In this document: positions 1-64,000 of the stretch, one piece after another
Position numbering within the stretch: the stretch's first letter is position 1
How the letters are laid out: each line of letters begins with the position of its first letter
NCBI GenBank assembly: GCA_038065475.1
Contig: JBBTQY010000008.1
Coordinates: 6,562-70,561 of the forward strand
Origin: Patescibacteria group bacterium
GTDB lineage: Bacteria > Patescibacteriota > Minisyncoccia > Ryanbacterales > GWA2-47-10b
Direction of reading: 5' to 3'
DNA length: 64,000 nucleotides
Translations under genes and position numbers: made by a program
The notes under the pieces: model-generated
The model's input: the letters and a program-made list of their open reading frames with translations, nothing else
The model's database searches: none
What the model was told of the DNA's origin: nothing

Positions 1-363
1 GCTTTGTCGGCATTGAAACAAATGCTGATTTTGCTCGGCACCTACGAGCACACAAAGATCCTCGCTTTACGGTCGTCGAGGGTGATGCGCGCGACGTCAA
101 AACCATACTCAAAAGCCTCGGTCTTGCGGGTGCGGATATCGTACTCTCAAGTATTCCGTTTACTTTCTTCCCATCTGCCACACGCAAAGAGCTCGTGGCG
201 AGTACCGCCTCAGTACTCAACCCAGGAGGCTCGTTTATCGTCTACCAATATTCCCCTCTCATGAGAGGATACCTTGAGAAAGAATTTTCTGAGGTACGCC
301 TCGCCTTCTCACCTCTCAATATTCCCAGTATTTTCATCATGGAGGCGCGTAAAACCTCCTAAG
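1..363 (+). CDS. class I SAM-dependent methyltransferase, C-terminal fragment (5' end outside window)
   Basis: Frame 3 translation FVGIETNADFARHLRAHKDPRFTVVEGDARDV...SFIVYQYSPLMRGY reads to the TAA at 361-363 with no start in the window. The track ORF 4..264 is in a different frame and is rejected. Confidence 0.45.
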
Positions 364-380
364 TAATAACACGATCCAAC

Positions 381-410
381 GCAAAAACCCGCCGATGGCG
401 GGTTTTTGTA
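381..410 (+). terminator. rho-independent terminator
   Basis: aaaaacccgccgatggcgggttttt: GC stem followed by a T-run. Confidence 0.6.
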
Positions 411-455
411 TACATGTGTTATCAGATGAATAATTGAGATTGACCTTTCTCTATA

Positions 456-839
456 TTAGCTAACGCGACGAGTGGCAAAAAAGTTACTGCGTACCTGGCG
501 GCTAACGCGCATCGTATCGCGTACAACAAGCCAACCTGCAGCACCAGCACCCACCATAAAGAGCTTGATCATGTGCTCGGTATTCATCATCATATCAGCC
601 CAATACCAAAGTGAATTACCAAGCGGCCTACCAGTCGAGCGGTCAAATGCATTGCGGAAAAACTCGCCAAACGACATATAGCTCTGCACGGCACTGATAA
701 CAAAAACGAGTGTCGCTACCTCGAGCGCCAAAATAGGCAATACGCGGCGCACAAACCAAATGCCGTACACGCGGCGCATGGTGCGCCCTTGAAGTTTGCG
801 TGCATGAAGATCCGTTGTCATATGTTGTGAGTGATCCAT
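456..839 (-). CDS. putative membrane anti-sigma factor
   Basis: Immediately downstream of and co-oriented with the ECF sigma gene; single TM segment, no recognisable enzyme motif. Confidence 0.4.
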   Translation of the reverse strand: MDHSQHMTTDLHARKLQGRTMRRVYGIWFVRRVLPILALEVATLVFVISAVQSYMSFGEFFRNAFDRSTGRPLGNSLWYWADMMMNTEHMIKLFMVGAGAAGWLVVRDTMRVSRQVRSNFFATRRVS

Positions 840-843
840 AAGT

Positions 844-1395
844 TTATATTGAAATTGCGAGCTCCTTCATCATCCGCTTTGCGCGAAAGAGTCGCATCTT
901 GAGCGTCGAGAGTGACATTTTTTCCTCTCGGGCTATATCTGCGTATGATTTGTCTTCTATATAGTATGCCTCTACCACGCGGCGCAAATCAGCAGGCAAC
1001 CTATCAAGCATTTTTTCTGCTGTCATTTTTTGGTCGAGCGCAGTCGAGAGCACCTCATCAACTCCAAGGTTCTCATAGTGATCGGGCTCCAAAAGCGTAA
1101 AACGTTCGCGTTCACGCTTGAGTTTACGGTAGTGTGAAATTGCTTTATTGAGCACCACGCGGTACGCCCAACTCTTAAAGCTCGCGCCCTCCTGTTTTTT
1201 AAACTTGGTCGCATTGCGATAAATATCACAAAATGCTTCCTGCACAATATCTTCGGCTTCTTGTGGGTTACGCACTACACCGTACGCAACACGTAAAAAG
1301 GGTCTTTGATATTTTTCAACAAGCAAAGAAAACTGCCCCGGGTCATCGAGTGATGCCAATAGCACTTCTTCATCGCGTTGTAGGGTTTCGTTCAT
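844..1395 (-). CDS. ECF-type RNA polymerase sigma-70 factor
   Basis: Sigma-70 region 2 (DIVQEAF..YRVVLN) and a region 4 helix-turn-helix (SYADIAREEKMSLSTLKMRLFRAKR). Confidence 0.85.
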   Translation of the reverse strand: MNETLQRDEEVLLASLDDPGQFSLLVEKYQRPFLRVAYGVVRNPQEAEDIVQEAFCDIYRNATKFKKQEGASFKSWAYRVVLNKAISHYRKLKRERERFTLLEPDHYENLGVDEVLSTALDQKMTAEKMLDRLPADLRRVVEAYYIEDKSYADIAREEKMSLSTLKMRLFRAKRMMKELAISI

Positions 1396-1471
1396 GAAAA
1401 TATGCTGGGTCCTCTCTCTACACAGTGTATAACGACCTATCCAAAAAGAAAGTCACGAGGCGTAATCTCTT

Positions 1472-2161
1472 TTATTTTAAAGGCTTTTTCCGCTCGTCAG
1501 ATACGATGGTGCCATCAACCAAGGTTATAATGCGGCCCGCAAACGCCGCATATTCGGGTTCATGGGTTACCATGATAATCGTCTGGTCACTCTTCTCATG
1601 AAGGTCACGAAATGCCTCCATGACGCGCAAACCATTGGCAGAATCAAGATTTGCAGTCGGTTCATCAGCAAAAAGAATTTGCGGCTCATGCGCAATGGCG
1701 CGTGCGATACTCACCCGCTGCTGCTGACCACCCGAGAGCTGGCTGGGTAAATTGTGTTTTTTATCAACCATACCAATGCGTTCGAGTGCGAGCGATGCCT
1801 TAAGATATGCCTCTGGAGTCGTGAGGCCCTGCATAATGATCGGCAGGGCAACATTCTCAAGCGCAGTAAGCTCAGGCAAAAGCGCATAGTCTTGAAATAC
1901 ATATCCAAGTTTCGCAAGACGAATATCGGTCTTTTCTTGCAGTGAGAGCTCACCTGTCCGCACTTCATCAAGAATCACCTCTCCTGAGGTCGGCTCATCG
2001 AGTAGTGAGAGCTGGTAGAGCAGCGTTGATTTGCCAGAACCTGACGGCCCAATGATCGCCACAAATTCCCCCGTTTTAATCTCAAAGTTAAGACCTTTGA
2101 GCACCACGAGTTCGAGCTCGCCCGAGCCATAACTTTTTACAAGTTTTTCTGTTCTGATCAT
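1472..2161 (-). CDS. ABC transporter ATP-binding protein (MacB/LolD-like)
   Basis: Walker A GPSGSGKST, signature LSGGQQQRVSIARA, Walker B ILFADEPT. Confidence 0.9.
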   Translation of the reverse strand: MIRTEKLVKSYGSGELELVVLKGLNFEIKTGEFVAIIGPSGSGKSTLLYQLSLLDEPTSGEVILDEVRTGELSLQEKTDIRLAKLGYVFQDYALLPELTALENVALPIIMQGLTTPEAYLKASLALERIGMVDKKHNLPSQLSGGQQQRVSIARAIAHEPQILFADEPTANLDSANGLRVMEAFRDLHEKSDQTIIMVTHEPEYAAFAGRIITLVDGTIVSDERKKPLK

Positions 2162-2163
2162 GA

Positions 2164-3432
2164 TTACCTTCCTAAAATAGAATCGAGCGTATTTTTGCGA
2201 ACAATAAGCTTTGCAGGAATATAACCAGCAATCAATGTAACGGTGAGCAAAATAGCAATACGAATGGCCGCACCTTCAGCAGTCGCTACCAAAATGCCGT
2301 CAGAGAAAGGAAAATCGATAGGGTGCACATCAAAGTACGGCTTGAGAATGCCGAAAGTTAATATGACACCGATCAACGATCCGATAACTCCGTAGAAAAG
2401 CGCTTGGAAAATATAAGAAAACTGTATCGCCTGTGGGCTGATGCCGATACCTTTCATAATGCCGATAAATTTTCGCTTGGTCACCGCGTTGATAAAAATC
2501 ACAATAAATACCGTGATTGATGCCACAATGAGCGCAACCGACGAGAGCGCATTGCCTAAAATACTAAAGGTCTGCTCGATATCGCGTAGAAATGATGGGA
2601 TGGCTTCATCAGTCGTCTGAATGCGCGCCGCGTGCCCCTCCATAAAATCTTTTGTCTCCGCTACTAAGGTTGGTGCATATTCATAATCAGTCCTGATGGC
2701 GATTGATTGTACCTGCTCTTTATTGACCGGCAAAAGCTTCTTGAGCTCTTTGTCAGTAATAAAAGCGCGCGTTGATATTTCATCAACTTTACTCTTTACA
2801 ATTCCTTTGATGATAAATTCTTTGCTAACAACGCCTCCCCCCGCGCGCGAAAAGCTAACGCGCACGCGACTGCCAATATCAACATCTTCTAGAAGCGTTA
2901 GACCGGGAATGTTTGCATCGGCAAATGAAGAATATTTTTTTATCATGTTCGCACCGATGAGTATATATCCCTCCTCTCCCTCGTTGAGATGTTCGCCGTA
3001 TTTGAGAAAGCGTGAAAAACCAGTCACCACCTCTTCCCGCGCAGGATCAATACCGGTCAGTGAAATACCAATGCGATTTGCGCGCTCGTTTTTGCCAGGC
3101 AAGTCGGTAAGCGTACCGAGTAATTGCACGCCCACAGAATATCGCGGCGAGATGGCTTCTACCTTTGGATGGCTCTCGAGAAAAGAAATGAGCGCTGGCG
3201 AATTTTCGATATAATCACGGCCATCAGCTGATGTGACAAGCACCTCTCCTGAGTATGCCTCGCGAAACTGTTTGAATGAGCCAGAAATAAGCCCGACCAA
3301 CAACCCCGAGACAACCACGAGGTTGAGAAATGTCAGAATCATGACAAAGATAATAAGCGTTGTAGTTCCCTTACCCGAGCGCCTGAGCTGCCGCAAAGCA
3401 AGAAAGAAACCGACGCGCAGCGAAAGAAGCAT
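2164..3432 (-). CDS. ABC transporter permease, FtsX/MacB family
   Basis: N-terminal TM, large periplasmic domain, C-terminal three-TM FtsX-like region; lies in an operon with the ATPase and the adaptor. Confidence 0.8.
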   Translation of the reverse strand: MLLSLRVGFFLALRQLRRSGKGTTTLIIFVMILTFLNLVVVSGLLVGLISGSFKQFREAYSGEVLVTSADGRDYIENSPALISFLESHPKVEAISPRYSVGVQLLGTLTDLPGKNERANRIGISLTGIDPAREEVVTGFSRFLKYGEHLNEGEEGYILIGANMIKKYSSFADANIPGLTLLEDVDIGSRVRVSFSRAGGGVVSKEFIIKGIVKSKVDEISTRAFITDKELKKLLPVNKEQVQSIAIRTDYEYAPTLVAETKDFMEGHAARIQTTDEAIPSFLRDIEQTFSILGNALSSVALIVASITVFIVIFINAVTKRKFIGIMKGIGISPQAIQFSYIFQALFYGVIGSLIGVILTFGILKPYFDVHPIDFPFSDGILVATAEGAAIRIAILLTVTLIAGYIPAKLIVRKNTLDSILGR

Positions 3433-3433
3433 A

Positions 3434-4975
3434 TTATTGCAAGATAATCATATCGCCCTCGGCAAGGCCGCCCGTGATCTCAGTAAAGCCGTCAGAACCT
3501 CGAAGACCAAGGAAAACTTCTACCTCGCGAGCATCTTCGATTTTTGATCCCACCATGACAAAGCGCTTGCCATCACGCGACTTAATAAACCGCTGTGGAA
3601 TTGCGAGAACCCCCGCGTTGCGCTTGCTCTCAATATCGATAGCCGCTGTCATACCCGATCTGATGCGATCATCTTTTTTAGCAAACTGCAATTCGATTTT
3701 ATAGGTAGAGACACTATCGATGACAGTTTCAGCCGGATCAATACGTACCACGCGTGCTTCAAACGGATTTTCGGTGCCATAAGCATCAAGAATAACGCGA
3801 GCTGACTGCCCGAGCGAAACCTTTGCAATATCGGCCTCGGGAATATTTGCCTCAATCTCAAAATCTGACGCACTGATAAGTGAGATAAGACTGGTACCAG
3901 CACTCACAAACTCGCCAGCATCAGCATCTTGTTTTGAGATGACGCCGGAGATAGGTGCAACAATGACAGTTTTTCCAAGTTGCGCGCGAATGTTATCGGC
4001 AGCTGCCTGGGCTCGTTCAACCTCAGCCTCGCCACTCAAAATTTCCTCAGCAGTACTTCCGGCTTTCTTTATTGAAAGCTCACGTTCGGAGACAACCAAT
4101 GCGGTCTCTGCGGCACGCAACTTCTCTTCTGCTGCAGATAGGTTAGAGATCGCAGTATTGACATTGGTACGAGCAGTTGCAATGTCTGTTTTATACCCAT
4201 CAATAGTAGTTTGCGTAATACCTGAATTAGGAGTCAGCGCATTTACTGCTTTTGCTGCATTGTCCAAGAAACGTTTGGTGGTATCCAAATTTTCCTTGAC
4301 CATCTGTATAAACGAATTGTCATCGATGTTTATGGTTTTTGCACGCCATTGCGTAAATAAAATCTCAAGCGCCACACGTCCGGATTTTATGTCAGCCTCG
4401 AGTTGCTGATCTCCGGTAGCAAAGGTAAGTTGGATCGATGATGTTCGCGGGTTGGTAAAAAGCTGATCAGCTTTGCCAGTTAATGCATCGTCCGCTTTTG
4501 TGTACGCTTCAGCAAGAACATTTTGCAGATTAACACGCGCATTTGCCACTGACGCTTTTGAGCTCGCTACTTTTGATTCATAAAGAGCAATATCTTCCGC
4601 ACGCGTGCCGCGCTTGAGCTCGGCGAGTTTTGCCTCCGCCGATTTTACGCTTGCCTCTGCCTCACGTAATTGTGCCGTAAGATCGCCCGCCGAAAGAGTT
4701 GCCAGACGCGTACCCGCAGATACAATATCACCTACTCTCACGTAGGAGGCGACGACACGCCCACCAACCTCAAACCCAAGGTCAACGGTGCTTGCTGGCT
4801 TTACCTGGCCGGAAATATTTACCTTTTGGACAACATCTCTGCGAACAACGTTAGCTGTCTCAGCATCGCCATTACCGCCCCCACCCAAGACAAAAGACCC
4901 GCCAATAGTTGCGAGTACGGCAACACCTACGATCCACTTGGTTCTGCGTGAAAGTTTTTTAAATCGTGCAATCAT
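3434..4975 (-). CDS. efflux periplasmic adaptor (HlyD/MacA family)
   Basis: N-terminal TM anchor, long coiled-coil, beta-barrel/lipoyl-like segments typical of membrane fusion proteins; lies upstream of the ABC pair. Confidence 0.8.
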   Translation of the reverse strand: MIARFKKLSRRTKWIVGVAVLATIGGSFVLGGGGNGDAETANVVRRDVVQKVNISGQVKPASTVDLGFEVGGRVVASYVRVGDIVSAGTRLATLSAGDLTAQLREAEASVKSAEAKLAELKRGTRAEDIALYESKVASSKASVANARVNLQNVLAEAYTKADDALTGKADQLFTNPRTSSIQLTFATGDQQLEADIKSGRVALEILFTQWRAKTINIDDNSFIQMVKENLDTTKRFLDNAAKAVNALTPNSGITQTTIDGYKTDIATARTNVNTAISNLSAAEEKLRAAETALVVSERELSIKKAGSTAEEILSGEAEVERAQAAADNIRAQLGKTVIVAPISGVISKQDADAGEFVSAGTSLISLISASDFEIEANIPEADIAKVSLGQSARVILDAYGTENPFEARVVRIDPAETVIDSVSTYKIELQFAKKDDRIRSGMTAAIDIESKRNAGVLAIPQRFIKSRDGKRFVMVGSKIEDAREVEVFLGLRGSDGFTEITGGLAEGDMIILQ

Positions 4976-4986
4976 TGTCCTTTATC

Positions 4987-5400
4987 CTAGCGTATTTTGT
5001 CTTTTTTCAAAAGCCCTGCCACACGAAAACTTATGTACGCCAAAAGCGCCAATTGGATAATAGGTGTGATACCTACATCGAGACATGGAAGAGTAGGCAT
5101 CCATGACGAGTAACTCCATCGTAAGGTTGCAAGCGCAAAAAGCTCGAGCCCGATAGCAAATGCAAAAAGTCCCCCGAGGGTGACATCAAGACGATTTTTA
5201 AATGGCTTAACCCATATATAGAGTACAGCTGCGACAAGAGTAACAAATGCATCAAAAAGAGCCGCCTTCATTAATAGAAGCTCAGTGATGGTACCGCCCT
5301 GATAGTGCACGTAGAGATACGAATGCACGTTTTCCCACAAAAGATTGAGAAAAAATGCGGCGATAAACACTATGATAAGTTGTTTGATGTGTGTATGCAT
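4987..5400 (-). CDS. hypothetical membrane protein
   Basis: Four predicted TM helices; no recognisable motif. Confidence 0.45.
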   Translation of the reverse strand: MHTHIKQLIIVFIAAFFLNLLWENVHSYLYVHYQGGTITELLLMKAALFDAFVTLVAAVLYIWVKPFKNRLDVTLGGLFAFAIGLELFALATLRWSYSSWMPTLPCLDVGITPIIQLALLAYISFRVAGLLKKDKIR

Positions 5401-5443
5401 TGACCATTCTTATACCATTTTTCACATAAAAGGTCAATGACTT

Positions 5444-5517
5444 TGGTGGACCTGCGGAGAATCGAACTCCGACCTCATCCATGCCATGGATGCATTCTAC
5501 CACTGAACTACAGGCCC
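5444..5517 (-). tRNA. tRNA-Ala(GGC), CCA encoded
   Basis: Cloverleaf GGGCCTGTAGTTCAGTGGTAGAATG...; anticodon loop ATGGCAT; G3:U70 Ala identity pair; 3' CCA present. Confidence 0.85.
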
Positions 5518-5575
5518 TTTTTTCTTGATAAAACTACTCTACACAAAAACAGTATATAAAAAAAGTCAGCCGCGC

Positions 5576-5941
5576 TTACGCGAGACCGGCTGACATGATG
5601 GAAGCATTCTCGAGCATGACTGCCACATGCTCGAGCTCGATGCACACGCGCTCATGTCCGAGCGACGTACAGATCAACTTGAAATGAAACCCCACGCCGA
5701 TATAGAACGTCACGCGCGGATCAGCATGCCCGAGAAAGAAATCCTCCGCAGCAAGACATGCGCGGATGTGCTGCGCTACACTGCCCTGCAGTACTGGCAA
5801 TCCATCGGCACGACCTTGACGTCGCTCGGACTCCTCCATGAACGCGACCGCGTCAGTAATCGCCCGGTAGGCGATCTCTCGGCGAGCATCCTCGACTTGG
5901 GCGGCACGTCGTTCATACTCTTCTCTGGTTAGGGAGCTCAT
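5576..5941 (-). CDS. hypothetical protein (GC-rich islet)
   Basis: Start taken at the internal ATG (MSSLTREEYERR) preceded by GAGGAGGGAAAG. The longer track ORF, which would run over tRNA-Arg, is rejected. Confidence 0.5.
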   Translation of the reverse strand: MSSLTREEYERRAAQVEDARREIAYRAITDAVAFMEESERRQGRADGLPVLQGSVAQHIRACLAAEDFFLGHADPRVTFYIGVGFHFKLICTSLGHERVCIELEHVAVMLENASIMSAGLA

Positions 5942-6006
5942 CTTTCCCTCCTCAAAACTATTCTGCGTGCATTCGTAGCACAAAAAATATCTTACCTCAA
6001 TACGTG

Positions 6007-6078
6007 TGTCCCCGGCAGGAATCGAACCTACATCCACTCCTTAGGACGGAGTTGTTCTGTCCATTGAACTACGGAGAC
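6007..6078 (-). tRNA. tRNA-Arg(CCT)
   Basis: GTCTCCGTAGTTCAATGGACAGAAC A ACTCC GTCCTAA GGAGT ... GGTTCGATTCC TGCCGGGGAC A; anticodon CCT. Confidence 0.8.
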
Positions 6079-6187
6079 ATTGAATCCCGACGCTTTAGTC
6101 GGGACCCCGACTTCATTATCATATATATGATGCGTCGGGGCTACGGAGACGCGTTATCGCTTCTTTATAGCACGCTCTTTTGATATA

Positions 6188-7243
6188 GTGAAAGTAATGT
6201 CTCACGAAGAAGAAGTTATCCGTGCGGTAGAAAAAATCTTACCGTCGGTCGTATCGATCACCATCTCCAAGCATGCAGATTTTGTAAATCGCATGCTGCC
6301 GATTGATGGCATCGCCCCCGAACTACCAAAAGACGCTGACGGCAACATTCGCCTCGGCGGCGGTTCGGGTTTTATCATTTCCAATGACGGCCTCGTACTT
6401 ACCAACAAGCACGTCATTGTAGATCCTGAAGCTCAATATGCGATCTTTGATCAAAATGGCACTAGAAGTGACGTGCAGATTTTGGCGCGTGACCCTATCC
6501 ATGATGTCGCCATCCTCAAGATGACTCCTCCCGCCAATTTTTCTGCCGTGCCACTCGGTAATTCACGAAATCTCCGACTGGGACAGACAGTCATCGCCAT
6601 CGGCAATGCGCTCGGCGAATTTCAAAGCTCAGTATCGACTGGCGTGGTCTCGGGCCTCTCGCGCTTCATTACCGCCGTCAGTGACATGTCAGGGCATCAC
6701 GAGCGCTTGCGCGGACTCATCCAGACTGATGCTGCTATCAATCCAGGTAACTCAGGCGGCCCTCTTATCAATTTGCACGGCGAGATAATCGGTATCAATG
6801 CAGCAGTCGTCTTTGGTGCGCAAAACATCGGCTTTGCGATACCTATTGAAAAAGCAGCGCGCGATCTTAATGATATTCAAAAATATGGCCGCATCCGCCG
6901 ACCTTTCTTGGGGGTACGATATCTATTGGTCAATAGCGCCATCCAAAAACAATTTGGCCTGCCAATAAACTACGGCGCCTTTGTGGTACGCGAAATGGTA
7001 CCGGGCGACCACGCCATCATCCCCGATAGCCCCGCAGACAAGGCAGGCATTCGCGAAGGAGATATTCTTCTTGCCTGCAATGGTAAATCAATCAACGAAA
7101 AAACTTCGCTCGAAGACATGCTTGAGAACACAAACCCTGGTGATACCCTCACCTTCTCAATATTGCGAGGCAATGAAAAGCTCTCGATAACTGTTGAGCT
7201 TAAAGAGCGGCGCGAAGTTAAGCCGGAGGCGCCTCGAGAATAA
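6188..7243 (+). CDS. htrA: HtrA/DegP-family serine protease with PDZ domain
   Basis: Catalytic His (LTNKHV), Asp, Ser (GNSGGPLIN) in trypsin-fold order; C-terminal PDZ domain. Confidence 0.9.
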   Translation: MKVMSHEEEVIRAVEKILPSVVSITISKHADFVNRMLPIDGIAPELPKDADGNIRLGGGSGFIISNDGLVLTNKHVIVDPEAQYAIFDQNGTRSDVQILARDPIHDVAILKMTPPANFSAVPLGNSRNLRLGQTVIAIGNALGEFQSSVSTGVVSGLSRFITAVSDMSGHHERLRGLIQTDAAINPGNSGGPLINLHGEIIGINAAVVFGAQNIGFAIPIEKAARDLNDIQKYGRIRRPFLGVRYLLVNSAIQKQFGLPINYGAFVVREMVPGDHAIIPDSPADKAGIREGDILLACNGKSINEKTSLEDMLENTNPGDTLTFSILRGNEKLSITVELKERREVKPEAPRE

Positions 7244-7357
7244 TCTCGTGCAATCGAGCACCACAGTTTTAATGCCCTCAACGAACAGATACACAAACTT
7301 GACGGAAAGCTCTAAAAAAGGCAATATCTAAAAGGAATTTCGGCGAAAAAGGAGCAT

Positions 7358-7804
7358 GTGATGAATAAAGTTGGGAAGCTTCTTCTGCTTGGGCTTTTCC
7401 TGGCAAGCGCCGCAGAAGCTCGTGCAAGCGAGGTCACTCTTTGCTTTGAAAAAGATGGGACTGCTACCATCGTCAACGAAGGTACTCAACGCTGCAACGA
7501 CGAAACACCTACACTTGTGTTGCAGGCACTTCCACTCTGCATCGTCATCAACGGAGAGCGATCGTGTGAGGATCTTCCGCTGCGCGATGCGGTAGATCAA
7601 GCAAATACCGAAGTACGTAGAAGCATCCTCCCAGATAAGGGCGCTCCCGATGCAAATGGTGCTTCATTCCTTGCAGAAGTCAACTCTGCGCCGTCGATGC
7701 GATTCCGAATTGCTTCGATCTGCAAAGTAATTGGACTTCATGGAATGCGTTCTGGCGCCCAGCGCATCGTGCTAGTTCCTACGGTAGAAGACTGCCCCTA
7801 CTAA
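7358..7804 (+). CDS. secreted Cys-containing hypothetical protein
   Basis: N-terminal signal peptide MMNKVGKLLLLGLFLASAAEARA; several Cys; terminator directly follows. Confidence 0.55.
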   Translation: MMNKVGKLLLLGLFLASAAEARASEVTLCFEKDGTATIVNEGTQRCNDETPTLVLQALPLCIVINGERSCEDLPLRDAVDQANTEVRRSILPDKGAPDANGASFLAEVNSAPSMRFRIASICKVIGLHGMRSGAQRIVLVPTVEDCPY

Positions 7805-7834
7805 GCCAACTATCGGTTGGCTTTTTTTCTTTTT
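7805..7834 (+). terminator. rho-independent terminator
   Basis: gccaactatcggttggc followed by tttttttcttttt. Confidence 0.6.
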
Positions 7835-7847
7835 AATCTTATTTTGC

Positions 7848-8183
7848 TCACATAAGAATAATCTCGCGGAGACGCGCGCCACGCAAACGCGGCACCAAAT
7901 GGGTGATGCCGTCTTTTTCCTCTATATCAAACTTTTCTTTGTCACCGAGCGGCACACACTCCCCGCCCGCGCAATCGAGCGCCAGATATCCATCGCCAGG
8001 CTCGCCATCATATTCAATCTCATCGGCGCGTACAATCCATGATCCTTGCAGGTATGGTGTATGCGGATCTTTTTTCTCAAACATGTCTTTATAGATAGCG
8101 ACGCCATCACGCACAAAACCTTTGGGGTTTCCTATAAACCCGTGTCGATATCCCAGATGTAACTTTTCTTCCGTCCCCTCCAT
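7848..8183 (-). CDS. hypothetical protein
   Basis: Clean ORF at the end of the grx-VIT operon; no recognisable motif. Confidence 0.45.
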   Translation of the reverse strand: MEGTEEKLHLGYRHGFIGNPKGFVRDGVAIYKDMFEKKDPHTPYLQGSWIVRADEIEYDGEPGDGYLALDCAGGECVPLGDKEKFDIEEKDGITHLVPRLRGARLREIILM

Positions 8184-8192
8184 GCAATCAGC

Positions 8193-8885
8193 CTAAAACA
8201 CGCCGAGTACGCTACGCAAAAATGCACCAACACCATACGCAATGGCTGCGGCAAATCCTCCAATAACAAGTATCTCGAGACCCGAGAATATAAATGATCG
8301 CTTGGTGATGAGTGATCGCAAAGCTCCTAATATAAAAAGTACCGCACCGGTCGATACAATTGAGTAAAGAAAGATGTTGGAAACATTTGAAACAAAAAAG
8401 AAAGGAAGTACGGGTAACAACCCCGCACCTACAAATGCCACGAATGTCAGCACCGAACCTAAAACGACAGGCCCACGCTCATGTCCTGACATATCGAACT
8501 CCTCGTGCATCAAAAGATCTGCAAAAAATGCTTTATTCTTAAACATAAGGCGTGCCAAAGACTCTGAATCGGCCTCTGAATATCCCTCTTCGCGCAAAAG
8601 CTGGGTCATCTCTCCCCGCTCGGCATCTGGGTCCTGGGCGATCTCAAGCTCTTCATCACGATATCCTTTTGCTATCACGTCGCGCTCAGATTTTGAGCCG
8701 AGATAATTTGATACAGCCATAGAAAAACCGTCGGCGAGCACATTGGCAACGCCGAGCAATATAATAGTCATACGCGGATCAGCGAGCTCAGCGCCCGCTA
8801 CCCCTGCAATAATAGCAAAGGTAGTGATAACGCCATCGTTAGCGCCATAAACAACGTCTTTGATATAGCGCCCGCTCGCTTTCAT
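8193..8885 (-). CDS. VIT1/CCC1-family iron/manganese transporter
   Basis: N-terminal VYGANDGVITTFAIIAG motif and a C-terminal TM bundle typical of the VIT family. Confidence 0.75.
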   Translation of the reverse strand: MKASGRYIKDVVYGANDGVITTFAIIAGVAGAELADPRMTIILLGVANVLADGFSMAVSNYLGSKSERDVIAKGYRDEELEIAQDPDAERGEMTQLLREEGYSEADSESLARLMFKNKAFFADLLMHEEFDMSGHERGPVVLGSVLTFVAFVGAGLLPVLPFFFVSNVSNIFLYSIVSTGAVLFILGALRSLITKRSFIFSGLEILVIGGFAAAIAYGVGAFLRSVLGVF

Positions 8886-9122
8886 TTACTTGATACCCAA
8901 CATTTCCCGCAATCTGCGTTCATCAAAACCAACAATCATGGTGCCATCAACTTCGATGACGGGCACACCCATCTGTCCGGTGCGCATGATCATCTCATCG
9001 CGCTTGGCCATATCGGTCATGACATTGTGCTCGGTATACGGAATATTGTGCTTTTGAAACATGTCTTTAGCCTTGCGGCAGTAAACGCATGAGGGGGTGG
9101 TGTAGATAGAAACTTTCTTCAT
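8886..9122 (-). CDS. glutaredoxin-like protein (NrdH/Grx fold)
   Basis: CVYC redox motif near the N-terminus; 78 aa thioredoxin fold; stop/start abutting the VIT gene. Confidence 0.75.
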   Translation of the reverse strand: MKKVSIYTTPSCVYCRKAKDMFQKHNIPYTEHNVMTDMAKRDEMIMRTGQMGVPVIEVDGTMIVGFDERRLREMLGIK

Positions 9123-9185
9123 ATGTGCCCATTATACACGACCCTGTAACTCTGTAAAAACACCTCTCCATGCTACGATACCTGC

Positions 9186-9869
9186 ATGTATCGCTTCCAA
9201 ACCTACACCAAACCGTGGATAAAAAAAGAAACCCCTACCGAAAAAGAAAAACGTACGGCTGAGATTTTCCGGAGACTCAAAAAAACGTATCCCCAGGCAA
9301 CCATAGCGCTTACCTACAAAACACATTTTGAGCTTTTGGTCGCGGTCATTCTATCGGCCCAATGCACTGATAAAAAAGTAAACGAAATCACACCAGCTCT
9401 TTTTAAAAAATATCCATCGGTACGTGCATTTGCTCGTGCAAATATTATTGAACTCGAAGGATTCATCCGCCAATCAGGTTTTTATCACAACAAAGCAAAA
9501 AGTATTATCGGCGCTGCCAAAAAAATCGAAGCGGATTTTGACAGCGAGGTACCGCGCACCATGAAAGAGATACTCACGGTGCCTGGCATTGCACGCAAAA
9601 GCGCCAATGTCGTGCTCGGCAACGCTTATGGCGTTGTTGATGGTATTGCCGTCGATACCCATGTGAGTCGTATTGCTCAGCGCTGGGCACTCACTGACTC
9701 AGATAAACCAGTAAAGATCGAGCAAGATCTCATGGCGCTCTTACCAAAAAAAGAATGGTTCAGCGCTACGTACAGAATCATCGACCACGGTCGTGCTATC
9801 TGTAAAGCACAGCGCCCCGAATGCGCGCGCTGCCCACTCAAAGATATTTGCCCTTCGTCGCTCGTTTAA
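9186..9869 (+). CDS. nth: endonuclease III
   Basis: HhH-GPD motif region (VDTHVSRIAQR) and C-terminal 4Fe-4S cluster loop CKAQRPECARCPLKDIC. Confidence 0.9.
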   Translation: MYRFQTYTKPWIKKETPTEKEKRTAEIFRRLKKTYPQATIALTYKTHFELLVAVILSAQCTDKKVNEITPALFKKYPSVRAFARANIIELEGFIRQSGFYHNKAKSIIGAAKKIEADFDSEVPRTMKEILTVPGIARKSANVVLGNAYGVVDGIAVDTHVSRIAQRWALTDSDKPVKIEQDLMALLPKKEWFSATYRIIDHGRAICKAQRPECARCPLKDICPSSLV

Positions 9870-9905
9870 AAATAAAAAGACCCTGCGAAATGTTCTTCGC
9901 AGGGC
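9868..9905 (-). terminator. rho-independent terminator for the minus-strand 3D-domain gene
   Basis: Hairpin ccctgcgaa/ttcgcaggg with a U-run on the minus strand (plus-strand aaaaataaaaa). Confidence 0.5.
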
Positions 9906-9933
9906 CCATGTGAGCCCCTGGTGGGGGCGTGTT

Positions 9934-10515
9934 TTAGGAGTAACACATGCGGCGTTGACCATATTCGACTACCTCTACCTCAACTCCTTTTTTGAGGCCA
10001 AACTTGCGGGCAGGCTTGAGCTCGGGCATCCAGATATCGACGCGCTGTTTGTAGCGCTCATTCATACAGTCTTCGACCACAAACTCCTGTTCGCCGAAAA
10101 GCTTGGGGAATCGGAGCTTGGTACCGAGCGGAAACTTGTTTGACGCGACAATACCCCATTGTACGCGTTTACCAGACGCCGTTTCAAAAGGCGTACTGTC
10201 AGTTTCCTCTGGACGTGAAGTGTAAGCGCTCACAGCAAGTTGATGCGTGCGCGCAGATGGACGCACCCCAATATCCAATCCCTCTTGAGGGATTGGTTCT
10301 TGGGGTTGGGTGTACGTAACTCTCCTCGGAGACGATGTGTGCCAGGAGATGTTCTCCATCTTCAAAACGGGATATTCAGCGAGCGGACGGAGCGGCTTAT
10401 GCGGCCGCAGTGCCATCGGCTGAATCTGATGGGGAATTTCTTCTAGCTGCGAGAGTTGACGCGCCTCTACGTCAGATACTCCAAAAACGAGTATCAAAAG
10501 CAGAATCGCAAACAC
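9934..10515 (-). CDS. 3D-domain (MltA-like double-psi beta-barrel) secreted protein
   Basis: C-terminal WGIVASNKFPLGTKLRFP...VVEDCMN 3D-domain signature. Start reassigned to the GTG preceded by AAGGAGG at 6 nt, giving a signal peptide VFAILLLILVFGVSDVEA; the track ATG at 10623 would overlap the upstream gene. Confidence 0.7.
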   Translation of the reverse strand: MFAILLLILVFGVSDVEARQLSQLEEIPHQIQPMALRPHKPLRPLAEYPVLKMENISWHTSSPRRVTYTQPQEPIPQEGLDIGVRPSARTHQLAVSAYTSRPEETDSTPFETASGKRVQWGIVASNKFPLGTKLRFPKLFGEQEFVVEDCMNERYKQRVDIWMPELKPARKFGLKKGVEVEVVEYGQRRMCYS

Positions 10516-10553
10516 GTAGTTCCTCCTTCTTGTTCCTCTTGAGTGTACTGATT

Positions 10554-10937
10554 CTAGTGTGAGTATAGCACGGTTTTCTCTTGTGTCAAGATACCGGGCT
10601 GCCACAAATCCTGCCGGAAGCACCTGACACCGGGGGTTTCGATATCTCGTACCTCCTCTATGGGCAAGTCATGCGCAAAAAAAAGCGGGGTCAGGCGCAA
10701 CGCTTCATCATCAAAACTCATCCCGTCAGGTAACGAAAAAGAAAGAAAGTATTGATCTCCCTGATCAGTAATATTGCGCGTAAAACAAAGCTTGATACCT
10801 GACAAAAATTCTGCGCGATGCCTTTCGTGCGGAGCGTCTGCGCACACATCAATCGGATATTCATCGGCCGCGCGACGTAAGCGCTCAGCGAGCGCCAATA
10901 CTTCTTCAGAATGTTCAAAAAGACTAGGGATCTTCAT
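10554..10937 (-). CDS. hypothetical protein
   Basis: Start taken at the internal ATG (MKIPSLFEHSEE) so that it does not overlap the upstream gene. Confidence 0.45.
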   Translation of the reverse strand: MKIPSLFEHSEEVLALAERLRRAADEYPIDVCADAPHERHRAEFLSGIKLCFTRNITDQGDQYFLSFSLPDGMSFDDEALRLTPLFFAHDLPIEEVRDIETPGVRCFRQDLWQPGILTQEKTVLYSH

Positions 10938-10996
10938 GAAGTCATTGTAATAAAAAACCAAAAAGAAAAAAGAGGGGTCACGTTGTAACCTCTCTT

Positions 10997-11350
10997 CTAG
11001 TGAATATCCTTCTCCGCTTCTGCCTTTTCGTAGCGCGCCATCCAATCCAGAAGTTTTGAAAAATTCTTCTCCTCCTCTGGCCTTGCAAGATCAGCGTGCA
11101 AGAGCTTCTGTAAAACGTCGTCGAGATCTGCCGCCTCAACTTCATCAAGCTTAAGTTTCTCCTTCCCGTTTGCCATAAGCTTCAAGATAAGCTCGTTTAC
11201 CTCAAGCGTTTCGCGAAACCGCATGCCTTGCTGATCCCGTGCCTCACCTGTCTGGTAGAGTCTTCGAATGCGGTCTTCAATATCAAGAACATCTCTGCGA
11301 TGTTGCTGCATCCTCGCATCCCCCTCGCCGTGAAATTCTGGGTGCTCCAT
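10997..11350 (-). CDS. hypothetical coiled-coil protein
   Basis: Charged, heptad-rich 117 aa ORF. Confidence 0.45.
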   Translation of the reverse strand: MEHPEFHGEGDARMQQHRRDVLDIEDRIRRLYQTGEARDQQGMRFRETLEVNELILKLMANGKEKLKLDEVEAADLDDVLQKLLHADLARPEEEKNFSKLLDWMARYEKAEAEKDIH

Positions 11351-11391
11351 AGAACTGATTTAATCTAATAGTATTCCTTACCTATAAAATA

Positions 11392-11970
11392 TCAACGACG
11401 CCTGTCGAGGGCCACACCAAGTCCAAGCCCCATGCCCGCCTGCCAACAGATATAGAGTGTAAAAATCTGCTTTTGATACCAAAGCTCTGAAGCTGGGTCG
11501 CCCAAAAACCATGCAAGACCGAGGATAGCACCAAAAAATATAAGAATGCCGAGCTCTTTTAACTCAAGACCGAACAGTAAAATGCTAAACGACGCAAGCA
11601 TGACAAACGCACCAGCTCCACCAGCAATCAAAAACTCACCGTACGAGGGAGCTGTGTTGGTACCTTCTATCAAAAGTTGAACGGTTTTAACGGCGAGAAA
11701 ATAGCCTGCAGTTGAGCCTGCGATCCACAACGGCAAACGAAAAAGTAGTGTCATCTCACGATCACGACGCATCAATATCCCAAGAGCGATAAAGACACCG
11801 AAGATAATACCTGCTGCATACCAGGATGCATCATTCCACTGATAATAATTTTGGAGCGCGTCTGTTGCGATCGCTGAAAGAAATCCTGAGAGTGTCCCTA
11901 GCAGGCCAAACATGAGAGTATTACCAACCTTCATATATAGATAGTGTAGAGCTGCCACTTGTAGGGACAA
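11392..11970 (-). CDS. hypothetical polytopic membrane protein
   Basis: About six TM helices. Confidence 0.5.
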   Translation of the reverse strand: MSLQVAALHYLYMKVGNTLMFGLLGTLSGFLSAIATDALQNYYQWNDASWYAAGIIFGVFIALGILMRRDREMTLLFRLPLWIAGSTAGYFLAVKTVQLLIEGTNTAPSYGEFLIAGGAGAFVMLASFSILLFGLELKELGILIFFGAILGLAWFLGDPASELWYQKQIFTLYICWQAGMGLGLGVALDRRR

Positions 11971-12141
11971 TGCACAAACAGAAAACCCCTCGCCTTTCGG
12001 CTAGGGGTTCGCTGCTCTCTGTGTTCTCGTGGTTTCAGGCCGATATGTCCGATTGGTTACGGAGCGACGGCCACAGAAGAGGTACCTTTTCAGTGTATCA
12101 AACCGCTACCCACACGTCAAGGGCCCTGGGGATACCGCCTA

Positions 12142-12447
12142 TTAATCCTTTTTATCGAGCCGGTCGAGACCTATCCATTTGACCCCAAAATATACCACGA
12201 AGGCAATGACCGTAAAATCAATGAGCGTACTTACAAAATTACCAAGCCCGAGCGACACGGGGCCAAGCGCGAGCTTGGCATCTTTGAGATTTCCCGCAGC
12301 CCCCAGCGCTACGCCAATGATGGGATTGACCAGATCATTGACCACGGAGCTAACTACTTTTGATACAGCACCACCCAAGATAAACCCGACAGCAAGTCCT
12401 ACTACCCCCTGCTTGCGAACAAAATCAAGAAACCCCTTAAAGTGCAT
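12142..12447 (-). CDS. mscL: large-conductance mechanosensitive channel
   Basis: MscL TM1 signature GVVGLAVGFILGGAVSKVVSSVVNDLVNPIIG and TM2 region; 101 aa. Confidence 0.85.
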   Translation of the reverse strand: MHFKGFLDFVRKQGVVGLAVGFILGGAVSKVVSSVVNDLVNPIIGVALGAAGNLKDAKLALGPVSLGLGNFVSTLIDFTVIAFVVYFGVKWIGLDRLDKKD

Positions 12448-12453
12448 GATCGG

Positions 12454-12690
12454 CTAGCGCTCGCCAAATGGAGAGATGTCTTTGAGAATCTGCTGCGGGG
12501 TTGGCGTATTTTCAAACCCCTGGTCGAGAAGAAGATTGTTGATATAGTAGAGAGCCAACATCCAAATAATCGTAGACGTGATAACACCTACCACGAAACC
12601 GCTCAGAGCTGAGGCAACCAATTGCCCGAGCTTAAATGCATATTTTTGCTTGTCATCAGAGACAAACGCCTTTCTCAAGGATGTGTACAT
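12454..12690 (-). CDS. small membrane protein
   Basis: Two TM helices; upstream of mscL on the same strand. Confidence 0.35.
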   Translation of the reverse strand: MYTSLRKAFVSDDKQKYAFKLGQLVASALSGFVVGVITSTIIWMLALYYINNLLLDQGFENTPTPQQILKDISPFGER

Positions 12691-12819
12691 AGAACGTATA
12701 AAAAATAAATAATAAAAAAGCTTTAAAAGCTACCTAAAGCTAGTATACCAAGAAATTTCATCGGTAAAGAGCCAAGATAGTGGATAGCGACAATAAATAA
12801 GTCGTTGTATTCTAACGAG

Positions 12820-13483
12820 TCATCTCTGTTTTAATTCTGTATAGCCAAGATATTTCAGTTTTGCCTCCGCTATCATGTTGGCAATAGCTTTCGCCTCTTT
12901 CGATCGCGAGTGCCCTGGATGATATTTTCTCATAAGTATACCGAGTTTTTTATCATCGCCGTCCTTTATTCCTCGAAAAAACTCTCTATCTACAAGACGC
13001 TGTATGTACCTCTTATATTTTTTGCGATTTGGGTTGTTATGAAATGAAGATAATTTTGTTGGTATACCAGCAAAAAAGACTTTATATCCGCTTCCAAATA
13101 CCCTTTTCATCGTCCACCTACATCTCGCTTCGTGCCCGCTTGTGGTAATAATAAGAACATTTTTCCATATGGGATTTTTTTCTAAAGATTTGTTTTGAGA
13201 AATAAAAATTCCCTATAGTATCTCTGGACTTACGCTCAACATAAACAAGCTTTTTAGAAACACCGTGTTTAATTAGATAGTTTTGCATAACATCGGCTTC
13301 TTTGTACTTTGGTATAAATTTCATCCACGTGCTATACCCTCCGCTAACTATGATGGGAGTTTCTGTATATTTCTTATAGAGTTTTACGAAAGCCTCTAGT
13401 CTTTCCTTGGTATATAAAACGGGTTTGAGCGTCCCATCCGTTCCACCGCCGAGAATGATAATAACGTCTGGTTTCATAACCAA
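12820..13483 (-). pseudogene. DUF218 (YdcF/SanA-like) gene split by a +1 frameshift in an A7 run
   Basis: The N-terminal ORF has VIIILGGGTDG...IIVSGG (DUF218). Reading the AAAAAAA run at about 13172-13178 as A6 fuses it to the ORF at 12820..13110 and restores NVLIITTSGHEAR, the conserved DUF218 LVTSxxHxxRA-like motif. Confidence 0.6.
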
Positions 13484-13577
13484 ACACTACCACAAAAGTT
13501 ATATTGGACTCTATTTAGGATCGCGAATGCGGTGGTATTATAACTTTTCTCAATGATATACTTATTCTATAAATAAT

Positions 13578-13931
13578 ATGATTGAAACAAAAAGAATACA
13601 TGGGGGCCTCACTGGCCTTATGATTGGCAGTATACTCGGAATCATAATTACAGTTATCGCCTTCAGCTGTTTTGTTTGTGGATTCCTTTTAAGTCTTTCG
13701 AGCTTCTTCTCTCCACAGACTCTCTTAACGCCATTCTTTAATGGGACTGCATACTATGACAGCTTTACGCGCTATATCCTTTCATCGTTTGCTCTCTACA
13801 GTATATTAGGATTTCTCTTTGGATTTATTATTGGCAAAAAATCTCCTCCAGACAAAACTCTTAAAAGAATCTTTTATGTTGCACTGGCTATAATAGTGCT
13901 TAGTAGCATCTTCGTACCCCCAGAGCTATAA
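13578..13931 (+). CDS. hypothetical membrane protein (cassette)
   Basis: Three TM helices; flanked by array repeats. Confidence 0.45.
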   Translation: MIETKRIHGGLTGLMIGSILGIIITVIAFSCFVCGFLLSLSSFFSPQTLLTPFFNGTAYYDSFTRYILSSFALYSILGFLFGFIIGKKSPPDKTLKRIFYVALAIIVLSSIFVPPEL

Positions 13932-14021
13932 GTACTGTCTTAAGGATTTACTTGAAGCTCTCTTTCCAAAAATAAAAAGAGATGCTAGCCTTTAGCTTGA
14001 AACAACAAACGGGAGGCGAAT

Positions 14022-14480
14022 ATGAACTCGCTCGTGAAAAAATATGTGGAAGCCGGCCGTCCCTTTCAGATGGGACTAATCTTGAGCTTTTTGTATAGAG
14101 GATTGCGGTTCGCAGAAGAAACCGCACCCCTATACGCTCAGCTCATGGACCTCACTGGGATGTGCATCGTCGCTCTCTACATGATCTTGATCTATGGTTC
14201 GCGGGGCAGACACAACCTCATCACTACGGGCCTCTTCAAGTACACGCGGCACCCAATGTATACGGGATTCGTACTCATCGAGTTTCGCTTCTGGTTCGCA
14301 CACCAATATCCGTGGGACTTCTGGGTATCGGCGGTGATCTTCTGGGGCTCGATCATCACGGCTGGCCTCATACAAGAAAAGGAAACTCTCGCAAAATTCG
14401 GGCCAGAGGCGGAAGAATACTACAAGAAAACTCCTCGGATTTTCCTCTTCTACCCACTCAAGAAGCTAGCGACACAATAA
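14022..14480 (+). CDS. isoprenylcysteine carboxyl methyltransferase (ICMT)/PEMT-family membrane methyltransferase (cassette)
   Basis: TGLFKYTRHPMYTG motif, the RHPxY signature of ICMT/phospholipid methyltransferases. Confidence 0.7.
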   Translation: MNSLVKKYVEAGRPFQMGLILSFLYRGLRFAEETAPLYAQLMDLTGMCIVALYMILIYGSRGRHNLITTGLFKYTRHPMYTGFVLIEFRFWFAHQYPWDFWVSAVIFWGSIITAGLIQEKETLAKFGPEAEEYYKKTPRIFLFYPLKKLATQ

Positions 14481-14624
14481 CCTCTGTCGCTTTTTTATTT
14501 GGGTCACAAGTACAGAGGTTATTATAAATTTACTCCAAGAAAAAGAATTTTTAGTGTACATCTCAAGGACCCTTTGTAGAATTGACCTTATCTATGCTAG
14601 TTTCTCTGCAGAAGGAGGTCTTCA

Positions 14625-14939
14625 GTGCCCATAAAATATGCTCCGAGAAAAAAGGATATTCTTCTCGTAAAAGCCTTCTTGGCCATACGAGCAGGACTCC
14701 ATTCAATGGACGAATCCACACGACAATCGATGTCAACGAATCCAGAAATGAAACCTGGATACGAAGCCATGCGAGAAGCTGAACGTGAAATGGAAAGATG
14801 GGTAAGAAGTATCGTCTGTCGCACAGCCGGAAAAATCTGTGGAAGTAAGGAGTGGATAGCAGCTGGTCCCTGCGAATGCACTAACTGCCAAATATACCTC
14901 GACATGCTTCCGCATGAACACCTCCATTTCTCTCAATAG
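14625..14939 (+). CDS. hypothetical Cys-rich protein (cassette)
   Basis: GTG start 6 nt after GAAGGAGG; CRTAGKICGSKEW..PCECTNC; terminator gccaatc/gattggc plus T-run follows. The antisense track ORF is rejected. Confidence 0.5.
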   Translation: MPIKYAPRKKDILLVKAFLAIRAGLHSMDESTRQSMSTNPEMKPGYEAMREAEREMERWVRSIVCRTAGKICGSKEWIAAGPCECTNCQIYLDMLPHEHLHFSQ

Positions 14940-14957
14940 AAGAAGGTCGTCAACTAC

Positions 14958-14985
14958 GCCAATCAGAATACGATTGGCTTTTTTA
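14958..14985 (+). terminator. rho-independent terminator
   Basis: gccaatcagaatacgattggc followed by ttttttatt. Confidence 0.6.
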
Positions 14986-15061
14986 TTTAAAAGGTCCGAT
15001 TAAGTTCTATTTGGGGTCGTCCGCCTCGGTGAGCTCGGCGAGACGGGCGAGTGCTGTGGCA

Positions 15062-15481
15062 TTATACCTTTGCTTTCGGGTCCTTCTTTGTAACAATAAC
15101 CCATTCAGTCTCTCCTGGTAATCTCCTTTGAAAGGCGGCTTTTGCTGGATTTATGCTCGGATAGTTAGCCCACGGATTCATCCAGCCCCTTGGAGTTTTC
15201 AATAGAAAATGTCCTTGAGAATATTTCTTTGAGCGCTTTATAAATACAATCGTGCCTGGCAAATATTTTTTTTGACTCCATCTTTTAGACGAGCATCCCT
15301 TAGTGATTATATTTACTTTAGAAAGAGCGCTTACAATATCTTTGTTATAGAAACCAACCGTATACTCTTTAAGCCTTCCATTGCTAAAGTGACTTCTCAT
15401 TTTCTTATAAGTCAAATCTGAGAGTGATGCTGCACACGCAATCGCACACCCCATCGGAGCTTCCTGGGCTACCAATTTCAT
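15062..15481 (-). CDS. putative papain-fold (C39-like) cysteine peptidase domain protein (cassette)
   Basis: N-terminal GCAIACAAS Cys motif and a later His (QGHFLL); weak assignment. Confidence 0.35.
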   Translation of the reverse strand: MKLVAQEAPMGCAIACAASLSDLTYKKMRSHFSNGRLKEYTVGFYNKDIVSALSKVNIITKGCSSKRWSQKKYLPGTIVFIKRSKKYSQGHFLLKTPRGWMNPWANYPSINPAKAAFQRRLPGETEWVIVTKKDPKAKV

Positions 15482-15726
15482 ATCATCATAGTAGTTTTTA
15501 TATTTTTATTATCAAGAAAGGTTCGATCCCCACTAGCCTGTCGAAAATCGAAAAGACGTTGCCAGATAGCAACTTTAGTTATATTAGATTTTCTTTTAGG
15601 GTCGCGAGTGCGGTGGTATTATGAATTTTCTACCAACATTAAAAACACTTCATTTTATAACACGCTTGCAAGAATGTATGACTTCCATTAATACTAAAGA
15701 TGGAATCTCTCGCGAGGAAGGAGTAA

Positions 15727-15873
15727 ATGACTGTGCCGAAGAAAAACCCGAAGTCTCGACTGCAATGGTCAGCTAAAGATGAAAAGAAATTCAAGCATAC
15801 ACTCAAGCGATTGAGTAGGGAGGTTGTTCGCGAAATTGTTACTCGTGCCAAGCAACGAAAAAAGAAAAAATAA
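15727..15873 (+). CDS. small basic protein, 48 aa (cassette)
   Basis: ATG after GGAAGGAG; MTVPKKNPKSRLQWSAKDEKKFKHTLKRLSREVVREIVTRAKQRKKKK; absent from the track because it is under 60 aa. Confidence 0.35.
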   Translation: MTVPKKNPKSRLQWSAKDEKKFKHTLKRLSREVVREIVTRAKQRKKKK

Positions 15874-15995
15874 CACGCCACCGTACGGTTCGCCCTGCGG
15901 TTCTTTTTTTTAGAAGATTATATTAAATTCTATTTGGGGTCGTCCGCCTCGGTGAGCTCGGCGAGACGGGCGAGTGCGGTGGTATTATACCCTTC

Positions 15996-16736
15996 TTAAA
16001 AGCTCCTATGCTTTTTTAAAGATTTTAACCAAGCCAAGGTTACCTTAAAAAGTTCTTCTTGCTTGCCTTCTTCAGCAAAATTATGGCCAGCTCCTTTGAT
16101 TACCGAGAGCGACTTCGGATTGTTTGCTGATTTATACATCTTCTTACCACCACCAATTAAAACTCCCTTGCCTGCAAGAATTATCTTTATAGGTGCTTGT
16201 ATTTTTTTGATAAGATCCAGAGAATCAACGGTTTTTGACTCTCGAATCAATTCCTCTCTTAACACCACTTCGAAACCTTCGTTTAATATCCTGCCATTTA
16301 TCGCTTTAATAAATTTACATCCGTAAAAGAACTTTACGATTACTGGCATATAAGAACCGTCCCAAAATATAACCCCGTCAAAATCTTTTTTTGCTGAGCT
16401 CAAAATGGATGGAGCTCCATAGCTGTGCCCGACTACAAAAATCTTTTTTGCTCCATTCTTTCTAAGATAATCGACAACAGTATCGATATCTTGCCCGTGA
16501 ATTTTGAGGGTGCATTCTCCCAAGTTGCGTGCGCCTTTTTGCCAATCATAAAGGTTGAAGCGAAATACAGAGAAACCATTCTTCTCAAAAAAACGAGCAG
16601 CATTGTAATGCATAGCTTCATCCATATGACCTGTCAGACCATGAACCAGAACAATCGTGGGCTTATTTAAAGAACCGCGGAGTTTTGCGTAAATAATCTT
16701 TTTATCTTTAGTTTTTAACCTAAGATTTTTTTCCAT
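15996..16736 (-). CDS. alpha/beta hydrolase (cassette)
   Basis: GHSYG nucleophile elbow (GxSxG), C-terminal His; alpha/beta fold length. Confidence 0.8.
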   Translation of the reverse strand: MEKNLRLKTKDKKIIYAKLRGSLNKPTIVLVHGLTGHMDEAMHYNAARFFEKNGFSVFRFNLYDWQKGARNLGECTLKIHGQDIDTVVDYLRKNGAKKIFVVGHSYGAPSILSSAKKDFDGVIFWDGSYMPVIVKFFYGCKFIKAINGRILNEGFEVVLREELIRESKTVDSLDLIKKIQAPIKIILAGKGVLIGGGKKMYKSANNPKSLSVIKGAGHNFAEEGKQEELFKVTLAWLKSLKKHRSF

Positions 16737-16888
16737 ATCACAACCGTAGCATAAAGGGTTCGATTCCCACTAGCCTATCGGAGATCGAAAAAGCGTTGCT
16801 AGATCGCAACTTCAGCTATATTAGTTTTTCTTTTGGGATCGCGAGTGCGGCGGTATTATAACTATTCTTGCTCAACTGAAAGCTTGTT

Positions 16889-17209
16889 TTAACTGAACGA
16901 CACCCCTCTTGTTTGTCCTTTCTCCAAAAAACGTTTTCGTTGGGATAAATAACTATCACCGCTCCCATAAAAAGCGAATTCTAAGACGACGTATCTAAAA
17001 GCGCGCCCAGGAGAATAAGTGAACGTTTTAGTTAGATCCTTATAAACCCATGTTCTTATCGGAATTTCTCCTATTAACCCAACTGCCAAAAATACTAAAG
17101 CTGGTAGCGAAAGAATGTCTCCGCGTTCTATGGCCCACCAGATTAAAGCAGTGGCTAATAGTATTATTCTAAAGTATATATATCCCCAGATGCCTCGCGT
17201 GGAAGTCAT
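16889..17209 (-). CDS. hypothetical membrane protein (cassette)
   Basis: Three TM helices. Confidence 0.45.
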   Translation of the reverse strand: MTSTRGIWGYIYFRIILLATALIWWAIERGDILSLPALVFLAVGLIGEIPIRTWVYKDLTKTFTYSPGRAFRYVVLEFAFYGSGDSYLSQRKRFLEKGQTRGVSFS

Positions 17210-17264
17210 ATTATCATCCTAAAATGGGTACAAAGTTTTTACTAGGGTCGCGAGTGCGGTGACA

Positions 17265-17672
17265 TTATAACATTGCTTTCCGAATCGCCTCTTTATAAAA
17301 TCTTGGCATATTGAGGTTTTCTACTTCTTCGAGTGAAAAAGGTTGGAACTCCGCCTTGCCCGCCTCTCCATCAATCTCAAACTCGCCAGTCTTTTTGAGA
17401 AGTTTGCAGAGGTATGAAACTACCAAAACACCAACAGATTCATCGGACGATTTTTGGATAGTATAAAGATACGTTTGGATGACATCTCCAACCTCCACCT
17501 CGAAACCGAGCTCTTCTTGCATCTCGCGTTTTACTGTATCAATTGGTTGTTCTCCTTCGTCGAGTTTGCCGCCTGGCAGCTCCCACTCGTTACGTTCGTT
17601 TTTACGAAGCCAAACCTTACCATCTTCGAAGACAATGCCCTTTACAGAAATGGGGACTTTGTATGTGCTCAT
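17265..17672 (-). CDS. NUDIX hydrolase (cassette)
   Basis: Nudix box GGKLDEGEQPIDTVKREMQEELG. Confidence 0.85.
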   Translation of the reverse strand: MSTYKVPISVKGIVFEDGKVWLRKNERNEWELPGGKLDEGEQPIDTVKREMQEELGFEVEVGDVIQTYLYTIQKSSDESVGVLVVSYLCKLLKKTGEFEIDGEAGKAEFQPFSLEEVENLNMPRFYKEAIRKAML

Positions 17673-17872
17673 GTGAGAATCCTAGCACGGAAGTTATATG
17701 AGATTCTATTTGTGGTGCCGTAGTAGAGGATGTTAGAACTGTGCTTGAGAGATTAAGTGAAGAGATTTATATACCGAATTTAATTGGAAAATGAAAACGC
17801 CACCTTTGATATAATCGCTGGTATTATAACCATCCTAAGCTACGCCCGTCTTTAAGATGATCCGTACGTCAT

Positions 17873-18514
17873 TCAATATAATTTTGAGTTGTCTCTTTTA
17901 TTTTGCTCTCGCCCTAAAGCTTCGTTTAATCGAGCAAGATATATTTTTGCCTGTTCGCGTTTTACGGGGTCAGCAACCGCATCAATCGCAAGAAAAAGTT
18001 TCTCACTATCAAATAAAACTTCAAACACTTCGTCTCGAGATTCAGACTCCTTGTACTGCCGCCAGGGCTCTACATTATCAAGATAAACTACATCTTCCTT
18101 TTCATTAAATGCAAAATTCATCCCCCCTTTATCAAATCTAATACCTGTATCATTCATCTTGTTTATAAACTCAATAACGCGAGGATCTCTTGCGCGTGCG
18201 TCTGCTTGTTCTTGTGCAAATGATATATCATCATCTGTTACATCAGATTTATTAACTAACATTTGCATTGCTTTATGCTCTTCGTCACGAGCTTTTTTTT
18301 CCTCAATAATACGATTGGGTTCTGAAGTAGATTGATGTAAATACGGAATATTGTCAGGAAATAGAATATATAAAATCTTTGCTAGATATCCTCTAGCTAT
18401 TACTTTATCCTTCTCAGCTTCCCGAAAGTATTCCTTTATAACACGGTCTGGGTGATACGGGTGTCCGTGAACAGTTTTATCGAACCCCTCCCCTAAAAAT
18501 TCTCCCTTTTCCAT
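17873..18514 (-). CDS. hypothetical protein with a kinase-like Gly-rich loop (cassette)
   Basis: FLGEGFDKTVHG resembles a P-loop-like kinase glycine loop; otherwise unassigned. Confidence 0.4.
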   Translation of the reverse strand: MEKGEFLGEGFDKTVHGHPYHPDRVIKEYFREAEKDKVIARGYLAKILYILFPDNIPYLHQSTSEPNRIIEEKKARDEEHKAMQMLVNKSDVTDDDISFAQEQADARARDPRVIEFINKMNDTGIRFDKGGMNFAFNEKEDVVYLDNVEPWRQYKESESRDEVFEVLFDSEKLFLAIDAVADPVKREQAKIYLARLNEALGREQNKRDNSKLY

Positions 18515-18619
18515 CTAAAAATTTTACCATAAAAAGTTCGATTAAGTTCTATTTAGGGTCGCTTGCTGGACGAGTTCAGAACTTTGGATTGGGCAAAAAT
18601 TGAGACAAAGCTCAAGTTA

Positions 18620-19201
18620 CTAAATCTTAGCTTTTAGATATGTATCCAGGTCTTTTTGCGAGTAAACGCCGATACCGCGTGTTGCCATAGGCTCATAATC
18701 TGAACCGCTAAAGAGCGTAGTATGAGAAAATGGTTTCTCAAAACTAATACCAGTAAGTCTCGCTAATCTTTCATAATATCCCCCAAGTTCATCAAGTCGT
18801 ACTTCCTGTATAAGCGTATACCTTGTATGTTCTGGAATGTCTATGTAACCAGATTTTTTTAATTCTTCGGCATTGTAAAATTTTTCTAAAAAATAATATG
18901 CATCGAGCAATTCATATTTCCATTGCGTTTGAATAAAATCGTCTCTAATTTGCTCCTTTATTCTTTTCGCCTCTTCCACATGAGAAAGAAAATCAGCTAT
19001 CGCCCTGCCGTTACGACTTGCGATAACGCTTATATGAAATTCTGGTTTTTCCTGGAGACCGCGAGTTGACGCTTCTTGCAAGATTCTTTCGGGAATTTCG
19101 GGCCGTGAAATTGCCAATAAGGCATTACAATTTTCTTCAAGAAAATTTGCCTTTTCAGGAATAAGTATATTCCTCTCTTTGCCATTTTCGGTTCTTTCCA
19201 T
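18620..19201 (-). CDS. 2H phosphoesterase superfamily protein (LigT/CPDase-like) (cassette)
   Basis: Two H-x-[ST]-x motifs: FHISVIA and SHTTLFS. Confidence 0.6.
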   Translation of the reverse strand: MERTENGKERNILIPEKANFLEENCNALLAISRPEIPERILQEASTRGLQEKPEFHISVIASRNGRAIADFLSHVEEAKRIKEQIRDDFIQTQWKYELLDAYYFLEKFYNAEELKKSGYIDIPEHTRYTLIQEVRLDELGGYYERLARLTGISFEKPFSHTTLFSGSDYEPMATRGIGVYSQKDLDTYLKAKI

Positions 19202-19355
19202 ACCAAAATGCTACCAGATTAGAACTGAGAAGTCTTTGCCCTGATTAAATATTTTTTGATTTATTGAATTAAATTCTCGTTTGAGTCGCGAGTGCGGTGG
19301 TATTATAAGCTTTTTAGGGATGGAAAATCTGCCTCATTTTTATTAAACTCCAAAT

Positions 19356-19796
19356 ATGCAAATAATATTCATCCGATACGGAGAATGGGAAAACGCCCAT
19401 ATAAATGAGCGGGGCAAGAAAACTATGCTTTCGGTCGCTCATAAATTAGAAAAATTTATACATAAACCTAATGCCAGTATCATAGTCGCGGATATTCCCC
19501 GTGCCATAGAAAGCGCGGCTATTCTATCTAAAGAATTACAACTACCTGAAGCAAAGCGAACATCAGAGCTGTTTGCTGAAGAAGAAAGTGGGAATCTGCC
19601 AAATATAGAAAAGGCCGCCTCGGTTGTACTTTCGGCGAGCGAACACAAAAACATCCTCATTGTTATCGCATCAAGAGAGTATCTGGAGCTACTCCCAAAT
19701 TATATTCTCGAGAAAAGAAATTCGGAAAAAGCTTCTGTTCAGCGCGGAGAAATACTTATTGTAGATATTGAAACTAATACTTTAAAAACGCTCTAG
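19356..19796 (+). CDS. hypothetical protein (histidine-phosphatase-like fold?) (cassette, opposite orientation)
   Basis: IFIRYGEWEN resembles the RHG motif region of the phosphoglycerate mutase family, but His is replaced by Tyr. Confidence 0.4.
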   Translation: MQIIFIRYGEWENAHINERGKKTMLSVAHKLEKFIHKPNASIIVADIPRAIESAAILSKELQLPEAKRTSELFAEEESGNLPNIEKAASVVLSASEHKNILIVIASREYLELLPNYILEKRNSEKASVQRGEILIVDIETNTLKTL

Positions 19797-19833
19797 ATAC
19801 TTGGGTCGCGAGTGCGATGGTATTATAACCCTC

Positions 19834-20268
19834 TTAGCTCAAATCGACCCAGAATGCCGTGTAATCGTTCCCTTTATGTAAGCCGAGATTCGTGTACCTC
19901 TCCTCTAAAGTCTTGTCATTAACTGGCGAATATACCAGAACTTGCGTATGACCCATTTCTTTTAGAGTATTCTCCGCCATCTTAAATAACTTCTTAGAAA
20001 TCTCGTCCTCATATTCTTTTTGTACAGCAAATCTAAGAAGCCATGCGGAACGACCATCCTCAAAAAGAGTAACGGTACCAACAATATCACCCTCTAATTC
20101 AGCAACTAATATTTTACTAGGATTTGTTGATGATAGCCTCCTTAATCTCTTTTCGCTGTCTCTTGCACCATCATACTGCCCGCCATATGTACTAGAGTTT
20201 TTATATAAAGCAAGCACCCCAGAATAGTCAGTGTCAGAATTATAATTCCTAATAGAAATTTCGTTCAT
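19834..20268 (-). CDS. GNAT family N-acetyltransferase (cassette)
   Basis: Acetyl-CoA binding motif region VGTVTLFEDG...RFAVQKEYEDEISKKL. Confidence 0.8.
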   Translation of the reverse strand: MNEISIRNYNSDTDYSGVLALYKNSSTYGGQYDGARDSEKRLRRLSSTNPSKILVAELEGDIVGTVTLFEDGRSAWLLRFAVQKEYEDEISKKLFKMAENTLKEMGHTQVLVYSPVNDKTLEERYTNLGLHKGNDYTAFWVDLS

Positions 20269-20379
20269 TATGCTTTTTATCGTATCAGAAAATTATATTT
20301 AGACCTATTTGGGTCACGAGTGCGGCGGTATTATAACTATTCTTGCTACCTCCTCACTAATATCCTAAGAGAAAATGTA

Positions 20380-20838
20380 TTAGAGTTGTGATTTTACTTT
20401 TGCTGAATAAATATTCTTCTCATCCTGAGATGGCCAATACGTATCATCGTGGCTCAAATATAAGCAATCCCCTTTATATCTAGGGTAGATATGAAGATGA
20501 TAATGCCAAACATCCTGATTACCAGCTGGCTCGTTATGCTGACGAGTAGAAACTCCATCGCACCCATAAGCTTTCTTTAAAGCAATGACAATTCTTTTTG
20601 ATGCATCCATTATCGCGTGGCCATACTCTTCTTCCATATCGTAAATGTTTTCAATGTGTTTATTTGGTATAACTATGACATGACCTCTGTTTGATCTCCA
20701 CCATTTACCAGCGATAAAACAAGTTACAAGATCATTACGATAAACAACATCCGCCTCGCAACTTCCCTTGGTAGTAGCCTCTCCTCTGGAGACCTGGCAC
20801 ATTGGGCACACATATCCTTTCGGCTCATGATTATACAT
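20380..20838 (-). CDS. HIT-family hydrolase (cassette adjacent to tRNA-His)
   Basis: Histidine triad HYHLHIYPR; N-terminal Cys cluster CPMCQ. Confidence 0.8.
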   Translation of the reverse strand: MYNHEPKGYVCPMCQVSRGEATTKGSCEADVVYRNDLVTCFIAGKWWRSNRGHVIVIPNKHIENIYDMEEEYGHAIMDASKRIVIALKKAYGCDGVSTRQHNEPAGNQDVWHYHLHIYPRYKGDCLYLSHDDTYWPSQDEKNIYSAKVKSQL

Positions 20839-20879
20839 ACCAAAAGCCTATCATAAAAGTTATATTCGACTCTATTTTG

Positions 20880-20952
20880 GGTGGCTAGAGGGAATCGAAC
20901 CCTCATCTCCGCTTCCACAGAGCGGCGCTCTAACCGCTGAGCTATAGCCACC
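20880..20952 (-). tRNA. tRNA-His(GTG) with encoded G-1, no encoded CCA
   Basis: G-1:C73, acceptor GTGGCTA/TAGCCAC, U8A9, D-arm GCTCAGCGGTTAGAGC, anticodon loop CTGTGGA, T-arm GAGGGTTCGATTCCCTC. Confidence 0.85.
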
Positions 20953-21106
20953 ATGATACTGACAACTCTAGCATACCAAAGTTGTCTTTTTCAAAATACA
21001 CGCGCCGCACAGAGCCGGCGCTCGTCGCGCCCCACGCGCGACCCGGGGCTTCACCCGTCGAAAGCTATATAAACGCTTTCGACCCACTGAGCTATAGCCA
21101 CCATGA
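20953..21106. repeat. hairpin-rich 133 bp insert bounded by a 20 nt direct duplication of the tRNA-His 5' end
   Basis: ctgagctatagccaccatga occurs at 20933-20955 (the real tRNA 5' end) and again at 21084-21106. Between them are five consecutive perfect hairpins, e.g. GTCGAAAGC..GCTTTCGAC and GTCGCGC..GCGCGAC. Confidence 0.5.
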
Positions 21107-21113
21107 TTACTTG

Positions 21114-21197
21114 TGCGTAGGGGGGGACTCGAACCCCCAATCTCTTGCGAGAACAAGGCCCTCAACCTTGCGCGTATACCAGTTCCGCCACCTACGC
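21114..21197 (-). tRNA. tRNA-Leu(GAG)
   Basis: GCGTAGG..; anticodon stem-loop CAAGG TTGAGGG CCTTG; long variable arm TCTCGCAAGAGA; T-arm GGGGGTTCGAGTCCCCC. Confidence 0.85.
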
Positions 21198-21201
21198 GAT
21201 A

Positions 21202-21897
21202 TTACAGTGCAACACCGATTATATCTAAAGCTTTCTCAATTTTCAACCGCTTTCTCTTGAGACATACAACTTTCGTAGTGGGGTACAATTTTCTTAAAAG
21301 TATTATGGAATCTTTTTTTGCGTATTTTAGTTGATGTGTCCCCTTGCCACCCCTATTCATATGGCCTTTTATTTTGAGTCTCATCTCAACTTCGTACCGA
21401 ATCCAATCAAGATGTGCTTTGCTCGCAGATATAAAAATTGTATAAAACATGAAACTTGAGCGCCAACGCGGATCATAGTACGAATAAAACGATCCATCGC
21501 CGTCAAAACAACCACGCAGGAAGTCAAAGAAAAATCTTGGCGGAATATCAAGCGAGGAAAGAATATGCGATTTTGCAGGCATGAGACCGATACCTAGTAA
21601 AAATTTATAAAAAAGTACATCTCCAAACTGAATTCTTGTATAAATTTTTTTTAAACCATACCCGGAGCGCTTTCTGCCAATTTTATTTTTGAGTCCCAGA
21701 CACTTCAAAAATGTCCGTAACTGTTCGATGTCCTTTGAAGTAAGATCGATATGACGTCCATCATTTGATAAACATCCATCAGTCACTAACAACCCGATAG
21801 CATAGGCAAACTCAGGCGACCATCGTATCGCCACCTTCCCTTCTGGTTTTCTACCAACCATAACAATATCATACCTCAAGCTTGTAGCGTATGCCAA
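21202..21897 (-). CDS. LAGLIDADG homing endonuclease, free-standing (start more likely ATG at 21861 than TTG at 21897)
   Basis: Two LAGLIDADG motifs, AYAIGLLVTDGCLS and DFLRGCFDGDGSF. Stop is 4 nt from the tRNA-Leu 5' end; no host intron or intein detected. Confidence 0.8.
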   Translation of the reverse strand: MAYATSLRYDIVMVGRKPEGKVAIRWSPEFAYAIGLLVTDGCLSNDGRHIDLTSKDIEQLRTFLKCLGLKNKIGRKRSGYGLKKIYTRIQFGDVLFYKFLLGIGLMPAKSHILSSLDIPPRFFFDFLRGCFDGDGSFYSYYDPRWRSSFMFYTIFISASKAHLDWIRYEVEMRLKIKGHMNRGGKGTHQLKYAKKDSIILLRKLYPTTKVVCLKRKRLKIEKALDIIGVAL

Positions 21898-21900
21898 AAC

Positions 21901-21934
21901 TTATAAACAAAAAGGAGGATATTACTCCTCCTTT
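21901..21934 (-). terminator. rho-independent terminator of rplS (hairpin includes the stop codon)
   Basis: Minus strand aaaggaggagtaatatcctcctttttgttt. Confidence 0.5.
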
Positions 21935-22290
21935 GTGGCCTCTGTCTTTTTCTCTTCTTTTGGCATTTCGAATCGCACTTGGCGCATCTTCTTGCGCGTA
22001 TCGCGCGCTGCCTTGTCACGGATATAGTAAAGCTTGGCACGGCGTACGCGAGTCGCGCGGCGTACGATCTCTACTTTTTCAATGTTTGGAGAATGCACAG
22101 GAAAAATACGCTCAACACCCACACCGGCGGATACTTTGCGTACGGTAAAAGTACCCTCAACACCTTTGCCGTGCTTTTGGGCGATGATAAGACCCTCGAA
22201 TGTCTGAAGACGAGACTTGTCACCTTCTTTGATCTTCTGTACCACGCGAATGGTATCGCCTGGCTTCATGTCTACCTGTGCTGGCTTCAT
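21922..22290 (-). CDS. rplS: 50S ribosomal protein L19
   Basis: [46 protein letters not shown] matches the conserved L19 core. Confidence 0.9.
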
Positions 22291-22309
22291 AGAATCCCTT
22301 TATATCACA

Positions 22310-23011
22310 CTATTTTATAGCGCGCAACACTCTGAGTGCATCCGCAAGATCTTTGGGTAGAGGCGAGACGAGCTCAAGCTTTTTACCTGATGGGGCATCG
22401 AATATGAGTGAATAAGCATGCAAAAATTGACGCCCAAGACCTGTAGGACATATATAGCGCTTGCCACCATAGAGCTTGTCGCATGCTACTGGATACCCAA
22501 TATGCGCAAGATGCGAGCGGATCTGATGAGTGCGGCCCGTCTTGGGTGATGCCTCTACCAATGTATAGTCAGGCAAGCGTTCAAGCACATGATAGTGTGT
22601 GATAGCTTCGCGTGACCTCCCCTGCCCGCCACCCACCACACGCTTTTGAAAATTTTTGGTCGAGCGCGCTATCGGCTCGTTGACAATACCGCTCTCGTCT
22701 TTCATCTCGCCTATCACGAGTGTCTGATATTTTTTTTCAATACCGCCTGACTGAAAAAGTTTTTTGATATACAAAAATGCGTCTTGATTTTTAGCGACGA
22801 GCAACACACCCGATGTATCTTTATCAAGCCGATGCACAATACCCGGACGATCGGGGCTCTCTCCCACTCCTTTTACTTCAGGTCGGTTCTCTAATAGCCA
22901 ATCGACAACCGTACCACTCGTATGCGTTGCATCATGATGCACAACAATGCCCGCGGGTTTGTCGAGCGCCAGCACATCATCGTCTTCATATATAACCTTT
23001 GGCTCCTCCAT
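22310..23011 (-). CDS. RluA-family pseudouridine synthase
   Basis: Catalytic motif HRLDKDTSGVLLVAKN. Confidence 0.85.
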   Translation of the reverse strand: MEEPKVIYEDDDVLALDKPAGIVVHHDATHTSGTVVDWLLENRPEVKGVGESPDRPGIVHRLDKDTSGVLLVAKNQDAFLYIKKLFQSGGIEKKYQTLVIGEMKDESGIVNEPIARSTKNFQKRVVGGGQGRSREAITHYHVLERLPDYTLVEASPKTGRTHQIRSHLAHIGYPVACDKLYGGKRYICPTGLGRQFLHAYSLIFDAPSGKKLELVSPLPKDLADALRVLRAIK

Positions 23012-23424
23012 TATTGAGCGTTACGGATTTTTTCGGCAATTGTTTTTATATCTTCCGTAGGAGTATTCGCCACCACCGATTGTACCGAGTGACCTCCATC
23101 ACCCGCCCAACGCGGCATGATATGAAAATGCATATGATCAACCTCTTGGCCTGACACACGCCCATGATTCATGCCGAGCGTAAAAGCATCGGGCGAGAGA
23201 GCGCGCTTGACCATGCCTACTACTTTCTGCGTCGCTTCAAAAAAAGGTCCAACTTGCTCGCGCGGCAAATCCAACAAAGTCTCAGCATGAGTTTTTGGAA
23301 TTATCATGGTATGCCCTGGAGACCTGGGGAGGATGTCAAGAAAGGCAAAAACCGTATCATCTTCATACACCTTATCTGCAGGTATTTCTCCTTTGGCAAT
23401 TTTACAAAAAATACATGAATCCAT
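23011..23424 (-). CDS. HIT-family protein (HinT-like)
   Basis: Start at MDSCIFCKIAKGEIP; histidine triad HMHFHIMPR. The track extension to 23508 would overlap the ClpB-like gene. Confidence 0.75.
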   Translation of the reverse strand: MDSCIFCKIAKGEIPADKVYEDDTVFAFLDILPRSPGHTMIIPKTHAETLLDLPREQVGPFFEATQKVVGMVKRALSPDAFTLGMNHGRVSGQEVDHMHFHIMPRWAGDGGHSVQSVVANTPTEDIKTIAEKIRNAQ

Positions 23425-23428
23425 ATAT

Positions 23429-25882
23429 CTATAATGCAGCAATATCTTCGCTTGTAAACCGAAACGTATCGCCGCGCTTGAGTGTACCCTCCAAAATCTT
23501 TTTGGCAATCACCTGCTCGACGCGGTCAGCGATCGCTCTGCGCATAGGGCGCGCGCCGAACGTTGGATCATAACCAATTTCTACTACACGCGCAGCGAGT
23601 TCAGGCGTGGGCTCAAAAATAATTTCTTGCTTTTGAAGTCTTTTGGTTAAATCTTGCAAGAGCAACATCGCCACTTGAGTAAGCTCGGCCTTATCGAGCG
23701 GCCGATAGACGATAGCTGCATCAAAACGGTTAAGAAGCTCGGGGGCAAAGATACGCTCGCGGCGAATCGCATCAATCACGCGACGCTCAATGTCAGCAAC
23801 CTCCCTACCTTCTTTGAGCAGATCCCAAATGATATTGGCGCCGGCGTTGGAAGTGACGATAATCATCGTCTCACGCGCAGAAACCTTTTTACCCGCGCCA
23901 TCGGAAAAAATGCCTTCATCGAGAATCTGCAAAAAGAGATTGTGCACCTCACGCGACGCTTTTTCAAACTCATCAAAGAGCAAAAGGGAAAATGGTTTCT
24001 CGCGCAAACGCGATACGAGAATACCAGGATCATGCGAATCACGCGAACCGATCAATTTTTCAATACCGTCCGCGCCCTGATATTCAGACATATCAAATCG
24101 AAACATTGAGTCTTCTCCGCCAAAGTATGTTGCGGCGAGTGCTTTTGCGGTTTCGGTCTTACCCACGCCTGTGGGTCCCAAAAAAAGAAACGAACCGACG
24201 GGGCGTGTACCCGCACGCAGCCCCGAGCGCGCCCTGCGCAACGCGTCCGCTACCGCATGCATCGCGCGGCTCTGGCCGATAACACGTGCCTCCAAAAATT
24301 CTTCTAGGTGCAAAAGCTTTGAGCGCTCTTCAGGCTCGGCAGCAGTTGTAGGTATATGCGTCTTTTTCTCGACAACCGCATCAATATCGGCAGGCATGAT
24401 GACGATACGATCTGCAGAAGTCGCTGATACTGCTTGTTCCAAAAGGTCAATTGCTTTTTCAGGCATAGCGCCTTGCGTGATAAAGCGATCTGCTAAATCA
24501 TAAGCACGCAAAAGCGCAGGGTAGGTAAAAAATCTGTGTGTATGCGACTCGATGGCACCGAGTGCGTCTTCCAGCATGCCGATCACACGCTCGCGCGTAG
24601 GCTCTTCGAGCATTACTTTTTCAAAGAGTTTCATGATCTTGCCATTGGGTTCAAGATCTTGATGAAACAAATCTGTATCAGAGAGCGCTACAATTTGAAT
24701 CGCCGAGCCGGCCATGTATGGCTCAAGTAGCGAAATCGCATCAACACCAAGCTGGGCTGCCGAATCGATAAAACTCGGAAAGTTCTCAATGACTAACAGT
24801 ATGTTGCCCGCGCCCGTCGCCTCATTAAACATTTGTATCATAAGCCCTTCAAACGCACCTTTTGTTTGTGCCGCCGCCACAACTGATGAGCTATCAAAAA
24901 ATACTACGCGCTTATGTTCAAGCGCTGGATGCGCGCGCCCCGTACGAATCCATTCAGTAAGACCTTCGAGTACTGCATGTTTACCTGAGCCCTCTTCACC
25001 CACCAGCAACACATTGGCCTGCGTATTGCGCGCGAGTATTTCTTCGAGCTGTTCTATTTCTTCAAGACGCGCCTCGCGCGCAAAATACGTCGTCGCATAC
25101 GAAAGATCGTGCGAGTACTGGTTGAGCGTCCACGTGTAGCCAAACCCCAAGTCTTTCCCTATGCCGGGTATGCGCGAAAGGCGCATTCTCGACCACCAGC
25201 GCATGCGCGCATATTCTTCCTCAAATGCAGACTCGACCCACCGGGAAGCACCCTCTAGATCTTCACGCTTTATCTCATGAGCAAACAAAAACTCGGCAAA
25301 TGATTTGTCCATATCAACGCCCGCGAGAATGATACGTGTAAATGATAATTCACGTGTATCACCCGCGATTGCTTCGAGAGGAGTTTCCTCGGCACCAGTA
25401 GTAGGATACGCTTGCAGCCATGCACTATAGTCACCGCGCGAAATACCGAGGCGAAAAAGAAGTAAATGAAATGCATCCGTATCTGCAACCGCCTGCCACC
25501 ACTCACGAAACGCGAGGCGATCATTGGGTTGGCGATACATAAGTGCCCAGATGCGCAGCGCCTCAGGCGTCACAACCACCTTACCTGAACCGACGACGAC
25601 GGTTTGGCGCACAAGCGCACTGCGATAATAAAATTCGATAAACCCAAAAAAGAAAAAGAGCGCGAGCGCCATAAGCCCTACTCCACCAGCAACATCAGCG
25701 TGCAACGCATTAAATCTTGCAACAAGCTCAAGATTTCCTTGTGCGGCCTTCGTCAATATTGCTACCGCGATAAAAAAACTAAGGCCGACGATGCCAGCAA
25801 ACAAAAATATTTTGATAATCATGCCGCGCGCGCCCGCAGACAATGACTGCTCGATACGTAAAATATGTAAACGCGGAATCAT
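23429..25882 (-). CDS. ClpA/ClpB-family AAA+ ATPase with N-terminal TM helices and an atypical first Walker A
   Basis: NBD2 has GPTGVGKTETAKALA and sensor motifs. NBD1 Walker A reads GEEGSGKHA (KH instead of KT). Two hydrophobic helices precede a Clp_N-like repeat. Confidence 0.75.
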   Translation of the reverse strand: MIPRLHILRIEQSLSAGARGMIIKIFLFAGIVGLSFFIAVAILTKAAQGNLELVARFNALHADVAGGVGLMALALFFFFGFIEFYYRSALVRQTVVVGSGKVVVTPEALRIWALMYRQPNDRLAFREWWQAVADTDAFHLLLFRLGISRGDYSAWLQAYPTTGAEETPLEAIAGDTRELSFTRIILAGVDMDKSFAEFLFAHEIKREDLEGASRWVESAFEEEYARMRWWSRMRLSRIPGIGKDLGFGYTWTLNQYSHDLSYATTYFAREARLEEIEQLEEILARNTQANVLLVGEEGSGKHAVLEGLTEWIRTGRAHPALEHKRVVFFDSSSVVAAAQTKGAFEGLMIQMFNEATGAGNILLVIENFPSFIDSAAQLGVDAISLLEPYMAGSAIQIVALSDTDLFHQDLEPNGKIMKLFEKVMLEEPTRERVIGMLEDALGAIESHTHRFFTYPALLRAYDLADRFITQGAMPEKAIDLLEQAVSATSADRIVIMPADIDAVVEKKTHIPTTAAEPEERSKLLHLEEFLEARVIGQSRAMHAVADALRRARSGLRAGTRPVGSFLFLGPTGVGKTETAKALAATYFGGEDSMFRFDMSEYQGADGIEKLIGSRDSHDPGILVSRLREKPFSLLLFDEFEKASREVHNLFLQILDEGIFSDGAGKKVSARETMIIVTSNAGANIIWDLLKEGREVADIERRVIDAIRRERIFAPELLNRFDAAIVYRPLDKAELTQVAMLLLQDLTKRLQKQEIIFEPTPELAARVVEIGYDPTFGARPMRRAIADRVEQVIAKKILEGTLKRGDTFRFTSEDIAAL

Positions 25883-25883
25883 A

Positions 25884-26273
25884 TTAGAAGATAATCATCC
25901 ACAACCCACCGATAAAAAGTGCGGGGATCATCACAGGGCTCAAGAGCGCTGCTGAAAGTACAAAAAATCCCAGTACAAACGCAATCACCTGCACGCCAAG
26001 CCCCGCGATAATAAAAATCAACCGCACAAAAGCCCCCACAATGCGCATCAAGATATTGATAACAAACACTTCAAATATATCTTCTGGATCAAAACCTTGT
26101 TTTTTGCGCTCGCGCATACGATGAAATGGCGCAAACAAACTGCGGACAAGTTCGGGCACTGAAAAAAAATGCAACAAAAACCATTGGATATTCATCCACG
26201 CCTCAAACATCAGTATGAGACCTGCCTCGTACTGCCACCAAAGATATTCCCCCACTGCGAGGGCACTAGTCAT
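25884..26273 (-). CDS. hypothetical membrane protein
   Basis: Four TM helices. Confidence 0.4.
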   Translation of the reverse strand: MTSALAVGEYLWWQYEAGLILMFEAWMNIQWFLLHFFSVPELVRSLFAPFHRMRERKKQGFDPEDIFEVFVINILMRIVGAFVRLIFIIAGLGVQVIAFVLGFFVLSAALLSPVMIPALFIGGLWMIIF

Positions 26274-26285
26274 GTGTTTAGTATA

Positions 26286-26975
26286 TCACGCGCCGAATCT
26301 TCGTTCACGGCTTTGAAAGTCCTTGATAGCATTTTCAAAATCATCGGGCGTAAAATCGGGCCAAAGCTTTTCCGTAAAATGAAGTTGTGCATCAGCGGTA
26401 TCCCACATCATAAAACCAGCGGACAGGTGCGGATCACCGCCCGTGCGGATGACGAGATCTACCGACGGCAAATCACGCGTCCAGAGATATTCTTTGGGCG
26501 AAGTAAATGGTTTGCCCGAAGCCACGGCCGCCTCAAATGCGCGCATCATCTCAGTTTTGCCGTCATAGCAAAGTAAAAGATTCATAATATGCTTTTTGCG
26601 ATCTTTAGTCTCTTCAATGACGCGCTCACCAGTCTCTACAAGTTTTTTGGGGAAAAGTGTGCGCCACTCACCCAAAATAGACACGCGCACATCATGCTCT
26701 TTGAGTCTTGGATTTTCGAGCGCGTCTAATAACGCCTTTGAGAAAGCTTCCAGCAAAAAATCCACCTCGGGTTTGGAGCGCTTTTTGATATTATCAACAC
26801 TCATCCCCCAAAACGACATGCAAAAAACATTGAGATCGAGTGCGCGATCAATAACTTTTTCATATGCGGTAATACCTTCTTTATGTCCGAGCCACGGGAA
26901 AAGCCCTCGTTCTTTGGCCCACCGACGATTGCCGTCAGGGATGATGGCTATATGCCCTACAGAATAATCCTGCAT
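26286..26975 (-). CDS. uppS: undecaprenyl-diphosphate synthase (cis-isoprenyl transferase)
   Basis: GHIAIIPDGNRRWAKERG and downstream ...RTGGDPHLSAGFMMWD motifs. Confidence 0.9.
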   Translation of the reverse strand: MQDYSVGHIAIIPDGNRRWAKERGLFPWLGHKEGITAYEKVIDRALDLNVFCMSFWGMSVDNIKKRSKPEVDFLLEAFSKALLDALENPRLKEHDVRVSILGEWRTLFPKKLVETGERVIEETKDRKKHIMNLLLCYDGKTEMMRAFEAAVASGKPFTSPKEYLWTRDLPSVDLVIRTGGDPHLSAGFMMWDTADAQLHFTEKLWPDFTPDDFENAIKDFQSRERRFGA

Positions 26976-27053
26976 AATGTTTTCTAGTATACCGAGATAA
27001 CGCTTTAGAGGGAAGATTGGTCAGCGACAAGAGTGGAATGATACAATAAATCT

Positions 27054-27218
27054 ATGAATAAAGATTTACTTGCGAGGGCTGCTACCATATTTTTTATTAT
27101 ACTAATAAGCCTCATATTTTGGTCAGGCATCGAACCTCTCAGGTCTATGCAAGGCCTAATAATGATAGGTTGGTACGCAATTCTATCTTTAGGACTCGCA
27201 ATAATAACTAAAAAATAA
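27054..27218 (+). CDS. possible small membrane protein, 54 aa
   Basis: MNKDLLARAATIFFIILISLIFWSG...; alternative to the antisense track ORF 27005..27238; weak. Confidence 0.25.
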   Translation: MNKDLLARAATIFFIILISLIFWSGIEPLRSMQGLIMIGWYAILSLGLAIITKK

Positions 27219-27250
27219 AGCTTGAAAACTGCAAGCAAGATGCTACTCTA

Positions 27251-27322
27251 GGTCCCACATGGCCCTATCGTCTAATGGTTAGGACAGCGCTCTTTCAAGG
27301 CGTAAATCCGGGTTCGATTCCC
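27251..27322 (+). tRNA. tRNA-Glu(TTC)
   Basis: GGCCCTA TC GTCT AATGGTTA GGAC A GCGCT CTTTCAA GGCGT ... CCGGGTTCGATTCCCGG TGGGGCC G. Confidence 0.8.
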
Positions 27323-27367
27323 GGTGGGGCCGCTTATAAAAAATAATACGCGTGGTACACTGCTCTT

Positions 27368-27592
27368 ATGGAACAACTTCCTCAAAACCAAGAAATCGGC
27401 GAGCGAGAACTTCGCCTGAAGCCTGGCATAGAAGTCCGTGATGCGGACGGAAAGATATGGACCATCTTTGGTTATAGTGAAGAAAAAGATGAATATCTCC
27501 TTATCAAAGGAGAAGACGATAAACTCCAAGGCGAGGCTCAAGCAATGCAGCGTAAAAGAATTCCACGCACCGAGCTGGAAAGTCTCAACTAA
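27368..27592 (+). CDS. hypothetical small protein
   Basis: 74 aa ORF between two tRNAs; no strong RBS. Confidence 0.35.
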   Translation: MEQLPQNQEIGERELRLKPGIEVRDADGKIWTIFGYSEEKDEYLLIKGEDDKLQGEAQAMQRKRIPRTELESLN

Positions 27593-27618
27593 ATGCTCTA
27601 GAATAAACGCGTTGTTTT

Positions 27619-27694
27619 TGCGCGATTAGCTCAGTGGTAGAGCGTCACATTGACATTGTGAAGGCCGCAGGTTCGATCCCTGCATCGCGCACCA
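27619..27694 (+). tRNA. tRNA-Val(GAC), CCA encoded
   Basis: GCGCGAT TA GCTCAGTGGTAGAGC G TCACA TTGACAT TGTGA .. GCAGGTTCGATCCCTGC ATCGCGC A CCA. Confidence 0.9.
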
Positions 27695-27695
27695 A

Positions 27696-28757
27696 ATGGG
27701 AAAAAACCAAAACCTCACCATCCTCGGTATTGAAACCTCTTGCGATGAAACGGCTATCGCGGTTCTTGATGCATCGGGTGGACTTGCTTCTCCCAAGTTT
27801 CGCGTGCGGGCAAATATCGTCTCCTCGCAAATCAAACTGCATGCGCCTTACGGCGGCGTGGTACCCAATCTTGCCAAGCGCGAGCATATTCGTAACCTAC
27901 CCATTATCCTTGAGCAAGCGCTTCGCAAAGCCGGTATCGGTGATCCGCAAAAAGAAATTGATGCGATAGCGGTCACCGTAGGCCCCGGCCTTGAACCCGC
28001 ACTCTGGACGGGTATTACATTTACTCAAAAATTGGCCGAAGAGTGGAAATTGCCCGTAGTCGCCGCCAATCATATGGAAGGGCATTTGGTAACGCCGCTT
28101 TTAAATACACGAGTTACTAGCGTATCCTTCCCCGCAATCGCACTTTTGGTATCAGGAGGACATACCGAAATCGTACTCGTAAAATCGTGGAGCAAGTATG
28201 AAGTGTTGGGTGAAACGGTAGATGATGCCGCGGGTGAAGCGTTTGATAAAGTAGCGCGCATGCTCGAACTCCCCTACCCAGGAGGACCTGAGGTAAGTCG
28301 TCTCGCACGTACCGGCAATCGCTATGGCTTTTCATTCCCCCGCCCCATGCTGCAACAAAAAAATTATAATTTTAGTTTTTCGGGGCTCAAGACCGCCGTC
28401 CTCTATCAGCTGCGCGATCTTGTAGCGACAAAAACACCATTTAGCAAAAATGATATCGCCGCATCATTTGAAGATGCAGTTATCGATGTACTCATGCTCA
28501 AGACCATGCGTGCGGCCGCCGAATACGGTGCACCCTCGATCATCATCGGCGGAGGAGTTGCAGCAAACGCACACCTCAGGGCGCGCATGCGCGATGCGGT
28601 CAAAAAAGAAAAGCAGGGCCGTGCACTCTATTTGGCACCTCTTTCGATGACGGGAGATAACGCGGCAATGATCGCGGCGTCCGCCTATTTTCATGCGATT
28701 CGTGACGATTTCGCCAACTGGAAAAAGCTCGAAGCGCATGCTACGCTCCCTCTATAA
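27696..28757 (+). CDS. tsaD: tRNA N6-adenosine threonylcarbamoyltransferase TsaD (Kae1/YgjD)
   Basis: ILGIETSCDETAIAV N-terminus, metal-binding HMEGH, ASKH-fold length; ATG lies 2 nt after the tRNA-Val CCA. Confidence 0.9.
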   Translation: MGKNQNLTILGIETSCDETAIAVLDASGGLASPKFRVRANIVSSQIKLHAPYGGVVPNLAKREHIRNLPIILEQALRKAGIGDPQKEIDAIAVTVGPGLEPALWTGITFTQKLAEEWKLPVVAANHMEGHLVTPLLNTRVTSVSFPAIALLVSGGHTEIVLVKSWSKYEVLGETVDDAAGEAFDKVARMLELPYPGGPEVSRLARTGNRYGFSFPRPMLQQKNYNFSFSGLKTAVLYQLRDLVATKTPFSKNDIAASFEDAVIDVLMLKTMRAAAEYGAPSIIIGGGVAANAHLRARMRDAVKKEKQGRALYLAPLSMTGDNAAMIAASAYFHAIRDDFANWKKLEAHATLPL

Positions 28758-28835
28758 TCAAAGCGCAAATGAATCCCGTTAGAAATCTAGATACTCGGGA
28801 TTCATGATACATTATTCTCTATAATTTCTAACGGG

Positions 28836-30998
28836 ATGAAACTCGAAGACCTCCCAAAAAGCTACGAAGCTGAAGCACACGAAGACGACATCTTTCGCCT
28901 CTGGGAATCCTCAGGGTTTTTTAATCCTGATACGCTTCCTGATGCTGCATCGCGAAAACCTTTCTCTATCATGATGGCGCCTCCGAACATCACGGGGCAC
29001 ATCCATGTAGGCCACGCACTCGAAAACATTATCTCTGACATCATCATCCGCCGAAAACGCGCGGAAGGTTTCCGTCCCCTCTTTTTGCCTGGCAAAGATC
29101 ACGCAGGTATTGCCGGCCAGTACGCAGTAGAGAAAGAACTGAAAAAAGAAGGAATTACCCGCCATGCACTTGGCCGCGAAAAATTTGTCGAGCGCGTATG
29201 GGAATATATGCGCGAGATCGGCTCAAATATTGACCAGGAGCTCAAACATCTGGGTATTTCCGCTGACTGGTCACGCGCACGCTTCACCATGGATGAAGGC
29301 TATCAGCATGCCGTTGAGCAAGTTTTTTTGCATTACCACGAAAAAGGCTACATCTACCGCGGCAAACGCGTAGTCAATTGGTGCTCGCGGTGCCAAAGTA
29401 CTATCTCTGATCTCGAGATGGTCTATAAAGAAGAAAAGGGTAAACTCTATTTCATCCAATACGGCCCTGTCGTCATTGCGACAACGCGCCCTGAAACCAA
29501 GCTTGGTGATACCGCGCTCGCGGTAAATCCCAAAGATGAACGCTACAAAGACCATGTGGGCAAAACAATCACTATCGAATCAGTCGACCCTGATACAAAG
29601 GCTGGCAAATCGCCACGCAAAAAAGAATACGCGTTGCCCGTCGTAGCAGACGAGGCTGCCGACATGTCATTTGGATCGGGCATCATCAAAGTCACGCCCG
29701 CACACGATCTTACCGACTATGATATCGGTCAGCGCCACCCTGAGATAGAAATACGTGAGATTATCGGTATTGATGGACGTATGACGGAAGCGGCAGGCAT
29801 CAGGTATGCGGGTATGAAAGTAGCAGAAGCTCGTGAGGCGATCGTCAAAGACCTCGAAGAACTTGGGCTGTTGGTAAAAATAGAAGATCTCGATCATTCC
29901 GTGGGTGTCTGCGAACGCTGTGAGACTGTCATTGAGCCACTTTTATCTGATCAGTGGTTTGTAAAGATGGATAAGCTCGCTGATAAAGCGCGTAAAGCGA
30001 TCGAGAAAAATAAAGTTACGTTTGTGCCACCCAACCGAAAAGACATGATGCTTGATTGGGCGGCAAACCTGCGTGATTGGAATATTTCACGTCAACTCTG
30101 GTGGGGTCACCGCATTCCTGCTTGGCGCTGTGAGTGTAAAGAAAACGAAGAATGGCATGTGGGACTCGTGCCCCCGACAGACTCTTGCCGCAAGTGCAAA
30201 AAACCATGGAGGCAGACTGAAGATGTACTCGATACTTGGTTTTCCTCAGCACTCTGGCCGTTTGTGACACTTCACTGGCCCGACGAGACCGATGATCTCA
30301 AAGATTACTACCCTACTGCTCTCATTTCCTCCGCGCGTGAGATTTTTTATCTTTGGATTTTCCGTATGCTTTTCTCGGGCCTTGAATTTATGGACGAGGT
30401 ACCTTTTAAAACAATCTACACCCATCCAACTATCCTCGATAAAAGCGGCCGCAAGATGTCAAAATCAAAAGGCAATGTCGTCGATCCGATGAAACTTACC
30501 GACACCTACGGTATTGATGCCACGCGTTTTGGTCTTATTTGGCAAGCTATGGGCACTCAAGATATTCATTGGACGGAAGACCCTCTGCGTGCAGGCAAAA
30601 AATTTCTCAACAAACTTTGGAATTCATCACGCTTCATCATGGTACAGATCGGTACCGAACCCCGAGACTACAGGCGGCCAAAACCGAAAGATGAGGCTTC
30701 AAAAAAAGTACTCGAGGCGTGCGACAAGATGGAAAAGGCTGTCGCCGATTCAATCGCTTCATTTGAGTTTGGTCAGGGACTTCACGCGGCCTATGATTTT
30801 TTCTGGAATGATTTTTGTGCAGTCTATATTGAAGAAGCAAAGAAAAATCCGACGCGCGAGACACGCGACACACTCTTTTATGTACTTACTACTTCTCTTA
30901 AAAATCTTCATCCCTTTATTCCATTTATCACCGAATATATTTGGGATCTTCTTCCACACGCAGAAAAGCGCCTTTTGATCGCAGAAAGGTTACAATAA
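28836..30998 (+). CDS. valS: valine--tRNA ligase (short form lacking the C-terminal coiled coil)
   Basis: HIGH region PPNITGHIHVGHAL, KMSKS region RKMSKSKGN, CP1 editing domain; closest to ValRS among class Ia enzymes. Confidence 0.75.
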   Translation: MKLEDLPKSYEAEAHEDDIFRLWESSGFFNPDTLPDAASRKPFSIMMAPPNITGHIHVGHALENIISDIIIRRKRAEGFRPLFLPGKDHAGIAGQYAVEKELKKEGITRHALGREKFVERVWEYMREIGSNIDQELKHLGISADWSRARFTMDEGYQHAVEQVFLHYHEKGYIYRGKRVVNWCSRCQSTISDLEMVYKEEKGKLYFIQYGPVVIATTRPETKLGDTALAVNPKDERYKDHVGKTITIESVDPDTKAGKSPRKKEYALPVVADEAADMSFGSGIIKVTPAHDLTDYDIGQRHPEIEIREIIGIDGRMTEAAGIRYAGMKVAEAREAIVKDLEELGLLVKIEDLDHSVGVCERCETVIEPLLSDQWFVKMDKLADKARKAIEKNKVTFVPPNRKDMMLDWAANLRDWNISRQLWWGHRIPAWRCECKENEEWHVGLVPPTDSCRKCKKPWRQTEDVLDTWFSSALWPFVTLHWPDETDDLKDYYPTALISSAREIFYLWIFRMLFSGLEFMDEVPFKTIYTHPTILDKSGRKMSKSKGNVVDPMKLTDTYGIDATRFGLIWQAMGTQDIHWTEDPLRAGKKFLNKLWNSSRFIMVQIGTEPRDYRRPKPKDEASKKVLEACDKMEKAVADSIASFEFGQGLHAAYDFFWNDFCAVYIEEAKKNPTRETRDTLFYVLTTSLKNLHPFIPFITEYIWDLLPHAEKRLLIAERLQ

Positions 30999-31002
30999 CT
31001 GC

Positions 31003-31800
31003 ATGATTGACTGGTTAGCTCAAGCACTCAAACCAGTAGAGAGCTTAAACCTTGAACCACTCGCCTGGGCATTTGCCGCAGGGTTTCTCGCCGCGTTTGT
31101 CTGGCTTTGGTTTTGGCTTAAAGAAGACGAGTCACCCGAACCGCGGCGACTCATTATTCTTGCCTTTGTGGGTGGCATGCTTGCAATTCCGTTGGCACTC
31201 GTCATGCAATGCTCATGGCTTTCCGGGGTGCTCGATTATATAGGGTATTCGGACACTGATTGCACTCGAGGCGTACCATCAGACATATCGGGCAACATAA
31301 GCCTTATCTTACTCATTGGCTTTGCCGCAATCGAAGAGTTTGTGAAATATTTTGTGGTACTTGTGCTCATCTTCTGGCGCCGTGAATATGATGAGCCAGC
31401 GGACGCCATGATCTATCTCATTACTGCCGCCCTTGGCTTCGCGGCTGTGGAAAATGCCTTTTATCTCTGGAATCCATTTCAGACAGCAATCCTACACGGG
31501 TTTACAACCGCCAACCTCAGATTTCTGGGTCCCACCCTACTCCACACCCTTTCGTCAGGTATTTTCGGCTATTTTATCGCAAAAGGGTTCCTCTCAACCT
31601 GGTTTCGAGAGGAATTTGATGCCGTTTTAGGGTTTTTGGCGGCAACTGTGTTGCACTCGCTCTTTAATGTTTTTATACTTAGGTCAGAAGGGCACAGGAT
31701 CGAGCCCGCTCTGCTCTTGCTGATTGCGTCTGGTATTTTTATCCTCTTTTCGTTTGAGCGGATTAAGCATACAATTAGAAAATATTATGCCAAAAGATAG
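31003..31800 (+). CDS. PrsW-family intramembrane metalloprotease
   Basis: Polytopic membrane protein with EEFVKY (EExxK) and FxxxH (LHSLFN) motifs. Confidence 0.6.
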   Translation: MIDWLAQALKPVESLNLEPLAWAFAAGFLAAFVWLWFWLKEDESPEPRRLIILAFVGGMLAIPLALVMQCSWLSGVLDYIGYSDTDCTRGVPSDISGNISLILLIGFAAIEEFVKYFVVLVLIFWRREYDEPADAMIYLITAALGFAAVENAFYLWNPFQTAILHGFTTANLRFLGPTLLHTLSSGIFGYFIAKGFLSTWFREEFDAVLGFLAATVLHSLFNVFILRSEGHRIEPALLLLIASGIFILFSFERIKHTIRKYYAKR

Positions 31801-32317
31801 AAGATCATTTTTTGAACGCCTGACAGGTTCTGTCTCGGCGCCACAACAATCAGAAGAATATTTCGACGAAGACGAAATCGAGACGGAGCCACAACCGCCC
31901 CGTGCTCATTTGGCTGTTACCCATACCAAGCCGCGCGCCAAGTCAGCGCCCATCAAAAAAGAAGAAGATTGGATGACACCTGAAGAAGAAGGTCAGCTTA
32001 CGGTTGATGTCTACCAAAAAGACGATGAGATTGTGATCCAGTCAACCGTTGCGGGCGTCCGCCCTGATGATTTGGATGTACAGATCACCCGTGAGATGGT
32101 AACCATTCGCGGCAAACGCGAACAAGCGCGTGAAATCGCACATGATGACTACTACTACCAGGAACTCTACTGGGGCAGCTTCTCACGCTCGATACTCCTC
32201 CCCTGCGAAATCGATGTAGATGGTGCAGAAGCCTCACTCAAAAATGGTTTGCTTACCGTGCACCTACCAAAACTCGACAAAAACCGCTCGGAGCGCATCA
32301 AAGTAAAAAACGAATAA
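31787..32317 (+). CDS. Hsp20/alpha-crystallin family small heat-shock protein
   Basis: Alpha-crystallin domain (DVYQKDDEIVIQSTVAGV...TIRG...GSFSRS..LP...NGLLTVHLPK); start at ATG 31787 overlapping the prsW stop. Confidence 0.85.
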   Translation: MPKDRRSFFERLTGSVSAPQQSEEYFDEDEIETEPQPPRAHLAVTHTKPRAKSAPIKKEEDWMTPEEEGQLTVDVYQKDDEIVIQSTVAGVRPDDLDVQITREMVTIRGKREQAREIAHDDYYYQELYWGSFSRSILLPCEIDVDGAEASLKNGLLTVHLPKLDKNRSERIKVKNE

Positions 32318-32336
32318 AAGCTACTAAAACAAAAAA

Positions 32337-32362
32337 TCCCCGTACGGGGATTTTTTGTTTTT
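32337..32362 (+). terminator. rho-independent terminator
   Basis: tccccgtacgggga followed by ttttttgttttt. Confidence 0.6.
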
Positions 32363-32363
32363 C

Positions 32364-32438
32364 TGGTGCCGCGGGGGTGAATCGAACACCCGACACGACG
32401 CTCTTCAGGCGTCTGCTCTACCACTGAGCTACCACGGC
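32364..32438 (-). tRNA. tRNA-Phe(GAA), CCA encoded
   Basis: GCCGTGG TA GCTCAGTGGTAGAGC A GACGC CTGAAGA GCGTC ... GGGTGTTCGATTCACCC CCGCGGC A CCA. Confidence 0.9.
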
Positions 32439-32590
32439 GTGTGTAGAGAGATAATACCAGATGGGCTATATATTTCAATAATCTTGAAGTGAGGGATTCA
32501 CTCGCCCCCACGGCTCGCCCGCGGATTTTGCGCTTGAACCGGTGGCGCGCAAATCCGTTCGAATCCCTTTCATCAATACAACAAATAGAA

Positions 32591-32617
32591 AAGCTCGGGC
32601 ACAAAACCCGAGCTTTT
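32591..32617. terminator. bidirectional hairpin terminator
   Basis: agctcgggcacaaaacccgagct flanked by A- and T-runs. Confidence 0.45.
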
Positions 32618-32623
32618 CTATTT

Positions 32624-32695
32624 GTGCGCGGTGAGGGATTCGAACCCCCGACCTTTGCTGTGTAAAAGCACTGCTCTACCACTGAGCTAACCGCG
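32624..32695 (-). tRNA. tRNA-Val(TAC)
   Basis: GCGCGGT TA GCTCAGTGGTAGAGC A GTGCT TTTACAC AGCAA .. GGGGGTTCGAATCCCTC ACCGCGC A; one mismatch in the anticodon stem. Confidence 0.75.
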
Positions 32696-32786
32696 CGAGT
32701 TTACTTATTCTACACATTCTCATAAAAAAATAAACCCCGCCCACAACCGCCGTAATGGCGATTGCGGGTTGGGGTTTGTGCTACGT

Positions 32787-33185
32787 TCAGACGGCACCCT
32801 CCATCTCCTGGACGGAACCGAGGAGCCGCTCCCTCTCTTCGGGCTCGAGCTGGCAGGCGGGAATTTTTTCATAGCCCATCTGGCAGGCGAGATCGAGTGC
32901 TTCACGACGAGCCCTGTTATGCTTGTCATAGTTAAGCAAATCGCGCGTCAGATTGAGGCGAAGTTCGGTAGTCACGGTCATGATCCGCGCGACCACATCT
33001 GCGCGCGGGCCATTGTGAGGGATGCCGAACACTTCTTCGAATCTCTTTGCCGCAGCAGCATCCGCTGCCGCTTTCTTACTGCGGGTCTGCTCTCTACGAG
33101 AGCGTGACCTCTGCAGCACAGAGATGAGAAGAAGCGACGCACCCAGTGCGCCCATGACGATCTGCAAGACGTTTTGGTAGTCCAT
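32787..33185 (-). CDS. hypothetical membrane-anchored Arg-rich protein (GC-rich islet)
   Basis: ATG after AGGAGGG; N-terminal TM then RSRSRREQTRSKK; local GC well above the surrounding sequence. Confidence 0.5.
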   Translation of the reverse strand: MDYQNVLQIVMGALGASLLLISVLQRSRSRREQTRSKKAAADAAAAKRFEEVFGIPHNGPRADVVARIMTVTTELRLNLTRDLLNYDKHNRARREALDLACQMGYEKIPACQLEPEERERLLGSVQEMEGAV

Positions 33186-33277
33186 CTGGCCCTCCTGGCT
33201 AAAGTGCTAATGTTTGATCCTCAAATATAATATACAATTATTGATATTTGGTCAAGCACTTGTGTACAAAACCCTTG

Positions 33278-33349
33278 TGTCCTCGGCAGGAATCGAACCT
33301 GCATCACCTCCTTCGGAGGGAGATATTCTATCCATTGAACCACGAGGAC
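33278..33349 (-). tRNA. tRNA-Arg(CCG)
   Basis: GTCCTCG TG GTTCAATGGATAGAAT A TCTCC CTCCGAA GGAGG .. GCAGGTTCGATTCCTGC CGAGGAC A. Confidence 0.85.
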
Positions 33350-33356
33350 GTTTTAT

Positions 33357-33881
33357 TTATGTATGGCGATCAGCAACTACCGACGCGCCGTATGAATATG
33401 GCTTGATGACGGGTACAAAACCAAACCCGCGCACCATACCTGCAATGCCGTCGATAAATGACTTGGTAGGACCGTTGAGTCCCATATCGAGATGAATACA
33501 GCGAACCTCAAGCCGATCTTCCCAAAAGACTTCGTCACCTATCACCTCGCGCACCGTACTGCGAATCTCTTGCGCAAGGGTGATTGAGAAAAACGCCTCC
33601 TTCCAGATACGATCGCGAAGACCATGAAATTCTTGTGCGCTGCGCGTCCAAAAATAAATAGCGCCATTGCCAATTTTACGCACCACAATTGCCGTGACAA
33701 ACGCAGCGCTTCCACTCTCTGCCGCCTCTGAGTCACTTCCCACCACAATCTCATAGGTTGATTGCGGATCGAGCGCAATTTTGTCGCGAATACGCAACAC
33801 AACTTCGCGAAGAGAAAGTTGATCCCCCGCCTCTGAATGAAATATTTGCTCTGTGTTGTCAGATAAGGCTTTCTTGTACAT
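33357..33881 (-). CDS. hypothetical protein (possible RNase H-like fold)
   Basis: 174 aa, no definitive motif. Confidence 0.45.
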   Translation of the reverse strand: MYKKALSDNTEQIFHSEAGDQLSLREVVLRIRDKIALDPQSTYEIVVGSDSEAAESGSAAFVTAIVVRKIGNGAIYFWTRSAQEFHGLRDRIWKEAFFSITLAQEIRSTVREVIGDEVFWEDRLEVRCIHLDMGLNGPTKSFIDGIAGMVRGFGFVPVIKPYSYGASVVADRHT

Positions 33882-34440
33882 AAGCTTCCCTCTCGCGTGG
33901 TTTTATGTCAGACCAACGAACCGGTATGCGTATACGCCCCCGGTCGCGAGTGTCACCCAAGACAAACCCGCGCTCGCGGCCAAACTCGTAGAGGTCTCGA
34001 GTAAGCGTAACATCTTTTAGGCAATATTCCTTCACCTTGTCTTTGAGTCCGTCACGCCACCACCAAATGGCATCGAGCCCGTAGCCAATCTTGCCTACGC
34101 CGAGCGTTGCTCGCGTGAGGTTATCAAGAGAAAGTCTAAAGCCAGCAGACTTCTCAATATCTTCCATCAAATCGAGTACATGTAGCTTACCAAGATCAAT
34201 ACCGACATGTGGCTGCAACACTGGCAGGTCAAAATGGTTGATATTGAACCCAATGAGCAGACCTGAGTCTCTGAGCATTGGTTCAAGCTCGGAGAACTCA
34301 TGTTTTTCATAGGCATAGGCGCGCTTGGTGGTATAGGCATAGGTACCCACCACAGTTACGCCGAGCATTTGCATATTTTGCTTTCCTCCTACCTCTTTAA
34401 ATTCCTTTTCTGTTTCGATATCGAGTACGATTGTTTCCAT
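33859..34440 (-). CDS. DEDD-family 3'-5' exonuclease (DnaQ/PolB-exo-like)
   Basis: Exo I VLDIETE, Exo II GFNINHFDLPVL, Exo III YCLKDVTLTRDLY. Confidence 0.65.
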   Translation of the reverse strand: METIVLDIETEKEFKEVGGKQNMQMLGVTVVGTYAYTTKRAYAYEKHEFSELEPMLRDSGLLIGFNINHFDLPVLQPHVGIDLGKLHVLDLMEDIEKSAGFRLSLDNLTRATLGVGKIGYGLDAIWWWRDGLKDKVKEYCLKDVTLTRDLYEFGRERGFVLGDTRDRGRIRIPVRWSDIKPREREAYVQESLI

Positions 34441-34503
34441 AGGTGTGTATCTATTTTTATCATGCGGGGTGTTCGAGCGTCAAAACGCTGATATACTATT
34501 ACC

Positions 34504-35397
34504 ATGAATCAAGATGTGCTCTTACTCGCGGTCCTTGTTATCGGACTCATTGCAGTTGCGCACTTTACTACTATCGGCGGAGGCATCACTGGTGGAGTAC
34601 TCGCACCTCCGAACCCAAAAGCTGAGTTTGGTGTCATCCGCAGACAAGAATCTGTCGTGCGTGGACCAAGCACCTCACCTCCTCCTGGCGCCACCACTCC
34701 TCCACCCGTCACACCCCCGCCGCCTCCAACTCCGCAGCAAGACGTTCTTGCTCGCTCATTTTCGCTCTCGGCGCGCAATGCAAAATCACGTAATATCAAC
34801 GAAGAATATATAGAGATAATCTATTCGCCAGCAAAAAATGCCGCGCCCGTTGATATCAGTGACTGGATGGTAGGCGATAGCAAAGGCGAATCATATAAAC
34901 TTGGGGGGATCTCAATACTCCCCGGCTCCTCGTCGTTTGTAAACCAAGACCGGCTCGTGCTGCGCGGCACTTCACGCATCCATGTGGTAACCGGGCGCAG
35001 CCCTCTGGGGGAAAATTTTCGCATCAACAAATGCGCCCCTTACTTCTCACAATATAAAACATTCACGCCGCGCATCTCCGAATCTTGCCCGGTGCCATCA
35101 CGCGAGTCGGGGCAAGATGCATTGAGTGATACTTGCTATAAATATGTCAAAACACTATCTACTTGCCGTATACCTACCAATATCCCCCTCTTTCTTGATA
35201 ATACGTGCCGCGAATACATCACGCGTACAGCAAGCTACGATGCATGTGTAAAAAATCACAAAAATGATGCGGATTTTTATGGCGATGAATATTGGGTGTA
35301 TCTCAACCGCCCCGAACATATCTGGTCAGACGTGCGTGACTCAATAGTACTCAAAGACGCACGCGGATCGGTCATCAAGTCTATCTCATATCAGTAA
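34504..35397 (+). CDS. secreted protein with Pro-rich linker and lamin-tail-like domain
   Basis: Signal/TM, PPPGATTPPPVTPPPPPTP linker, EYIEIIYSPAKNAAPVDISDWMVGD..ILPGSS (LTD-like), Cys-rich C-terminus. Confidence 0.55.
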   Translation: MNQDVLLLAVLVIGLIAVAHFTTIGGGITGGVLAPPNPKAEFGVIRRQESVVRGPSTSPPPGATTPPPVTPPPPPTPQQDVLARSFSLSARNAKSRNINEEYIEIIYSPAKNAAPVDISDWMVGDSKGESYKLGGISILPGSSSFVNQDRLVLRGTSRIHVVTGRSPLGENFRINKCAPYFSQYKTFTPRISESCPVPSRESGQDALSDTCYKYVKTLSTCRIPTNIPLFLDNTCREYITRTASYDACVKNHKNDADFYGDEYWVYLNRPEHIWSDVRDSIVLKDARGSVIKSISYQ

Positions 35398-35857
35398 GGC
35401 GATAGAGCGCGATGCCGGCGGCAACTGATACGTTGAGTGATTCTTTTTTGCCTCGCATGGGAATGACGATGCTTGCATCAACCTTTTCTATAAGCGCGCC
35501 TGACAATCCTCGCACCTCATTGCCAACAATAAGCGCCAAAGGCTCACGCGGCGCAAACGATCGATAATCGACGGCGTCCGGCGTCTGCTCAAGTGCCACG
35601 ATATAAAAACCCTCTTTTTTAAGCTTTGCGATCAGACGCGAGATATCTGCAGTGCACTCCCATGCCACTGATTCTTCTGCGCCAAGCGCCGTCTTCGCAA
35701 TCTCTTTACGTACTCGCCCCATCTCATCGACAGGGCTCGGTGTATAGCCGGTCATATACACCTTGCTCACACCCGCACCATCAGCCGTACGCAATACGGA
35801 GCCTACATTGTGTAGGCTCCGTATATTGTGCAGAACTATGACAAGCTCCTCGTGCAC
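35381..35857 (-). CDS. SpoU/TrmH-family RNA 2'-O-methyltransferase
   Basis: SPOUT motifs VLHNIRSLHNVGSVLRTADGAGV, LIVGNEVRGLS, IPMRGKKESLNVSVAAGIALY. Confidence 0.85.
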   Translation of the reverse strand: MHEELVIVLHNIRSLHNVGSVLRTADGAGVSKVYMTGYTPSPVDEMGRVRKEIAKTALGAEESVAWECTADISRLIAKLKKEGFYIVALEQTPDAVDYRSFAPREPLALIVGNEVRGLSGALIEKVDASIVIPMRGKKESLNVSVAAGIALYRLTDMR

Positions 35858-35859
35858 GG

Positions 35860-36684
35860 TTATTTGATTTCGTAGATCAATGAGACGTTGGCGATGATCT
35901 CATTTTCGCCAACCTGAATACTTGGTGCGGGTGCCACACTTGCCTCCATAGCGATCCCTCCCTTGCCCATATCGCGACCATAGTAGAGCGGGCCGCCGCC
36001 ATACTCATTGAACCCTGCGAGCTTGCCGAGACGCACCCCGAGGTTACCTGCGAGTACTTTGGCCTGTTCTCGAGCTTTCTCGATAGCGGCTTCACGTGCC
36101 TCAAACTTGAGACGCTCGAGAACCTCATCATCAACCGTAAACTGGAGCTGACCGATCTCGTTTACCCCTGCTTGCGTCACACCAGTTGTAATAGAGCCGA
36201 TTGTATCGAGCTTACGTACTTTGATTGAGAATGACTCTTGCACGATAAATTTCTTCTCTCCTTTGCGTGGTGGGCAGACGACACTTGCGCCATCTGAGCT
36301 TACGCATGGGCGGTAATCATACTCTTCTTGAGGATAAATATTGTACGCGGTTGTCTTGATATCGCGATCTTCGATGCCATTTTTCTTGAGAAAATCGACA
36401 ACTGCCTGTGATTTTTTCGAAGCAGCATCGCGAGCTTTCTCGAGTGATGCATTTTCCTCGCGTATCGTAAATGTAACCAGACCGATATCAGGTTTTACCA
36501 CACGCTTCTCTTCAGCAGATACCGAGATGGTGCGCGTTGGGTAGTCTTGGCTGCGATACATATTTTTTGCTGCAACGAGCAAAAAGAGTGCGAGTGACAC
36601 AAAAACAATAATAGTAAGCCAGCGCATTGCGCCACCCCCGCGTGAGCTTACGGAAACCTTAAACCCTTCTTTCTCCTGTTCCAT
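35860..36684 (-). CDS. SIMPL/BP26 (DUF541) family periplasmic protein
   Basis: N-terminal TM, conserved central and C-terminal SIMPL regions (GENEIIANVSLIYEI). Confidence 0.7.
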   Translation of the reverse strand: MEQEKEGFKVSVSSRGGGAMRWLTIIVFVSLALFLLVAAKNMYRSQDYPTRTISVSAEEKRVVKPDIGLVTFTIREENASLEKARDAASKKSQAVVDFLKKNGIEDRDIKTTAYNIYPQEEYDYRPCVSSDGASVVCPPRKGEKKFIVQESFSIKVRKLDTIGSITTGVTQAGVNEIGQLQFTVDDEVLERLKFEAREAAIEKAREQAKVLAGNLGVRLGKLAGFNEYGGGPLYYGRDMGKGGIAMEASVAPAPSIQVGENEIIANVSLIYEIK

Positions 36685-36727
36685 ATAGTTTATTTAATAT
36701 AGTAATCAGTAAAGATGACCCTTGTAC

Positions 36728-37996
36728 CTATTCTAACGGGCGTGTCGGTATTTTGCTACGCGCGATAGCTCGATCATCCCACGGTATTTTTTTGCCACCC
36801 GAGAGCGCCATGAGCGGCTCGGCACCCTTGCCTGTGATTACAACCGTATCACCAACTGTCGCCTTCCCTACCGCCTGGCCAATGGCCGCCGTGCGATCGA
36901 GCTCAACTATCGGCGCATGCGCGGTCATACCCTTGGCAACTTCATCGATAATCGTTTTTGGATCTTCATCATACGGATCTTCATCGGTTAAAATAATTTC
37001 ATCACAATACTGATCGGCAATACGGCCCAGCTCGGGACGCTTCCATTTGTCGCGCCCACCACCGGCCGCGCCCAGCACACAGATAAGATGTTTCGCTTGC
37101 GGCTTGAGCGTTTGATAAACTTTTTGGAGTGCATCGGGAGTATGTGCATAATCAACAACCACCGCAAATGGTTCGCGAGCAATATATTCAAGGCGCCCTG
37201 GCACACCGAGCACTTTGGCAATCCCCTGGCGCACAGCCTCTGGTGAGACATGGTGCGCCGAGGCAACTGCGATAGCACAAAGCATATTTTCAAGATTGAA
37301 CTCGCCCTCAAGTACTGATTCAAAATGCGTACCGCCAACAGAAAAAGAAACACCGCGCTCAAATGAAATATCGGCGGGCGATATCGCGTGGAGCGAGCTC
37401 TCGAGCAAGTGCACATCTCGCGCATATTCCCATACTTCGGCATGGGGGGCCGCCTCGATAAACATTTTGGCATCAGCCATTGCTGCATTGACTACGATAT
37501 GCTTTTTCTTTTTCCATGAATTGTTGAGCGCACGAAAAATCTTGAGTTTTGCCTTGCGGTAATTTTCAAACCCGCCATGCGACTCAATATGCTCAGGTGT
37601 CAGATTGGTGATAGCAACCGTATCAAATGCGATATGCGCATGGCGGAACTGCCGCGCGCCCTCACTCGTCACCTCCAAAACAACCGTATCGCATCCTGCC
37701 GCTTTTGCATCAGATAAAAATTTCTGTACAAAAAAACGCCCTGGCATGGTCATCTTTTTATCGTTAACTATCTCATCGCTCCCAATACGAAAACGCAGCG
37801 ATGAAGCCGATGCTACTTTGTGCCCCGCCTCTTCAAAAATATGGTGCAAAATTTCTACCGTAGTCGACTTGCCATTGGTACCCGTCACCCCGATAACCGT
37901 AAGAGTGCGTGATGGAAACCAATACCAAAGAGCTGCTGCGAGCGCCATGCACCAGTGGTATGCGAGCACAAGCGGTTTTGGGATCAGTTTTTTCAT
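36728..37996 (-). CDS. murE: Mur ligase family protein (MurE-like UDP-MurNAc-tripeptide synthetase)
   Basis: IGVTGTNGKSTT P-loop, middle and C-terminal Mur ligase domains (DYAHTPDAL, ..ILTDEDPYDE). Confidence 0.75.
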   Translation of the reverse strand: MKKLIPKPLVLAYHWCMALAAALWYWFPSRTLTVIGVTGTNGKSTTVEILHHIFEEAGHKVASASSLRFRIGSDEIVNDKKMTMPGRFFVQKFLSDAKAAGCDTVVLEVTSEGARQFRHAHIAFDTVAITNLTPEHIESHGGFENYRKAKLKIFRALNNSWKKKKHIVVNAAMADAKMFIEAAPHAEVWEYARDVHLLESSLHAISPADISFERGVSFSVGGTHFESVLEGEFNLENMLCAIAVASAHHVSPEAVRQGIAKVLGVPGRLEYIAREPFAVVVDYAHTPDALQKVYQTLKPQAKHLICVLGAAGGGRDKWKRPELGRIADQYCDEIILTDEDPYDEDPKTIIDEVAKGMTAHAPIVELDRTAAIGQAVGKATVGDTVVITGKGAEPLMALSGGKKIPWDDRAIARSKIPTRPLE

Positions 37997-38568
37997 GATG
38001 CGTTCTTGCCCAACAACTTAAGCGCTTCTTTGATTTTACCATCAATACTTTCGATATCACGCGGCAATTTGTGGAGCGCGTCGCGTGCTTCACGCACGTT
38101 GTAGCCAAGCGATACCAGTGCATCGAGCGCATCTGATTCTTCCGATGAGATGGTGACGCCCTCAACTCCTCCGAGTTTATCTTTGAGCTCAAGCATAATT
38201 TTCTCTGCCGTCTTTCTACCGATGCCTGATATTTTTGTAAGATACACGGTCTCGCCAGATGCAATAGCACGCCGAAGCGAATCGAGTGGAGCCACAGACA
38301 AAACACCGAGCGCAGAGCGTGGGCCAATGCCCGAGATACTAATAAGCATCTCGAACATTTCGAGCTCGCTCATTGTGGCAAAGCCGTAGAGCTCGAGTGC
38401 CGTCTCGCGTACTGCCAAGTGCGTAAAAAGCTCGACTGCCTCGCCTTTTTTAGGCAATGTCTTTGCTGTCTCCAGTGAAACCGAGACTTTATAGCCAACA
38501 CCACCAACATTGATGATGAGATGCTTGGTGCCGCGGAATGCGAGAATACCTGTCAGATGCGCAATCAT
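37993..38568 (-). CDS. ruvA: Holliday junction DNA helicase RuvA
   Basis: MIAHLTGIL..GVGYKV OB fold N-terminus, HhH pairs, C-terminal domain. Confidence 0.9.
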   Translation of the reverse strand: MIAHLTGILAFRGTKHLIINVGGVGYKVSVSLETAKTLPKKGEAVELFTHLAVRETALELYGFATMSELEMFEMLISISGIGPRSALGVLSVAPLDSLRRAIASGETVYLTKISGIGRKTAEKIMLELKDKLGGVEGVTISSEESDALDALVSLGYNVREARDALHKLPRDIESIDGKIKEALKLLGKNAS

Positions 38569-38597
38569 TATGCTTTGAGTATATCGAATGTAAGTAT

Positions 38598-38626
38598 AAA
38601 AACAAAAAACGACCCCGTCAGGGTCG
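38598..38626 (-). terminator. rho-independent terminator immediately 3' of the hammerhead motif
   Basis: Minus strand CGACCCUGACGGGGUCG followed by UUUUUUGUUUUU. Confidence 0.6.
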
Positions 38627-38630
38627 CTTG

Positions 38631-38689
38631 CCGATTTCGTCCTCCGTAAACTCCGGACTCATCAGACGAAGCATGCACTTCGTGATCGG
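38631..38689 (-). ncRNA. type III hammerhead ribozyme motif
   Basis: Minus strand CCGAUC^ACGAAG UGCAUG CUUCGU CUGAUGA GUCC GGAGUUUACGGA GGAC GAA AUCGG. It has helix III (CCGAU/AUCGG), cleavage triplet AUC, helix I hairpin (6 bp), core CUGAUGA, helix II (GUCC/GGAC), GAA and the A15.1-U16.1 pair. Confidence 0.7.
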
Positions 38690-38749
38690 TGGGGGTTTTG
38701 GTTCGAGAAAACCCCGTAAACTCGGCTTTGGAACGCACGATTGATTGCG

Positions 38750-38905
38750 TCAGTGCCTGCGAGTCAATCCTTTCCGGATCAAGGTCGCGAGAGCAAGGCC
38801 CAGAAAGGCAGCTCCCATGACGATGCCGATGGGCCTGTCTCTGAAGAGCAGGCTGATGAGAGCTCCTCCAGCGAGAAAGAACAAGAAATCAATCCTATCC
38901 TTCAT
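38750..38905 (-). CDS. small membrane protein, 51 aa (GC-rich)
   Basis: AGGAG 9 nt before ATG; MKDRIDFLFFLAGGALISLLFRDRPIGIVMGAAFLGLALATLIRKGLTRRH. Confidence 0.4.
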   Translation of the reverse strand: MKDRIDFLFFLAGGALISLLFRDRPIGIVMGAAFLGLALATLIRKGLTRRH

Positions 38906-38949
38906 GACTCATGGCTCCTTATGACAGATTTATGTCGCTAAAGCAGCGA

Positions 38950-39195
38950 CTAGTGCAGAGTGCGCTGCGAGCAGTCGCCGCTGCGTTGCGGCGGAAGATA
39001 GGATCGCGGGCGCTCCTGCGCGAGACGTGCGGCACGCTCCCGCTTGTACTGCTGCCACTGTCTCTCCTTCCGTCGCTCCTCGAGTGCCTCTCCGATCCAC
39101 ATGAGAAAGCAACAACCCATGATGAAGCTGCCGCCGAAGATCGAGGGACCCATGATCATCAACAGGAAATAGGTGATGTTAACGGGCTGTTCCAT
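38950..39195 (-). CDS. small membrane-anchored Arg-rich protein, 81 aa (GC-rich)
   Basis: GAGAGGAG 7 nt before ATG; TM (YFLLMIMGPSIFGGSFIMGCCFLMWIG) then EERRKERQWQQYKRERAARLAQER. Start taken at the internal ATG; the antisense track ORF is rejected. Confidence 0.5.
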   Translation of the reverse strand: MEQPVNITYFLLMIMGPSIFGGSFIMGCCFLMWIGEALEERRKERQWQQYKRERAARLAQERPRSYLPPQRSGDCSQRTLH

Positions 39196-39363
39196 GAGAA
39201 ATCTCCTCTCGTTTGTCTTTGCGCTTAAGAAGAGCCTTGCGGCTTTTCTTTGAAAAGAATAACTCAACTCTGCAAGTAATTATAGCACTATTTATATGTT
39301 CTGTCAATATCATAAAACTGTTGAAATATAAGGGTTTTTGGATAAATATGCTATCATCCCCCT

Positions 39364-41310
39364 ATGACATTTCACCTTGTCTCACAATTTAAACCATCAG
39401 GCGACCAGCCTCGCGCAATCGAGCAACTTTCGCGCGGACTTGCGGACAACAAACAATACCAAACACTCTTGGGGGTTACCGGCTCAGGTAAGACATTTAC
39501 CATGGCAAATATTATCGCAAACACTGGCAGGCCTGCACTCATCCTCTCTCACAACAAAACTCTTGCCGCACAACTCTACGAAGAGTTTAAAGAATTTTTT
39601 CCTGACAATGCGGTGCATTATTTTGTCAGCTACTACGACTACTACCAACCGGAAGCCTATCTGCCCAATACTGATACCTATATAGAGAAGGATGCAAAAA
39701 TAAACCAGTTTATCGATGAACTTCGTCATGCGGCAACGCAAGCCGCACTCACACGTAAAGATTTAATCATCGTCGCATCAGTCTCCGCCATCTACGGCAT
39801 CGGCGCGCCAGAAGCCTATTTGGATTTTTCGTTTGTGTTGTGCCGAGGCGATCACATGAGCCTCAAGACACTTTCAAACAAACTTGCGGAGCTTCAATAT
39901 ATACGCAACGATATCGAGCGCAAACCGGGTACCTGGTCACGCAAGGGTGATTCGGTCATTGTGGTACTTCCATCAGGCGATCGAACGGTACGTATAAACT
40001 TTTTTGGTGACGAAGTAGAAGAAGTGCTCGAGGGTCCTGCGGGGCTCGATACACAACTCTCGCCTCAACCCGAGATCCGTATATTCCCCGCCAAGCACTT
40101 TATGACACCCGAAGATGATATCAAGCGCGCAACAGTTGCTATAGAAAAAGAACTCGCAGAACGCATTAAAGAGTTTGAGAAAAACGGCAAAGAGCTTGAA
40201 GCTGAACGCCTACGCCGCCGCGTGCGCTATGATTTGCAGATGCTTCGCGAGACGGGCTATACATTGGGCATTGAAAACTACTCGCGGCATCTAGCAGGTC
40301 GCGCGCCCGGCGAGCCACCAACAACCATGATTGATTATATGCCTGAAGGATTTATCACCTTTGTCGATGAATCACATATGACACTCCCCCAGATCAGAGG
40401 TATGCAAGCGGGAGACCGTGCGCGCAAAACCACACTTGTTGATTTTGGCTTTCGCCTGCCATCTGCACTCGATAACCGCCCGCTTACCGAAAGTGAGTTT
40501 AGAAAAAAAGTGGGGCAAACTATTTTTGTATCAGCCACGCCCAGCGCCTATGAAATTGCACACGGCAATATCGCCGAACAACTCATCCGCCCTACGGGAC
40601 TTCTCGATCCCACGGTTGAAGTGCGGCCCGCAGGCAAACAGATTGCTGATGCAGAAAAAGAAATAGTCATCCGCGCCAAGAAAAAAGAACGTTCACTTGT
40701 GGTGGCGCTCACCAAAAAGATGGCGGAAGACATTGCCGAGTATTTAGGCGAGCGTGATTTGAAAATCGCCTGGCTTCACTCGGAGGTTAAAACAATCGAG
40801 CGCTATGAGATCTTGCAGCAGCTACGCCGCGGCGATGTCGATGCGGTAGTGGGCATTAACCTACTGCGTGAGGGACTTGATTTGCCTGAGGTATCGCTTA
40901 TTTGTATTCTTGATGCTGACAAAGAAGGCTTCCTGCGTAATGTGACATCGTTTATACAAACCATGGGTCGCGCCTCGCGCCACCCAAACGGACATGTGAT
41001 TTTGTACGCGGACAAGATGACTGACTCGATGAAAACAGCGATAGCCGAGACTACGCGCCGCCGTGCATACCAAGAAGCGTACAACAAAGCCAATGGCATC
41101 ACGCCCACTGCACTCATCAAAGAAATCCGCAAACCGATATTTATAGGTAAGAAAAAGATTGATAAAGAAGATTTACTCGCCATAGCAAATAAAGACAAAC
41201 GATCAGTCGCGGAGCTTAAAAAAGAAGTGGAGGCAGAAATGCTCGAGGAGGCCGCACGCCTCAACTTTGAACGCGCCGCCGAGCTTCGCGATATTCTAAA
41301 AGGCTTGTAA
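39364..41310 (+). CDS. uvrB: excinuclease ABC subunit B
   Basis: GVTGSGKTFT Walker A, helicase motifs, beta-hairpin region, C-terminal UVR domain (AARLNFERAAELRD). Confidence 0.95.
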   Translation: MTFHLVSQFKPSGDQPRAIEQLSRGLADNKQYQTLLGVTGSGKTFTMANIIANTGRPALILSHNKTLAAQLYEEFKEFFPDNAVHYFVSYYDYYQPEAYLPNTDTYIEKDAKINQFIDELRHAATQAALTRKDLIIVASVSAIYGIGAPEAYLDFSFVLCRGDHMSLKTLSNKLAELQYIRNDIERKPGTWSRKGDSVIVVLPSGDRTVRINFFGDEVEEVLEGPAGLDTQLSPQPEIRIFPAKHFMTPEDDIKRATVAIEKELAERIKEFEKNGKELEAERLRRRVRYDLQMLRETGYTLGIENYSRHLAGRAPGEPPTTMIDYMPEGFITFVDESHMTLPQIRGMQAGDRARKTTLVDFGFRLPSALDNRPLTESEFRKKVGQTIFVSATPSAYEIAHGNIAEQLIRPTGLLDPTVEVRPAGKQIADAEKEIVIRAKKKERSLVVALTKKMAEDIAEYLGERDLKIAWLHSEVKTIERYEILQQLRRGDVDAVVGINLLREGLDLPEVSLICILDADKEGFLRNVTSFIQTMGRASRHPNGHVILYADKMTDSMKTAIAETTRRRAYQEAYNKANGITPTALIKEIRKPIFIGKKKIDKEDLLAIANKDKRSVAELKKEVEAEMLEEAARLNFERAAELRDILKGL

Positions 41311-41354
41311 AAATAAAATGGAGCCGCCTTATTAGACAGCTCCCGATGTACCTC

Positions 41355-41543
41355 TTAGCGACTGCGAAGTGCTCGCTTGATCTCACACAAGCGCACTTCA
41401 AGTCTGGCAAGTTCGGCTGCGTAGCCAGCTCTCCTGAAAGTGAACTTGTTGCCGTGAAATTCCTTCCTCCGCAGTTCGTGAAGCGCCCTGACCCGTGCAC
41501 GAAGCGATTTGGGATCACAAATTTCTTCGACCGATTTGTTCAC
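41355..41543 (-). CDS. hypothetical Arg-rich small protein (GC-rich)
   Basis: GTG start 6 nt after GGGAGGG; 62 aa. Confidence 0.4.
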   Translation of the reverse strand: MNKSVEEICDPKSLRARVRALHELRRKEFHGNKFTFRRAGYAAELARLEVRLCEIKRALRSR

Positions 41544-41617
41544 GACGTGCCCTCCCTCGGAACTTGTTTAGCAAAATATTAGCGATAAAAGAAAAAACAA
41601 GCAAGAGATGCCGCCCA

Positions 41618-42277
41618 CTAGTAGTCTTTATTGAGCCTCTGCCAATTTTCTTTCGGACGCACCGCCGCTGAGCCCGCGTGGCAAAGTGGGCATTCTTCCG
41701 GCGTCCAAATCGGCATCGGGTGGTTGATAAGTGAAATTATTTTTCTACCCCCAACCTCACCCGCGCCCGATCTATTTACCAACACTGCGACATAGGGCAA
41801 CGCTGCCCCGCCGACACCTACCACGGCTTGTGCTGTGAGCTCAACACTCCCACCCGTATTGAGTACGTCTTCGACAAAAAGAATTTTTTCTCCCGCGCAC
41901 ACCTTGGTATCAGTAAATACCATAGTCTTTTGCGCGCCCTCTCCCACCTTTGCGGGAGATGCCCATGCGCACGCACAATCTCGCCTTTTAGAAATCTCAG
42001 CCGCCATGCTTTCTGCCAGCCGCGTAGCGCCAGTCTGCGGACCCACAACGGAATCAATACTGTTGATATCAAACCCTGTATCTTGCGAGAGCTGAATAAC
42101 AAGATCTCGCGATGCTTCAGCAAGAAGTCCTGCATCCTCAGTCACGAGCTTACTATTAAAATACCCACCCGAGTGATTACCTGAGGTCAGCAACGCATGC
42201 GGCCTTTCGACATTGCCATCATGAAGCCAGAGCGCCTCTTTATTTTTATACTTCTGGATCCAATCACCAGCAGACAT
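41618..42277 (-). CDS. type I phosphoribosyltransferase (PyrE-like)
   Basis: PRPP-binding motif ILFVEDVLNTGGSV; start at MSAGDWIQ to avoid overlapping the upstream gene. Confidence 0.65.
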   Translation of the reverse strand: MSAGDWIQKYKNKEALWLHDGNVERPHALLTSGNHSGGYFNSKLVTEDAGLLAEASRDLVIQLSQDTGFDINSIDSVVGPQTGATRLAESMAAEISKRRDCACAWASPAKVGEGAQKTMVFTDTKVCAGEKILFVEDVLNTGGSVELTAQAVVGVGGAALPYVAVLVNRSGAGEVGGRKIISLINHPMPIWTPEECPLCHAGSAAVRPKENWQRLNKDY

Positions 42278-42281
42278 CCGA

Positions 42282-42602
42282 TTAACTCTTGTATCTTTTC
42301 TCAACTGCCTCAACAAGATCTTTCTCACTCATACCAACCAGTTCAGCGAGACGCAGAACATTGATAAAAGATTTCACAACGCTTGTTTTGAGCGTTTCTG
42401 TATCTAACTCTTTGCCATGATCAACCGCTTCGCTGATACCCGCGATAACTCCTGATACTTTTGCAAAATGAAGAGCTGAATGGTTAATAGCAAAGAGTAG
42501 ACGTTTTTTATCATCCGCACCCTTAAGCTCGGGGTATTTTTCCTCATTAAAAACATTATTATCTGCGACAAATTGTATGAGTTTATCGATATTTCCGTTC
42601 AT
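42282..42602 (-). CDS. hypothetical protein (possibly MazG-like all-alpha NTP pyrophosphohydrolase)
   Basis: 106 aa helical protein with AINHSALHFAKVSG..EAVDHG; weak. Confidence 0.35.
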   Translation of the reverse strand: MNGNIDKLIQFVADNNVFNEEKYPELKGADDKKRLLFAINHSALHFAKVSGVIAGISEAVDHGKELDTETLKTSVVKSFINVLRLAELVGMSEKDLVEAVEKRYKS

Positions 42603-42734
42603 AATCTCAATCTAGCACGCCCAACTTGTTAGCAAAAGAAAGTATGTCACATCCTTAGAAACCTTTATTGACAAGGCGCCTATAACTCACATAAAGTTAT
42701 ATTGAAATTTTCATCCGGACGAAAGGAGAGAACC

Positions 42735-42953
42735 TTGAAGAGGTGCGAAAATAAAGAAGTCGCCCCCAACCAACCAGGGAACCAGCATCGCGAGGTCGGC
42801 AGAAGCTTCGAGGACGTGGTGGCACACGCCACCGACAAGACGGGTGCGGTCGATCTCGGCCGCATGCAGGAACTCGAAGGCCGCTTCGGAACCAACGGCG
42901 GACGCGACTGCGACGTGCTGGAAGGCCCCTGCTCCTGCGGCGCCTGGCACTGA
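42735..42953 (+). CDS. GC-rich small protein with C-terminal GPCSCGAWH
   Basis: TTG start 4 nt after AAAGGAGAG; roughly 65% GC island; perfect terminator follows. The track ORF would begin 33 nt upstream without an RBS. Confidence 0.4.
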   Translation: MKRCENKEVAPNQPGNQHREVGRSFEDVVAHATDKTGAVDLGRMQELEGRFGTNGGRDCDVLEGPCSCGAWH

Positions 42954-42962
42954 AGCCCTCTC

Positions 42963-42992
42963 GAGACCATCACCGTGATGGTCTCTTTTTTA
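42963..42992 (+). terminator. rho-independent terminator
   Basis: gagaccatcaccgtgatggtctc followed by tttttt. Confidence 0.65.
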
Positions 42993-43080
42993 TTTCAGAA
43001 AAAAGTTGCGCTAACGAATAGGATGCGATACCTGCATTTTTACGTCGAACAAAAAAATAAACACAAAAAAATCATAAAAA

Positions 43081-43113
43081 AGCGTCCGCGCACCTTGCCG
43101 GACGCTTTTTTTG
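43081..43113. terminator. hairpin terminator
   Basis: agcgtccgcgcaccttgccggacgct followed by ttttttt, with an A-run upstream. Confidence 0.5.
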
Positions 43114-43688
43114 TGTTCAAAAAATGAGCACCCACAACAATACCATAACTGGGTCGCACAATTTCGAAAAAAAGTTGAGTTATCCACTTCCACCAGTAGA
43201 ACGCCGAATAGTAATATTAATATGCGTACCGTTACAAACAGGACTGATCCCCCTTATGAGCAACACTAAGGCAGTAAATCTGTTTCGAGTTCTGGCGTAG
43301 GTTCCAAAAGGATCAACGCCGCAAGGCGGTTCACCGAAAGGTGTTGCGCCCTACGCTAGAACTCGGTACGGATTTTTTTGTGCCCCTTCTCCTGCGCCAT
43401 TGTTGTGCGCAGGTGCTGGCGGCATTAAATGTCGCTTGTATCGATACATGGCGGAAACGCCAGTACAACGCTAGGGGCCATATGACAAAATGGCACTCTA
43501 CGAAGCCTGATTTCAAGAAATTCTTGATCGATGGCTTCATTCTTACTCAGTGTATTCGCCGCAACGGTGGATGGCTGTGTATGCTGGATGATAAATATTT
43601 CAAATTTCCATCCGGCACGGGGAAAGGAAAACGCCCCCGATCCGAAGATGAAGGCGTTTCCAATGATCAAAAAAACTAATTTAGTTTT

Positions 43689-43722
43689 CCGAGCCTTTCT
43701 AGCTAGAGGGCTCGGTTTTTTA
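43689..43722 (+). terminator. rho-independent terminator
   Basis: ccgagcctttctagctagagggctcgg followed by tttttt. Confidence 0.6.
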
Positions 43723-43904
43723 TTAAGATGAACCTTTAATATCTTCACTATAGCGCATGCGAGCCGTCCGCATAGTGGCCATTATCCACAGTACTCACAC
43801 TACGGCGACCGTCTTAATTGGAGGTCTTTTCTACTACGTGGCTATGGGTAAAGTATCCTTCTATAGTATTGACGTAAAACCTAAAAACGGGTACTCTGGA
43901 GTCC

Positions 43905-44168
43905 ATGCCGAATACATCATCAGCAGCCAAGGCATTACGCCAATCAGAGCGCAAACGCGTACGAAACGTCCGCCGCAAGCGTTCACTTCGTGACGTCCTC
44001 AAACAGTTTGAAAAAGCTGTGGCCGCCAAAAACAAAGCGGAAGCTACTAAACTCTTCCCCGCTGTCCAGAAGGCACTCGATAAGACCGCAAAATCAGGCC
44101 TCATCAAGAAAAACAACGCCTCACGTAGAAAGTCTCGTCTTTCGGCTCAAATCAAAAAACTCTCATAA
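43905..44168 (+). CDS. rpsT: 30S ribosomal protein S20
   Basis: MPNTSSAAKALRQSERKRVRNVRRKRSLR... matches the conserved S20 N-terminus; GGAG RBS. Confidence 0.9.
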   Translation: MPNTSSAAKALRQSERKRVRNVRRKRSLRDVLKQFEKAVAAKNKAEATKLFPAVQKALDKTAKSGLIKKNNASRRKSRLSAQIKKLS

Positions 44169-44184
44169 GCGAGCTGAAAGTCTT

Positions 44185-45060
44185 TTAGCGAGCTGTTAGT
44201 AGAAAATAAAGAAACCTTGTCTCCAGGGTTTCTTTTTTTCTCATGTCACTCATCTCGAGAAGCTGTAAATATGCCTCTTCAATCTGATCGCGCGAAAAGT
44301 TGCGCATCTGCTGCTTTGCCTTGCCGAGTACAAACGGCTTTACGCCCGCCGTGTTACCCGATGCTACGCGTGCCAAATTTTTGATATGCCACATAAAGGG
44401 GCGTAAAATATCATCCGCACTGTACCCGGCGCGCACAAAACGCTCAAACAAAAGTGCGGCGCGGGCACGCTCACCCGACCCCCACAAGTCTCCGAGCGAA
44501 AACAAATCTCTATCGGCGGGTCCAGATGTCTGTGCCTCAGAAGATTCCCCTCCCAACAAAACCTTTTCAAGCTCGCGCGAAAAGCGATCAGGGGTATTGT
44601 TATATATTGACCACAATAATTCTTTTTGTGGCGCTGCAACTAACACATCAAACTCTTTGGCGCGCGTATCGATATATGCCGAAAACTTCTGGCGCGTAAA
44701 ATCGCCAAATTCTTCTTTTTTGTTGGCATATTTTTCGATATCACTAAAAATCTTGTTTTTTATGGGCACGCCTTCTTCCCAAAAAACAACTACCGAGTCA
44801 TCTTGAGCCCAACGCTCAAGATGCATCTTGAGCGCCTCGCGCATATCCGCATCAAGCTCTGAGGCATATTTGATGATATAAAAGTCCTTAGAACCAAAAA
44901 GTGAACCAGAACCAATAGCGAGAAGGCGTGCGCCACCCGCCTCGTCTGTACAATCAATCATCTCCCAGGCGGGGCCCGCCTCGCGGCGGAAGCGTACAGC
45001 AAAACGCTCCAGCATCTCGCGCGATGCGGTCGTATTCGAGCCGTACAATAGATAGATCAT
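44185..45060 (-). CDS. holA: DNA polymerase III delta subunit
   Basis: MIYLLYGSN start, AAA+-like N-domain without Walker A, clamp-loader delta architecture, about 290 aa. Confidence 0.7.
   Translation of the reverse strand: MIYLLYGSNTTASREMLERFAVRFRREAGPAWEMIDCTDEAGGARLLAIGSGSLFGSKDFYIIKYASELDADMREALKMHLERWAQDDSVVVFWEEGVPIKNKIFSDIEKYANKKEEFGDFTRQKFSAYIDTRAKEFDVLVAAPQKELLWSIYNNTPDRFSRELEKVLLGGESSEAQTSGPADRDLFSLGDLWGSGERARAALLFERFVRAGYSADDILRPFMWHIKNLARVASGNTAGVKPFVLGKAKQQMRNFSRDQIEEAYLQLLEMSDMRKKETLETRFLYFLLTAR
44210..44238 (+). terminator. rpsT terminator embedded in the 3' coding end of convergent holA
   Basis: gaaaccttgtctccagggtttc followed by ttttttt. Confidence 0.5.
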
Positions 45061-45491
45061 TTTCCTATGTAGTTTGCCTCGAGCACTTTTTTGATAGTCT
45101 CTACAATCTCTTGCGGCGTGTGGTGCGCTTTGATCATAAATTCTGCAGCGCCCAGCTTCATCGCCTGATCAACATCATCGCGCGATCCAAGGTTTGAGAT
45201 CACGATAACCGGAATAGATGCAAACTCATGCTGCGCCTTGAGCTCAGTTAAAATCTCGAAGCCACCCTTACCCGGCAATACCAAATCAAGCAAAATGATG
45301 TGCGGCTGATCTTTGCGTACAGCAGCAAAGGCCTCGTCAGCATTTACGGCCTCAATAACCGTAAAGCCCTCATGCTTTATTTTTTCAGTCAGAAGACTGC
45401 GCAAAAATTTGTCATCTTCAACGACGAGAATCTTCATCTCGCCTCGCTTGAGCATTGATGAAATGGGTACCGATGAACCGCTTGATGTCAT
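45057..45491 (-). CDS. single-domain response regulator (CheY-like receiver)
   Basis: KILVVEDD, phospho-acceptor D in ILLDLVLPG, conserved Thr and Lys. Confidence 0.85.
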   Translation of the reverse strand: MTSSGSSVPISSMLKRGEMKILVVEDDKFLRSLLTEKIKHEGFTVIEAVNADEAFAAVRKDQPHIILLDLVLPGKGGFEILTELKAQHEFASIPVIVISNLGSRDDVDQAMKLGAAEFMIKAHHTPQEIVETIKKVLEANYIGK

Positions 45492-45508
45492 GGGGTTAGA
45501 CTAGCATA

Positions 45509-46663
45509 TTAGAGCGCGGCCACAAAGGGTTCGGCGGGAGGGTTAACCGGGCTTTTGGGCGATGATGCGCGTGGCAAACGGATGAGAAACGTCGTACCCT
45601 TGCCCTCTTCTGAATGAAATGAAATATCGCCACCGTGCGCGACAACAATATTTTTGGTAATAAAAAGGCCAAGCCCCGTGCCCTCAGTCTCCATGTGCAT
45701 AACGTTGGACCCGCGATAAAAACGGGTAAACATACGTGGCTGATCTTCTGCAGCAATACCAATACCAGTATCACTAATCTTAATAATCGCAAACGTATTG
45801 TCCGCCTCAAGCCGCACTGATACGGTGCCGCCCGATGCCGTATACCGAATAGCATTTTCAATAATATTGCCAATGGCGATTGAGAGCCGGTCGGGATCGG
45901 CGTTGAGCATGATCTGGGCGTCAGTCACCCTGCCAAGTGTGAGGGTGATATTTTTTGCTTTTGCCAAAATCATTTTTTCATCAATAATCTTTTTGGTAAA
46001 AGCGACGATATCCATGGGTTCAAATTTGAAACCAAACCTCCCCTCCTCGATACGCGCGGCATCGAGCAAGTTGTGTACGAGTCGTATCATCGACTCGTTG
46101 GCAATGGTTCCTTTTTCAACTGCTTCACGCTGATTTTTTGTAATTTTCCCAAAATCACCGTCGATGATGCCTTGGTAAACCCATTTTTGGATAGAAAGCG
46201 GAGTACGCAATTGATGCGCTGCAATTGAGATAAATTCTGATTTGAGCTGCGAGACTTCTTCTTGGCGATCTTTAGATTCTTGAATACGCTCTGCCATTTC
46301 ATTGAAAAAACTGCCGAGCACGCCGATCTCATCTCTGCGCGAGACACTGATATGTACTTTAAAATTGCCCGCGCCAATCCGCTTGACCGCCTCAGTCAAC
46401 ACTGAAAGTGGGCGGGCAATGTGCCGCGTGATCATGATGGCGGCAAACGTAGCGATAATAAGAACAAAAAAGAAAATAAGAAGAAACTGGATACTTATCG
46501 TCTCAATCAGTGCTGATGCATCGCGAGGCTCAAGCACTGCACGGATGCGCGACTGGTAGGTGGCCGCAAAAAAAATCGAGGCGATCGCCATAGGAAAAAT
46601 ACCGAGCGCGAGCAAGATCAAGAAAAATCGAAAGAACAGCGAATGACGAATCTTGGGATTCAT
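45509..46663 (-). CDS. sensor histidine kinase
   Basis: Two TM, HAMP, HisKA H-box AAHQLRTPLS, HATPase_c N, G1 (DTGIGI) and G2 (GTGLGL) boxes. Confidence 0.85.
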   Translation of the reverse strand: MNPKIRHSLFFRFFLILLALGIFPMAIASIFFAATYQSRIRAVLEPRDASALIETISIQFLLIFFFVLIIATFAAIMITRHIARPLSVLTEAVKRIGAGNFKVHISVSRRDEIGVLGSFFNEMAERIQESKDRQEEVSQLKSEFISIAAHQLRTPLSIQKWVYQGIIDGDFGKITKNQREAVEKGTIANESMIRLVHNLLDAARIEEGRFGFKFEPMDIVAFTKKIIDEKMILAKAKNITLTLGRVTDAQIMLNADPDRLSIAIGNIIENAIRYTASGGTVSVRLEADNTFAIIKISDTGIGIAAEDQPRMFTRFYRGSNVMHMETEGTGLGLFITKNIVVAHGGDISFHSEEGKGTTFLIRLPRASSPKSPVNPPAEPFVAAL

Positions 46664-46739
46664 ACGAATACCATTAGTATATCATCGGTTGATTATTTAT
46701 CTCTAATTCGATACGCTGACGCAAGAAAGGAGAACCCTG

Positions 46740-47036
46740 ATGTCGATGCACTGGACTCTACTGCCAGTCACAGAACGGCAACAACGCAGCCACTCGGGGC
46801 AGCGCCGCGCCAGCGCCCGCAAGCGACACCGTCAACGCAACGCCGCGCCAATCTCGCATGAAGCCTTCATGGAGGCGCAGCGACATGGCGCTGGGCACAA
46901 CATCTGCCAGGCCGCCAAGGTCGACCACGATCTCGCGCGCGAGAACGCGCGACGGGTCGCGAGAGATGCTGCGCACGAAGCGGCCCACCAGCATGACTCG
47001 ATCTTTCCGCGTCGTCTGCGAGGTTTCAGCCTCTAA
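46740..47036 (+). CDS. hypothetical Arg/His-rich protein (GC-rich islet)
   Basis: ATG 7 nt after AAAGGAG; overlaps the polA stop by 4 nt; the antisense ORF is also open. Confidence 0.35.
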   Translation: MSMHWTLLPVTERQQRSHSGQRRASARKRHRQRNAAPISHEAFMEAQRHGAGHNICQAAKVDHDLARENARRVARDAAHEAAHQHDSIFPRRLRGFSL

Positions 47037-49573
47037 CCTTCGAACCGCTCCATCTCCTGCCAGTTCTGGCCGCGCTTCACCTCAGCAATAATGGGCACCG
47101 AAAATTCGGGCACGCGCTCCATAATCGCCTTGATTGCACCGGCAGTCTCGGCGATTTTTTCTTTTTTGATCTCAAATACCAGTTCGTCATGTACCTGCAA
47201 TAGCATGCGCACATTTGTATTGTCGCGCCCAAGTTTTAGTTCGCGCACAATATCTATCATGGCCCGCTTGATAATGTCAGCGTTTGTTCCCTGTATCGGC
47301 GCGTTGACCGCCATGCGCTCAGATTCTTTGCGTATATATTCAAACGATGAACGAAGATTTGGTAAAAACCGCTTGCGCCCAAAAAAAGTTTTGACGTATC
47401 CTCGCTCTCTTCCCTCGCGTATCGTTCGCTCGCGATATTCCTCAATGCCGGGAAATTCCTGCAAATAATTATCGAGTGCGGCTTCTGCCTCGGCTACTGT
47501 CATGTGACCAGTTTCTGCGAGTGCACGCGCACCCATGCCGTATAAAATGCCGAAATTAACTGTTTTCGCGCGCCTGCGCATTTCGGATGTTACTTTTTCC
47601 ACACTCACATGAAAGATTTCTGACGCGGTACGTGTATGGATATCTTCACCAGTCTGAAATGCTCGCGTCAATTTCGCGTCCCCCGAGAGTTGCGCTGCAA
47701 TACGCAGCTCGAGCTGCGAATAATCAAACGCAAACAGCTCATACCCCTTGGGTATGGTAAACGCGCGCCTGATACTGCGCCCAAGCTCTGACTTGATAGG
47801 AATATTTTGCAGATTGGGATTCGATGATGAAAGGCGCCCGGTTGCTGCTCCCGTCTCATTAAAGCTCGTATGCACGCGGCCATCGGATCCCACAAGTTTT
47901 GGGAGTGCGGTGATATAGGTAGACAAAAGTTTTGAAATCTCGCGATACCTGATAAGCATATCAATGATGGGGTGAAGTTCTCGCAATTTCACCAACTCTG
48001 AGAATTGTGTCGAGACCGCTTTGGTCGAAGTCTTACGAATACCCTTTGTCGAGAGTCCAAGCTTTTCAAACAGTATCGCTGAGAGCTGCTTGGGCGAATT
48101 GATATCAAACTCCTCGCCCGCAGACTTCCAAATATCAGCTGCGAGTGATTTTTCTTCACGTTCTGCCTCACCTGAAAGCTTTGAGAGTACAGCGGTATCG
48201 AGCGTGATACCCGTCTCCTCCATCTCAAACAGGATAGGTACGAGTGGTAACTCAAAATTAAAATAAATACCCGCAAGATCTTCTCTCTCTATTTTTTTCT
48301 TGAGTGCATCTGCGAGTCTTTCAACCTCGCTTACTGACAACTCTTTTCCTTCAAGAAGGTCGCTCAAAGATAAGCCGCGCTCATCGGGGTTTAAAATCCA
48401 CGCGCCCAATTTCGTATCAAACGATACAGGAAACGCCACGCCCAAAAACGTCATGAGCGCGTGTGCATCGTGCACGATCACCTCCTCTGAGGCGTTTAAA
48501 ATGTTGAGCAGTGCTGCGCGCATTGTTTGCGGCACGATATATTCACGTGCGCCGGCACCGAGCATCAAACCTTCTTCGCCAAAAAAAAGCACGGCGCGCT
48601 CGCCAGCGGCAACACGCTCACTCAGTTCTTCTCGCTCAATTATTTTTTTCTCTTCTTCTTTTTTAGAAATATTGTTTGCATCACCAAGCCGCGAGATGAG
48701 GCTTGGAAAGTGAAACTTACGAAATACCTTTGACACCTCTTCGGTGGGAATGCCGACAAACACCATCTCGTCGAGATTTGCATCTACCGGCGCATCTCTG
48801 CGAATAGTAGCAAGCTCTTTTGAGAAAAGAGCGTCTTCTTCGTTTTCCAGCAAAAGTTTTTTAATGCGATCTTTAAGAAATGCGGGTGATTTTTTTTCTT
48901 TTTTAAGTTTCGTGTATATCTCTTCAAGACTCCCGTAGTGCTTGATCAAATCAGTAGCACTCTTCTCACCAATACCCTTAATGCCAATAATATTGTCGGA
49001 CGGATCACCCTTGAGCCCCTTATAATCAGCAATAAGTTTAGGACCAAAACCAAAACGCTCGAGTACTTTTTCTTCATCATACAAAATAGTATCCTCGATG
49101 CCTTTTCGCAGCGTGTAGACCATCACCCGCCTTTTGTCGATCAACTGCATCGTATCCATATCACCCGATGCGATAATGATGGTTAGATCTTTTTCTTTTT
49201 TAAATTTCTCGACGAGTGTGCCTAAAATATCATCTGCCTCGTAACCAGGTGCCTCGAGAATTGGAATGCCAAACGCACGAAATACTTCTTTGACTTTATC
49301 GAACTGGGGTATTAAATCGCTCTTGGTCTCGGTGCGCGTCGCTTTGTAGTTTTCATAGGCAACATGGCGAAAGGTCGGCTCTTCCCTATCGAATGCGGCA
49401 ACAATATGCGTCGGGCCGAGATCGCGAATGAGTTTTAGAAGAACTGCGGACACGCCGTAGACGGCACCAAGCGGCTCGCCCGATGGCGAGGCAAAAGACG
49501 GCAACGCATGAAATGACCGGTGAATGAGTGCATGCGCGTCGAGAATGACAAGTTTTTTTGTCTCACGCGCCAT
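47033..49573 (-). CDS. polA: DNA polymerase I
   Basis: N-terminal 5'-3' exonuclease (LVILDAHALIHRSFHA), polymerase motifs A (DYSQLELRI), B (RRAKTVNFGILYG) and C (QVHDELVFE). Confidence 0.95.
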   Translation of the reverse strand: MARETKKLVILDAHALIHRSFHALPSFASPSGEPLGAVYGVSAVLLKLIRDLGPTHIVAAFDREEPTFRHVAYENYKATRTETKSDLIPQFDKVKEVFRAFGIPILEAPGYEADDILGTLVEKFKKEKDLTIIIASGDMDTMQLIDKRRVMVYTLRKGIEDTILYDEEKVLERFGFGPKLIADYKGLKGDPSDNIIGIKGIGEKSATDLIKHYGSLEEIYTKLKKEKKSPAFLKDRIKKLLLENEEDALFSKELATIRRDAPVDANLDEMVFVGIPTEEVSKVFRKFHFPSLISRLGDANNISKKEEEKKIIEREELSERVAAGERAVLFFGEEGLMLGAGAREYIVPQTMRAALLNILNASEEVIVHDAHALMTFLGVAFPVSFDTKLGAWILNPDERGLSLSDLLEGKELSVSEVERLADALKKKIEREDLAGIYFNFELPLVPILFEMEETGITLDTAVLSKLSGEAEREEKSLAADIWKSAGEEFDINSPKQLSAILFEKLGLSTKGIRKTSTKAVSTQFSELVKLRELHPIIDMLIRYREISKLLSTYITALPKLVGSDGRVHTSFNETGAATGRLSSSNPNLQNIPIKSELGRSIRRAFTIPKGYELFAFDYSQLELRIAAQLSGDAKLTRAFQTGEDIHTRTASEIFHVSVEKVTSEMRRRAKTVNFGILYGMGARALAETGHMTVAEAEAALDNYLQEFPGIEEYRERTIREGRERGYVKTFFGRKRFLPNLRSSFEYIRKESERMAVNAPIQGTNADIIKRAMIDIVRELKLGRDNTNVRMLLQVHDELVFEIKKEKIAETAGAIKAIMERVPEFSVPIIAEVKRGQNWQEMERFEG

Positions 49574-50021
49574 GTCGAAATCGCATCATGCGCTCTTCGG
49601 GCGCCAAATGTTTAAACGAAACCCAAACGGTGTCTTTGGGAAATACTTTTTTGGCACGCTCTGCCCACTCAACCGCCACAATATTTTTGGGATCAGAGAT
49701 TATTTGCTTAAATCCAATTGTATCAAGTTCTTTTGCGGACTTGATGCGGTAAAGATCAAAATGCCAAAAATTTTTAAACGTAGAGCCGCGAAGTGCATAG
49801 CGCTTTGCGATCACAAACGTCGGTGACTGCAAGCGCCCACGCACACCAAGACCCTGCGCGACATTTTGGGTAAAAAAAGTTTTGCCCGCACCAAGCTCGC
49901 CTGAGAGTGCAAGACAAAGTGCGTGTTTTTTACCTCGGGCGACTGATCGTATCTCGTTGCCAAAGAGTTTACCGAGCGCGCGGGTCGCATCAGAACTTTT
50001 GAGTGTATAGGAAAGCTCCAT
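49563..50021 (-). CDS. tsaE: tRNA threonylcarbamoyladenosine biosynthesis protein TsaE
   Basis: P-loop ALSGELGAGKTFFTQ, about 150 aa. Confidence 0.85.
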   Translation of the reverse strand: MELSYTLKSSDATRALGKLFGNEIRSVARGKKHALCLALSGELGAGKTFFTQNVAQGLGVRGRLQSPTFVIAKRYALRGSTFKNFWHFDLYRIKSAKELDTIGFKQIISDPKNIVAVEWAERAKKVFPKDTVWVSFKHLAPEERMMRFRHGA

Positions 50022-50124
50022 CGTGCCTTCAGAGTAGCAATCTTTGTATAAAAAGCGAACGGCGGGCCTGCTGTGCAGGACCCGCCGGGTTAGGAGATAG
50101 CAGCACGCTATCTCATGTTATTAT

Positions 50125-50742
50125 TTATTCTGCCTCCAGGAGCACACCGCCTCTCGTTGGCGGAGGGGCGCTCCTGCCGCTGTTGCGGATCATGTCGTCG
50201 TACGCCTCACGATCTGTCGCAGCGAGGGCTGGTTGACCAGCGGAGTTGTTGTACTGTTCGACAGTCCGTTTGTACGTTCGCACGTACGTCGCCGCACCGC
50301 TCTCGTCAGCAATCTCCGACTTGGCGTCGTAGAGCGCGTCTCCACGCGCACGCGCATCGTGGCACGCTCTATCGGTGTCAGGACAGCTCGTGTCGACCAC
50401 TGTGGTCGTGCCGACGAGGAGGCCCCATGCGAAGCTAAACGGAACGCCGACGAGGTAATGGAGCACTCCCGGCTCCTTTACCACCACGATGTCTGGGTCA
50501 GCAGGCTTGGCGGGTACGACAGGTACGACCACAACGGCCGGGCGACCTTGAGAGCCGCCGTAGTAGCTTCCGCCGCTAGTGAGGTCGCTCATGGTGCCGC
50601 TCGAACCGCTGCTGTGGTACCGACCCCCTCTGGGCCAGCACATGTTGCCTTGGGTACAACCCGCCTCCGCCACGCCTGGTGCCACAAGCGCCGCGAGCAG
50701 AACAAGGATTGAAAGAACTCGATTGATCATCGTCGCCTCCAT
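50125..50742 (-). CDS. secreted Gly/Ser-rich hypothetical protein (GC-rich)
   Basis: Signal peptide MINRVLSILVLLAALVAPGVAEA; no domain recognised. Confidence 0.5.
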   Translation of the reverse strand: MEATMINRVLSILVLLAALVAPGVAEAGCTQGNMCWPRGGRYHSSGSSGTMSDLTSGGSYYGGSQGRPAVVVVPVVPAKPADPDIVVVKEPGVLHYLVGVPFSFAWGLLVGTTTVVDTSCPDTDRACHDARARGDALYDAKSEIADESGAATYVRTYKRTVEQYNNSAGQPALAATDREAYDDMIRNSGRSAPPPTRGGVLLEAE

Positions 50743-50862
50743 ATCTCTGCCAAAGCGTAATGCTTTAGCTAGCTGTTCAGGTTATGGAGCAATTATACTA
50801 CTAAAAAGCTTAAATGTCAATATCTCCAAAAACCCCTTATTTTATGCTAGGAATAGAACGAT

Positions 50863-51720
50863 ATGGGTGATTTAAAGTCAACAATTGCAAATGCATCGGC
50901 GATACTCATCGTATTGCCCGACTCGGTTCGTGATAAAGATTATCTCGCAGCGCTGCAAATCCAAAAGATAGCTCCGCAAAAAACAGAGATTATCGCGCCT
51001 GAGAAAAAAGAAGCAGAGTGGAAGGATGTCTTTGGTACTCCACATAGCAAACGGGAATTTGTCATTGAAGTCGATACGTCGGTAGTACCGGTCGATGAGC
51101 TTCGCTATGAAAAACACGATACAACGCTTTCTATCTATCTTTCGCACAAAGGTGCTTTCAATGAAAAAGCGCTCTCATGGGGCGAGCATCGCGCACCAGC
51201 CGATCTCTTTATCACTCTTGGTTTTGGCTCTGAAAACGAAGCGAAAGCAGCGATTGAAAACCTGCCACGCAAGGGGGCCGCGCGGCACGTCTGGGTGGAG
51301 GGAGACTCAAATAGCGAGCAAATGCATCCACCCGCAAAACTCTCACCGGTATCTGCGGGTCTCCTCGGTCGCCTTGTCGTTCGCTCACGCATTGATACTG
51401 ATACCAACACACTCTGGTCATTTATCACCCGCGATGACTTTGCAAAAACAAATACTCACCCCGGTGAGCTTCCAAGCCTCATGACCACCTACGCGTCACT
51501 TGCTGCCTTGCCAGCCCATGCGCTCGTTTTTTGGCAATATGATGATGCTGGCACTCAAGGTTTTTTCAGATCAGATGATTCCCTCTTGGTAAACACTCTT
51601 GCTACGCGTATTGGAAAAAATCCTGATAATCAAAATCAGGTAACCCTCGCCTCGTTTGCCAATTTTATTGAGGCAGAGATGGAGACTCGCAAATTGCTGC
51701 GTGAACTCAAAGTGCGCTAG
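50863..51720 (+). CDS. hypothetical protein
   Basis: 285 aa ORF with RBS-like context; no motif recognised. Confidence 0.5.
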   Translation: MGDLKSTIANASAILIVLPDSVRDKDYLAALQIQKIAPQKTEIIAPEKKEAEWKDVFGTPHSKREFVIEVDTSVVPVDELRYEKHDTTLSIYLSHKGAFNEKALSWGEHRAPADLFITLGFGSENEAKAAIENLPRKGAARHVWVEGDSNSEQMHPPAKLSPVSAGLLGRLVVRSRIDTDTNTLWSFITRDDFAKTNTHPGELPSLMTTYASLAALPAHALVFWQYDDAGTQGFFRSDDSLLVNTLATRIGKNPDNQNQVTLASFANFIEAEMETRKLLRELKVR

Positions 51721-51729
51721 AATAGAAGC

Positions 51730-53400
51730 GTGGCATTTGACGAAGACCAACAAAAAGAAAAGCTCGATCAACTCCAACAAAAAGAAGAGGAGGATTTAGC
51801 ACAACTACTCGCTAAGAAATATAAAATCCCCTATCTCAATTTGGGGCGCGCTTTTATTGATCTCGATGCACTCAAACTCATACCAAAAGACCGCGCAGAG
51901 GCAGCGGGTCTTGCGGTCGTCCAGTCAACAGGTAAAAAATTGCAGATTGCGGTAAAAAACCCGACTCTCGATAAAGTAAAAGAGATTGTGACAGAACTAC
52001 ATCGCGATGGTTATCAGCCGCAACTCTTTTTAGTATCAATGCGAAGTTTAAAACACGCCTGGGCACGGTACGAGGAGGCGGGCGAGGAAAGTGCTAGTAT
52101 CACCAATGTCATCGACATCTCCAAAGATAAAATTGTTGAATTCCGACGAGAGATAAAGACAACTAAAGATTTTGAACGGATGTTGGGTGAAAAAATTCTC
52201 CAAGGCAAAACACAGCGCGTCACCGATCTGCTCGACTATGTACTTGGTGGCGCATTTGAGCTTGTGGTCTCCGACATTCATGTTGAACCCGCGGAAGACA
52301 AAGTGCATATGCGTGTACGTCTCGACGGTATGTTGCAGGATATCGCAAATTTTTCGCACGATATGCATAAAATGCTTTTGGTGCGCATCAAGCTTGTCTG
52401 CGAGCTCAAACTCAACATCCATGACCGCTCACAAGATGGCCGCTTTACGATTCGTGTGGGTGATGCTGATGTCGAAGTTCGCGTCTCAACTCTTCCGGGC
52501 CCGTATGGCGAATCGATCGTCATGCGTATTTTGCATCCAAGCGCCATTGAGACTTCGTTTGAAGATCTTGGTATGCATCCTATCCTACAAGAGCTTATTG
52601 AGCGCGAGATTCAAAAACCAAATGGCATGATTATCACCACAGGTCCCACAGGATCGGGTAAAACAACTACGCTCTATGCATTTATCAAAAAACTCAATGA
52701 GCCTGGTGTTAAAATCATCACCATCGAAGATCCTATCGAATATCACATAGCCGGTATCACCCAGACTCAAACCAACAAAGAGGCAGGCTATACTTTTGAA
52801 ACTGGCCTGTCAGCAATTGTGCGCCAAGACCCCGATATTATTCTGGTAGGTGAAATGCGCAACCGCGAGACCGCAGAGATTGGCATGCAGGCAGCACTCA
52901 CGGGTCACTTGGTTTTCTCAACACTCCACACCAACAACGCGCCAGGTACTATCCCCCGCCTTATCGATCTTGGCGTACCGCCAAACATCATCGCACCCGC
53001 AATCAATCTCGCCATTGCTCAACGTCTCGTGCGTATTTTATGCCCGCACTGCAAAAAACAGGTACCGCCGACACCCGAACAAACAGCTACTATAAAAAAA
53101 TTTGTAGAGACTTTGCCCGAGAAATACACGCGGCCATCTCTCGATAACTTTTCACTTCATACCCCTGGCGGATGCGGTGAATGTAACTTTACCGGCTACA
53201 AGGGGCGCATCGCAGTCTTTGAAGCGTTTTTGATTGATGATGAGATGGAGCGCCTTATTTTAAAAAATCCATCAGAAGCAATAGTACGAGAAGCCGCGCT
53301 CAAGCAAGGTATGGTTACCCTCGAGCAAGATGGTATCTTAAAACTCCTCTCGGGTACCACTTCGTGGGACGAACTCAACCGCATCGTCGGTTTGATCTAA
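51730..53400 (+). CDS. pilB: type IV pilus / type II secretion assembly ATPase (PilB/GspE family)
   Basis: N-terminal T2SSE_N domain, Walker A TGPTGSGKTTTLYA, Asp box, Walker B IILVGEMRN, His box, C-terminal tetracysteine CPHC..CGEC. Confidence 0.9.
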   Translation: MAFDEDQQKEKLDQLQQKEEEDLAQLLAKKYKIPYLNLGRAFIDLDALKLIPKDRAEAAGLAVVQSTGKKLQIAVKNPTLDKVKEIVTELHRDGYQPQLFLVSMRSLKHAWARYEEAGEESASITNVIDISKDKIVEFRREIKTTKDFERMLGEKILQGKTQRVTDLLDYVLGGAFELVVSDIHVEPAEDKVHMRVRLDGMLQDIANFSHDMHKMLLVRIKLVCELKLNIHDRSQDGRFTIRVGDADVEVRVSTLPGPYGESIVMRILHPSAIETSFEDLGMHPILQELIEREIQKPNGMIITTGPTGSGKTTTLYAFIKKLNEPGVKIITIEDPIEYHIAGITQTQTNKEAGYTFETGLSAIVRQDPDIILVGEMRNRETAEIGMQAALTGHLVFSTLHTNNAPGTIPRLIDLGVPPNIIAPAINLAIAQRLVRILCPHCKKQVPPTPEQTATIKKFVETLPEKYTRPSLDNFSLHTPGGCGECNFTGYKGRIAVFEAFLIDDEMERLILKNPSEAIVREAALKQGMVTLEQDGILKLLSGTTSWDELNRIVGLI

Positions 53401-53429
53401 AAATAAAAAAAACTTTCTCGCAAAAATCT

Positions 53430-53620
53430 CCAGACAATGTGCCCAGGCATGGGTGCCATAGGCTGAAGGCCTCTTCGAGGAGCAGTCGCGCCGACCCCTC
53501 CTCGCAGAGCGCAATATGACTTAGAATAAAGTTATATTCTGCGCTGTGAGGAGGGGGACCTGACTGTCCGTGTACTAAAAGAAGGCCCAGATAAGGTAAA
53601 CCTCAATTGTCTGGAGGTTT
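53430..53620. other. candidate structured RNA region (unclassified)
   Basis: 11 bp long-range pairing CTCCAGACAAT..ATTGTCTGGAG about 170 nt apart encloses several hairpins, including a 21 bp imperfect inverted repeat centred on aagttatatt. Confidence 0.25.
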
Positions 53621-53679
53621 TCAAGAGAAAGCCTCACATAAAAGAACAATGACCACTATTATAGCTAAAATATAGCCAC

Positions 53680-54684
53680 ATGTCAATACCCGCCCAAAAA
53701 CTCGATGACCGCTCCCTTGATAGCACCCTGCGCCCCTCCCGATGGGATGAATACGTAGGTCAGCGCTCCATCAAGGAAAATTTGGCTATTTTAATTGAAG
53801 CTGCAAAAAAACGCGGCGAGCCGCTCGAACATTTACTCTTTTATGGTCCTGCGGGGCTTGGTAAAACCACTCTCGCCCACCTCATCAAAAACGAAATGGG
53901 GGCGCAGATGAAGATAACTTCGGGTCCTGCGATCGAACGTGTGGGAGATCTTGCCTCGATTCTTACCAATCTTTCTGCCGGCGATATCCTTTTCATCGAT
54001 GAAGTACACCGCCTCAATAAACTTGTCGAAGAAATCCTCTACCCAGCCATGGAAGCACGGTCGCTCGATATCATCATCGGTAAAGGGCCTGCCGCCCGCA
54101 CCATACAGCTCGAGCTCCCCTCCTTTACTCTTATTGCCGCGACTACCCGCATCGCATTACTCTCCTCGCCGCTGCGCTCACGCTTTTCGGGCGGTACATT
54201 CCGTCTCGAATTTTACTCTGAAGAAGATCTTAAAGAAATATTGCGCAGGTCGGCAAAACTTTTGGGAATTGCTGTCGAAGAAGACGCGCTCACTGAAATC
54301 GCCAAGCGGAGCCGCTTTACCCCGCGCGTCGCCAACCATCTTCTCAAACGCTGTCGTGATGTAGCCGAGGTCAGAGGTGACGGTATCATCACAGAAAAGA
54401 TCGCGCGTATGGCGCTCGAACTCTTGGAAATCGATGAGGTTGGGCTCTCATCGGAAGATAGGCGTATACTGGAAATATTGGTAGAGAAATTTGCCGGTGG
54501 GCCGGTCGGTGTAGCGACTCTTGCCGCCGCGTCATCAGAAGAGGTGAGCACTCTTGAGGAGATCCATGAGCCGTATCTCATGCGTCTCGGTTTTATTGAA
54601 CGCACGCCGCGCGGACGCATGGCTACACGCCGCGCATACGAGCACTTGGGTGCAACACCACCCGCTACTCTATTTAACGTATGA
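53680..54684 (+). CDS. ruvB: Holliday junction DNA helicase RuvB
   Basis: [15 protein letters not shown] Walker A, DEVHRL Walker B, sensor regions, C-terminal winged helix. Confidence 0.95.
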
Positions 54685-54899
54685 TAACTATTTTTGCTAC
54701 AATCGCATTTACTCTTTTCGCGGGCCTCTATACTCTCGGCATTTGGATGGCTACCTGGCAAGAAGAAGAACTCTCTCTTTCGCATGAAAAGGCAGTGCAT
54801 ATGAACCTCATCATTATTGCAATCTCCTTTGTACTTTTTGCCATTGCCCTTTGGGCGTTTATTCACATCGAATGGGATGCTCTTTTTATCAACTTCTAA
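54681..54899 (+). CDS. small two-TM membrane protein
   Basis: ATGA overlap with the ruvB stop; two hydrophobic helices. Confidence 0.4.
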
Positions 54900-55414
54900 T
54901 GGTCACCCTTCAGCCCAACGAAAAAATCCTTATGACCATTCACAAACATTGGTTTGTGTTTTTCGGCCGCATGCTTTCACTACTCTTTATGGGTAGTGTG
55001 CCATTTTTTGGTTTTCTTCTTGCGCCCGAGCTCGCGCTCGCCATCAATCCCGAATCCCTTTGGTTCCTCCTTCTTTTCTTTGCCATGATTTGGTGGCTTG
55101 TATTGCTCTTTATTTTTTTTGTTGAATGGCTTGATTATTGGCTCGATGCCTGGATTATTACTGATCAGCGTATTATTGATATTGAGCAAAAAAGTCTCTT
55201 TCGGCGCGAGGTATCTGAGTTTGTCATCGCACGCATCCAGGATATAAAAATCGAGACTCCAGGATTTATTGGCACCGTACTAAAGTTTGGTAACATCCGC
55301 ATACAAACAGCGGGTGAGGAAAGTTTTACTATTGAAGCAATACCGCGCCTCAATGAAACAAAAAATCTTATCATGTCATTTGCCCATCGTGGAGCTCTTA
55401 GCGATCCTGATTAA
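54899..55414 (+). CDS. bacterial PH-domain (DUF304/YdbS-like) membrane protein
   Basis: Start at the ATG overlapping the upstream TAA; two TM then a PH-like beta domain (WIITDQRIIDIEQKSLFRREV...IRIQTAGEE). Confidence 0.55.
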   Translation: MVTLQPNEKILMTIHKHWFVFFGRMLSLLFMGSVPFFGFLLAPELALAINPESLWFLLLFFAMIWWLVLLFIFFVEWLDYWLDAWIITDQRIIDIEQKSLFRREVSEFVIARIQDIKIETPGFIGTVLKFGNIRIQTAGEESFTIEAIPRLNETKNLIMSFAHRGALSDPD

Positions 55415-55471
55415 CTTCTTGACGCACCAAAAGAGCTGGTTACACTGAGCTCATAATCAAAATCAAATCCT

Positions 55472-56020
55472 ATGTCAGGCCACAATAAATGGGCGCAGAT
55501 CAAGCGCCAAAAAGCTGTAACAGACAGTAAAAGAAGTAAAATGTTCGGAAAAATTGCGCGCATTATCAGTATTGCTGCGCGTGACAAGGGTCCGGATCCA
55601 AGCCTCAATGTATCGCTCAAATCAGCGATACAAAAGGCGCGCGAGATTAATATGCCACAAGACAATATCGATCGCGCTATCAAAAAAGGTACGGGTGGCG
55701 GCGAGGGGGCAGCGCTCCAAGAATTTGTCTATGAAGCATACGGTCCGGGAGGTGTCGCTCTCCTTATGACTGGCGTCACTGACAACAACAACCGCACCTC
55801 AAATGAGATCAAACACCTTCTTTCCGCGCGCGACGCAAAGTGGGCAAATCCCGGCAGTGTGCTCTGGGCATTTGAAAAAAAAGAAGGAGAATGGACGCCG
55901 CAAGAATATAGTCTGATCGAACTCTCGCCTACCGATACCGAAGCGCTTTACCGGCTCATGGACGCACTCGATGAGCATGATGACATCCAAGAAATCTATG
56001 CGAACAATAAAGAGTCATGA
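55472..56020 (+). CDS. YebC/PmpR-family protein (short form)
   Basis: MSGHNKWAQIKRQKAVTDSKRSKMFGKIAR..AIKKGTGGGEG matches the YebC N-domain. Confidence 0.8.
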   Translation: MSGHNKWAQIKRQKAVTDSKRSKMFGKIARIISIAARDKGPDPSLNVSLKSAIQKAREINMPQDNIDRAIKKGTGGGEGAALQEFVYEAYGPGGVALLMTGVTDNNNRTSNEIKHLLSARDAKWANPGSVLWAFEKKEGEWTPQEYSLIELSPTDTEALYRLMDALDEHDDIQEIYANNKES

Positions 56021-56478
56021 GAATACTCGGCATCGACCCGGGCATTGAGCGGGTTGGGTGGGGTGTCGTCGATACCGTGGGTGCAGTATCGACATATTAC
56101 GGTTGCGGTCGCATCACCACGCCGCGTACCCTCACACACCAAGAACGCCTTGAAATGGTCGCGCGCGAGCTTAGCGAATTAATAGAAAAGACTAGTCCCG
56201 AGTGTGCGGTGGTTGAGCGTCTTTTCTTCGCTAAAAATAAAAAGACAGCACTTGCGGTTGCAGAAGCTCGTGGAGCTATTATGCTCACCCTATCGAAAGC
56301 TTCTTTGCCAACTCGCGAGTTTACCCCTATGGAAGTTAAAATGGCGGTCACTGGTAATGGTCGCGCAGAGAAAAAACAAGTGGCTTGGATGGTGCGTAAT
56401 ATCTTAAAGGTACCCGTCGAGATAACCTCGGACGATGCTCTCGACGCCCTCGCCCTCTGCCTCATGATAACCAAATAA
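56017..56478 (+). CDS. ruvC: crossover junction endodeoxyribonuclease RuvC
   Basis: MRILGIDPGIERVGWGV (catalytic Asp), RNase H-like fold, C-terminal DDALDALALC. Confidence 0.9.
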   Translation: MRILGIDPGIERVGWGVVDTVGAVSTYYGCGRITTPRTLTHQERLEMVARELSELIEKTSPECAVVERLFFAKNKKTALAVAEARGAIMLTLSKASLPTREFTPMEVKMAVTGNGRAEKKQVAWMVRNILKVPVEITSDDALDALALCLMITK

Positions 56479-56499
56479 GGTTATCCACAGAGCTTCATA

Positions 56500-56721
56500 T
56501 TGCCCTTTTCCCCCGCTCTCGGTATGTTCTTGGTATTAGATATTTATAAGGTCGTAGATACTAGCAATAAACCAATACTTTTTGAGAAAATGACACTCTA
56601 CACACAACCTTGGGCTTCAGACGAAGAAGACGAGTTTACCGACGAGGATGAGCTTGCCGACGAAGACCTGAGCGAAGATGAGGATGAAGATGACGACACC
56701 TTTAACGAAGAGGGAATGTAA
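56500..56721 (+). CDS. hypothetical acidic small protein
   Basis: C-terminal poly-acidic tail DEEDEFTDEDELADEDLSEDEDEDDD. Confidence 0.3.
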   Translation: MPFSPALGMFLVLDIYKVVDTSNKPILFEKMTLYTQPWASDEEDEFTDEDELADEDLSEDEDEDDDTFNEEGM

Positions 56722-56792
56722 TATACAAAATACCCCAGCATGCGCAGGGGTATTTTCTTGAAAAAAAGCTCAATCTTTGGTATAAAAAGTGT

Positions 56793-59267
56793 GTGATTTT
56801 TCGCTCATTGCGGAAGAGGCGCAAGCATAATCTACTCCTCTGGATTCTCGCCGTCGTGACTGCCGGCGTGTTTCTTTTTCTTATCGCAGGAATTTTACTC
56901 TTTGCCTTTATCAAGCTGCCAACTTTAGAAGATTTTCGTGAGCGTAAAGTAGCTGAATCAACTAAAATCTACGATCGAACTGGAAAGATACTGCTTTGGG
57001 AAGTACATGGGGAAGAACGTCGTACGGTGGTGCCGTTTGAAAATATTTCACGCAATGTAAAAAATGCCACTATCGCAATCGAGGATTCAAATTTTTATTC
57101 CCATCATGGCATTAGTCCGATCTCACTCTTTCGCGTAATTTTTATCAATATCTTTCAGGGAAAACAGGTGGGAAGTGGTGGATCCACCATCACCCAACAG
57201 TTGGTAAAAAATACTCTTCTAACGAGCGAGCAAACTCTGATCCGTAAGGCAAAAGAGATTATTATCGCCATCAAACTCGAATCCGCCTACGGTAAAGATG
57301 ATATTCTCAATCTCTATCTCAACGAAATACCTTATGGATCAAATATCTACGGGGTAGAATCAGCAGCTCAAAACTTTTTTGGTGTATCAGCCTCAGATAT
57401 ATCGCTCGCCCAAGCAGCATATATTGCGGCAATTCCCAAAGCACCGACTCGCTATTCACCCTATGGCAACAACCGTAAAGATCTAGAGGCACGTAAAAAC
57501 CTTGTACTTGAGCGTATGCGTACCCTCCAGTATATTTCGACAGAAGAATACGAAGAAGCGAAAAAAGAGAAAGTAGTTTTTCTTCCTCATAGGCGCCAGG
57601 GGCTTTTAGCACCACACTTCGTCATGTATGTCCGCGAAATACTCAATGAAAAATATGGAGAAGAAGTTGTCGAACAGGGCGGACTCGAAGTCATCACCAC
57701 ACTTGATGCAAATCTGCAGGCAAAGGCAGAGGAAATTATAGCGCGCCGCGCGCCTGATATGCAGAAAAATTTCAATGCTTCAAATATCGCATTAACCGCA
57801 CTCGATCCCAAAACGGGTCATATCTTGGCCATGATTGGGTCGCGCGATTATTTTGATATAAATAACGACGGCAATTTCAATGTAGCACTCGCACATCGCC
57901 AGCCTGGCTCAGCATTCAAACCGCTTGTGTATGCGACGGCATTTAAAAAAGGATACACACCCGAAACGGTCGTCTTTGATCTTGAGACAAACTTTGCGGC
58001 AGGTGGAGATCCTTATATACCGCAGAACTATGACGATAAGTTTCGTGGACCTATCACTTTACGTGAGGCACTCGCGCAATCTCTCAACATCCCTGCAGTA
58101 AAGACTCTTTATCTAGCTGGTATTGATGATTCTATTAATACTGCGCGTGACTTTGGTATGACTACTCTTACAAATAAAAGTCGCTACGGTCTCACACTCG
58201 TACTTGGTGGAGGTGAAGTATCTCTTCTCGAGCTTACTTCGGCGTATGGCGTATTTGCTAATCAAGGTATTAAAGCAAATCATCATCCTATCATTCAGGT
58301 AAAAGATAAAGACGGCTCTATCTTGGAAGAAGAAACAGTACGTCCCGAACCAGTTATCGATACTAATATCGCCAACATGATATCAAGTATTCTTTCTGAC
58401 AATACTGCTCGTACACCAGCATTTGGTGCGCGCTCTCCTCTTTATTTTGATGGAATATCGGTTGCTGTAAAAACTGGTACCACCAACGATTATCGCGATG
58501 TTTGGACAGTTGGTTATAACCCAAATATTGTTGTTGGTACGTGGGCGGGGAATAACGATAATTCCTCAATGACCAAAAATGTGGCTGGATTTATTATCGC
58601 CCCCTTGTGGCGTGAATTTATGGACGCGGCGCTCGAGCAGGTGGAGAAAACTCCCTTTACCCCACCTCAACCGACGGGCGTAAAAAAACCCGTATTGCGA
58701 GGAATCTGGAAAGGTTCTCGCTCTTATGAGATTGATAAAATATCGGGAAATCTTGCCACCCCCTTTACTCCTGCTGATCAACGTGAAGAGCGGGTAACTC
58801 AAGAAGTTCACTCAATTCTTTACTGGGTACAAAAAGACAATCCTGATGGCCCCATACCAACTAATCCTGTAAATGACCCTCAATTCTCGCTCTGGGAAGG
58901 TCCTGTACGTTTATGGGCGGAACGAAATGGATATAGAGATGGAGATATATCGGGTAAACCTACAGATTATGATTCATCTCATTCCCCTGAAAATTGGCCT
59001 GTGATTACCTTTCCTAAAGGCGAGGAGCAAAAAACATTTGACTATGGAGATGAACTGATATTCCATCCAACCATCACCGGACGCTACGCAATTGTCGATA
59101 TTGAAATATTTGTCGATGGTGAATTTGTAAGATCGGAAAAAGGTACTCTCTCGAATATTGAAATAGGAGATTATGAAACCGGATCGCACACTTTAAAACT
59201 TAAAGTATATGATGTCATCGGTAATAGGCAAGAACGCGAGATTACTTTTACTGTCGCGGCCCCTTAA
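56793..59267 (+). CDS. penicillin-binding protein 1A (bifunctional transglycosylase/transpeptidase) with C-terminal extension
   Basis: GT51 motifs (EDSNFYSHHG, GGSTITQQLVKN); TPase SxxK/SxN/KTG (SAFKP, SLN, KTGTT); N-terminal TM. Confidence 0.9.
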   Translation: MIFRSLRKRRKHNLLLWILAVVTAGVFLFLIAGILLFAFIKLPTLEDFRERKVAESTKIYDRTGKILLWEVHGEERRTVVPFENISRNVKNATIAIEDSNFYSHHGISPISLFRVIFINIFQGKQVGSGGSTITQQLVKNTLLTSEQTLIRKAKEIIIAIKLESAYGKDDILNLYLNEIPYGSNIYGVESAAQNFFGVSASDISLAQAAYIAAIPKAPTRYSPYGNNRKDLEARKNLVLERMRTLQYISTEEYEEAKKEKVVFLPHRRQGLLAPHFVMYVREILNEKYGEEVVEQGGLEVITTLDANLQAKAEEIIARRAPDMQKNFNASNIALTALDPKTGHILAMIGSRDYFDINNDGNFNVALAHRQPGSAFKPLVYATAFKKGYTPETVVFDLETNFAAGGDPYIPQNYDDKFRGPITLREALAQSLNIPAVKTLYLAGIDDSINTARDFGMTTLTNKSRYGLTLVLGGGEVSLLELTSAYGVFANQGIKANHHPIIQVKDKDGSILEEETVRPEPVIDTNIANMISSILSDNTARTPAFGARSPLYFDGISVAVKTGTTNDYRDVWTVGYNPNIVVGTWAGNNDNSSMTKNVAGFIIAPLWREFMDAALEQVEKTPFTPPQPTGVKKPVLRGIWKGSRSYEIDKISGNLATPFTPADQREERVTQEVHSILYWVQKDNPDGPIPTNPVNDPQFSLWEGPVRLWAERNGYRDGDISGKPTDYDSSHSPENWPVITFPKGEEQKTFDYGDELIFHPTITGRYAIVDIEIFVDGEFVRSEKGTLSNIEIGDYETGSHTLKLKVYDVIGNRQEREITFTVAAP

Positions 59268-59547
59268 ACGCAACATTTTCTACACCTCCCTGTGGCACGC
59301 TTTCTCGAAGTTTTTCGAGAATATGATTTTGACGCTGATGGATGTAATGCTTAAGAATTGCAGACGCTGTATAGATTAAAACAGTCCCATCTCGATATTC
59401 AACCTGGTACTGTCCCTCATATCCCACCAGTATAGTCTGGAGAGCTCCCATAACGGTCTCGCTTGATCGCTTTCGTGCAAGCTCGTGGGATTTATCAATC
59501 CGTGCAAACGCGTCCGGGAGAAGGACGAATATGCGGTTAAAACTCAT
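59248..59547 (-). CDS. DUF721-like protein
   Basis: 99 aa ORF immediately downstream of dnaN, the typical position of DUF721 (DciA-like) genes. Confidence 0.5.
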   Translation of the reverse strand: MSFNRIFVLLPDAFARIDKSHELARKRSSETVMGALQTILVGYEGQYQVEYRDGTVLIYTASAILKHYIHQRQNHILEKLRESVPQGGVENVAFKGPRQ

Positions 59548-60659
59548 ACATTACCCTTCATGGGCATAACAATATACATCGATCCTTCGCGTCCTGTGGG
59601 CTTAATAAGTAATGGCTGTGATTCGGAGTTAAAACCAAAAAATAATTTCTCTTCTGCATATGACTCCACACCTTGAAGAAGATATTGAAAATTAAAAACG
59701 ATAGAGACATCTTCTCCATCGAACTCACCCTTCGTAACACCTTTATAGGTACCTTGATTGTTTTTACTCTCAATAGTTATAGATTTATCTTTTACATTAA
59801 GAGAAAAGGATACGCTATTGAGTTTATTGGCAAAAATACTTGCACGGCGTAGTTGACTCACTATCTCTTGTCTCGTAGCTACCCCATGAGTTTTAAAGTT
59901 TTTGGGTATAATCTGTTGATAATCTGGGAAATTCCCCTCAGTAAGTCGTGAATAAAGTGTAATATCTCCAAATTGAAAGGTTCCCTCACCCTTACTGATA
60001 AGAAACTCTACCGTATCTTCACTACTCTGATCGGCAAGTCGAATTATCTCTTCAAATGTGCGAGCCGGGAGTAGAAAGGTTTCTTTTGGATTTTTTATTG
60101 ATACTGAGGCAAGTTTTAAGCGTTCTTCACTGAGGCGAAAACTATCAGTTGATGCGATAAGGAAGGTTTCTTTCTCTAAAATCCCCAATACACTAGCGAG
60201 CTCTGGTTTGATGGCACTTTTTGATACTGATATTAAAACTCTGGGGAAAAACTGTGTAATATCTTTCTTGTATATTTTAGCTTTATAAAGCTCCTTTACT
60301 ACCGGAAATGGAGGGAAGTCTTCTTGAGGATATCCTTTTATGGTTGTTTCCTGCCCTTGAACCGTAAGACTTATGTCGGCGCCATCGCTCTCAAGAGTTA
60401 TTTTTTCATCTTTAGAAAGAGTTGATATATAAGAAAGAAGTTGTTTTGCAGGTATTACTACACCACCCTGCTCATTTACTGTGCACCTTACTAAGGTTTG
60501 AATACCAATCTCAAGATTAGTACCCATAACTCTCAATGATCCACCTTCGGTAGTTATAGAAAAAGATCCAAGTATCGGGAGAGTAATATCTTTACTTGTG
60601 GCGCGCTCAACAATGCTTAATGCTTTTTTAAAATTGTCAGCGATAATTATACACTTCAT
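59544..60659 (-). CDS. dnaN: DNA polymerase III beta sliding clamp
   Basis: Three-domain clamp length (371 aa), MKCIIIADNFKKAL.. start, downstream of dnaA. Confidence 0.9.
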   Translation of the reverse strand: MKCIIIADNFKKALSIVERATSKDITLPILGSFSITTEGGSLRVMGTNLEIGIQTLVRCTVNEQGGVVIPAKQLLSYISTLSKDEKITLESDGADISLTVQGQETTIKGYPQEDFPPFPVVKELYKAKIYKKDITQFFPRVLISVSKSAIKPELASVLGILEKETFLIASTDSFRLSEERLKLASVSIKNPKETFLLPARTFEEIIRLADQSSEDTVEFLISKGEGTFQFGDITLYSRLTEGNFPDYQQIIPKNFKTHGVATRQEIVSQLRRASIFANKLNSVSFSLNVKDKSITIESKNNQGTYKGVTKGEFDGEDVSIVFNFQYLLQGVESYAEEKLFFGFNSESQPLLIKPTGREGSMYIVMPMKGNV

Positions 60660-60844
60660 ACCAGGTTCGATAATAGATTAGTTAATATATTTTTATCTTT
60701 TAGTAGTAGTTATTGTGTGCGGGATAACGTGTATAAATTATTTTTTCTTTACAGAATAAGGAGAATGATATTTTTACTACGTGCCAAATGTTTTTATAGG
60801 TTGTGGATAGTAGTTGGATAGAATTTATTTATAAAAATATTTTT
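60660..60844. promoter_or_regulatory. putative oriC: AT-rich dnaA-dnaN intergenic region with DnaA boxes
   Basis: tgtggatag (=CTATCCACA) at about 60802 and gttggatag at about 60814; ttatcc within gggataacg; AT-rich tracts. Confidence 0.5.
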
Positions 60845-62215
60845 TTAGCTTTCATACATTTTTCCCCTGATTTGTTTTATTTCTTCCACAAGTTTTGAGT
60901 CTTTTTTTAACTCACCAGAAATTTTTTCATATGCATGAAGTGCTGTCGTATGATCTCGTCCACCAAGCTTCTGACCGATAAATGGATATGATCCATGAAA
61001 GTCTTCACGGAGAAGATACATGGCAATTTGCCTGGGTCTTACTACTTCGCGTCTACGGGATCGTTCAAAAAGCCCACCCTCTCCAAGGTCATAATATTGT
61101 GCTACAGCGTTGATTATCTGAGAAGGTGTCGCAACACGTTTTGCAGTCCTTGTGAGCTGCTCAAGCGCTATTTTTGCTTCCTCGAGGGTTAAAGGACGTT
61201 CCTTGAGTTTAGATTTTGCGAGGATGATATTAAGGGCGCCTTCAAGTTCGCGAATATTTTTTTGAATAGTAAATGCGATATACTCAAGTACTTCATCTGC
61301 TACCACAGGCTCTTTAGCTCCCTGCTTGAGCTTTAAGATAGCAAGGCGCGCCTCATACTCAGGTTCACTAATATCAGACGTAAGTCCAGCTTCAAAACGC
61401 GAGCGCAAGCGCTCTTCAAGATTTTGAATAGCCTGAGGAGGCTTGTCTGATGAGAAGATGATTTGTTTACCGCGTTCGTAAAGTGAATTAAAGGTATGAA
61501 AGAATTCTTCTTCACTTTTTGCCTTCCCTGCAATAAATTGAACGTCATCAATAATGAGAAGATCGACGTTTCGATACTTTTCTTTGAAGTTATGGAGTGG
61601 TTCGCGGTTTTGGATAATAGAAATAAGCTCGTTTACAAACCGTTCCGAGGTAAGATAGAGCACTTTAAAATCCGGATGGTCTTTTTTAACCTGATTGCCT
61701 ATCGCATGGAGAAGATGTGTTTTCCCGAGACCCACTCCCCCATAGACAAAGAATGGGTTATAGAGTGTACCGAGGTTTTTAGTTATAGAAAGGCCTGCTG
61801 CGTGGGCAAACTCATTAAAAGTACCAATAACAAATGATTCAAAAGTGTATCGTGGGTTGAGATTTGTGTCTCTATCAACAGAAAATTCTTTAAATTCAAG
61901 CTGTTCATCGAGCATCTCTACAGGTTCAGGGCGTTTTTTTGTCTGGGGTTGAAGGGGTGTATCGGCAGATGAGACGACGTAGCTTGCATTTCTAATCTCC
62001 GGCATTGTGGACCTCAGAGATTTGATGATATTTTTATGAAACTTCTTTTCTAACCATTCTTTTGCGAACGCATTAGGGACTGCGATAGTCGCGATACCGT
62101 CTTCAATGCCATGAATCGAGGTATGCTTGAACCAAGTGGCAAAATTAGCACGGGAAACTTCAAACTCGATCTGTCCGAGTACTGATTGCCACAATTCTTC
62201 TTGATTCATATACAT
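60845..62215 (-). CDS. dnaA: chromosomal replication initiator protein DnaA
   Basis: AAA+ Walker A GGVGLGKTHLLHAIG, Walker B LLIIDDVQF, C-terminal DNA-binding domain (HTTALHAYEKI). Confidence 0.95.
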   Translation of the reverse strand: MYMNQEELWQSVLGQIEFEVSRANFATWFKHTSIHGIEDGIATIAVPNAFAKEWLEKKFHKNIIKSLRSTMPEIRNASYVVSSADTPLQPQTKKRPEPVEMLDEQLEFKEFSVDRDTNLNPRYTFESFVIGTFNEFAHAAGLSITKNLGTLYNPFFVYGGVGLGKTHLLHAIGNQVKKDHPDFKVLYLTSERFVNELISIIQNREPLHNFKEKYRNVDLLIIDDVQFIAGKAKSEEEFFHTFNSLYERGKQIIFSSDKPPQAIQNLEERLRSRFEAGLTSDISEPEYEARLAILKLKQGAKEPVVADEVLEYIAFTIQKNIRELEGALNIILAKSKLKERPLTLEEAKIALEQLTRTAKRVATPSQIINAVAQYYDLGEGGLFERSRRREVVRPRQIAMYLLREDFHGSYPFIGQKLGGRDHTTALHAYEKISGELKKDSKLVEEIKQIRGKMYES

Positions 62216-62342
62216 AAACTATATGGAGACGTAATTTATTTTCCAATATTGTAAAAAGAAAGCCAATATGTTCTAATTGTTTATAACATGTGCATGAGCT
62301 GTGTATTAGAAATTTTTGCTCACCACATCATATAATAATCAT

Positions 62343-62477
62343 ATGTCTACCACCTATCAGCCAAAAAAACGAAAACGAGGGCGAACTCACGGTTTTTTAA
62401 AGCGTAAGCGCACAAAAGCAGGACGCAACGTGGTCGCGCGTCGACGTCAAAAGGGGCGTAAACGCCTCACCGTCTAG
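62343..62477 (+). CDS. rpmH: 50S ribosomal protein L34
   Basis: [44 protein letters not shown]; absent from the track (44 aa). Confidence 0.9.
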
Positions 62478-62485
62478 GTACTTTT

Positions 62486-62815
62486 ATGCTTCGGCGGCAC
62501 GAACGCCTTCGTTCGGGTCGAGACATTGAGGCTGTCTTAAAGAAGGGGCGCAGGTACAATGACCCCTCCCTCCTTATCTGGGTGATGAAAAAACCTCAAG
62601 GATCCTTTCGAGCGGCCGTTCTCTGCTCAAAAAAAATAGATAAGCGCTCTGTGGGCCGCAATGCTATCAAGCGCAGAATACGCGAGGCGGTTCGCCAGGT
62701 CTTAAAACCGCATTTCCCCACTGGAGACATTGTTATTAGTGCAAAGGTAGGCGCTAAAGGGCTTAAACCCGCTCAATTTAAGAATATCTTCCAAAATGTC
62801 TTTCATATTTCATAA
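62486..62815 (+). CDS. rnpA: ribonuclease P protein component
   Basis: Follows rpmH; RNR-like basic motif (KRRIREAVRQ); 109 aa. Confidence 0.85.
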   Translation: MLRRHERLRSGRDIEAVLKKGRRYNDPSLLIWVMKKPQGSFRAAVLCSKKIDKRSVGRNAIKRRIREAVRQVLKPHFPTGDIVISAKVGAKGLKPAQFKNIFQNVFHIS

Positions 62816-63509
62816 TTTTTTCTATCAGCCCCTCCTCAATGTTCTTGGGGTGATTATCATGATAGCGCCTGGGCATAACCTGGGGATAGCAGTCATTATT
62901 CTCACACTTCTCGTTAACCTACTACTACTCCCTCTTTCTATTAAGATGCGTCGTTCTCAGCGAGCGATGCAGGAAATCCAGCCTGAGATTGAGAAGATAC
63001 GTCAGCAGGTGAAAGATAAAAATGATCAGGCGCGCCGTACTATGGAGTTGTATCGGGAAAAAGGTATCAACCCCTTTTCCGGGTTTCTCTTTATTTTGCT
63101 ACAAATACCTCTCTTTTTTGCTCTCTTCCGAGTACTTAAAAACCTCGATAATCTTACCCACGATGCATATGATTTCCTTCCCCTCTTCCCACCCTTTAAT
63201 CCTATTTTCCTCGGAGTAATTGATTTAACCCATCCTCATTTGGCGCTCGCGCTCTCAGCCGGGATATTTCAGCTTATACAGGGTATTTTTACTCTTTCAA
63301 TACAGAAGAAAAACAAACAACCTACAAGCGATTTTGCCTCTGCTCTGCAAAAACAAATGGTTTTTACCATGCCGCTTTTTATTGTCATCATCAGCATGCA
63401 GTTGCCATCCGCCCTCGCTCTTTATTGGACGACTCTGAGCCTCTTTGCTATAGTGCACGAAGGATTTGGGAGGCTCTATGGAAGAAACTCAAGTCACAAC
63501 AACAAATAG
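62796..63509 (+). CDS. yidC: membrane protein insertase YidC (short form)
   Basis: Conserved TM2 region LPLSIKMRRSQRAMQEIQPEIEKIRQ; five TM; position after rnpA. Confidence 0.85.
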   Translation: MSFIFHNFFYQPLLNVLGVIIMIAPGHNLGIAVIILTLLVNLLLLPLSIKMRRSQRAMQEIQPEIEKIRQQVKDKNDQARRTMELYREKGINPFSGFLFILLQIPLFFALFRVLKNLDNLTHDAYDFLPLFPPFNPIFLGVIDLTHPHLALALSAGIFQLIQGIFTLSIQKKNKQPTSDFASALQKQMVFTMPLFIVIISMQLPSALALYWTTLSLFAIVHEGFGRLYGRNSSHNNK

Positions 63510-63951
63510 TAAGGCAATCGAGTGCGCCCGCGAGTTTTTAGTCGCGATGAATGTCGATGCTCGCGTGGAGGAAGGCGTGATCGGTGACTCAGTAGCACTC
63601 CTCATTCGTACCGATGACGCGAGCCTTTTGATCGGTGAAAATGGGGCGAATCTACAAGCCCTTAACTATATTCTGCGCCGGGTTATTGAGCGCAAGACAG
63701 GAACTCCCGAGGCGCAGCTCATGATAGACGTTAACGACTATCAGCGCCGACGGTTTGATGATCTTCGCGATAAGGCGCGTATGGGGGCACAGCGCGTACG
63801 ATATTTCAAAAAAGAGGTAACACTTGAGCCTATGACCGCCTTTGAGCGTAGAATCGTGCATATGGCCCTTCAGGAATATCCTGATATTGCCACCACGTCA
63901 GTCGGAGAGGGGCCTACACGACGAGTTATGATTAAGCTCCTCGCTATCTAG
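63466..63951 (+). CDS. jag: Jag/KhpB RNA-binding protein (KH + R3H domains)
   Basis: KH-like region then R3H motif (FERRIVHMALQEYPDIATTSVGEGPTRRVMI); position after yidC. Confidence 0.8.
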   Translation: MGGSMEETQVTTTNSKAIECAREFLVAMNVDARVEEGVIGDSVALLIRTDDASLLIGENGANLQALNYILRRVIERKTGTPEAQLMIDVNDYQRRRFDDLRDKARMGAQRVRYFKKEVTLEPMTAFERRIVHMALQEYPDIATTSVGEGPTRRVMIKLLAI

Positions 63952-64000
63952 TTTCCAGGGATAGCCGCCTGACTGATACGAAGACTCCAGAGTAAGGAGT

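Follow-up and report, generated by a model that had tools for sequence, protein, structure and literature searches.

In the genome of a Patescibacteria bacterium from groundwater, we identified about 13 mostly one-gene units that adjoin the tRNA-His gene and are separated by copies of a repeat of ~50 bases (Table 1). Coordinates refer to the window, the 64-kb stretch of DNA that was analysed. The array forms part of an ~8-kb low-GC island, which extends from tRNA-His to the conserved 78-aa and MscL genes. GC content is 37–44% in the island genes versus 48–50% in the core; this low and uneven composition, together with the ICMT gene as an outlier (50%, GC3 65%), indicates foreign and heterogeneous origins.

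In accordance with the original prediction, each interval between repeats contains one small ORF, with the sole exception of 13552–14492, which carries both a 117-aa membrane protein and the ICMT-family enzyme. The earlier HIT, GNAT, NUDIX, alpha/beta hydrolase and ICMT assignments have Pfam support. The putative histidine phosphatase does match His_Phos_1, but its 19.3 bits fall below the family cut-off of 21.7. For p193, two HxS/T motifs are the sole basis of the former 2H phosphoesterase label, whereas profile support for the kinase-like label of p213 is weak and that for p139 as a C39-like peptidase was not found. The gene caller favoured an ORF at 15621–15776 that overlaps the one encoding the 48-aa peptide, and the stop codon of the NUDIX gene falls within the B box of r7. 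Homologues of the HIT protein (60–72% identity) are located in ordinary, differing chromosomal contexts of other Patescibacteria. Just beyond the array, the DUF218 gene (Pfam) and the 96-aa ORF are both missing from relatives; GTTGTATTCTAAC at 12804–12816 possibly represents the last B remnant at this distal end.

Table 1. Genes and repeat copies at the tRNA-His locus, in window coordinates.
Feature	Position	Strand	Description	Support
DUF218 (119 aa) and 96-aa ORF	12788..13483	-	Distal end of variable region; 37% GC	
r1	13493..13551	+	Best A+B copy; between divergent genes	
Membrane protein (117 aa) and ICMT-family methyltransferase	13578..14480	+	Two-gene interval; GC 38% and 50% (GC3 65%)	
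r2	14493..14534	+	Degenerate core B without A	nhmmer E 0.006
Cys-rich protein, 104 aa	14625..14939	+		
r3 (D4a)	14976..15074	+	88% identical to r5; between convergent genes	
p139, 139 aa	15062..15481	-	No family match	
r4 (D3a)	15510..15632	+	Built like r6, 83% identical to r6	
48-aa peptide ORF	15727..15873	+	Lys/Arg-rich; Shine-Dalgarno sequence	
r5 (D4b)	15899..15997	+	A and core B split by 28-nt GC hairpin; between convergent genes	
Alpha/beta hydrolase, 246 aa	15996..16736	-		Pfam
r6 (D3b)	16747..16869	+	Non-His tRNA 3' fragment, trailer, terminator hairpin, A', core B	
Membrane protein, 106 aa	16889..17209	-		
r7	17221..17278	+	Degenerate A and core B	
NUDIX hydrolase, 135 aa	17265..17672	-		Pfam
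r8	17688..17838	+	A, other tRNA-3'-end-like sequence, ~100-nt spacer, B end CTGGTATTATAAC	
p213, 213 aa	17873..18514	-	Unnamed family; weak minimal-kinase-like similarity	
r9	18531..18605	+	A and variant arm B2 (GGGTCGCTTGCTGGACGAGTTCAGAACTTTGGATTGGGC)	
p193, 193 aa	18620..19201	-	Two HxS/T motifs; no family match	
r10	19263..19316	+	Degenerate A and core B	
146-aa protein	19356..19796	+	Weak histidine-phosphatase match	Pfam His_Phos_1 E 1e-3
r11	19782..19836	+	Core B only (1 mismatch); fills 37-nt gap between two convergent stop codons	
GNAT acetyltransferase, 144 aa	19834..20268	-		Pfam
r12	20288..20344	+	A and core B; right arm GGCGGTATTATAACTATTCTTGCT identical to that of r6	
HIT family, 152 aa	20380..20838	-		Pfam HIT 3e-13
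r13	20855..20880	+	Module A abutting tRNA 3' end (true tRNA trailer)	
tRNA-His(GTG)	20879..20951	-	CCA not encoded	ARAGORN; Rfam tRNA 72.9 bits

Composition of the repeat

The repeat is composed of module A (AAGTTATATTnnAnTCTATTT) and core B (GGGTCGCGAGTGCGGTGGTATTATAAC), and its 13 copies tile 13.49–20.89 kb in a single direction, being confined to the array within the window. If orientation were free, the chance of 13/13 co-orientation would be 2^-12. An nhmmer profile derived from seven copies and scanned against the 64-kb window and 10 related loci identified 13 sites at E ≤ 0.11, all on the + strand and inside 13493–20885, and nothing credible elsewhere in the window or in the related loci; a weak 14th match (12900–12937, + strand, E 0.2) lies inside the p96 ORF. 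This count and the unit sizes, from ~37 nt (r11) to ~122 nt (r4 and r6), agree with the repeats described originally. The 27-nt core is present in seven copies at ≤3 mismatches against 0.00 expected, module A in five against 0.01, and the 13-nt end of core B in 10 copies within the array plus a 2-mismatch match at 12804, against 0.95.

Module A genuinely duplicates the tRNA-His 3' trailer. Copies r1 and r13, which bracket the array, are 80% identical across 50 nt that comprise trailer and leader and reach the next start codon; on the - strand, a leader of fixed length (41 nt) separates r13 from the HIT start codon. On the tRNA strand, nearly all 13 junctions and the tRNA itself conform to the consensus ...GC(G/C)ACCC|(T)AAATAGA. 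Both observations substantiate the claim that the 3' boundary of tRNA-His anchors the repeats, and we propose that the 3' end of this tRNA, with its trailer, is an attB-like target for the array. The related claim that the repeat copies the tRNA end along with its flank holds for the trailer, whereas the acceptor-end match is weaker than had been stated: core B agrees in register at 10/14 positions (shuffle p=0.007, the best among nine tRNAs in the window), and at 6/10 (p=0.07) when the terminal ACCC is removed. This apparent, weak likeness derives mainly from ...GC(G/C)ACCC.

Left and right arms occur in independent combinations: r6 matches r4 in its left arm (25/30) and r12 in its right arm (23/30). 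The unrelated p139 and hydrolase genes are each located between D4-type (88% identical) and D3-type (83% identical) repeats, thus sharing a chassis with different cargo. The tRNA-3'-end-like sequence in r8 reads ...GGCACCA on the - strand. Because the array also contains two + strand fragments of a different tRNA, as in r6 (16757–16775), some units are not simple tRNA-His insertions.

Related loci and recombinase searches

In support of the original interpretation, related genomes carry wholly different content from the last tRNA base on, in some cases with tRNA-end direct repeats. In five related species synteny is retained on both sides of the locus, and the tRNA-His gene is 100% identical despite flanks of only ~77–79% identity, with similarity ending at its last base. 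In some relatives a copy of the tRNA end delimits the unrelated cargo: in L037, 2.4 kb of cargo terminates in ...GGCGACCC|AATAAAAAG, and in L039 the tRNA end recurs as a perfect 19-nt direct repeat on both sides of a 122-nt insert. The cargo is a 210-aa gene in L043 and a 184-aa gene in L099. Over 60 nt, repeat r9 with its B2 arm shares 85% identity with the distal junction in L037, where both the island and its cargo differ. A more distant relative (L096) shows a like architecture at tRNA-Leu, where degenerate copies of the tRNA-Leu end and trailer flank single small genes.

Scans of the cassettes, of the tested ORFs of the window and of neighbourhoods of ~20 kb in five relatives yielded no integrase or recombinase domain, in keeping with the earlier description of units devoid of recombinase. 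Searches of GTDB representative genomes, JGI metagenomes and IMG/VR did not recover core B; therefore, these collections provide neither an external cassette pool nor a second array for comparison. No excision product was found. Assemblies of this population showed no polymorphism and, since all are identical, no gain or loss is seen.

Origin of the array

We consider it fairly probable that this is an accretion array, which recombination at the end of tRNA-His built up and in which the arms double as a source of promoter-like boxes that face inward. Most likely it corresponds to the known tRNA islands that arise by recombination, but in miniature and lacking an integrase gene in the 64-kb window. 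Small units with one accessory gene (two in one case) would have been added successively at ...GCCACCC|AAATAGA, where the tRNA-His 3' end meets its trailer. Each junction would represent a hybrid recombination site, composed of an element-borne B side (GTTATAATACCACCGCACTCGCGACCC, tRNA strand) that would mimic only the last 7–10 nt of the tRNA and an A side copied from the trailer. Because each event would leave another direct-orientation site, all 13 copies would face the same direction whatever the orientation of their cargo. The enzyme, most likely a tyrosine or serine recombinase that would act on mobile cassettes in trans, would be encoded outside the array, either elsewhere in the genome or by a visiting element. 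Later exchange between repeat copies may have reshuffled the arms; homologous exchange or gene conversion between repeats can alternatively account for this mosaicism. We infer that recombination was site-specific and that units were acquired individually rather than as a block. Counted against accretion are the recombinase searches, the private core B, the identical assemblies, the weak match of B to the acceptor end, the two-gene interval and the non-His tRNA fragments.

Alternatively, the repeat could belong to a small regulon as its divergent promoter/operator module, copied within an island acquired as a block and homogenised by gene conversion, with units that were never individually mobile. 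At each end of the unit lies an outward-facing TATAAC-TTTT box: that of A is a fixed 20–23 nt before the start codons of - strand genes, and that of B reads TGGTATTAT, is extended -10-like and precedes four + strand genes. Five - strand genes begin a fixed 40–42 nt from the junction. The repeat could therefore drive both of its neighbours, and the initial argument that mixed gene orientation excludes a promoter was too strong. A motif private to this genome, as a lineage-specific regulatory site would be, and the lack of a detected recombinase also fit such a module. However, a divergent promoter works either way round, and strict co-orientation is not expected of it; r3, r5 and r11 are well conserved even though convergent stop codons flank them and no gene start adjoins; and the GC-rich "spacer" is conserved as well as the -10-like boxes. 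In addition, a generic sigma-70 scan showed no enrichment (21 sites versus 22.4 expected), and the repeat merges into the tRNA end and trailer, exactly where synteny breaks. We thus regard a regulatory module as an unlikely origin. In the accretion array, outward boxes on both arms mean that a gene in either orientation within a unit faces an inward-reading promoter-like arm, and the arms may function as promoters.

Similarly improbable is that RecA-dependent homologous recombination, for example after natural transformation, moves and exchanges the units with the 50–120-nt repeats as homology anchors and no dedicated recombinase. This would account for the absence of an integrase, and is consistent with an exchange point in r6 that lies inside the shared core and not at the tRNA boundary, with the presence of 96- and 122-nt repeats at 83–88% identity and with RuvA, RuvB and a type IV pilus/T2SS ATPase encoded in the window. 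Most copies, however, share only ~27–50 nt at ~80–90% identity, which is marginal for RecA. Also left unexplained would be the perfect direct repeat in L039, the origin of the first repeats and the precision with which unrelated DNA entered at the last tRNA base of five species whose trailers differ.

Insertion of the repeats as small non-autonomous elements (MITE- or REP-like) into intergenic gaps of a pre-existing island appears very unlikely. The A+B unit does end in 10-nt terminal inverted repeats (AAAAGTTATA...TATAACTTTT) and its variants contain internal hairpin insertions, but copies beyond the island were found neither in the 64 kb nor in relatives, and target-site duplications were not observed. 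Every copy is co-oriented, many lack one half, the halves assort independently and one "copy" is the tRNA trailer itself. Short contigs (L002, L091 and L092) break at repeats, but an assembly artefact from collapsed or chimeric repeats is scarcely conceivable, because at least four independent assemblies carry the array at 100% identity: two long contigs from different assemblies (535 and 177 kb) and three short ones (7.3, 1.0 and 0.9 kb) are collinear with the window over the entire array.

Relation to known systems

An accretion model exists for ICE/IME/CIME arrays. In Dehalococcoides, direct repeats of the t(m)RNA 3' end delimit the tandem islands at ssrA; next to these repeats lies a conserved motif without counterpart in the target gene, and some units have no integration genes (PMC3146451). 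The array shares with these islands the stacking of units 3' of a t(m)RNA gene, each bounded by a 3'-end direct repeat, the additional motif without a match to the target gene, and low-GC, synteny-breaking content that varies between relatives, with some units devoid of integration genes. It differs in its units of 0.4–1.2 kb with one gene, as opposed to 10–30 kb, none of which (0/13) carries an integrase; in repeat copies that are mainly trailer (~25–45 nt) with only 7–10 nt of tRNA; in arms that resemble built-in promoters; and in its host, a member of the Patescibacteria (CPR). We view the array as a variant of tandem tRNA-linked islands.

Sedentary chromosomal integrons and CALIN arrays, the latter being attC site clusters lacking an integrase, likewise contain many small, mostly single-gene, promoter-poor accessory cassettes (GNAT, NUDIX, hydrolases) and array-specific, highly similar, co-oriented sites, with no recombinase within cassettes. 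The integron-like designation proposed originally holds by analogy only, and identity with an integron was rejected. The repeat showed no attC-type hairpin (fold z-scores -0.6 to +0.5) and no R''/L''-L'/R' layout; its consensus folds into no more than a trivial 5-bp stem that lacks covariation, and its boxes run GTT...AAC instead of AAC...GTT. The 64-kb window contained no IntI, attI or Pc, the genes face both ways and the anchor is a tRNA end.

The pdif (dif) sites of Acinetobacter are 28-bp XerC/XerD sites with a 6-bp spacer and alternating orientation. In contrast, the array repeats are ~50 nt long, all direct and not palindromic. The pdif modules resemble the array in being small, with one or few accessory genes and short bounding recombination sites, and are thought to be moved by a host recombinase in trans, as proposed here (PMC6449649, PMC13141974). 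They are located on a plasmid or at the terminus, whereas the array lies ~40 kb from dnaA.

The repeat array and its relation to tRNA-His

About 13 copies of a repeat with small genes between them had been predicted beside the tRNA-His gene, and our analysis confirmed this arrangement. On the + strand the composite repeat has two parts, module A (AAGTTATATTnnAnTCTATTT) and, after it, core B (GGGTCGCGAGTGCGGTGGTATTATAAC); we numbered its copies from r1 (most distal) to r13 (tRNA-proximal). A profile built from seven copies and run on the window and ten related loci identified 13 sites (E<=0.11), every one on the + strand of the window between 13493 and 20885. A weak 14th match falls within p96, a 96-aa ORF, and the profile gave no credible match elsewhere in the window or in the ten related loci. 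The copies are far in excess of expectation: core B occurs seven times in the window at <=3 mismatches vs 0 expected, module A five times vs 0.01 expected, and the 13-nt end of core B ten times within the array, with a further match at 12804 that has 2 mismatches (0.95 expected). Variant copies, namely D4 (r3 and r5), D3 (r4 and r6) and B2 (the right arm of r9), are listed with the other features in the table.

Features of the island, its surroundings and the corresponding loci of related genomes
Feature	Locus	Position	Strand	Description
tRNA-His(GTG)	window	20879-20951	-	array starts directly 3' of the tRNA gene
D4 variant	window	14976 and 15899		two 96-nt copies; core B interrupted by a 28-nt GC hairpin
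D3 variant	window	15510 and 16747		two 122-nt copies; ahead of each come a 3' fragment (+ strand) of a non-His tRNA, the trailer of that tRNA and a terminator hairpin
Non-His tRNA fragments	window	15520-15538 and 16757-16775	+	T-arm and acceptor strand TAGCCTA, inverted relative to tRNA-His; trailer and terminator hairpin next; 22-40 nt upstream of a - strand cassette gene
tRNA-end-like variant	window	17714-17741		one copy: module A, then another tRNA-end-like sequence
B2 variant	window	18556-18605		one copy with a different right arm
Weak profile match	window	12900-12937	+	E 0.2
DUF218 gene and 96-aa ORF	window	12820-13477	-	
p213	window	17873-18514	-	
5'-end insert	window	20952-21112	-	19-nt copy of the tRNA-His 5' end (21079-21107), ~125 nt with hairpins and terminator, then intact tRNA-His
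5'-end-copy arrangement	L043	11097-11206		similar to that in the window
LAGLIDADG-type ORF	window	21202-21897	-	free-standing, GC 39%, between the L19 gene and tRNA-Leu
dnaN and dnaA	window	59544-62215		low-GC stretch where cumulative GC skew turns
Small array at tRNA-Leu	L096	10439-12600		second small array, in a more distant Patescibacteria genome
tRNA-Leu end and trailer copies	L096	12016 and 12530		94% mutual identity; flank an 81-aa gene
Mini-inserts	L039	11267-11406		non-coding, 120-140 nt
Mini-inserts	L096	10560-10649, 12095-12185		non-coding, 120-140 nt
Cargo	L037			115-aa gene, DUF3800 gene, 176-aa gene
Cargo	L039-41			122-nt insert flanked on both sides by a perfect 19-nt direct repeat of the tRNA end; 165-aa gene
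Cargo	L043-45			210-aa gene; possible distal junction CATAACCC^AAAATGATAG
Cargo	L099			184-aa gene
A caret marks the boundary between tRNA end and trailer, read on the tRNA strand.

In tRNA-strand orientation, nearly all junctions have the form ...GC(G/C)ACCC^(T)AAATAGA..., and tRNA-His itself reads ...GCCACCC^AAAATAGAGTCGAATATAAC. The 13 co-oriented junctions share this motif, almost without exception, with the tRNA end and its trailer, and module A therefore corresponds to the tRNA trailer. The two terminal copies, r13 and r1 (duplication D5), share 80% identity across a 50-nt stretch that reaches the start codons of the HIT and DUF218 genes. The original prediction derived the core of the repeat from the tRNA-His 3' end and its flank; this agrees with module A, whereas the likeness of core B to the acceptor end was weaker. 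Against the shuffled controls that had been proposed, core B stood out over the complete match (10 of 14 positions in register, p=0.007), with tRNA-His the best of the nine window tRNAs, but less so without the terminal ACCC (6 of 10, p=0.07).

No significant fold was detected for the A+B units (z-scores -0.63 to +0.53), and the consensus fold of the repeat is a trivial 5-bp stem (-3.5 kcal/mol) with zero covariation. An Rfam scan of the island, a mini-insert in the related locus L039 and the array in the more distant relative L096 returned true tRNAs only. A tRNA-like 3' processing signal on the - strand was considered and dropped because no structure was present.

Cassette genes, promoter-like arms and probable hybrid junctions

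Each interval between repeats contains one ORF, except 13552-14492, which contains two; nine ORFs lie on the - strand and five on the + strand between the co-oriented repeats. Among the gene assignments made originally, Pfam supported HIT, GNAT, NUDIX, alpha/beta hydrolase and ICMT, the histidine phosphatase gave a sub-threshold His_Phos_1 match, and the others were weakly supported or unsupported. The DUF218 gene (119 aa) matches only positions 1-94 of the 133 in its profile and is adjoined by the 96-aa ORF; together they may represent one frameshifted gene of ~215 aa.

The 90% clusters of the cassette proteins contain essentially this genome only, near-identical copies aside, and exact-protein look-ups for the hydrolase and HIT returned nothing but collinear copies of the array. 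Homologues of HIT occur in another context where the repeats are absent (81% identity, contig L084), with different gene neighbours (82%, P0122) and, at 70% identity, as ordinary chromosomal genes. On L084 (Logan SRR30474943, 3679 nt) the homologue is accompanied by NAPRTase, LDcluster4 and HD genes; an identical 21 nt (GCACTAGTGAAAGCTAGTGCT) is present at both ends of this contig, which may be circular or repeat-bounded.

The best relative of the 213-aa cassette protein p213 is <=39% identical, and the protein falls in an unnamed family with ~280 clusters, whose lengths are 200-230 aa. A profile of this family showed weak similarity to the minimal kinase-fold effectors NleH1/2 and HopBF1 (E 0.02-0.05), and Pfam YrbL-PhoP_reg was matched by 7 of 50 members. 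No match to p213 was found among viral contigs, and single-sequence AlphaFold models of p213 and p193 (a 193-aa ORF) were unusable (pLDDT 38 and 35). PDB sequence searches gave nothing significant, and PHROGs and PADLOC gave generic family matches only.

On the - strand, five genes start 40-42 nt past the junction and 20-23 nt past a TATAAC/TATAAT box, without a Shine-Dalgarno sequence. On the + strand, core B ends in TGGTATTAT, an extended -10-like box located 33-100 nt before four genes. Given boxes on both strands, a promoter-like box thus faces inward from either end of each unit. Judging by sequence, these arms may drive cassette expression; a generic scan for sigma-70 promoters and terminators was not enriched over shuffles.

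The genes for p139 (139 aa) and the hydrolase are unrelated, but both are bracketed by a D4-type repeat on one side and a D3-type repeat on the other, and these two units therefore share one chassis with different cargo. Repeat r6 is a mosaic: its left 30 nt match r4 at 25 of 30 positions vs 13 for r12, and its right 30 nt match r12 at 23 vs 19 for r4. Several combinations of A-type and B-type variants occur. These features point to junctions in which the ends of independent units are joined as hybrids.

Variable cargo at tRNA-His in related species

The island genes have a GC content of 37-44% (GC3 27-44%), compared with 48-50% GC in the flanking core genes, ICMT being a composition outlier (GC 50%, GC3 65%). 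In the relatives the L19 protein is 96-98% identical, but the DNA flanks are just ~77-79% identical, and they are therefore sister species. These relatives are syntenic with the window on both sides; similarity stops at the last base of tRNA-His, which is intact and 100% identical to theirs, and returns at about 12733-12787. Between these endpoints each relative carries different, mutually unrelated cargo, with five cargo states in related species. Within the population, no variation of the array was seen among the assemblies compared.

The distal junction of L037 (...GCCCAATCCAAAGTTCTGAACTCGTCCAATAGGCGACCC^AATAAAAAG) is 85% identical over 60 nt to window arm B2, and the adjacent genes differ. 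In the more distant L093, housekeeping genes occupy the interval between tRNA-Leu and tRNA-His and the locus is uninformative. L096 shows the same pattern at tRNA-Leu, where degenerate copies of the tRNA-Leu end and trailer flank single small genes. Even read conservatively, the locus marks the tRNA-Leu/tRNA-His region as a recombination hotspot across a genus-level clade.

Two further small genes are found in L096 between the copies at 12016 and 12530 and tRNA-Leu. Each mini-insert of L039 and L096 terminates with the local tRNA 3' end copied in direct orientation; this copy pairs with an inverted one upstream, and the GC hairpin between the two keeps its structure but differs in sequence. 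An exact 21-nt block (CTAAGCGAAGCGCAGAAGGAG) is common to L039 and L096, the flanks being just ~68% identical to the window. This block had no Rfam match and 0 matches in IMG/VR, and the tRNA-His 3' end likewise had 0 matches in IMG/VR.

Candidate mechanism, known systems and neighbouring elements

In the best explanation, which we consider fairly probable, the array grew by accretion through recombination at the tRNA-His end, the recombinase being supplied in trans. Recombination that generates direct repeats would leave all copies co-oriented, as all 13 are. That the repeats, with their promoter-like arms, are a copied regulatory module appears unlikely to us: function alone does not predict 13/13 co-orientation, because the unit is end-symmetric (AAAAGTTATA...TATAACTTTT). 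Furthermore, r3, r5 and r11 are flanked by convergent stop codons, a position in which a promoter has no gene to serve; even so, r11 is conserved (one base off consensus), which is evidence for hybrid junctions.

We likewise regard it as unlikely that homologous recombination alone accounts for the exchange of units. The window encodes RuvA, RuvB and a pilus-type ATPase. In line with the original claim that the units lack a recombinase, the cassettes and the other window ORFs scanned yielded no integrase, resolvase or transposase domain, and neither did the annotated ~20-kb surroundings of L037, L039, L043, L093 and L096. MITE-like repeats would be a very improbable source, as the copies are confined to the island, co-oriented and without target duplications. 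An assembly artefact, raised at the outset as a concern, has practically no standing because the array is collinear and 100% identical in five contigs from independent assemblies. The window matches 177-kb and 535-kb contigs (Hain_H41) assembled from groundwater metagenomes of the Hainich and labelled Patescibacteria group bacterium at NCBI.

Integron attC sites are imperfect inverted repeats (R''-L''...L'-R', RYYYAAC...GTTRRRY) folding into a conserved hairpin. The boxes of the present repeat are ordered GTTATA...TATAAC, the reverse of attC, with no significant fold. Among the scanned and annotated ORFs of the window we found neither an IntI with adjacent attI and Pc nor any domain of the Phage_integrase type or of another recombinase; CALINs do not need IntI. 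Integron ORFs are mainly co-oriented with their array, and those of the island are mixed. The integron-like nature proposed originally, and the resemblance to sedentary integrons and CALINs, thus extends to logic only. Sites of the dif type span 28 bp, with two 11-bp arms around a 6-bp spacer, and often alternate in orientation. All copies of the present core are direct, and the only inverted repeats within the unit are ~38 nt apart; a dif/Xer site was dropped because the core is not palindromic. The array resembles Acinetobacter dif modules in logic only and lacks their defining site structure.

Several properties of tandem t(m)RNA islands are present: insertion at the 3' end of a tRNA gene that stays intact, units bounded by direct repeats of the target (the tRNA-internal match being short and weak), a foreign base composition, and content present in some related genomes and absent from others. 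Such islands further rely on a cognate integrase, encoded in a unit or elsewhere, that can act on the att sites; our searches of the array, the window and the relatives' neighbourhoods yielded none. Among documented cases, the ssrA locus of Dehalococcoides comes closest: many tandem islands lie downstream of the tmRNA gene, a 20-bp repeat of the 3' end of that gene bounds every island, and a further conserved motif does not match ssrA; some units without integration genes were read as cis-mobilizable elements formed by accretion (PMC3146451). The present array shares the tandem repeats, the extra motif and integrase-less units. Unlike the ssrA islands, it is miniaturised to single genes, has no integrase in any unit, carries repeat copies that are mostly trailer and possesses promoter-like arms. 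Literature searches gave no specific report of integrons or of tRNA islands from CPR bacteria.

Core B had 34 single matches in GTDB representative genomes, close to the number that we would expect there by chance given the length of the pattern, 37 single matches in JGI metagenomes (none with repeat context) and 2 in IMG/VR. As these matches are near chance and the cassette proteins stand alone in their 90% clusters, we recognise no second core-B array in these collections; among the sequences compared, no gain, loss or circle was observed.

Beyond accretion, we see a small probability that some Patescibacteria have a true cassette platform, integron-equivalent in function and unrelated in mechanism. 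The tRNA 3' end and trailer (His here, Leu in L096) would be the landing site, the ~50-nt unstructured A/B site with two inward promoters the cassette site, and a recombinase whose gene lies at another site would bring in, excise and reorder single genes of 0.4-1.2 kb. Patescibacteria genomes are very small, and to our knowledge little is known about their gain of accessory genes. One-gene units stacked at a tRNA, each with a standard leader or promoter, would be a compact sampling of foreign genes, and such a stack would mean that the cassette concept is not limited to integrons and Xer modules. Also on a conservative view, the locus shows that tRNA-end accretion can work at single-gene scale without a resident integrase; were the units mobile, a search for the recombinase, and a test of it, could start directly from the defined ~50-nt site and the tRNA-His target.

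Other elements of the window were noted as well. The 5'-end insert contains GGGT-hairpin-CGAG(C/T)GCCG, resembling core B and its variant with the hairpin, on the strand opposite to the array copies. The LAGLIDADG-type ORF is present in L037 and L039; in L043 and L099 it is absent, and a 153-157-aa gene occupies the tRNA-Leu/tRNA-His interval instead. A role for this ORF was dropped, its presence being independent of cargo. The stretch with dnaN and dnaA is a probable replication origin, ~40 kb from the island.

Follow-up and report, generated by a model that had tools for sequence, protein, structure and literature searches.

A 59-nt motif on the minus strand of the window (the whole stretch of DNA analysed here, 64,000 nt) is a type III hammerhead ribozyme, running from 38689 to 38631 in the spacer between uvrB and ruvA of a groundwater Ryanbacteria-like CPR genome. 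The reading that we favor, with a probability of about 0.7, is that this genuine type III hammerhead belongs to the 3′ UTR of a small transcription unit specific to its lineage and probably sets the 3′ end of its message. The 13 invariant positions of the core and the three helices are all intact in the motif, and the unit around it reads, in minus-strand order, promoter, ORF1, ORF2, 8-bp hairpin, ribozyme motif and terminator.

The minus strand from 38689 to 38631 is CCGAUC-ACGAAGUGCAUGCUUCGU-CUGAUGA-GUCCGGAGUUUACGGAGGAC-GAA-AUCGG, where the ACGAAGUGCAUGCUUCGU region is ACGAAG UGCAUG CUUCGU and the GUCCGGAGUUUACGGAGGAC region is GUCC GGAGUUUACGGA GGAC. Parsed into hammerhead elements, it comprises the following parts, in 5′ to 3′ order:

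38685–38689, minus strand: 5′ strand of helix III, CCGAU, pairing with AUCGG at 38635–38631; U16.1 is 38685.
38683–38684, minus strand: predicted scissile bond between C17 (38684) and A1.1 (38683), placed by applying the hammerhead consensus to the sequence.
38666–38683, minus strand: helix I hairpin, ACGAAGU-GCAU-GCUUCGU, 18 nt, with six Watson-Crick pairs, a U.G pair and a GCAU loop.
38659–38665, minus strand: catalytic core C3–A9, CUGAUGA, as read from the sequence.
38639–38658, minus strand: helix II, GUCC/GGAC, 4 bp, with G10.1:C11.1 as its first pair, closing the 12-nt loop II.
38654–38643, minus strand: loop II, GGAGUUUACGGA, 12 nt, closed by helix II.
38631–38638, minus strand: G12, A13 and A14 (38638–38636) followed by the 3′ strand of helix III, AUCGG; A15.1 is 38635.

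Helix III has 5 bp, including the A15.1 (38635):U16.1 (38685) pair, and the cleavage triplet is AUC, with C at position 17, a non-G as hammerheads require. The order of the elements (5′ strand of helix III, C17, helix I hairpin, core, helix II hairpin, GAA, 3′ strand of helix III), with helices I and II looped and helix III open, is the type III topology. Both the 18-nt length of helix I and the GUG..UGC flanks of its loop agree with the viral consensus. A sequence-only reading of this DNA had written out the same motif, and its letters proved correct one by one on the minus strand from 38689 to 38631. The helix parse bears out its statement that every invariant element is present in the right order and spacing, the numbering returns its predicted cut between 38684 and 38683, and its assignment to type III agrees with the defining features, with shuffled sequences and with two covariance models.

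We scanned the window with a type III descriptor (CUGANGA, GAAA, U16.1, any nucleotide but G at position 17, and minimum helix lengths of 4, 3 and 3 bp). This site alone matched in 64 kb on both strands. Among 300 first-order Markov shuffles of the window there was one loose match and none with helices this long, which gives an expectation of ~0.003 loose matches per shuffled window and excludes chance resemblance. An origin as a viroid-like, satellite or retrozyme circular RNA was considered and rejected, since there is a single hammerhead in the 64 kb, counting both strands, and the DNA is chromosomal.

The sequence-only reading had named an Rfam covariance-model hit above threshold as a check on the motif, and no such hit was obtained, which by that criterion speaks against the motif. 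A scan of the whole window at gathering thresholds returned nine tRNAs and no hammerhead, a search of 351 nt at E ≤ 10 returned nothing, and RF00008 (Hammerhead_3), run on 81 nt, gave a partial alignment that scored 14.2 bits, where the gathering score is 48.5, and that took in helices I and II, the core and GAA but left out helix III. This failure is not decisive, because the same threshold rejects canonical type III hammerheads from phages and CPR bacteria: 11 viral loci with textbook type III hammerheads likewise gave no hammerhead match at gathering thresholds, and two controls searched singly, one viral (L088, 47.6 bits) and one from a CPR-like contig (L180, 39.1 bits), both fell below 48.5. 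The window motif nevertheless fits RF00008 clearly worse than these controls (14.2 versus 39–48 bits), its low score being due to longer loops and to an A16.2-U15.2 pair that is penalized. Given these threshold misses, annotation pipelines probably under-report type III hammerheads.

Covariance models built from viral type III hammerheads recover the site. Viral contigs were scanned for CUGAUGAGUCC...GGACGAAA, which returned more than 120 loci, sorted by a classifier into 97 of type I and 25 of type III. A first model, R1, in which 23 of the viral type III hammerheads were aligned, gave the window site 49.2 bits (E = 1.5e-13), as against 10.7 bits for the runner-up in the window. R1 is partly circular, since its seeds were picked by the window's own helix II sequence and ~19 nt are shared by construction. 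We therefore built a second model, R2, from a seed pattern that cannot match the window's GUCC helix (CUGAUGAGSSS...SSSCGAAAC). The pattern returned 45 further viral type III hammerheads, 38 of which entered the model, and these seeds have only the universal core in common with the window. R2 gave the site 38.4 bits (E = 4.6e-10), as against 10.0 bits for the runner-up. Calibration of both models was shortened, so that their E-values are approximate; the lead of 28 bits over the runner-up is independent of them. The helices of the viral class covary strongly, an observation that is itself circular because the seed descriptor demanded paired helices. In folding calculations, the hammerhead fold lies 1.8 kcal/mol above the minimum free energy, as compared with a median of 0.5 and a maximum of 5.4 in 61 viral examples. 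Two pairings compete with the active fold, one between CUGAU and AUCGG and one between UUCGUC (the 3′ strand of helix I) and GACGAA.

The surrounding minus-strand unit consists of the following elements:

39279–39307, minus strand: sigma-70-type promoter, TTGACA-17-TATAAT with a TG extension, matching the consensus at 12 of 12 positions; transcription start predicted near 39272.
38950–39195, minus strand: ORF1, 81 aa, ATG at 39195, with an AGGAG ribosome-binding site 7 nt upstream.
38750–38905, minus strand: ORF2, 51 aa, ATG at 38905, with an AAGGAG ribosome-binding site 9 nt upstream.
38692–38715, minus strand: 8-bp hairpin GGGGUUUU-CUCGAACC-AAAACCCC, found by folding and ending 2 nt before the ribozyme motif.
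38598–38629, minus strand: intrinsic terminator with a 10-bp stem (38629–38607), a GAC loop and then UUUUUUGUUUUU, the U tract.

The promoter predicted at 39307–39279 supports a minus-strand transcription unit, which it would define, and strengthens the placement of the ribozyme; promoter-like sites in the region number 4, versus 0.8 expected from shuffles. ORF1 would encode a protein with one hydrophobic segment followed by a basic tail, and ORF2 one with two hydrophobic segments. Neither has a Pfam or PHROG family, and ORF2 has no homologues among 5.8 billion clustered proteins in a word-indexed search or among 1.84 billion representatives in an exhaustive HMMER search. Public gene calls omit ORF2 and, instead of ORF1, place a 105-aa ORF on the opposite strand. 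Both ORFs are thus orphans and might not be genes. The sequence-only reading had described the region as two small membrane-protein genes; the hydrophobic segments and strong ribosome-binding sites are there, set against the orphan status of both frames and the absence of ORF2 from public calls. Its placement of the motif about 60 nt after the end of the 51-aa frame was right (ORF2, 38905–38750), as was that of a strong terminator just 3′ of the motif, which has a 10-bp stem and a U tract and begins 2 nt downstream. The gene ruvA starts 62 nt downstream of the motif and has a promoter-like element of its own, conserved in relatives.

A stable hairpin directly 5′ of the ribozyme is common in viral type III hammerheads. 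In ~20 of 25 ribozymes of the first viral set it stops right at their 5′ edge, and the upstream 36 nt of that set fold at a mean of −14.2 kcal/mol versus −4.7 for random 36-mers, and it is present in 30 of 45 in the second set (mean −10.4 versus −6.2 kcal/mol; Mann-Whitney p = 1e-7). The window hairpin, at −10.5 kcal/mol (the 7th percentile of window 36-mers) and 2 nt before the motif, fits this viral hairpin-hammerhead pattern, as judged from predicted folds. Pairing a hairpin with such a ribozyme makes sense: cleavage by a type III hammerhead falls close to the 5′ end of the ribozyme, leaving an upstream RNA that ends just past the hairpin.

Housekeeping genes surround the unit (among them uvrB, ruvA and polA, and genes for a Mur ligase, a SIMPL protein, a histidine kinase and an aminoacyl-tRNA synthetase), and no phage or integrase genes lie within ~10 kb of the motif. 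A prophage context was rejected on account of these neighbors. BLAST of the 3′ UTR against cultured phages gave noise only. The window comes from a Hainich aquifer contig of 304 kb (ENA ERZ1292624). Independent assemblies are identical across the region, and every identical copy belongs to the same population. The nearest named RuvA relatives belong to Candidatus Ryanbacteria (66% identity), and among GTDB species representatives no RuvA was closer than 48%. A RuvA protein search returned relatives at 95–66% identity. In contigs whose RuvA is 95%, 88%, 76% and 73% identical, the uvrB-ruvA-mur order is kept, and DNA similarity ends just upstream of the ruvA promoter. In these relatives the spacer encodes a secreted-looking protein of 121 aa, a membrane protein of 69 aa or a protein of 120 aa, or it has no gene. 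The spacer gene, where present, is followed by a terminator, placed as in the window ahead of the conserved ruvA promoter; no hammerhead was found in the uvrB-ruvA spacer of the RuvA-matched relatives. Because its contents differ among relatives, the spacer is a hypervariable slot for small genes, and by these sequence comparisons the ribozyme motif is lineage-specific. Syntenic conservation is absent at the locus, which counts against the favored reading. The GC content of the cassette is 52% (60% in ORF1) versus 46.6% for the window, in the top 6% of equal-size windows, which is a weak compositional hint of a foreign origin.

From the sequence and the known chemistry of the class, we infer how the unit would work. 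Once RNA polymerase had passed 38631, helices I, II and III would form around the CUGAUGA/GAA core, and the 2′-OH of C17 would attack the next phosphate, breaking the chain between 38684 and 38683. The two-ORF message would finish in a 2′,3′-cyclic phosphate, 7 nt beyond the 8-bp hairpin, and a fragment of ~85 nt, made up of the ribozyme body and the terminator, would be freed with a 5′-OH. The ribozyme would then fix the 3′ end of the message, with the upstream hairpin as its cap in place of the terminator hairpin, and RNA reading through the terminator would also be cut away from the message. The expected outcome would be a changed stability of the message and its insulation from ruvA. A ribozyme that forms 3′ ends looks redundant here, because a strong terminator lies only 2 nt downstream. 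The simple anatomy of the unit, with one promoter, two tiny ORFs, a hairpin, a ribozyme and a terminator, makes it a clean test of the role of a hammerhead in a 3′ UTR.

We also found type III hammerheads in other CPR-like chromosomal contigs (L179, L180 and L181), where they lie upstream of a GT2 glycosyltransferase gene; L180 and L181 were reached through homologues of the L179 glycosyltransferase. In the L179 ribozyme, helix I is a hairpin of 18 nt and helix III has 5 bp; this ribozyme, like that of L180, ends 2–3 nt before the GT2 start codon. L180 carries the orthologous hammerhead of L179 with a plain AAAA loop II, and L181 a hammerhead with a long irregular helix II and an intrinsic terminator directly after it, as in the window. 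Compared with the window, five of six helix I pairs and four of five helix III pairs in L179 differ on both sides with pairing kept; L179 was found by pattern and is not an orthologue.

Loop II of the window motif is unusually large, at 12 nt versus 4–6 nt in 61 viral relatives, and a copy of most of it lies upstream:

38714–38723, minus strand: copy of the 10-mer GAGUUUACGG, which forms most of loop II; maybe a coincidence.

A wider partial copy, CCGAGUUUACGGGG, spans 38725–38712. The sequence-only reading had put this partial copy about 50 nt upstream; it actually lies 23–36 nt before the 5′ end of the motif and 70 nt before loop II. When the 152-nt 3′ UTR is shuffled, 2.5% of the shuffled sequences contain a direct repeat of at least 10 nt, so that the 10-mer is only marginally unusual. 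A metagenome scan demanding GAGUUUAC within loop II returned one contig, L179, and the shared 8-mer is thus imposed by the pattern. The L179 loop II is UGAGUUUACCGAA, 13 nt, with GAGUUUAC at the same offset as in the window; this comparison is independent only in the offset of the 8-mer, the length of the loop and the overall topology. Three patterns run over viral contigs found no hammerhead with a GAGUUUAC-type loop, and the viral hammerheads with a long loop II are of type I, with extended helices and unrelated sequence. With 13 nt in L179, AAAA in its orthologue L180 and a long irregular helix II in L181, the size of loop II is labile in this scaffold. A search of the transcript for a pseudoknot or trans partner for loop II gave only G-U-rich matches, none convincing. 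As for contacts between loops I and II, L179 could pair AGAC with GUUU (4 bp), of which the window could form only 3. Given a loop II of 12 nt and a search that found no convincing contact between loops I and II, it is uncertain whether the motif would be active at physiological Mg2+.

Of the other accounts, a chance resemblance lacking the ribozyme fold is scarcely credible. The missing Rfam match at thresholds and the lack of conservation at the locus would suit it, against ~0.003 loose matches expected per window, an independent covariance model at E = 4.6e-10 and the position of the motif in a defined transcript, on the correct strand and behind a class-typical hairpin. A hitch-hiking or decaying element from a phage-like horizontal cassette, which may cut RNA but has no role for the host while the terminator forms the 3′ end, is unlikely, though we give it real weight. 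It would suit the lack of the motif in every close relative, where the spacer holds other small genes or none, and it is in keeping with the raised GC of the cassette and ORF1 (top 6%), with two orphan ORFs, with nearest look-alikes in viral contigs and with a terminator immediately after the motif. An unselected motif would decay quickly, however, and here the 13 core positions, the three helices and the upstream hairpin are all intact; housekeeping genes, with no integrase or phage gene within ~10 kb, also argue against it. The ribozyme might instead process the 5′ end of ruvA read-through RNA, uncoupling the ruvA-mur mRNA from the strongly promoted small-ORF transcript. We consider this distinctly improbable. 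The L179 and L180 ribozymes, ending 2–3 nt before the downstream GT2 start codon, and those of viral contigs, where the next ATG follows within 20–30 nt, offer precedents, and the perfect-consensus promoter upstream means that read-through could be significant; yet a 10-bp, U-tract terminator stands between ribozyme and ruvA, and the promoter-like element of ruvA is conserved in relatives that lack the ribozyme.

Loop II raises the question of control. In a conditional ribozyme, loop II (with GAGUUUAC) or its upstream copy would bind a protein, an RNA or a ligand that gates cleavage, an idea that we hold to be very doubtful. Its attractions are the 12-nt loop where 61 viral relatives have 4–6 nt, the 8-mer at the same offset of a 13-nt loop in L179 as against the plain AAAA of the orthologous L180, and the 10-nt copy 70 nt upstream; these are offset by a search pattern that demanded the 8-mer, by there being two examples only and none in viral contigs, by the marginal improbability of the repeat (P ~0.025) and by the failure to find a complementary partner in the transcript. 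A more specific version, in which the GAGUUUAC loop II, present in two unrelated CPR hammerheads and partly duplicated 70 nt upstream in the window, is a docking site for a protein, an RNA or a ligand that makes the hammerhead a regulated switch between a ribozyme-made and a terminator-made 3′ end, is a long shot. If it were true, CPR bacteria would use chromosomal hammerheads as routine gene-boundary processing devices. A hammerhead that sets the 3′ end of the two-ORF message remains the reading that we prefer.

Bacterial and phage DNA has been known to carry type III hammerheads since 2010–2011. The class is common in phages and bacteria, and the find is less surprising than the sequence-only reading had rated it. 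Our literature search found no paper linking hammerheads with CPR/Patescibacteria. Hammerheads are known in all domains, and the functions of bacterial self-cleaving ribozymes are largely elusive (PMC6765202); for those of bacteria and phages, processing of transcripts at gene boundaries has been proposed (PMC3088659), with which the pairing of hairpin and ribozyme is in agreement. With the glmS ribozyme and a 3′ UTR twister (PMC6765202), the window motif would share the idea that self-cleavage alters message ends and, through them, stability or expression. The glmS ribozyme differs from it in fold, in its dependence on a metabolite and in its position in a 5′ UTR.

The GT2-linked hammerheads of the Microgenomates-like contigs L179–L181 share with the window a CPR-type chromosomal context, a helix I hairpin of 18 nt and a helix III of 5 bp, as well as, in L179, an enlarged loop II with GAGUUUAC. 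They differ in lying upstream of a conserved glycosyltransferase gene and in being preceded by a purine-rich run, not a hairpin, and their helix sequences are unrelated to those of the window.

With the type III hammerheads of phage, prophage and bacterial DNA (Perreault et al. 2011, PMC3088659), the window motif shares the catalytic core, an open helix III (4–6 bp in the class), an 18-nt helix I hairpin with GUG..UGC flanks to its loop, a 4-bp GUCC/GGAC helix II, a stable hairpin immediately 5′ and a location at a gene boundary. In Rfam RF00008, the core, helix I and helix II align, whereas helix III does not. The window motif departs from the phage and bacterial class in its 12-nt loop II (4–6 nt there) and its AUC triplet (usually GUC there). 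In viral contigs, the ATG of the next gene lies 20–30 nt downstream of the hammerhead. Unlike this phage-type gene-boundary module, the window motif is followed by a terminator, not by an ORF within tens of nucleotides, and its locus is a CPR housekeeping region of the chromosome with no phage genes nearby. The core, the helix lengths and the upstream hairpin are thus as in known bacterial and phage type III hammerheads; what sets this one apart is the CPR host, the housekeeping chromosomal context, the enlarged loop II and the terminator directly downstream.

Set side by side with the corresponding region of four relatives (contigs L171, L173, L174 and L175), the uvrB-ruvA spacer is, by sequence comparison, a hypervariable slot. 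It measures 795 bp in the window (38569-39363), about 500 bp in three of the relatives, where it holds unrelated small genes, and only 14 bp in the fourth. The window and all four relatives keep the ruvA promoter region, GATATACTCAAA. Public gene calls for the window contig give a plus-strand ORF of 105 aa (38911-39228), which overlaps the 81-aa minus-strand ORF1 (38950-39195), and miss the 51-aa ORF2. ORF1 encodes a hydrophobic segment and comes with a strong ribosome-binding site and a consensus promoter; if either of the overlapping ORFs is a real gene, it looks like ORF1 rather than its plus-strand counterpart. Between the ORF1 stop and the ORF2 ribosome-binding site lies a 6-bp hairpin, GUCGCU-GCUU-UAGCGAC (38925-38941, minus strand).

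We also found a competing pairing within the window's ribozyme. The helix I 3' strand UUCGUC (38666-38671, minus strand) is fully complementary to GACGAA (38636-38641), a stretch that takes in G12-A14 together with the 3' end of helix II. The helix I 5' strand, ACGAAG, resembles this core segment. When the 171-nt context is folded, its minimum-free-energy structure contains the alternative 6-bp pairing; comparison with the hammerhead of L179, a Microgenomates-like contig, showed this pairing to be absent there. The pairing could be an off-switch or a coincidence.

For many of the viral type III hammerheads, what lies on the 5' side is not just any hairpin but one of nearly identical sequence, GGUGUCUUCAAAGACACC. 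Loci with such a hairpin just 5' of the hammerhead include the viral contigs L072, L077, L088, L103, L107, L127 and L161, for example:

L072 3300-3316, hairpin 5' of viral hammerhead
L088 575-592, hairpin 5' of viral hammerhead

The near-identity of these hairpins is suggestive of a conserved two-part module or of a site where a protein binds. Other RNA motifs occur in the viral contigs. L093 carries a Pistol ribozyme (8758-8824, plus strand, 40.4 bits) besides its type III hammerhead (5996-6045), and L063 a DUF805b RNA (3733-3765, plus strand) about 530 nt downstream of its own hammerhead. In L120, five hammerhead core-plus-helix-II pattern matches fall inside 4.3 kb (1892-6178, plus strand), with gaps of roughly 480-2000 nt.

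An orthologous GT2 glycosyltransferase gene of Microgenomates-like contigs has type III hammerheads of one family upstream of it, with a purine-rich run on their 5' side:

L179 1227-1286, minus strand, type III hammerhead
L180 2448-2498, plus strand, type III hammerhead
L181 2357-2419, plus strand, type III hammerhead

Since the GT2 start codon in L179 and L180 comes 2-3 nt past the ribozyme end, AAGGA within the helix II 3' strand may double as the GT2 ribosome-binding site.

Three further contigs carry hammerhead-like motifs at the same GT2-upstream position, with U15.1-A16.1 replacing A15.1-U16.1:

L184 2567-2622, plus strand, U15.1-A16.1 variant
L182 and L183, both about 2372-2439, plus strand, U15.1-A16.1 variants

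Their putative cleavage triplets are GAA and GAC, and the predicted fold of the L184 variant retains the three-way junction. The swap is a compensatory change, and it affects a pair that is normally invariant in hammerheads, at a position usually thought essential.
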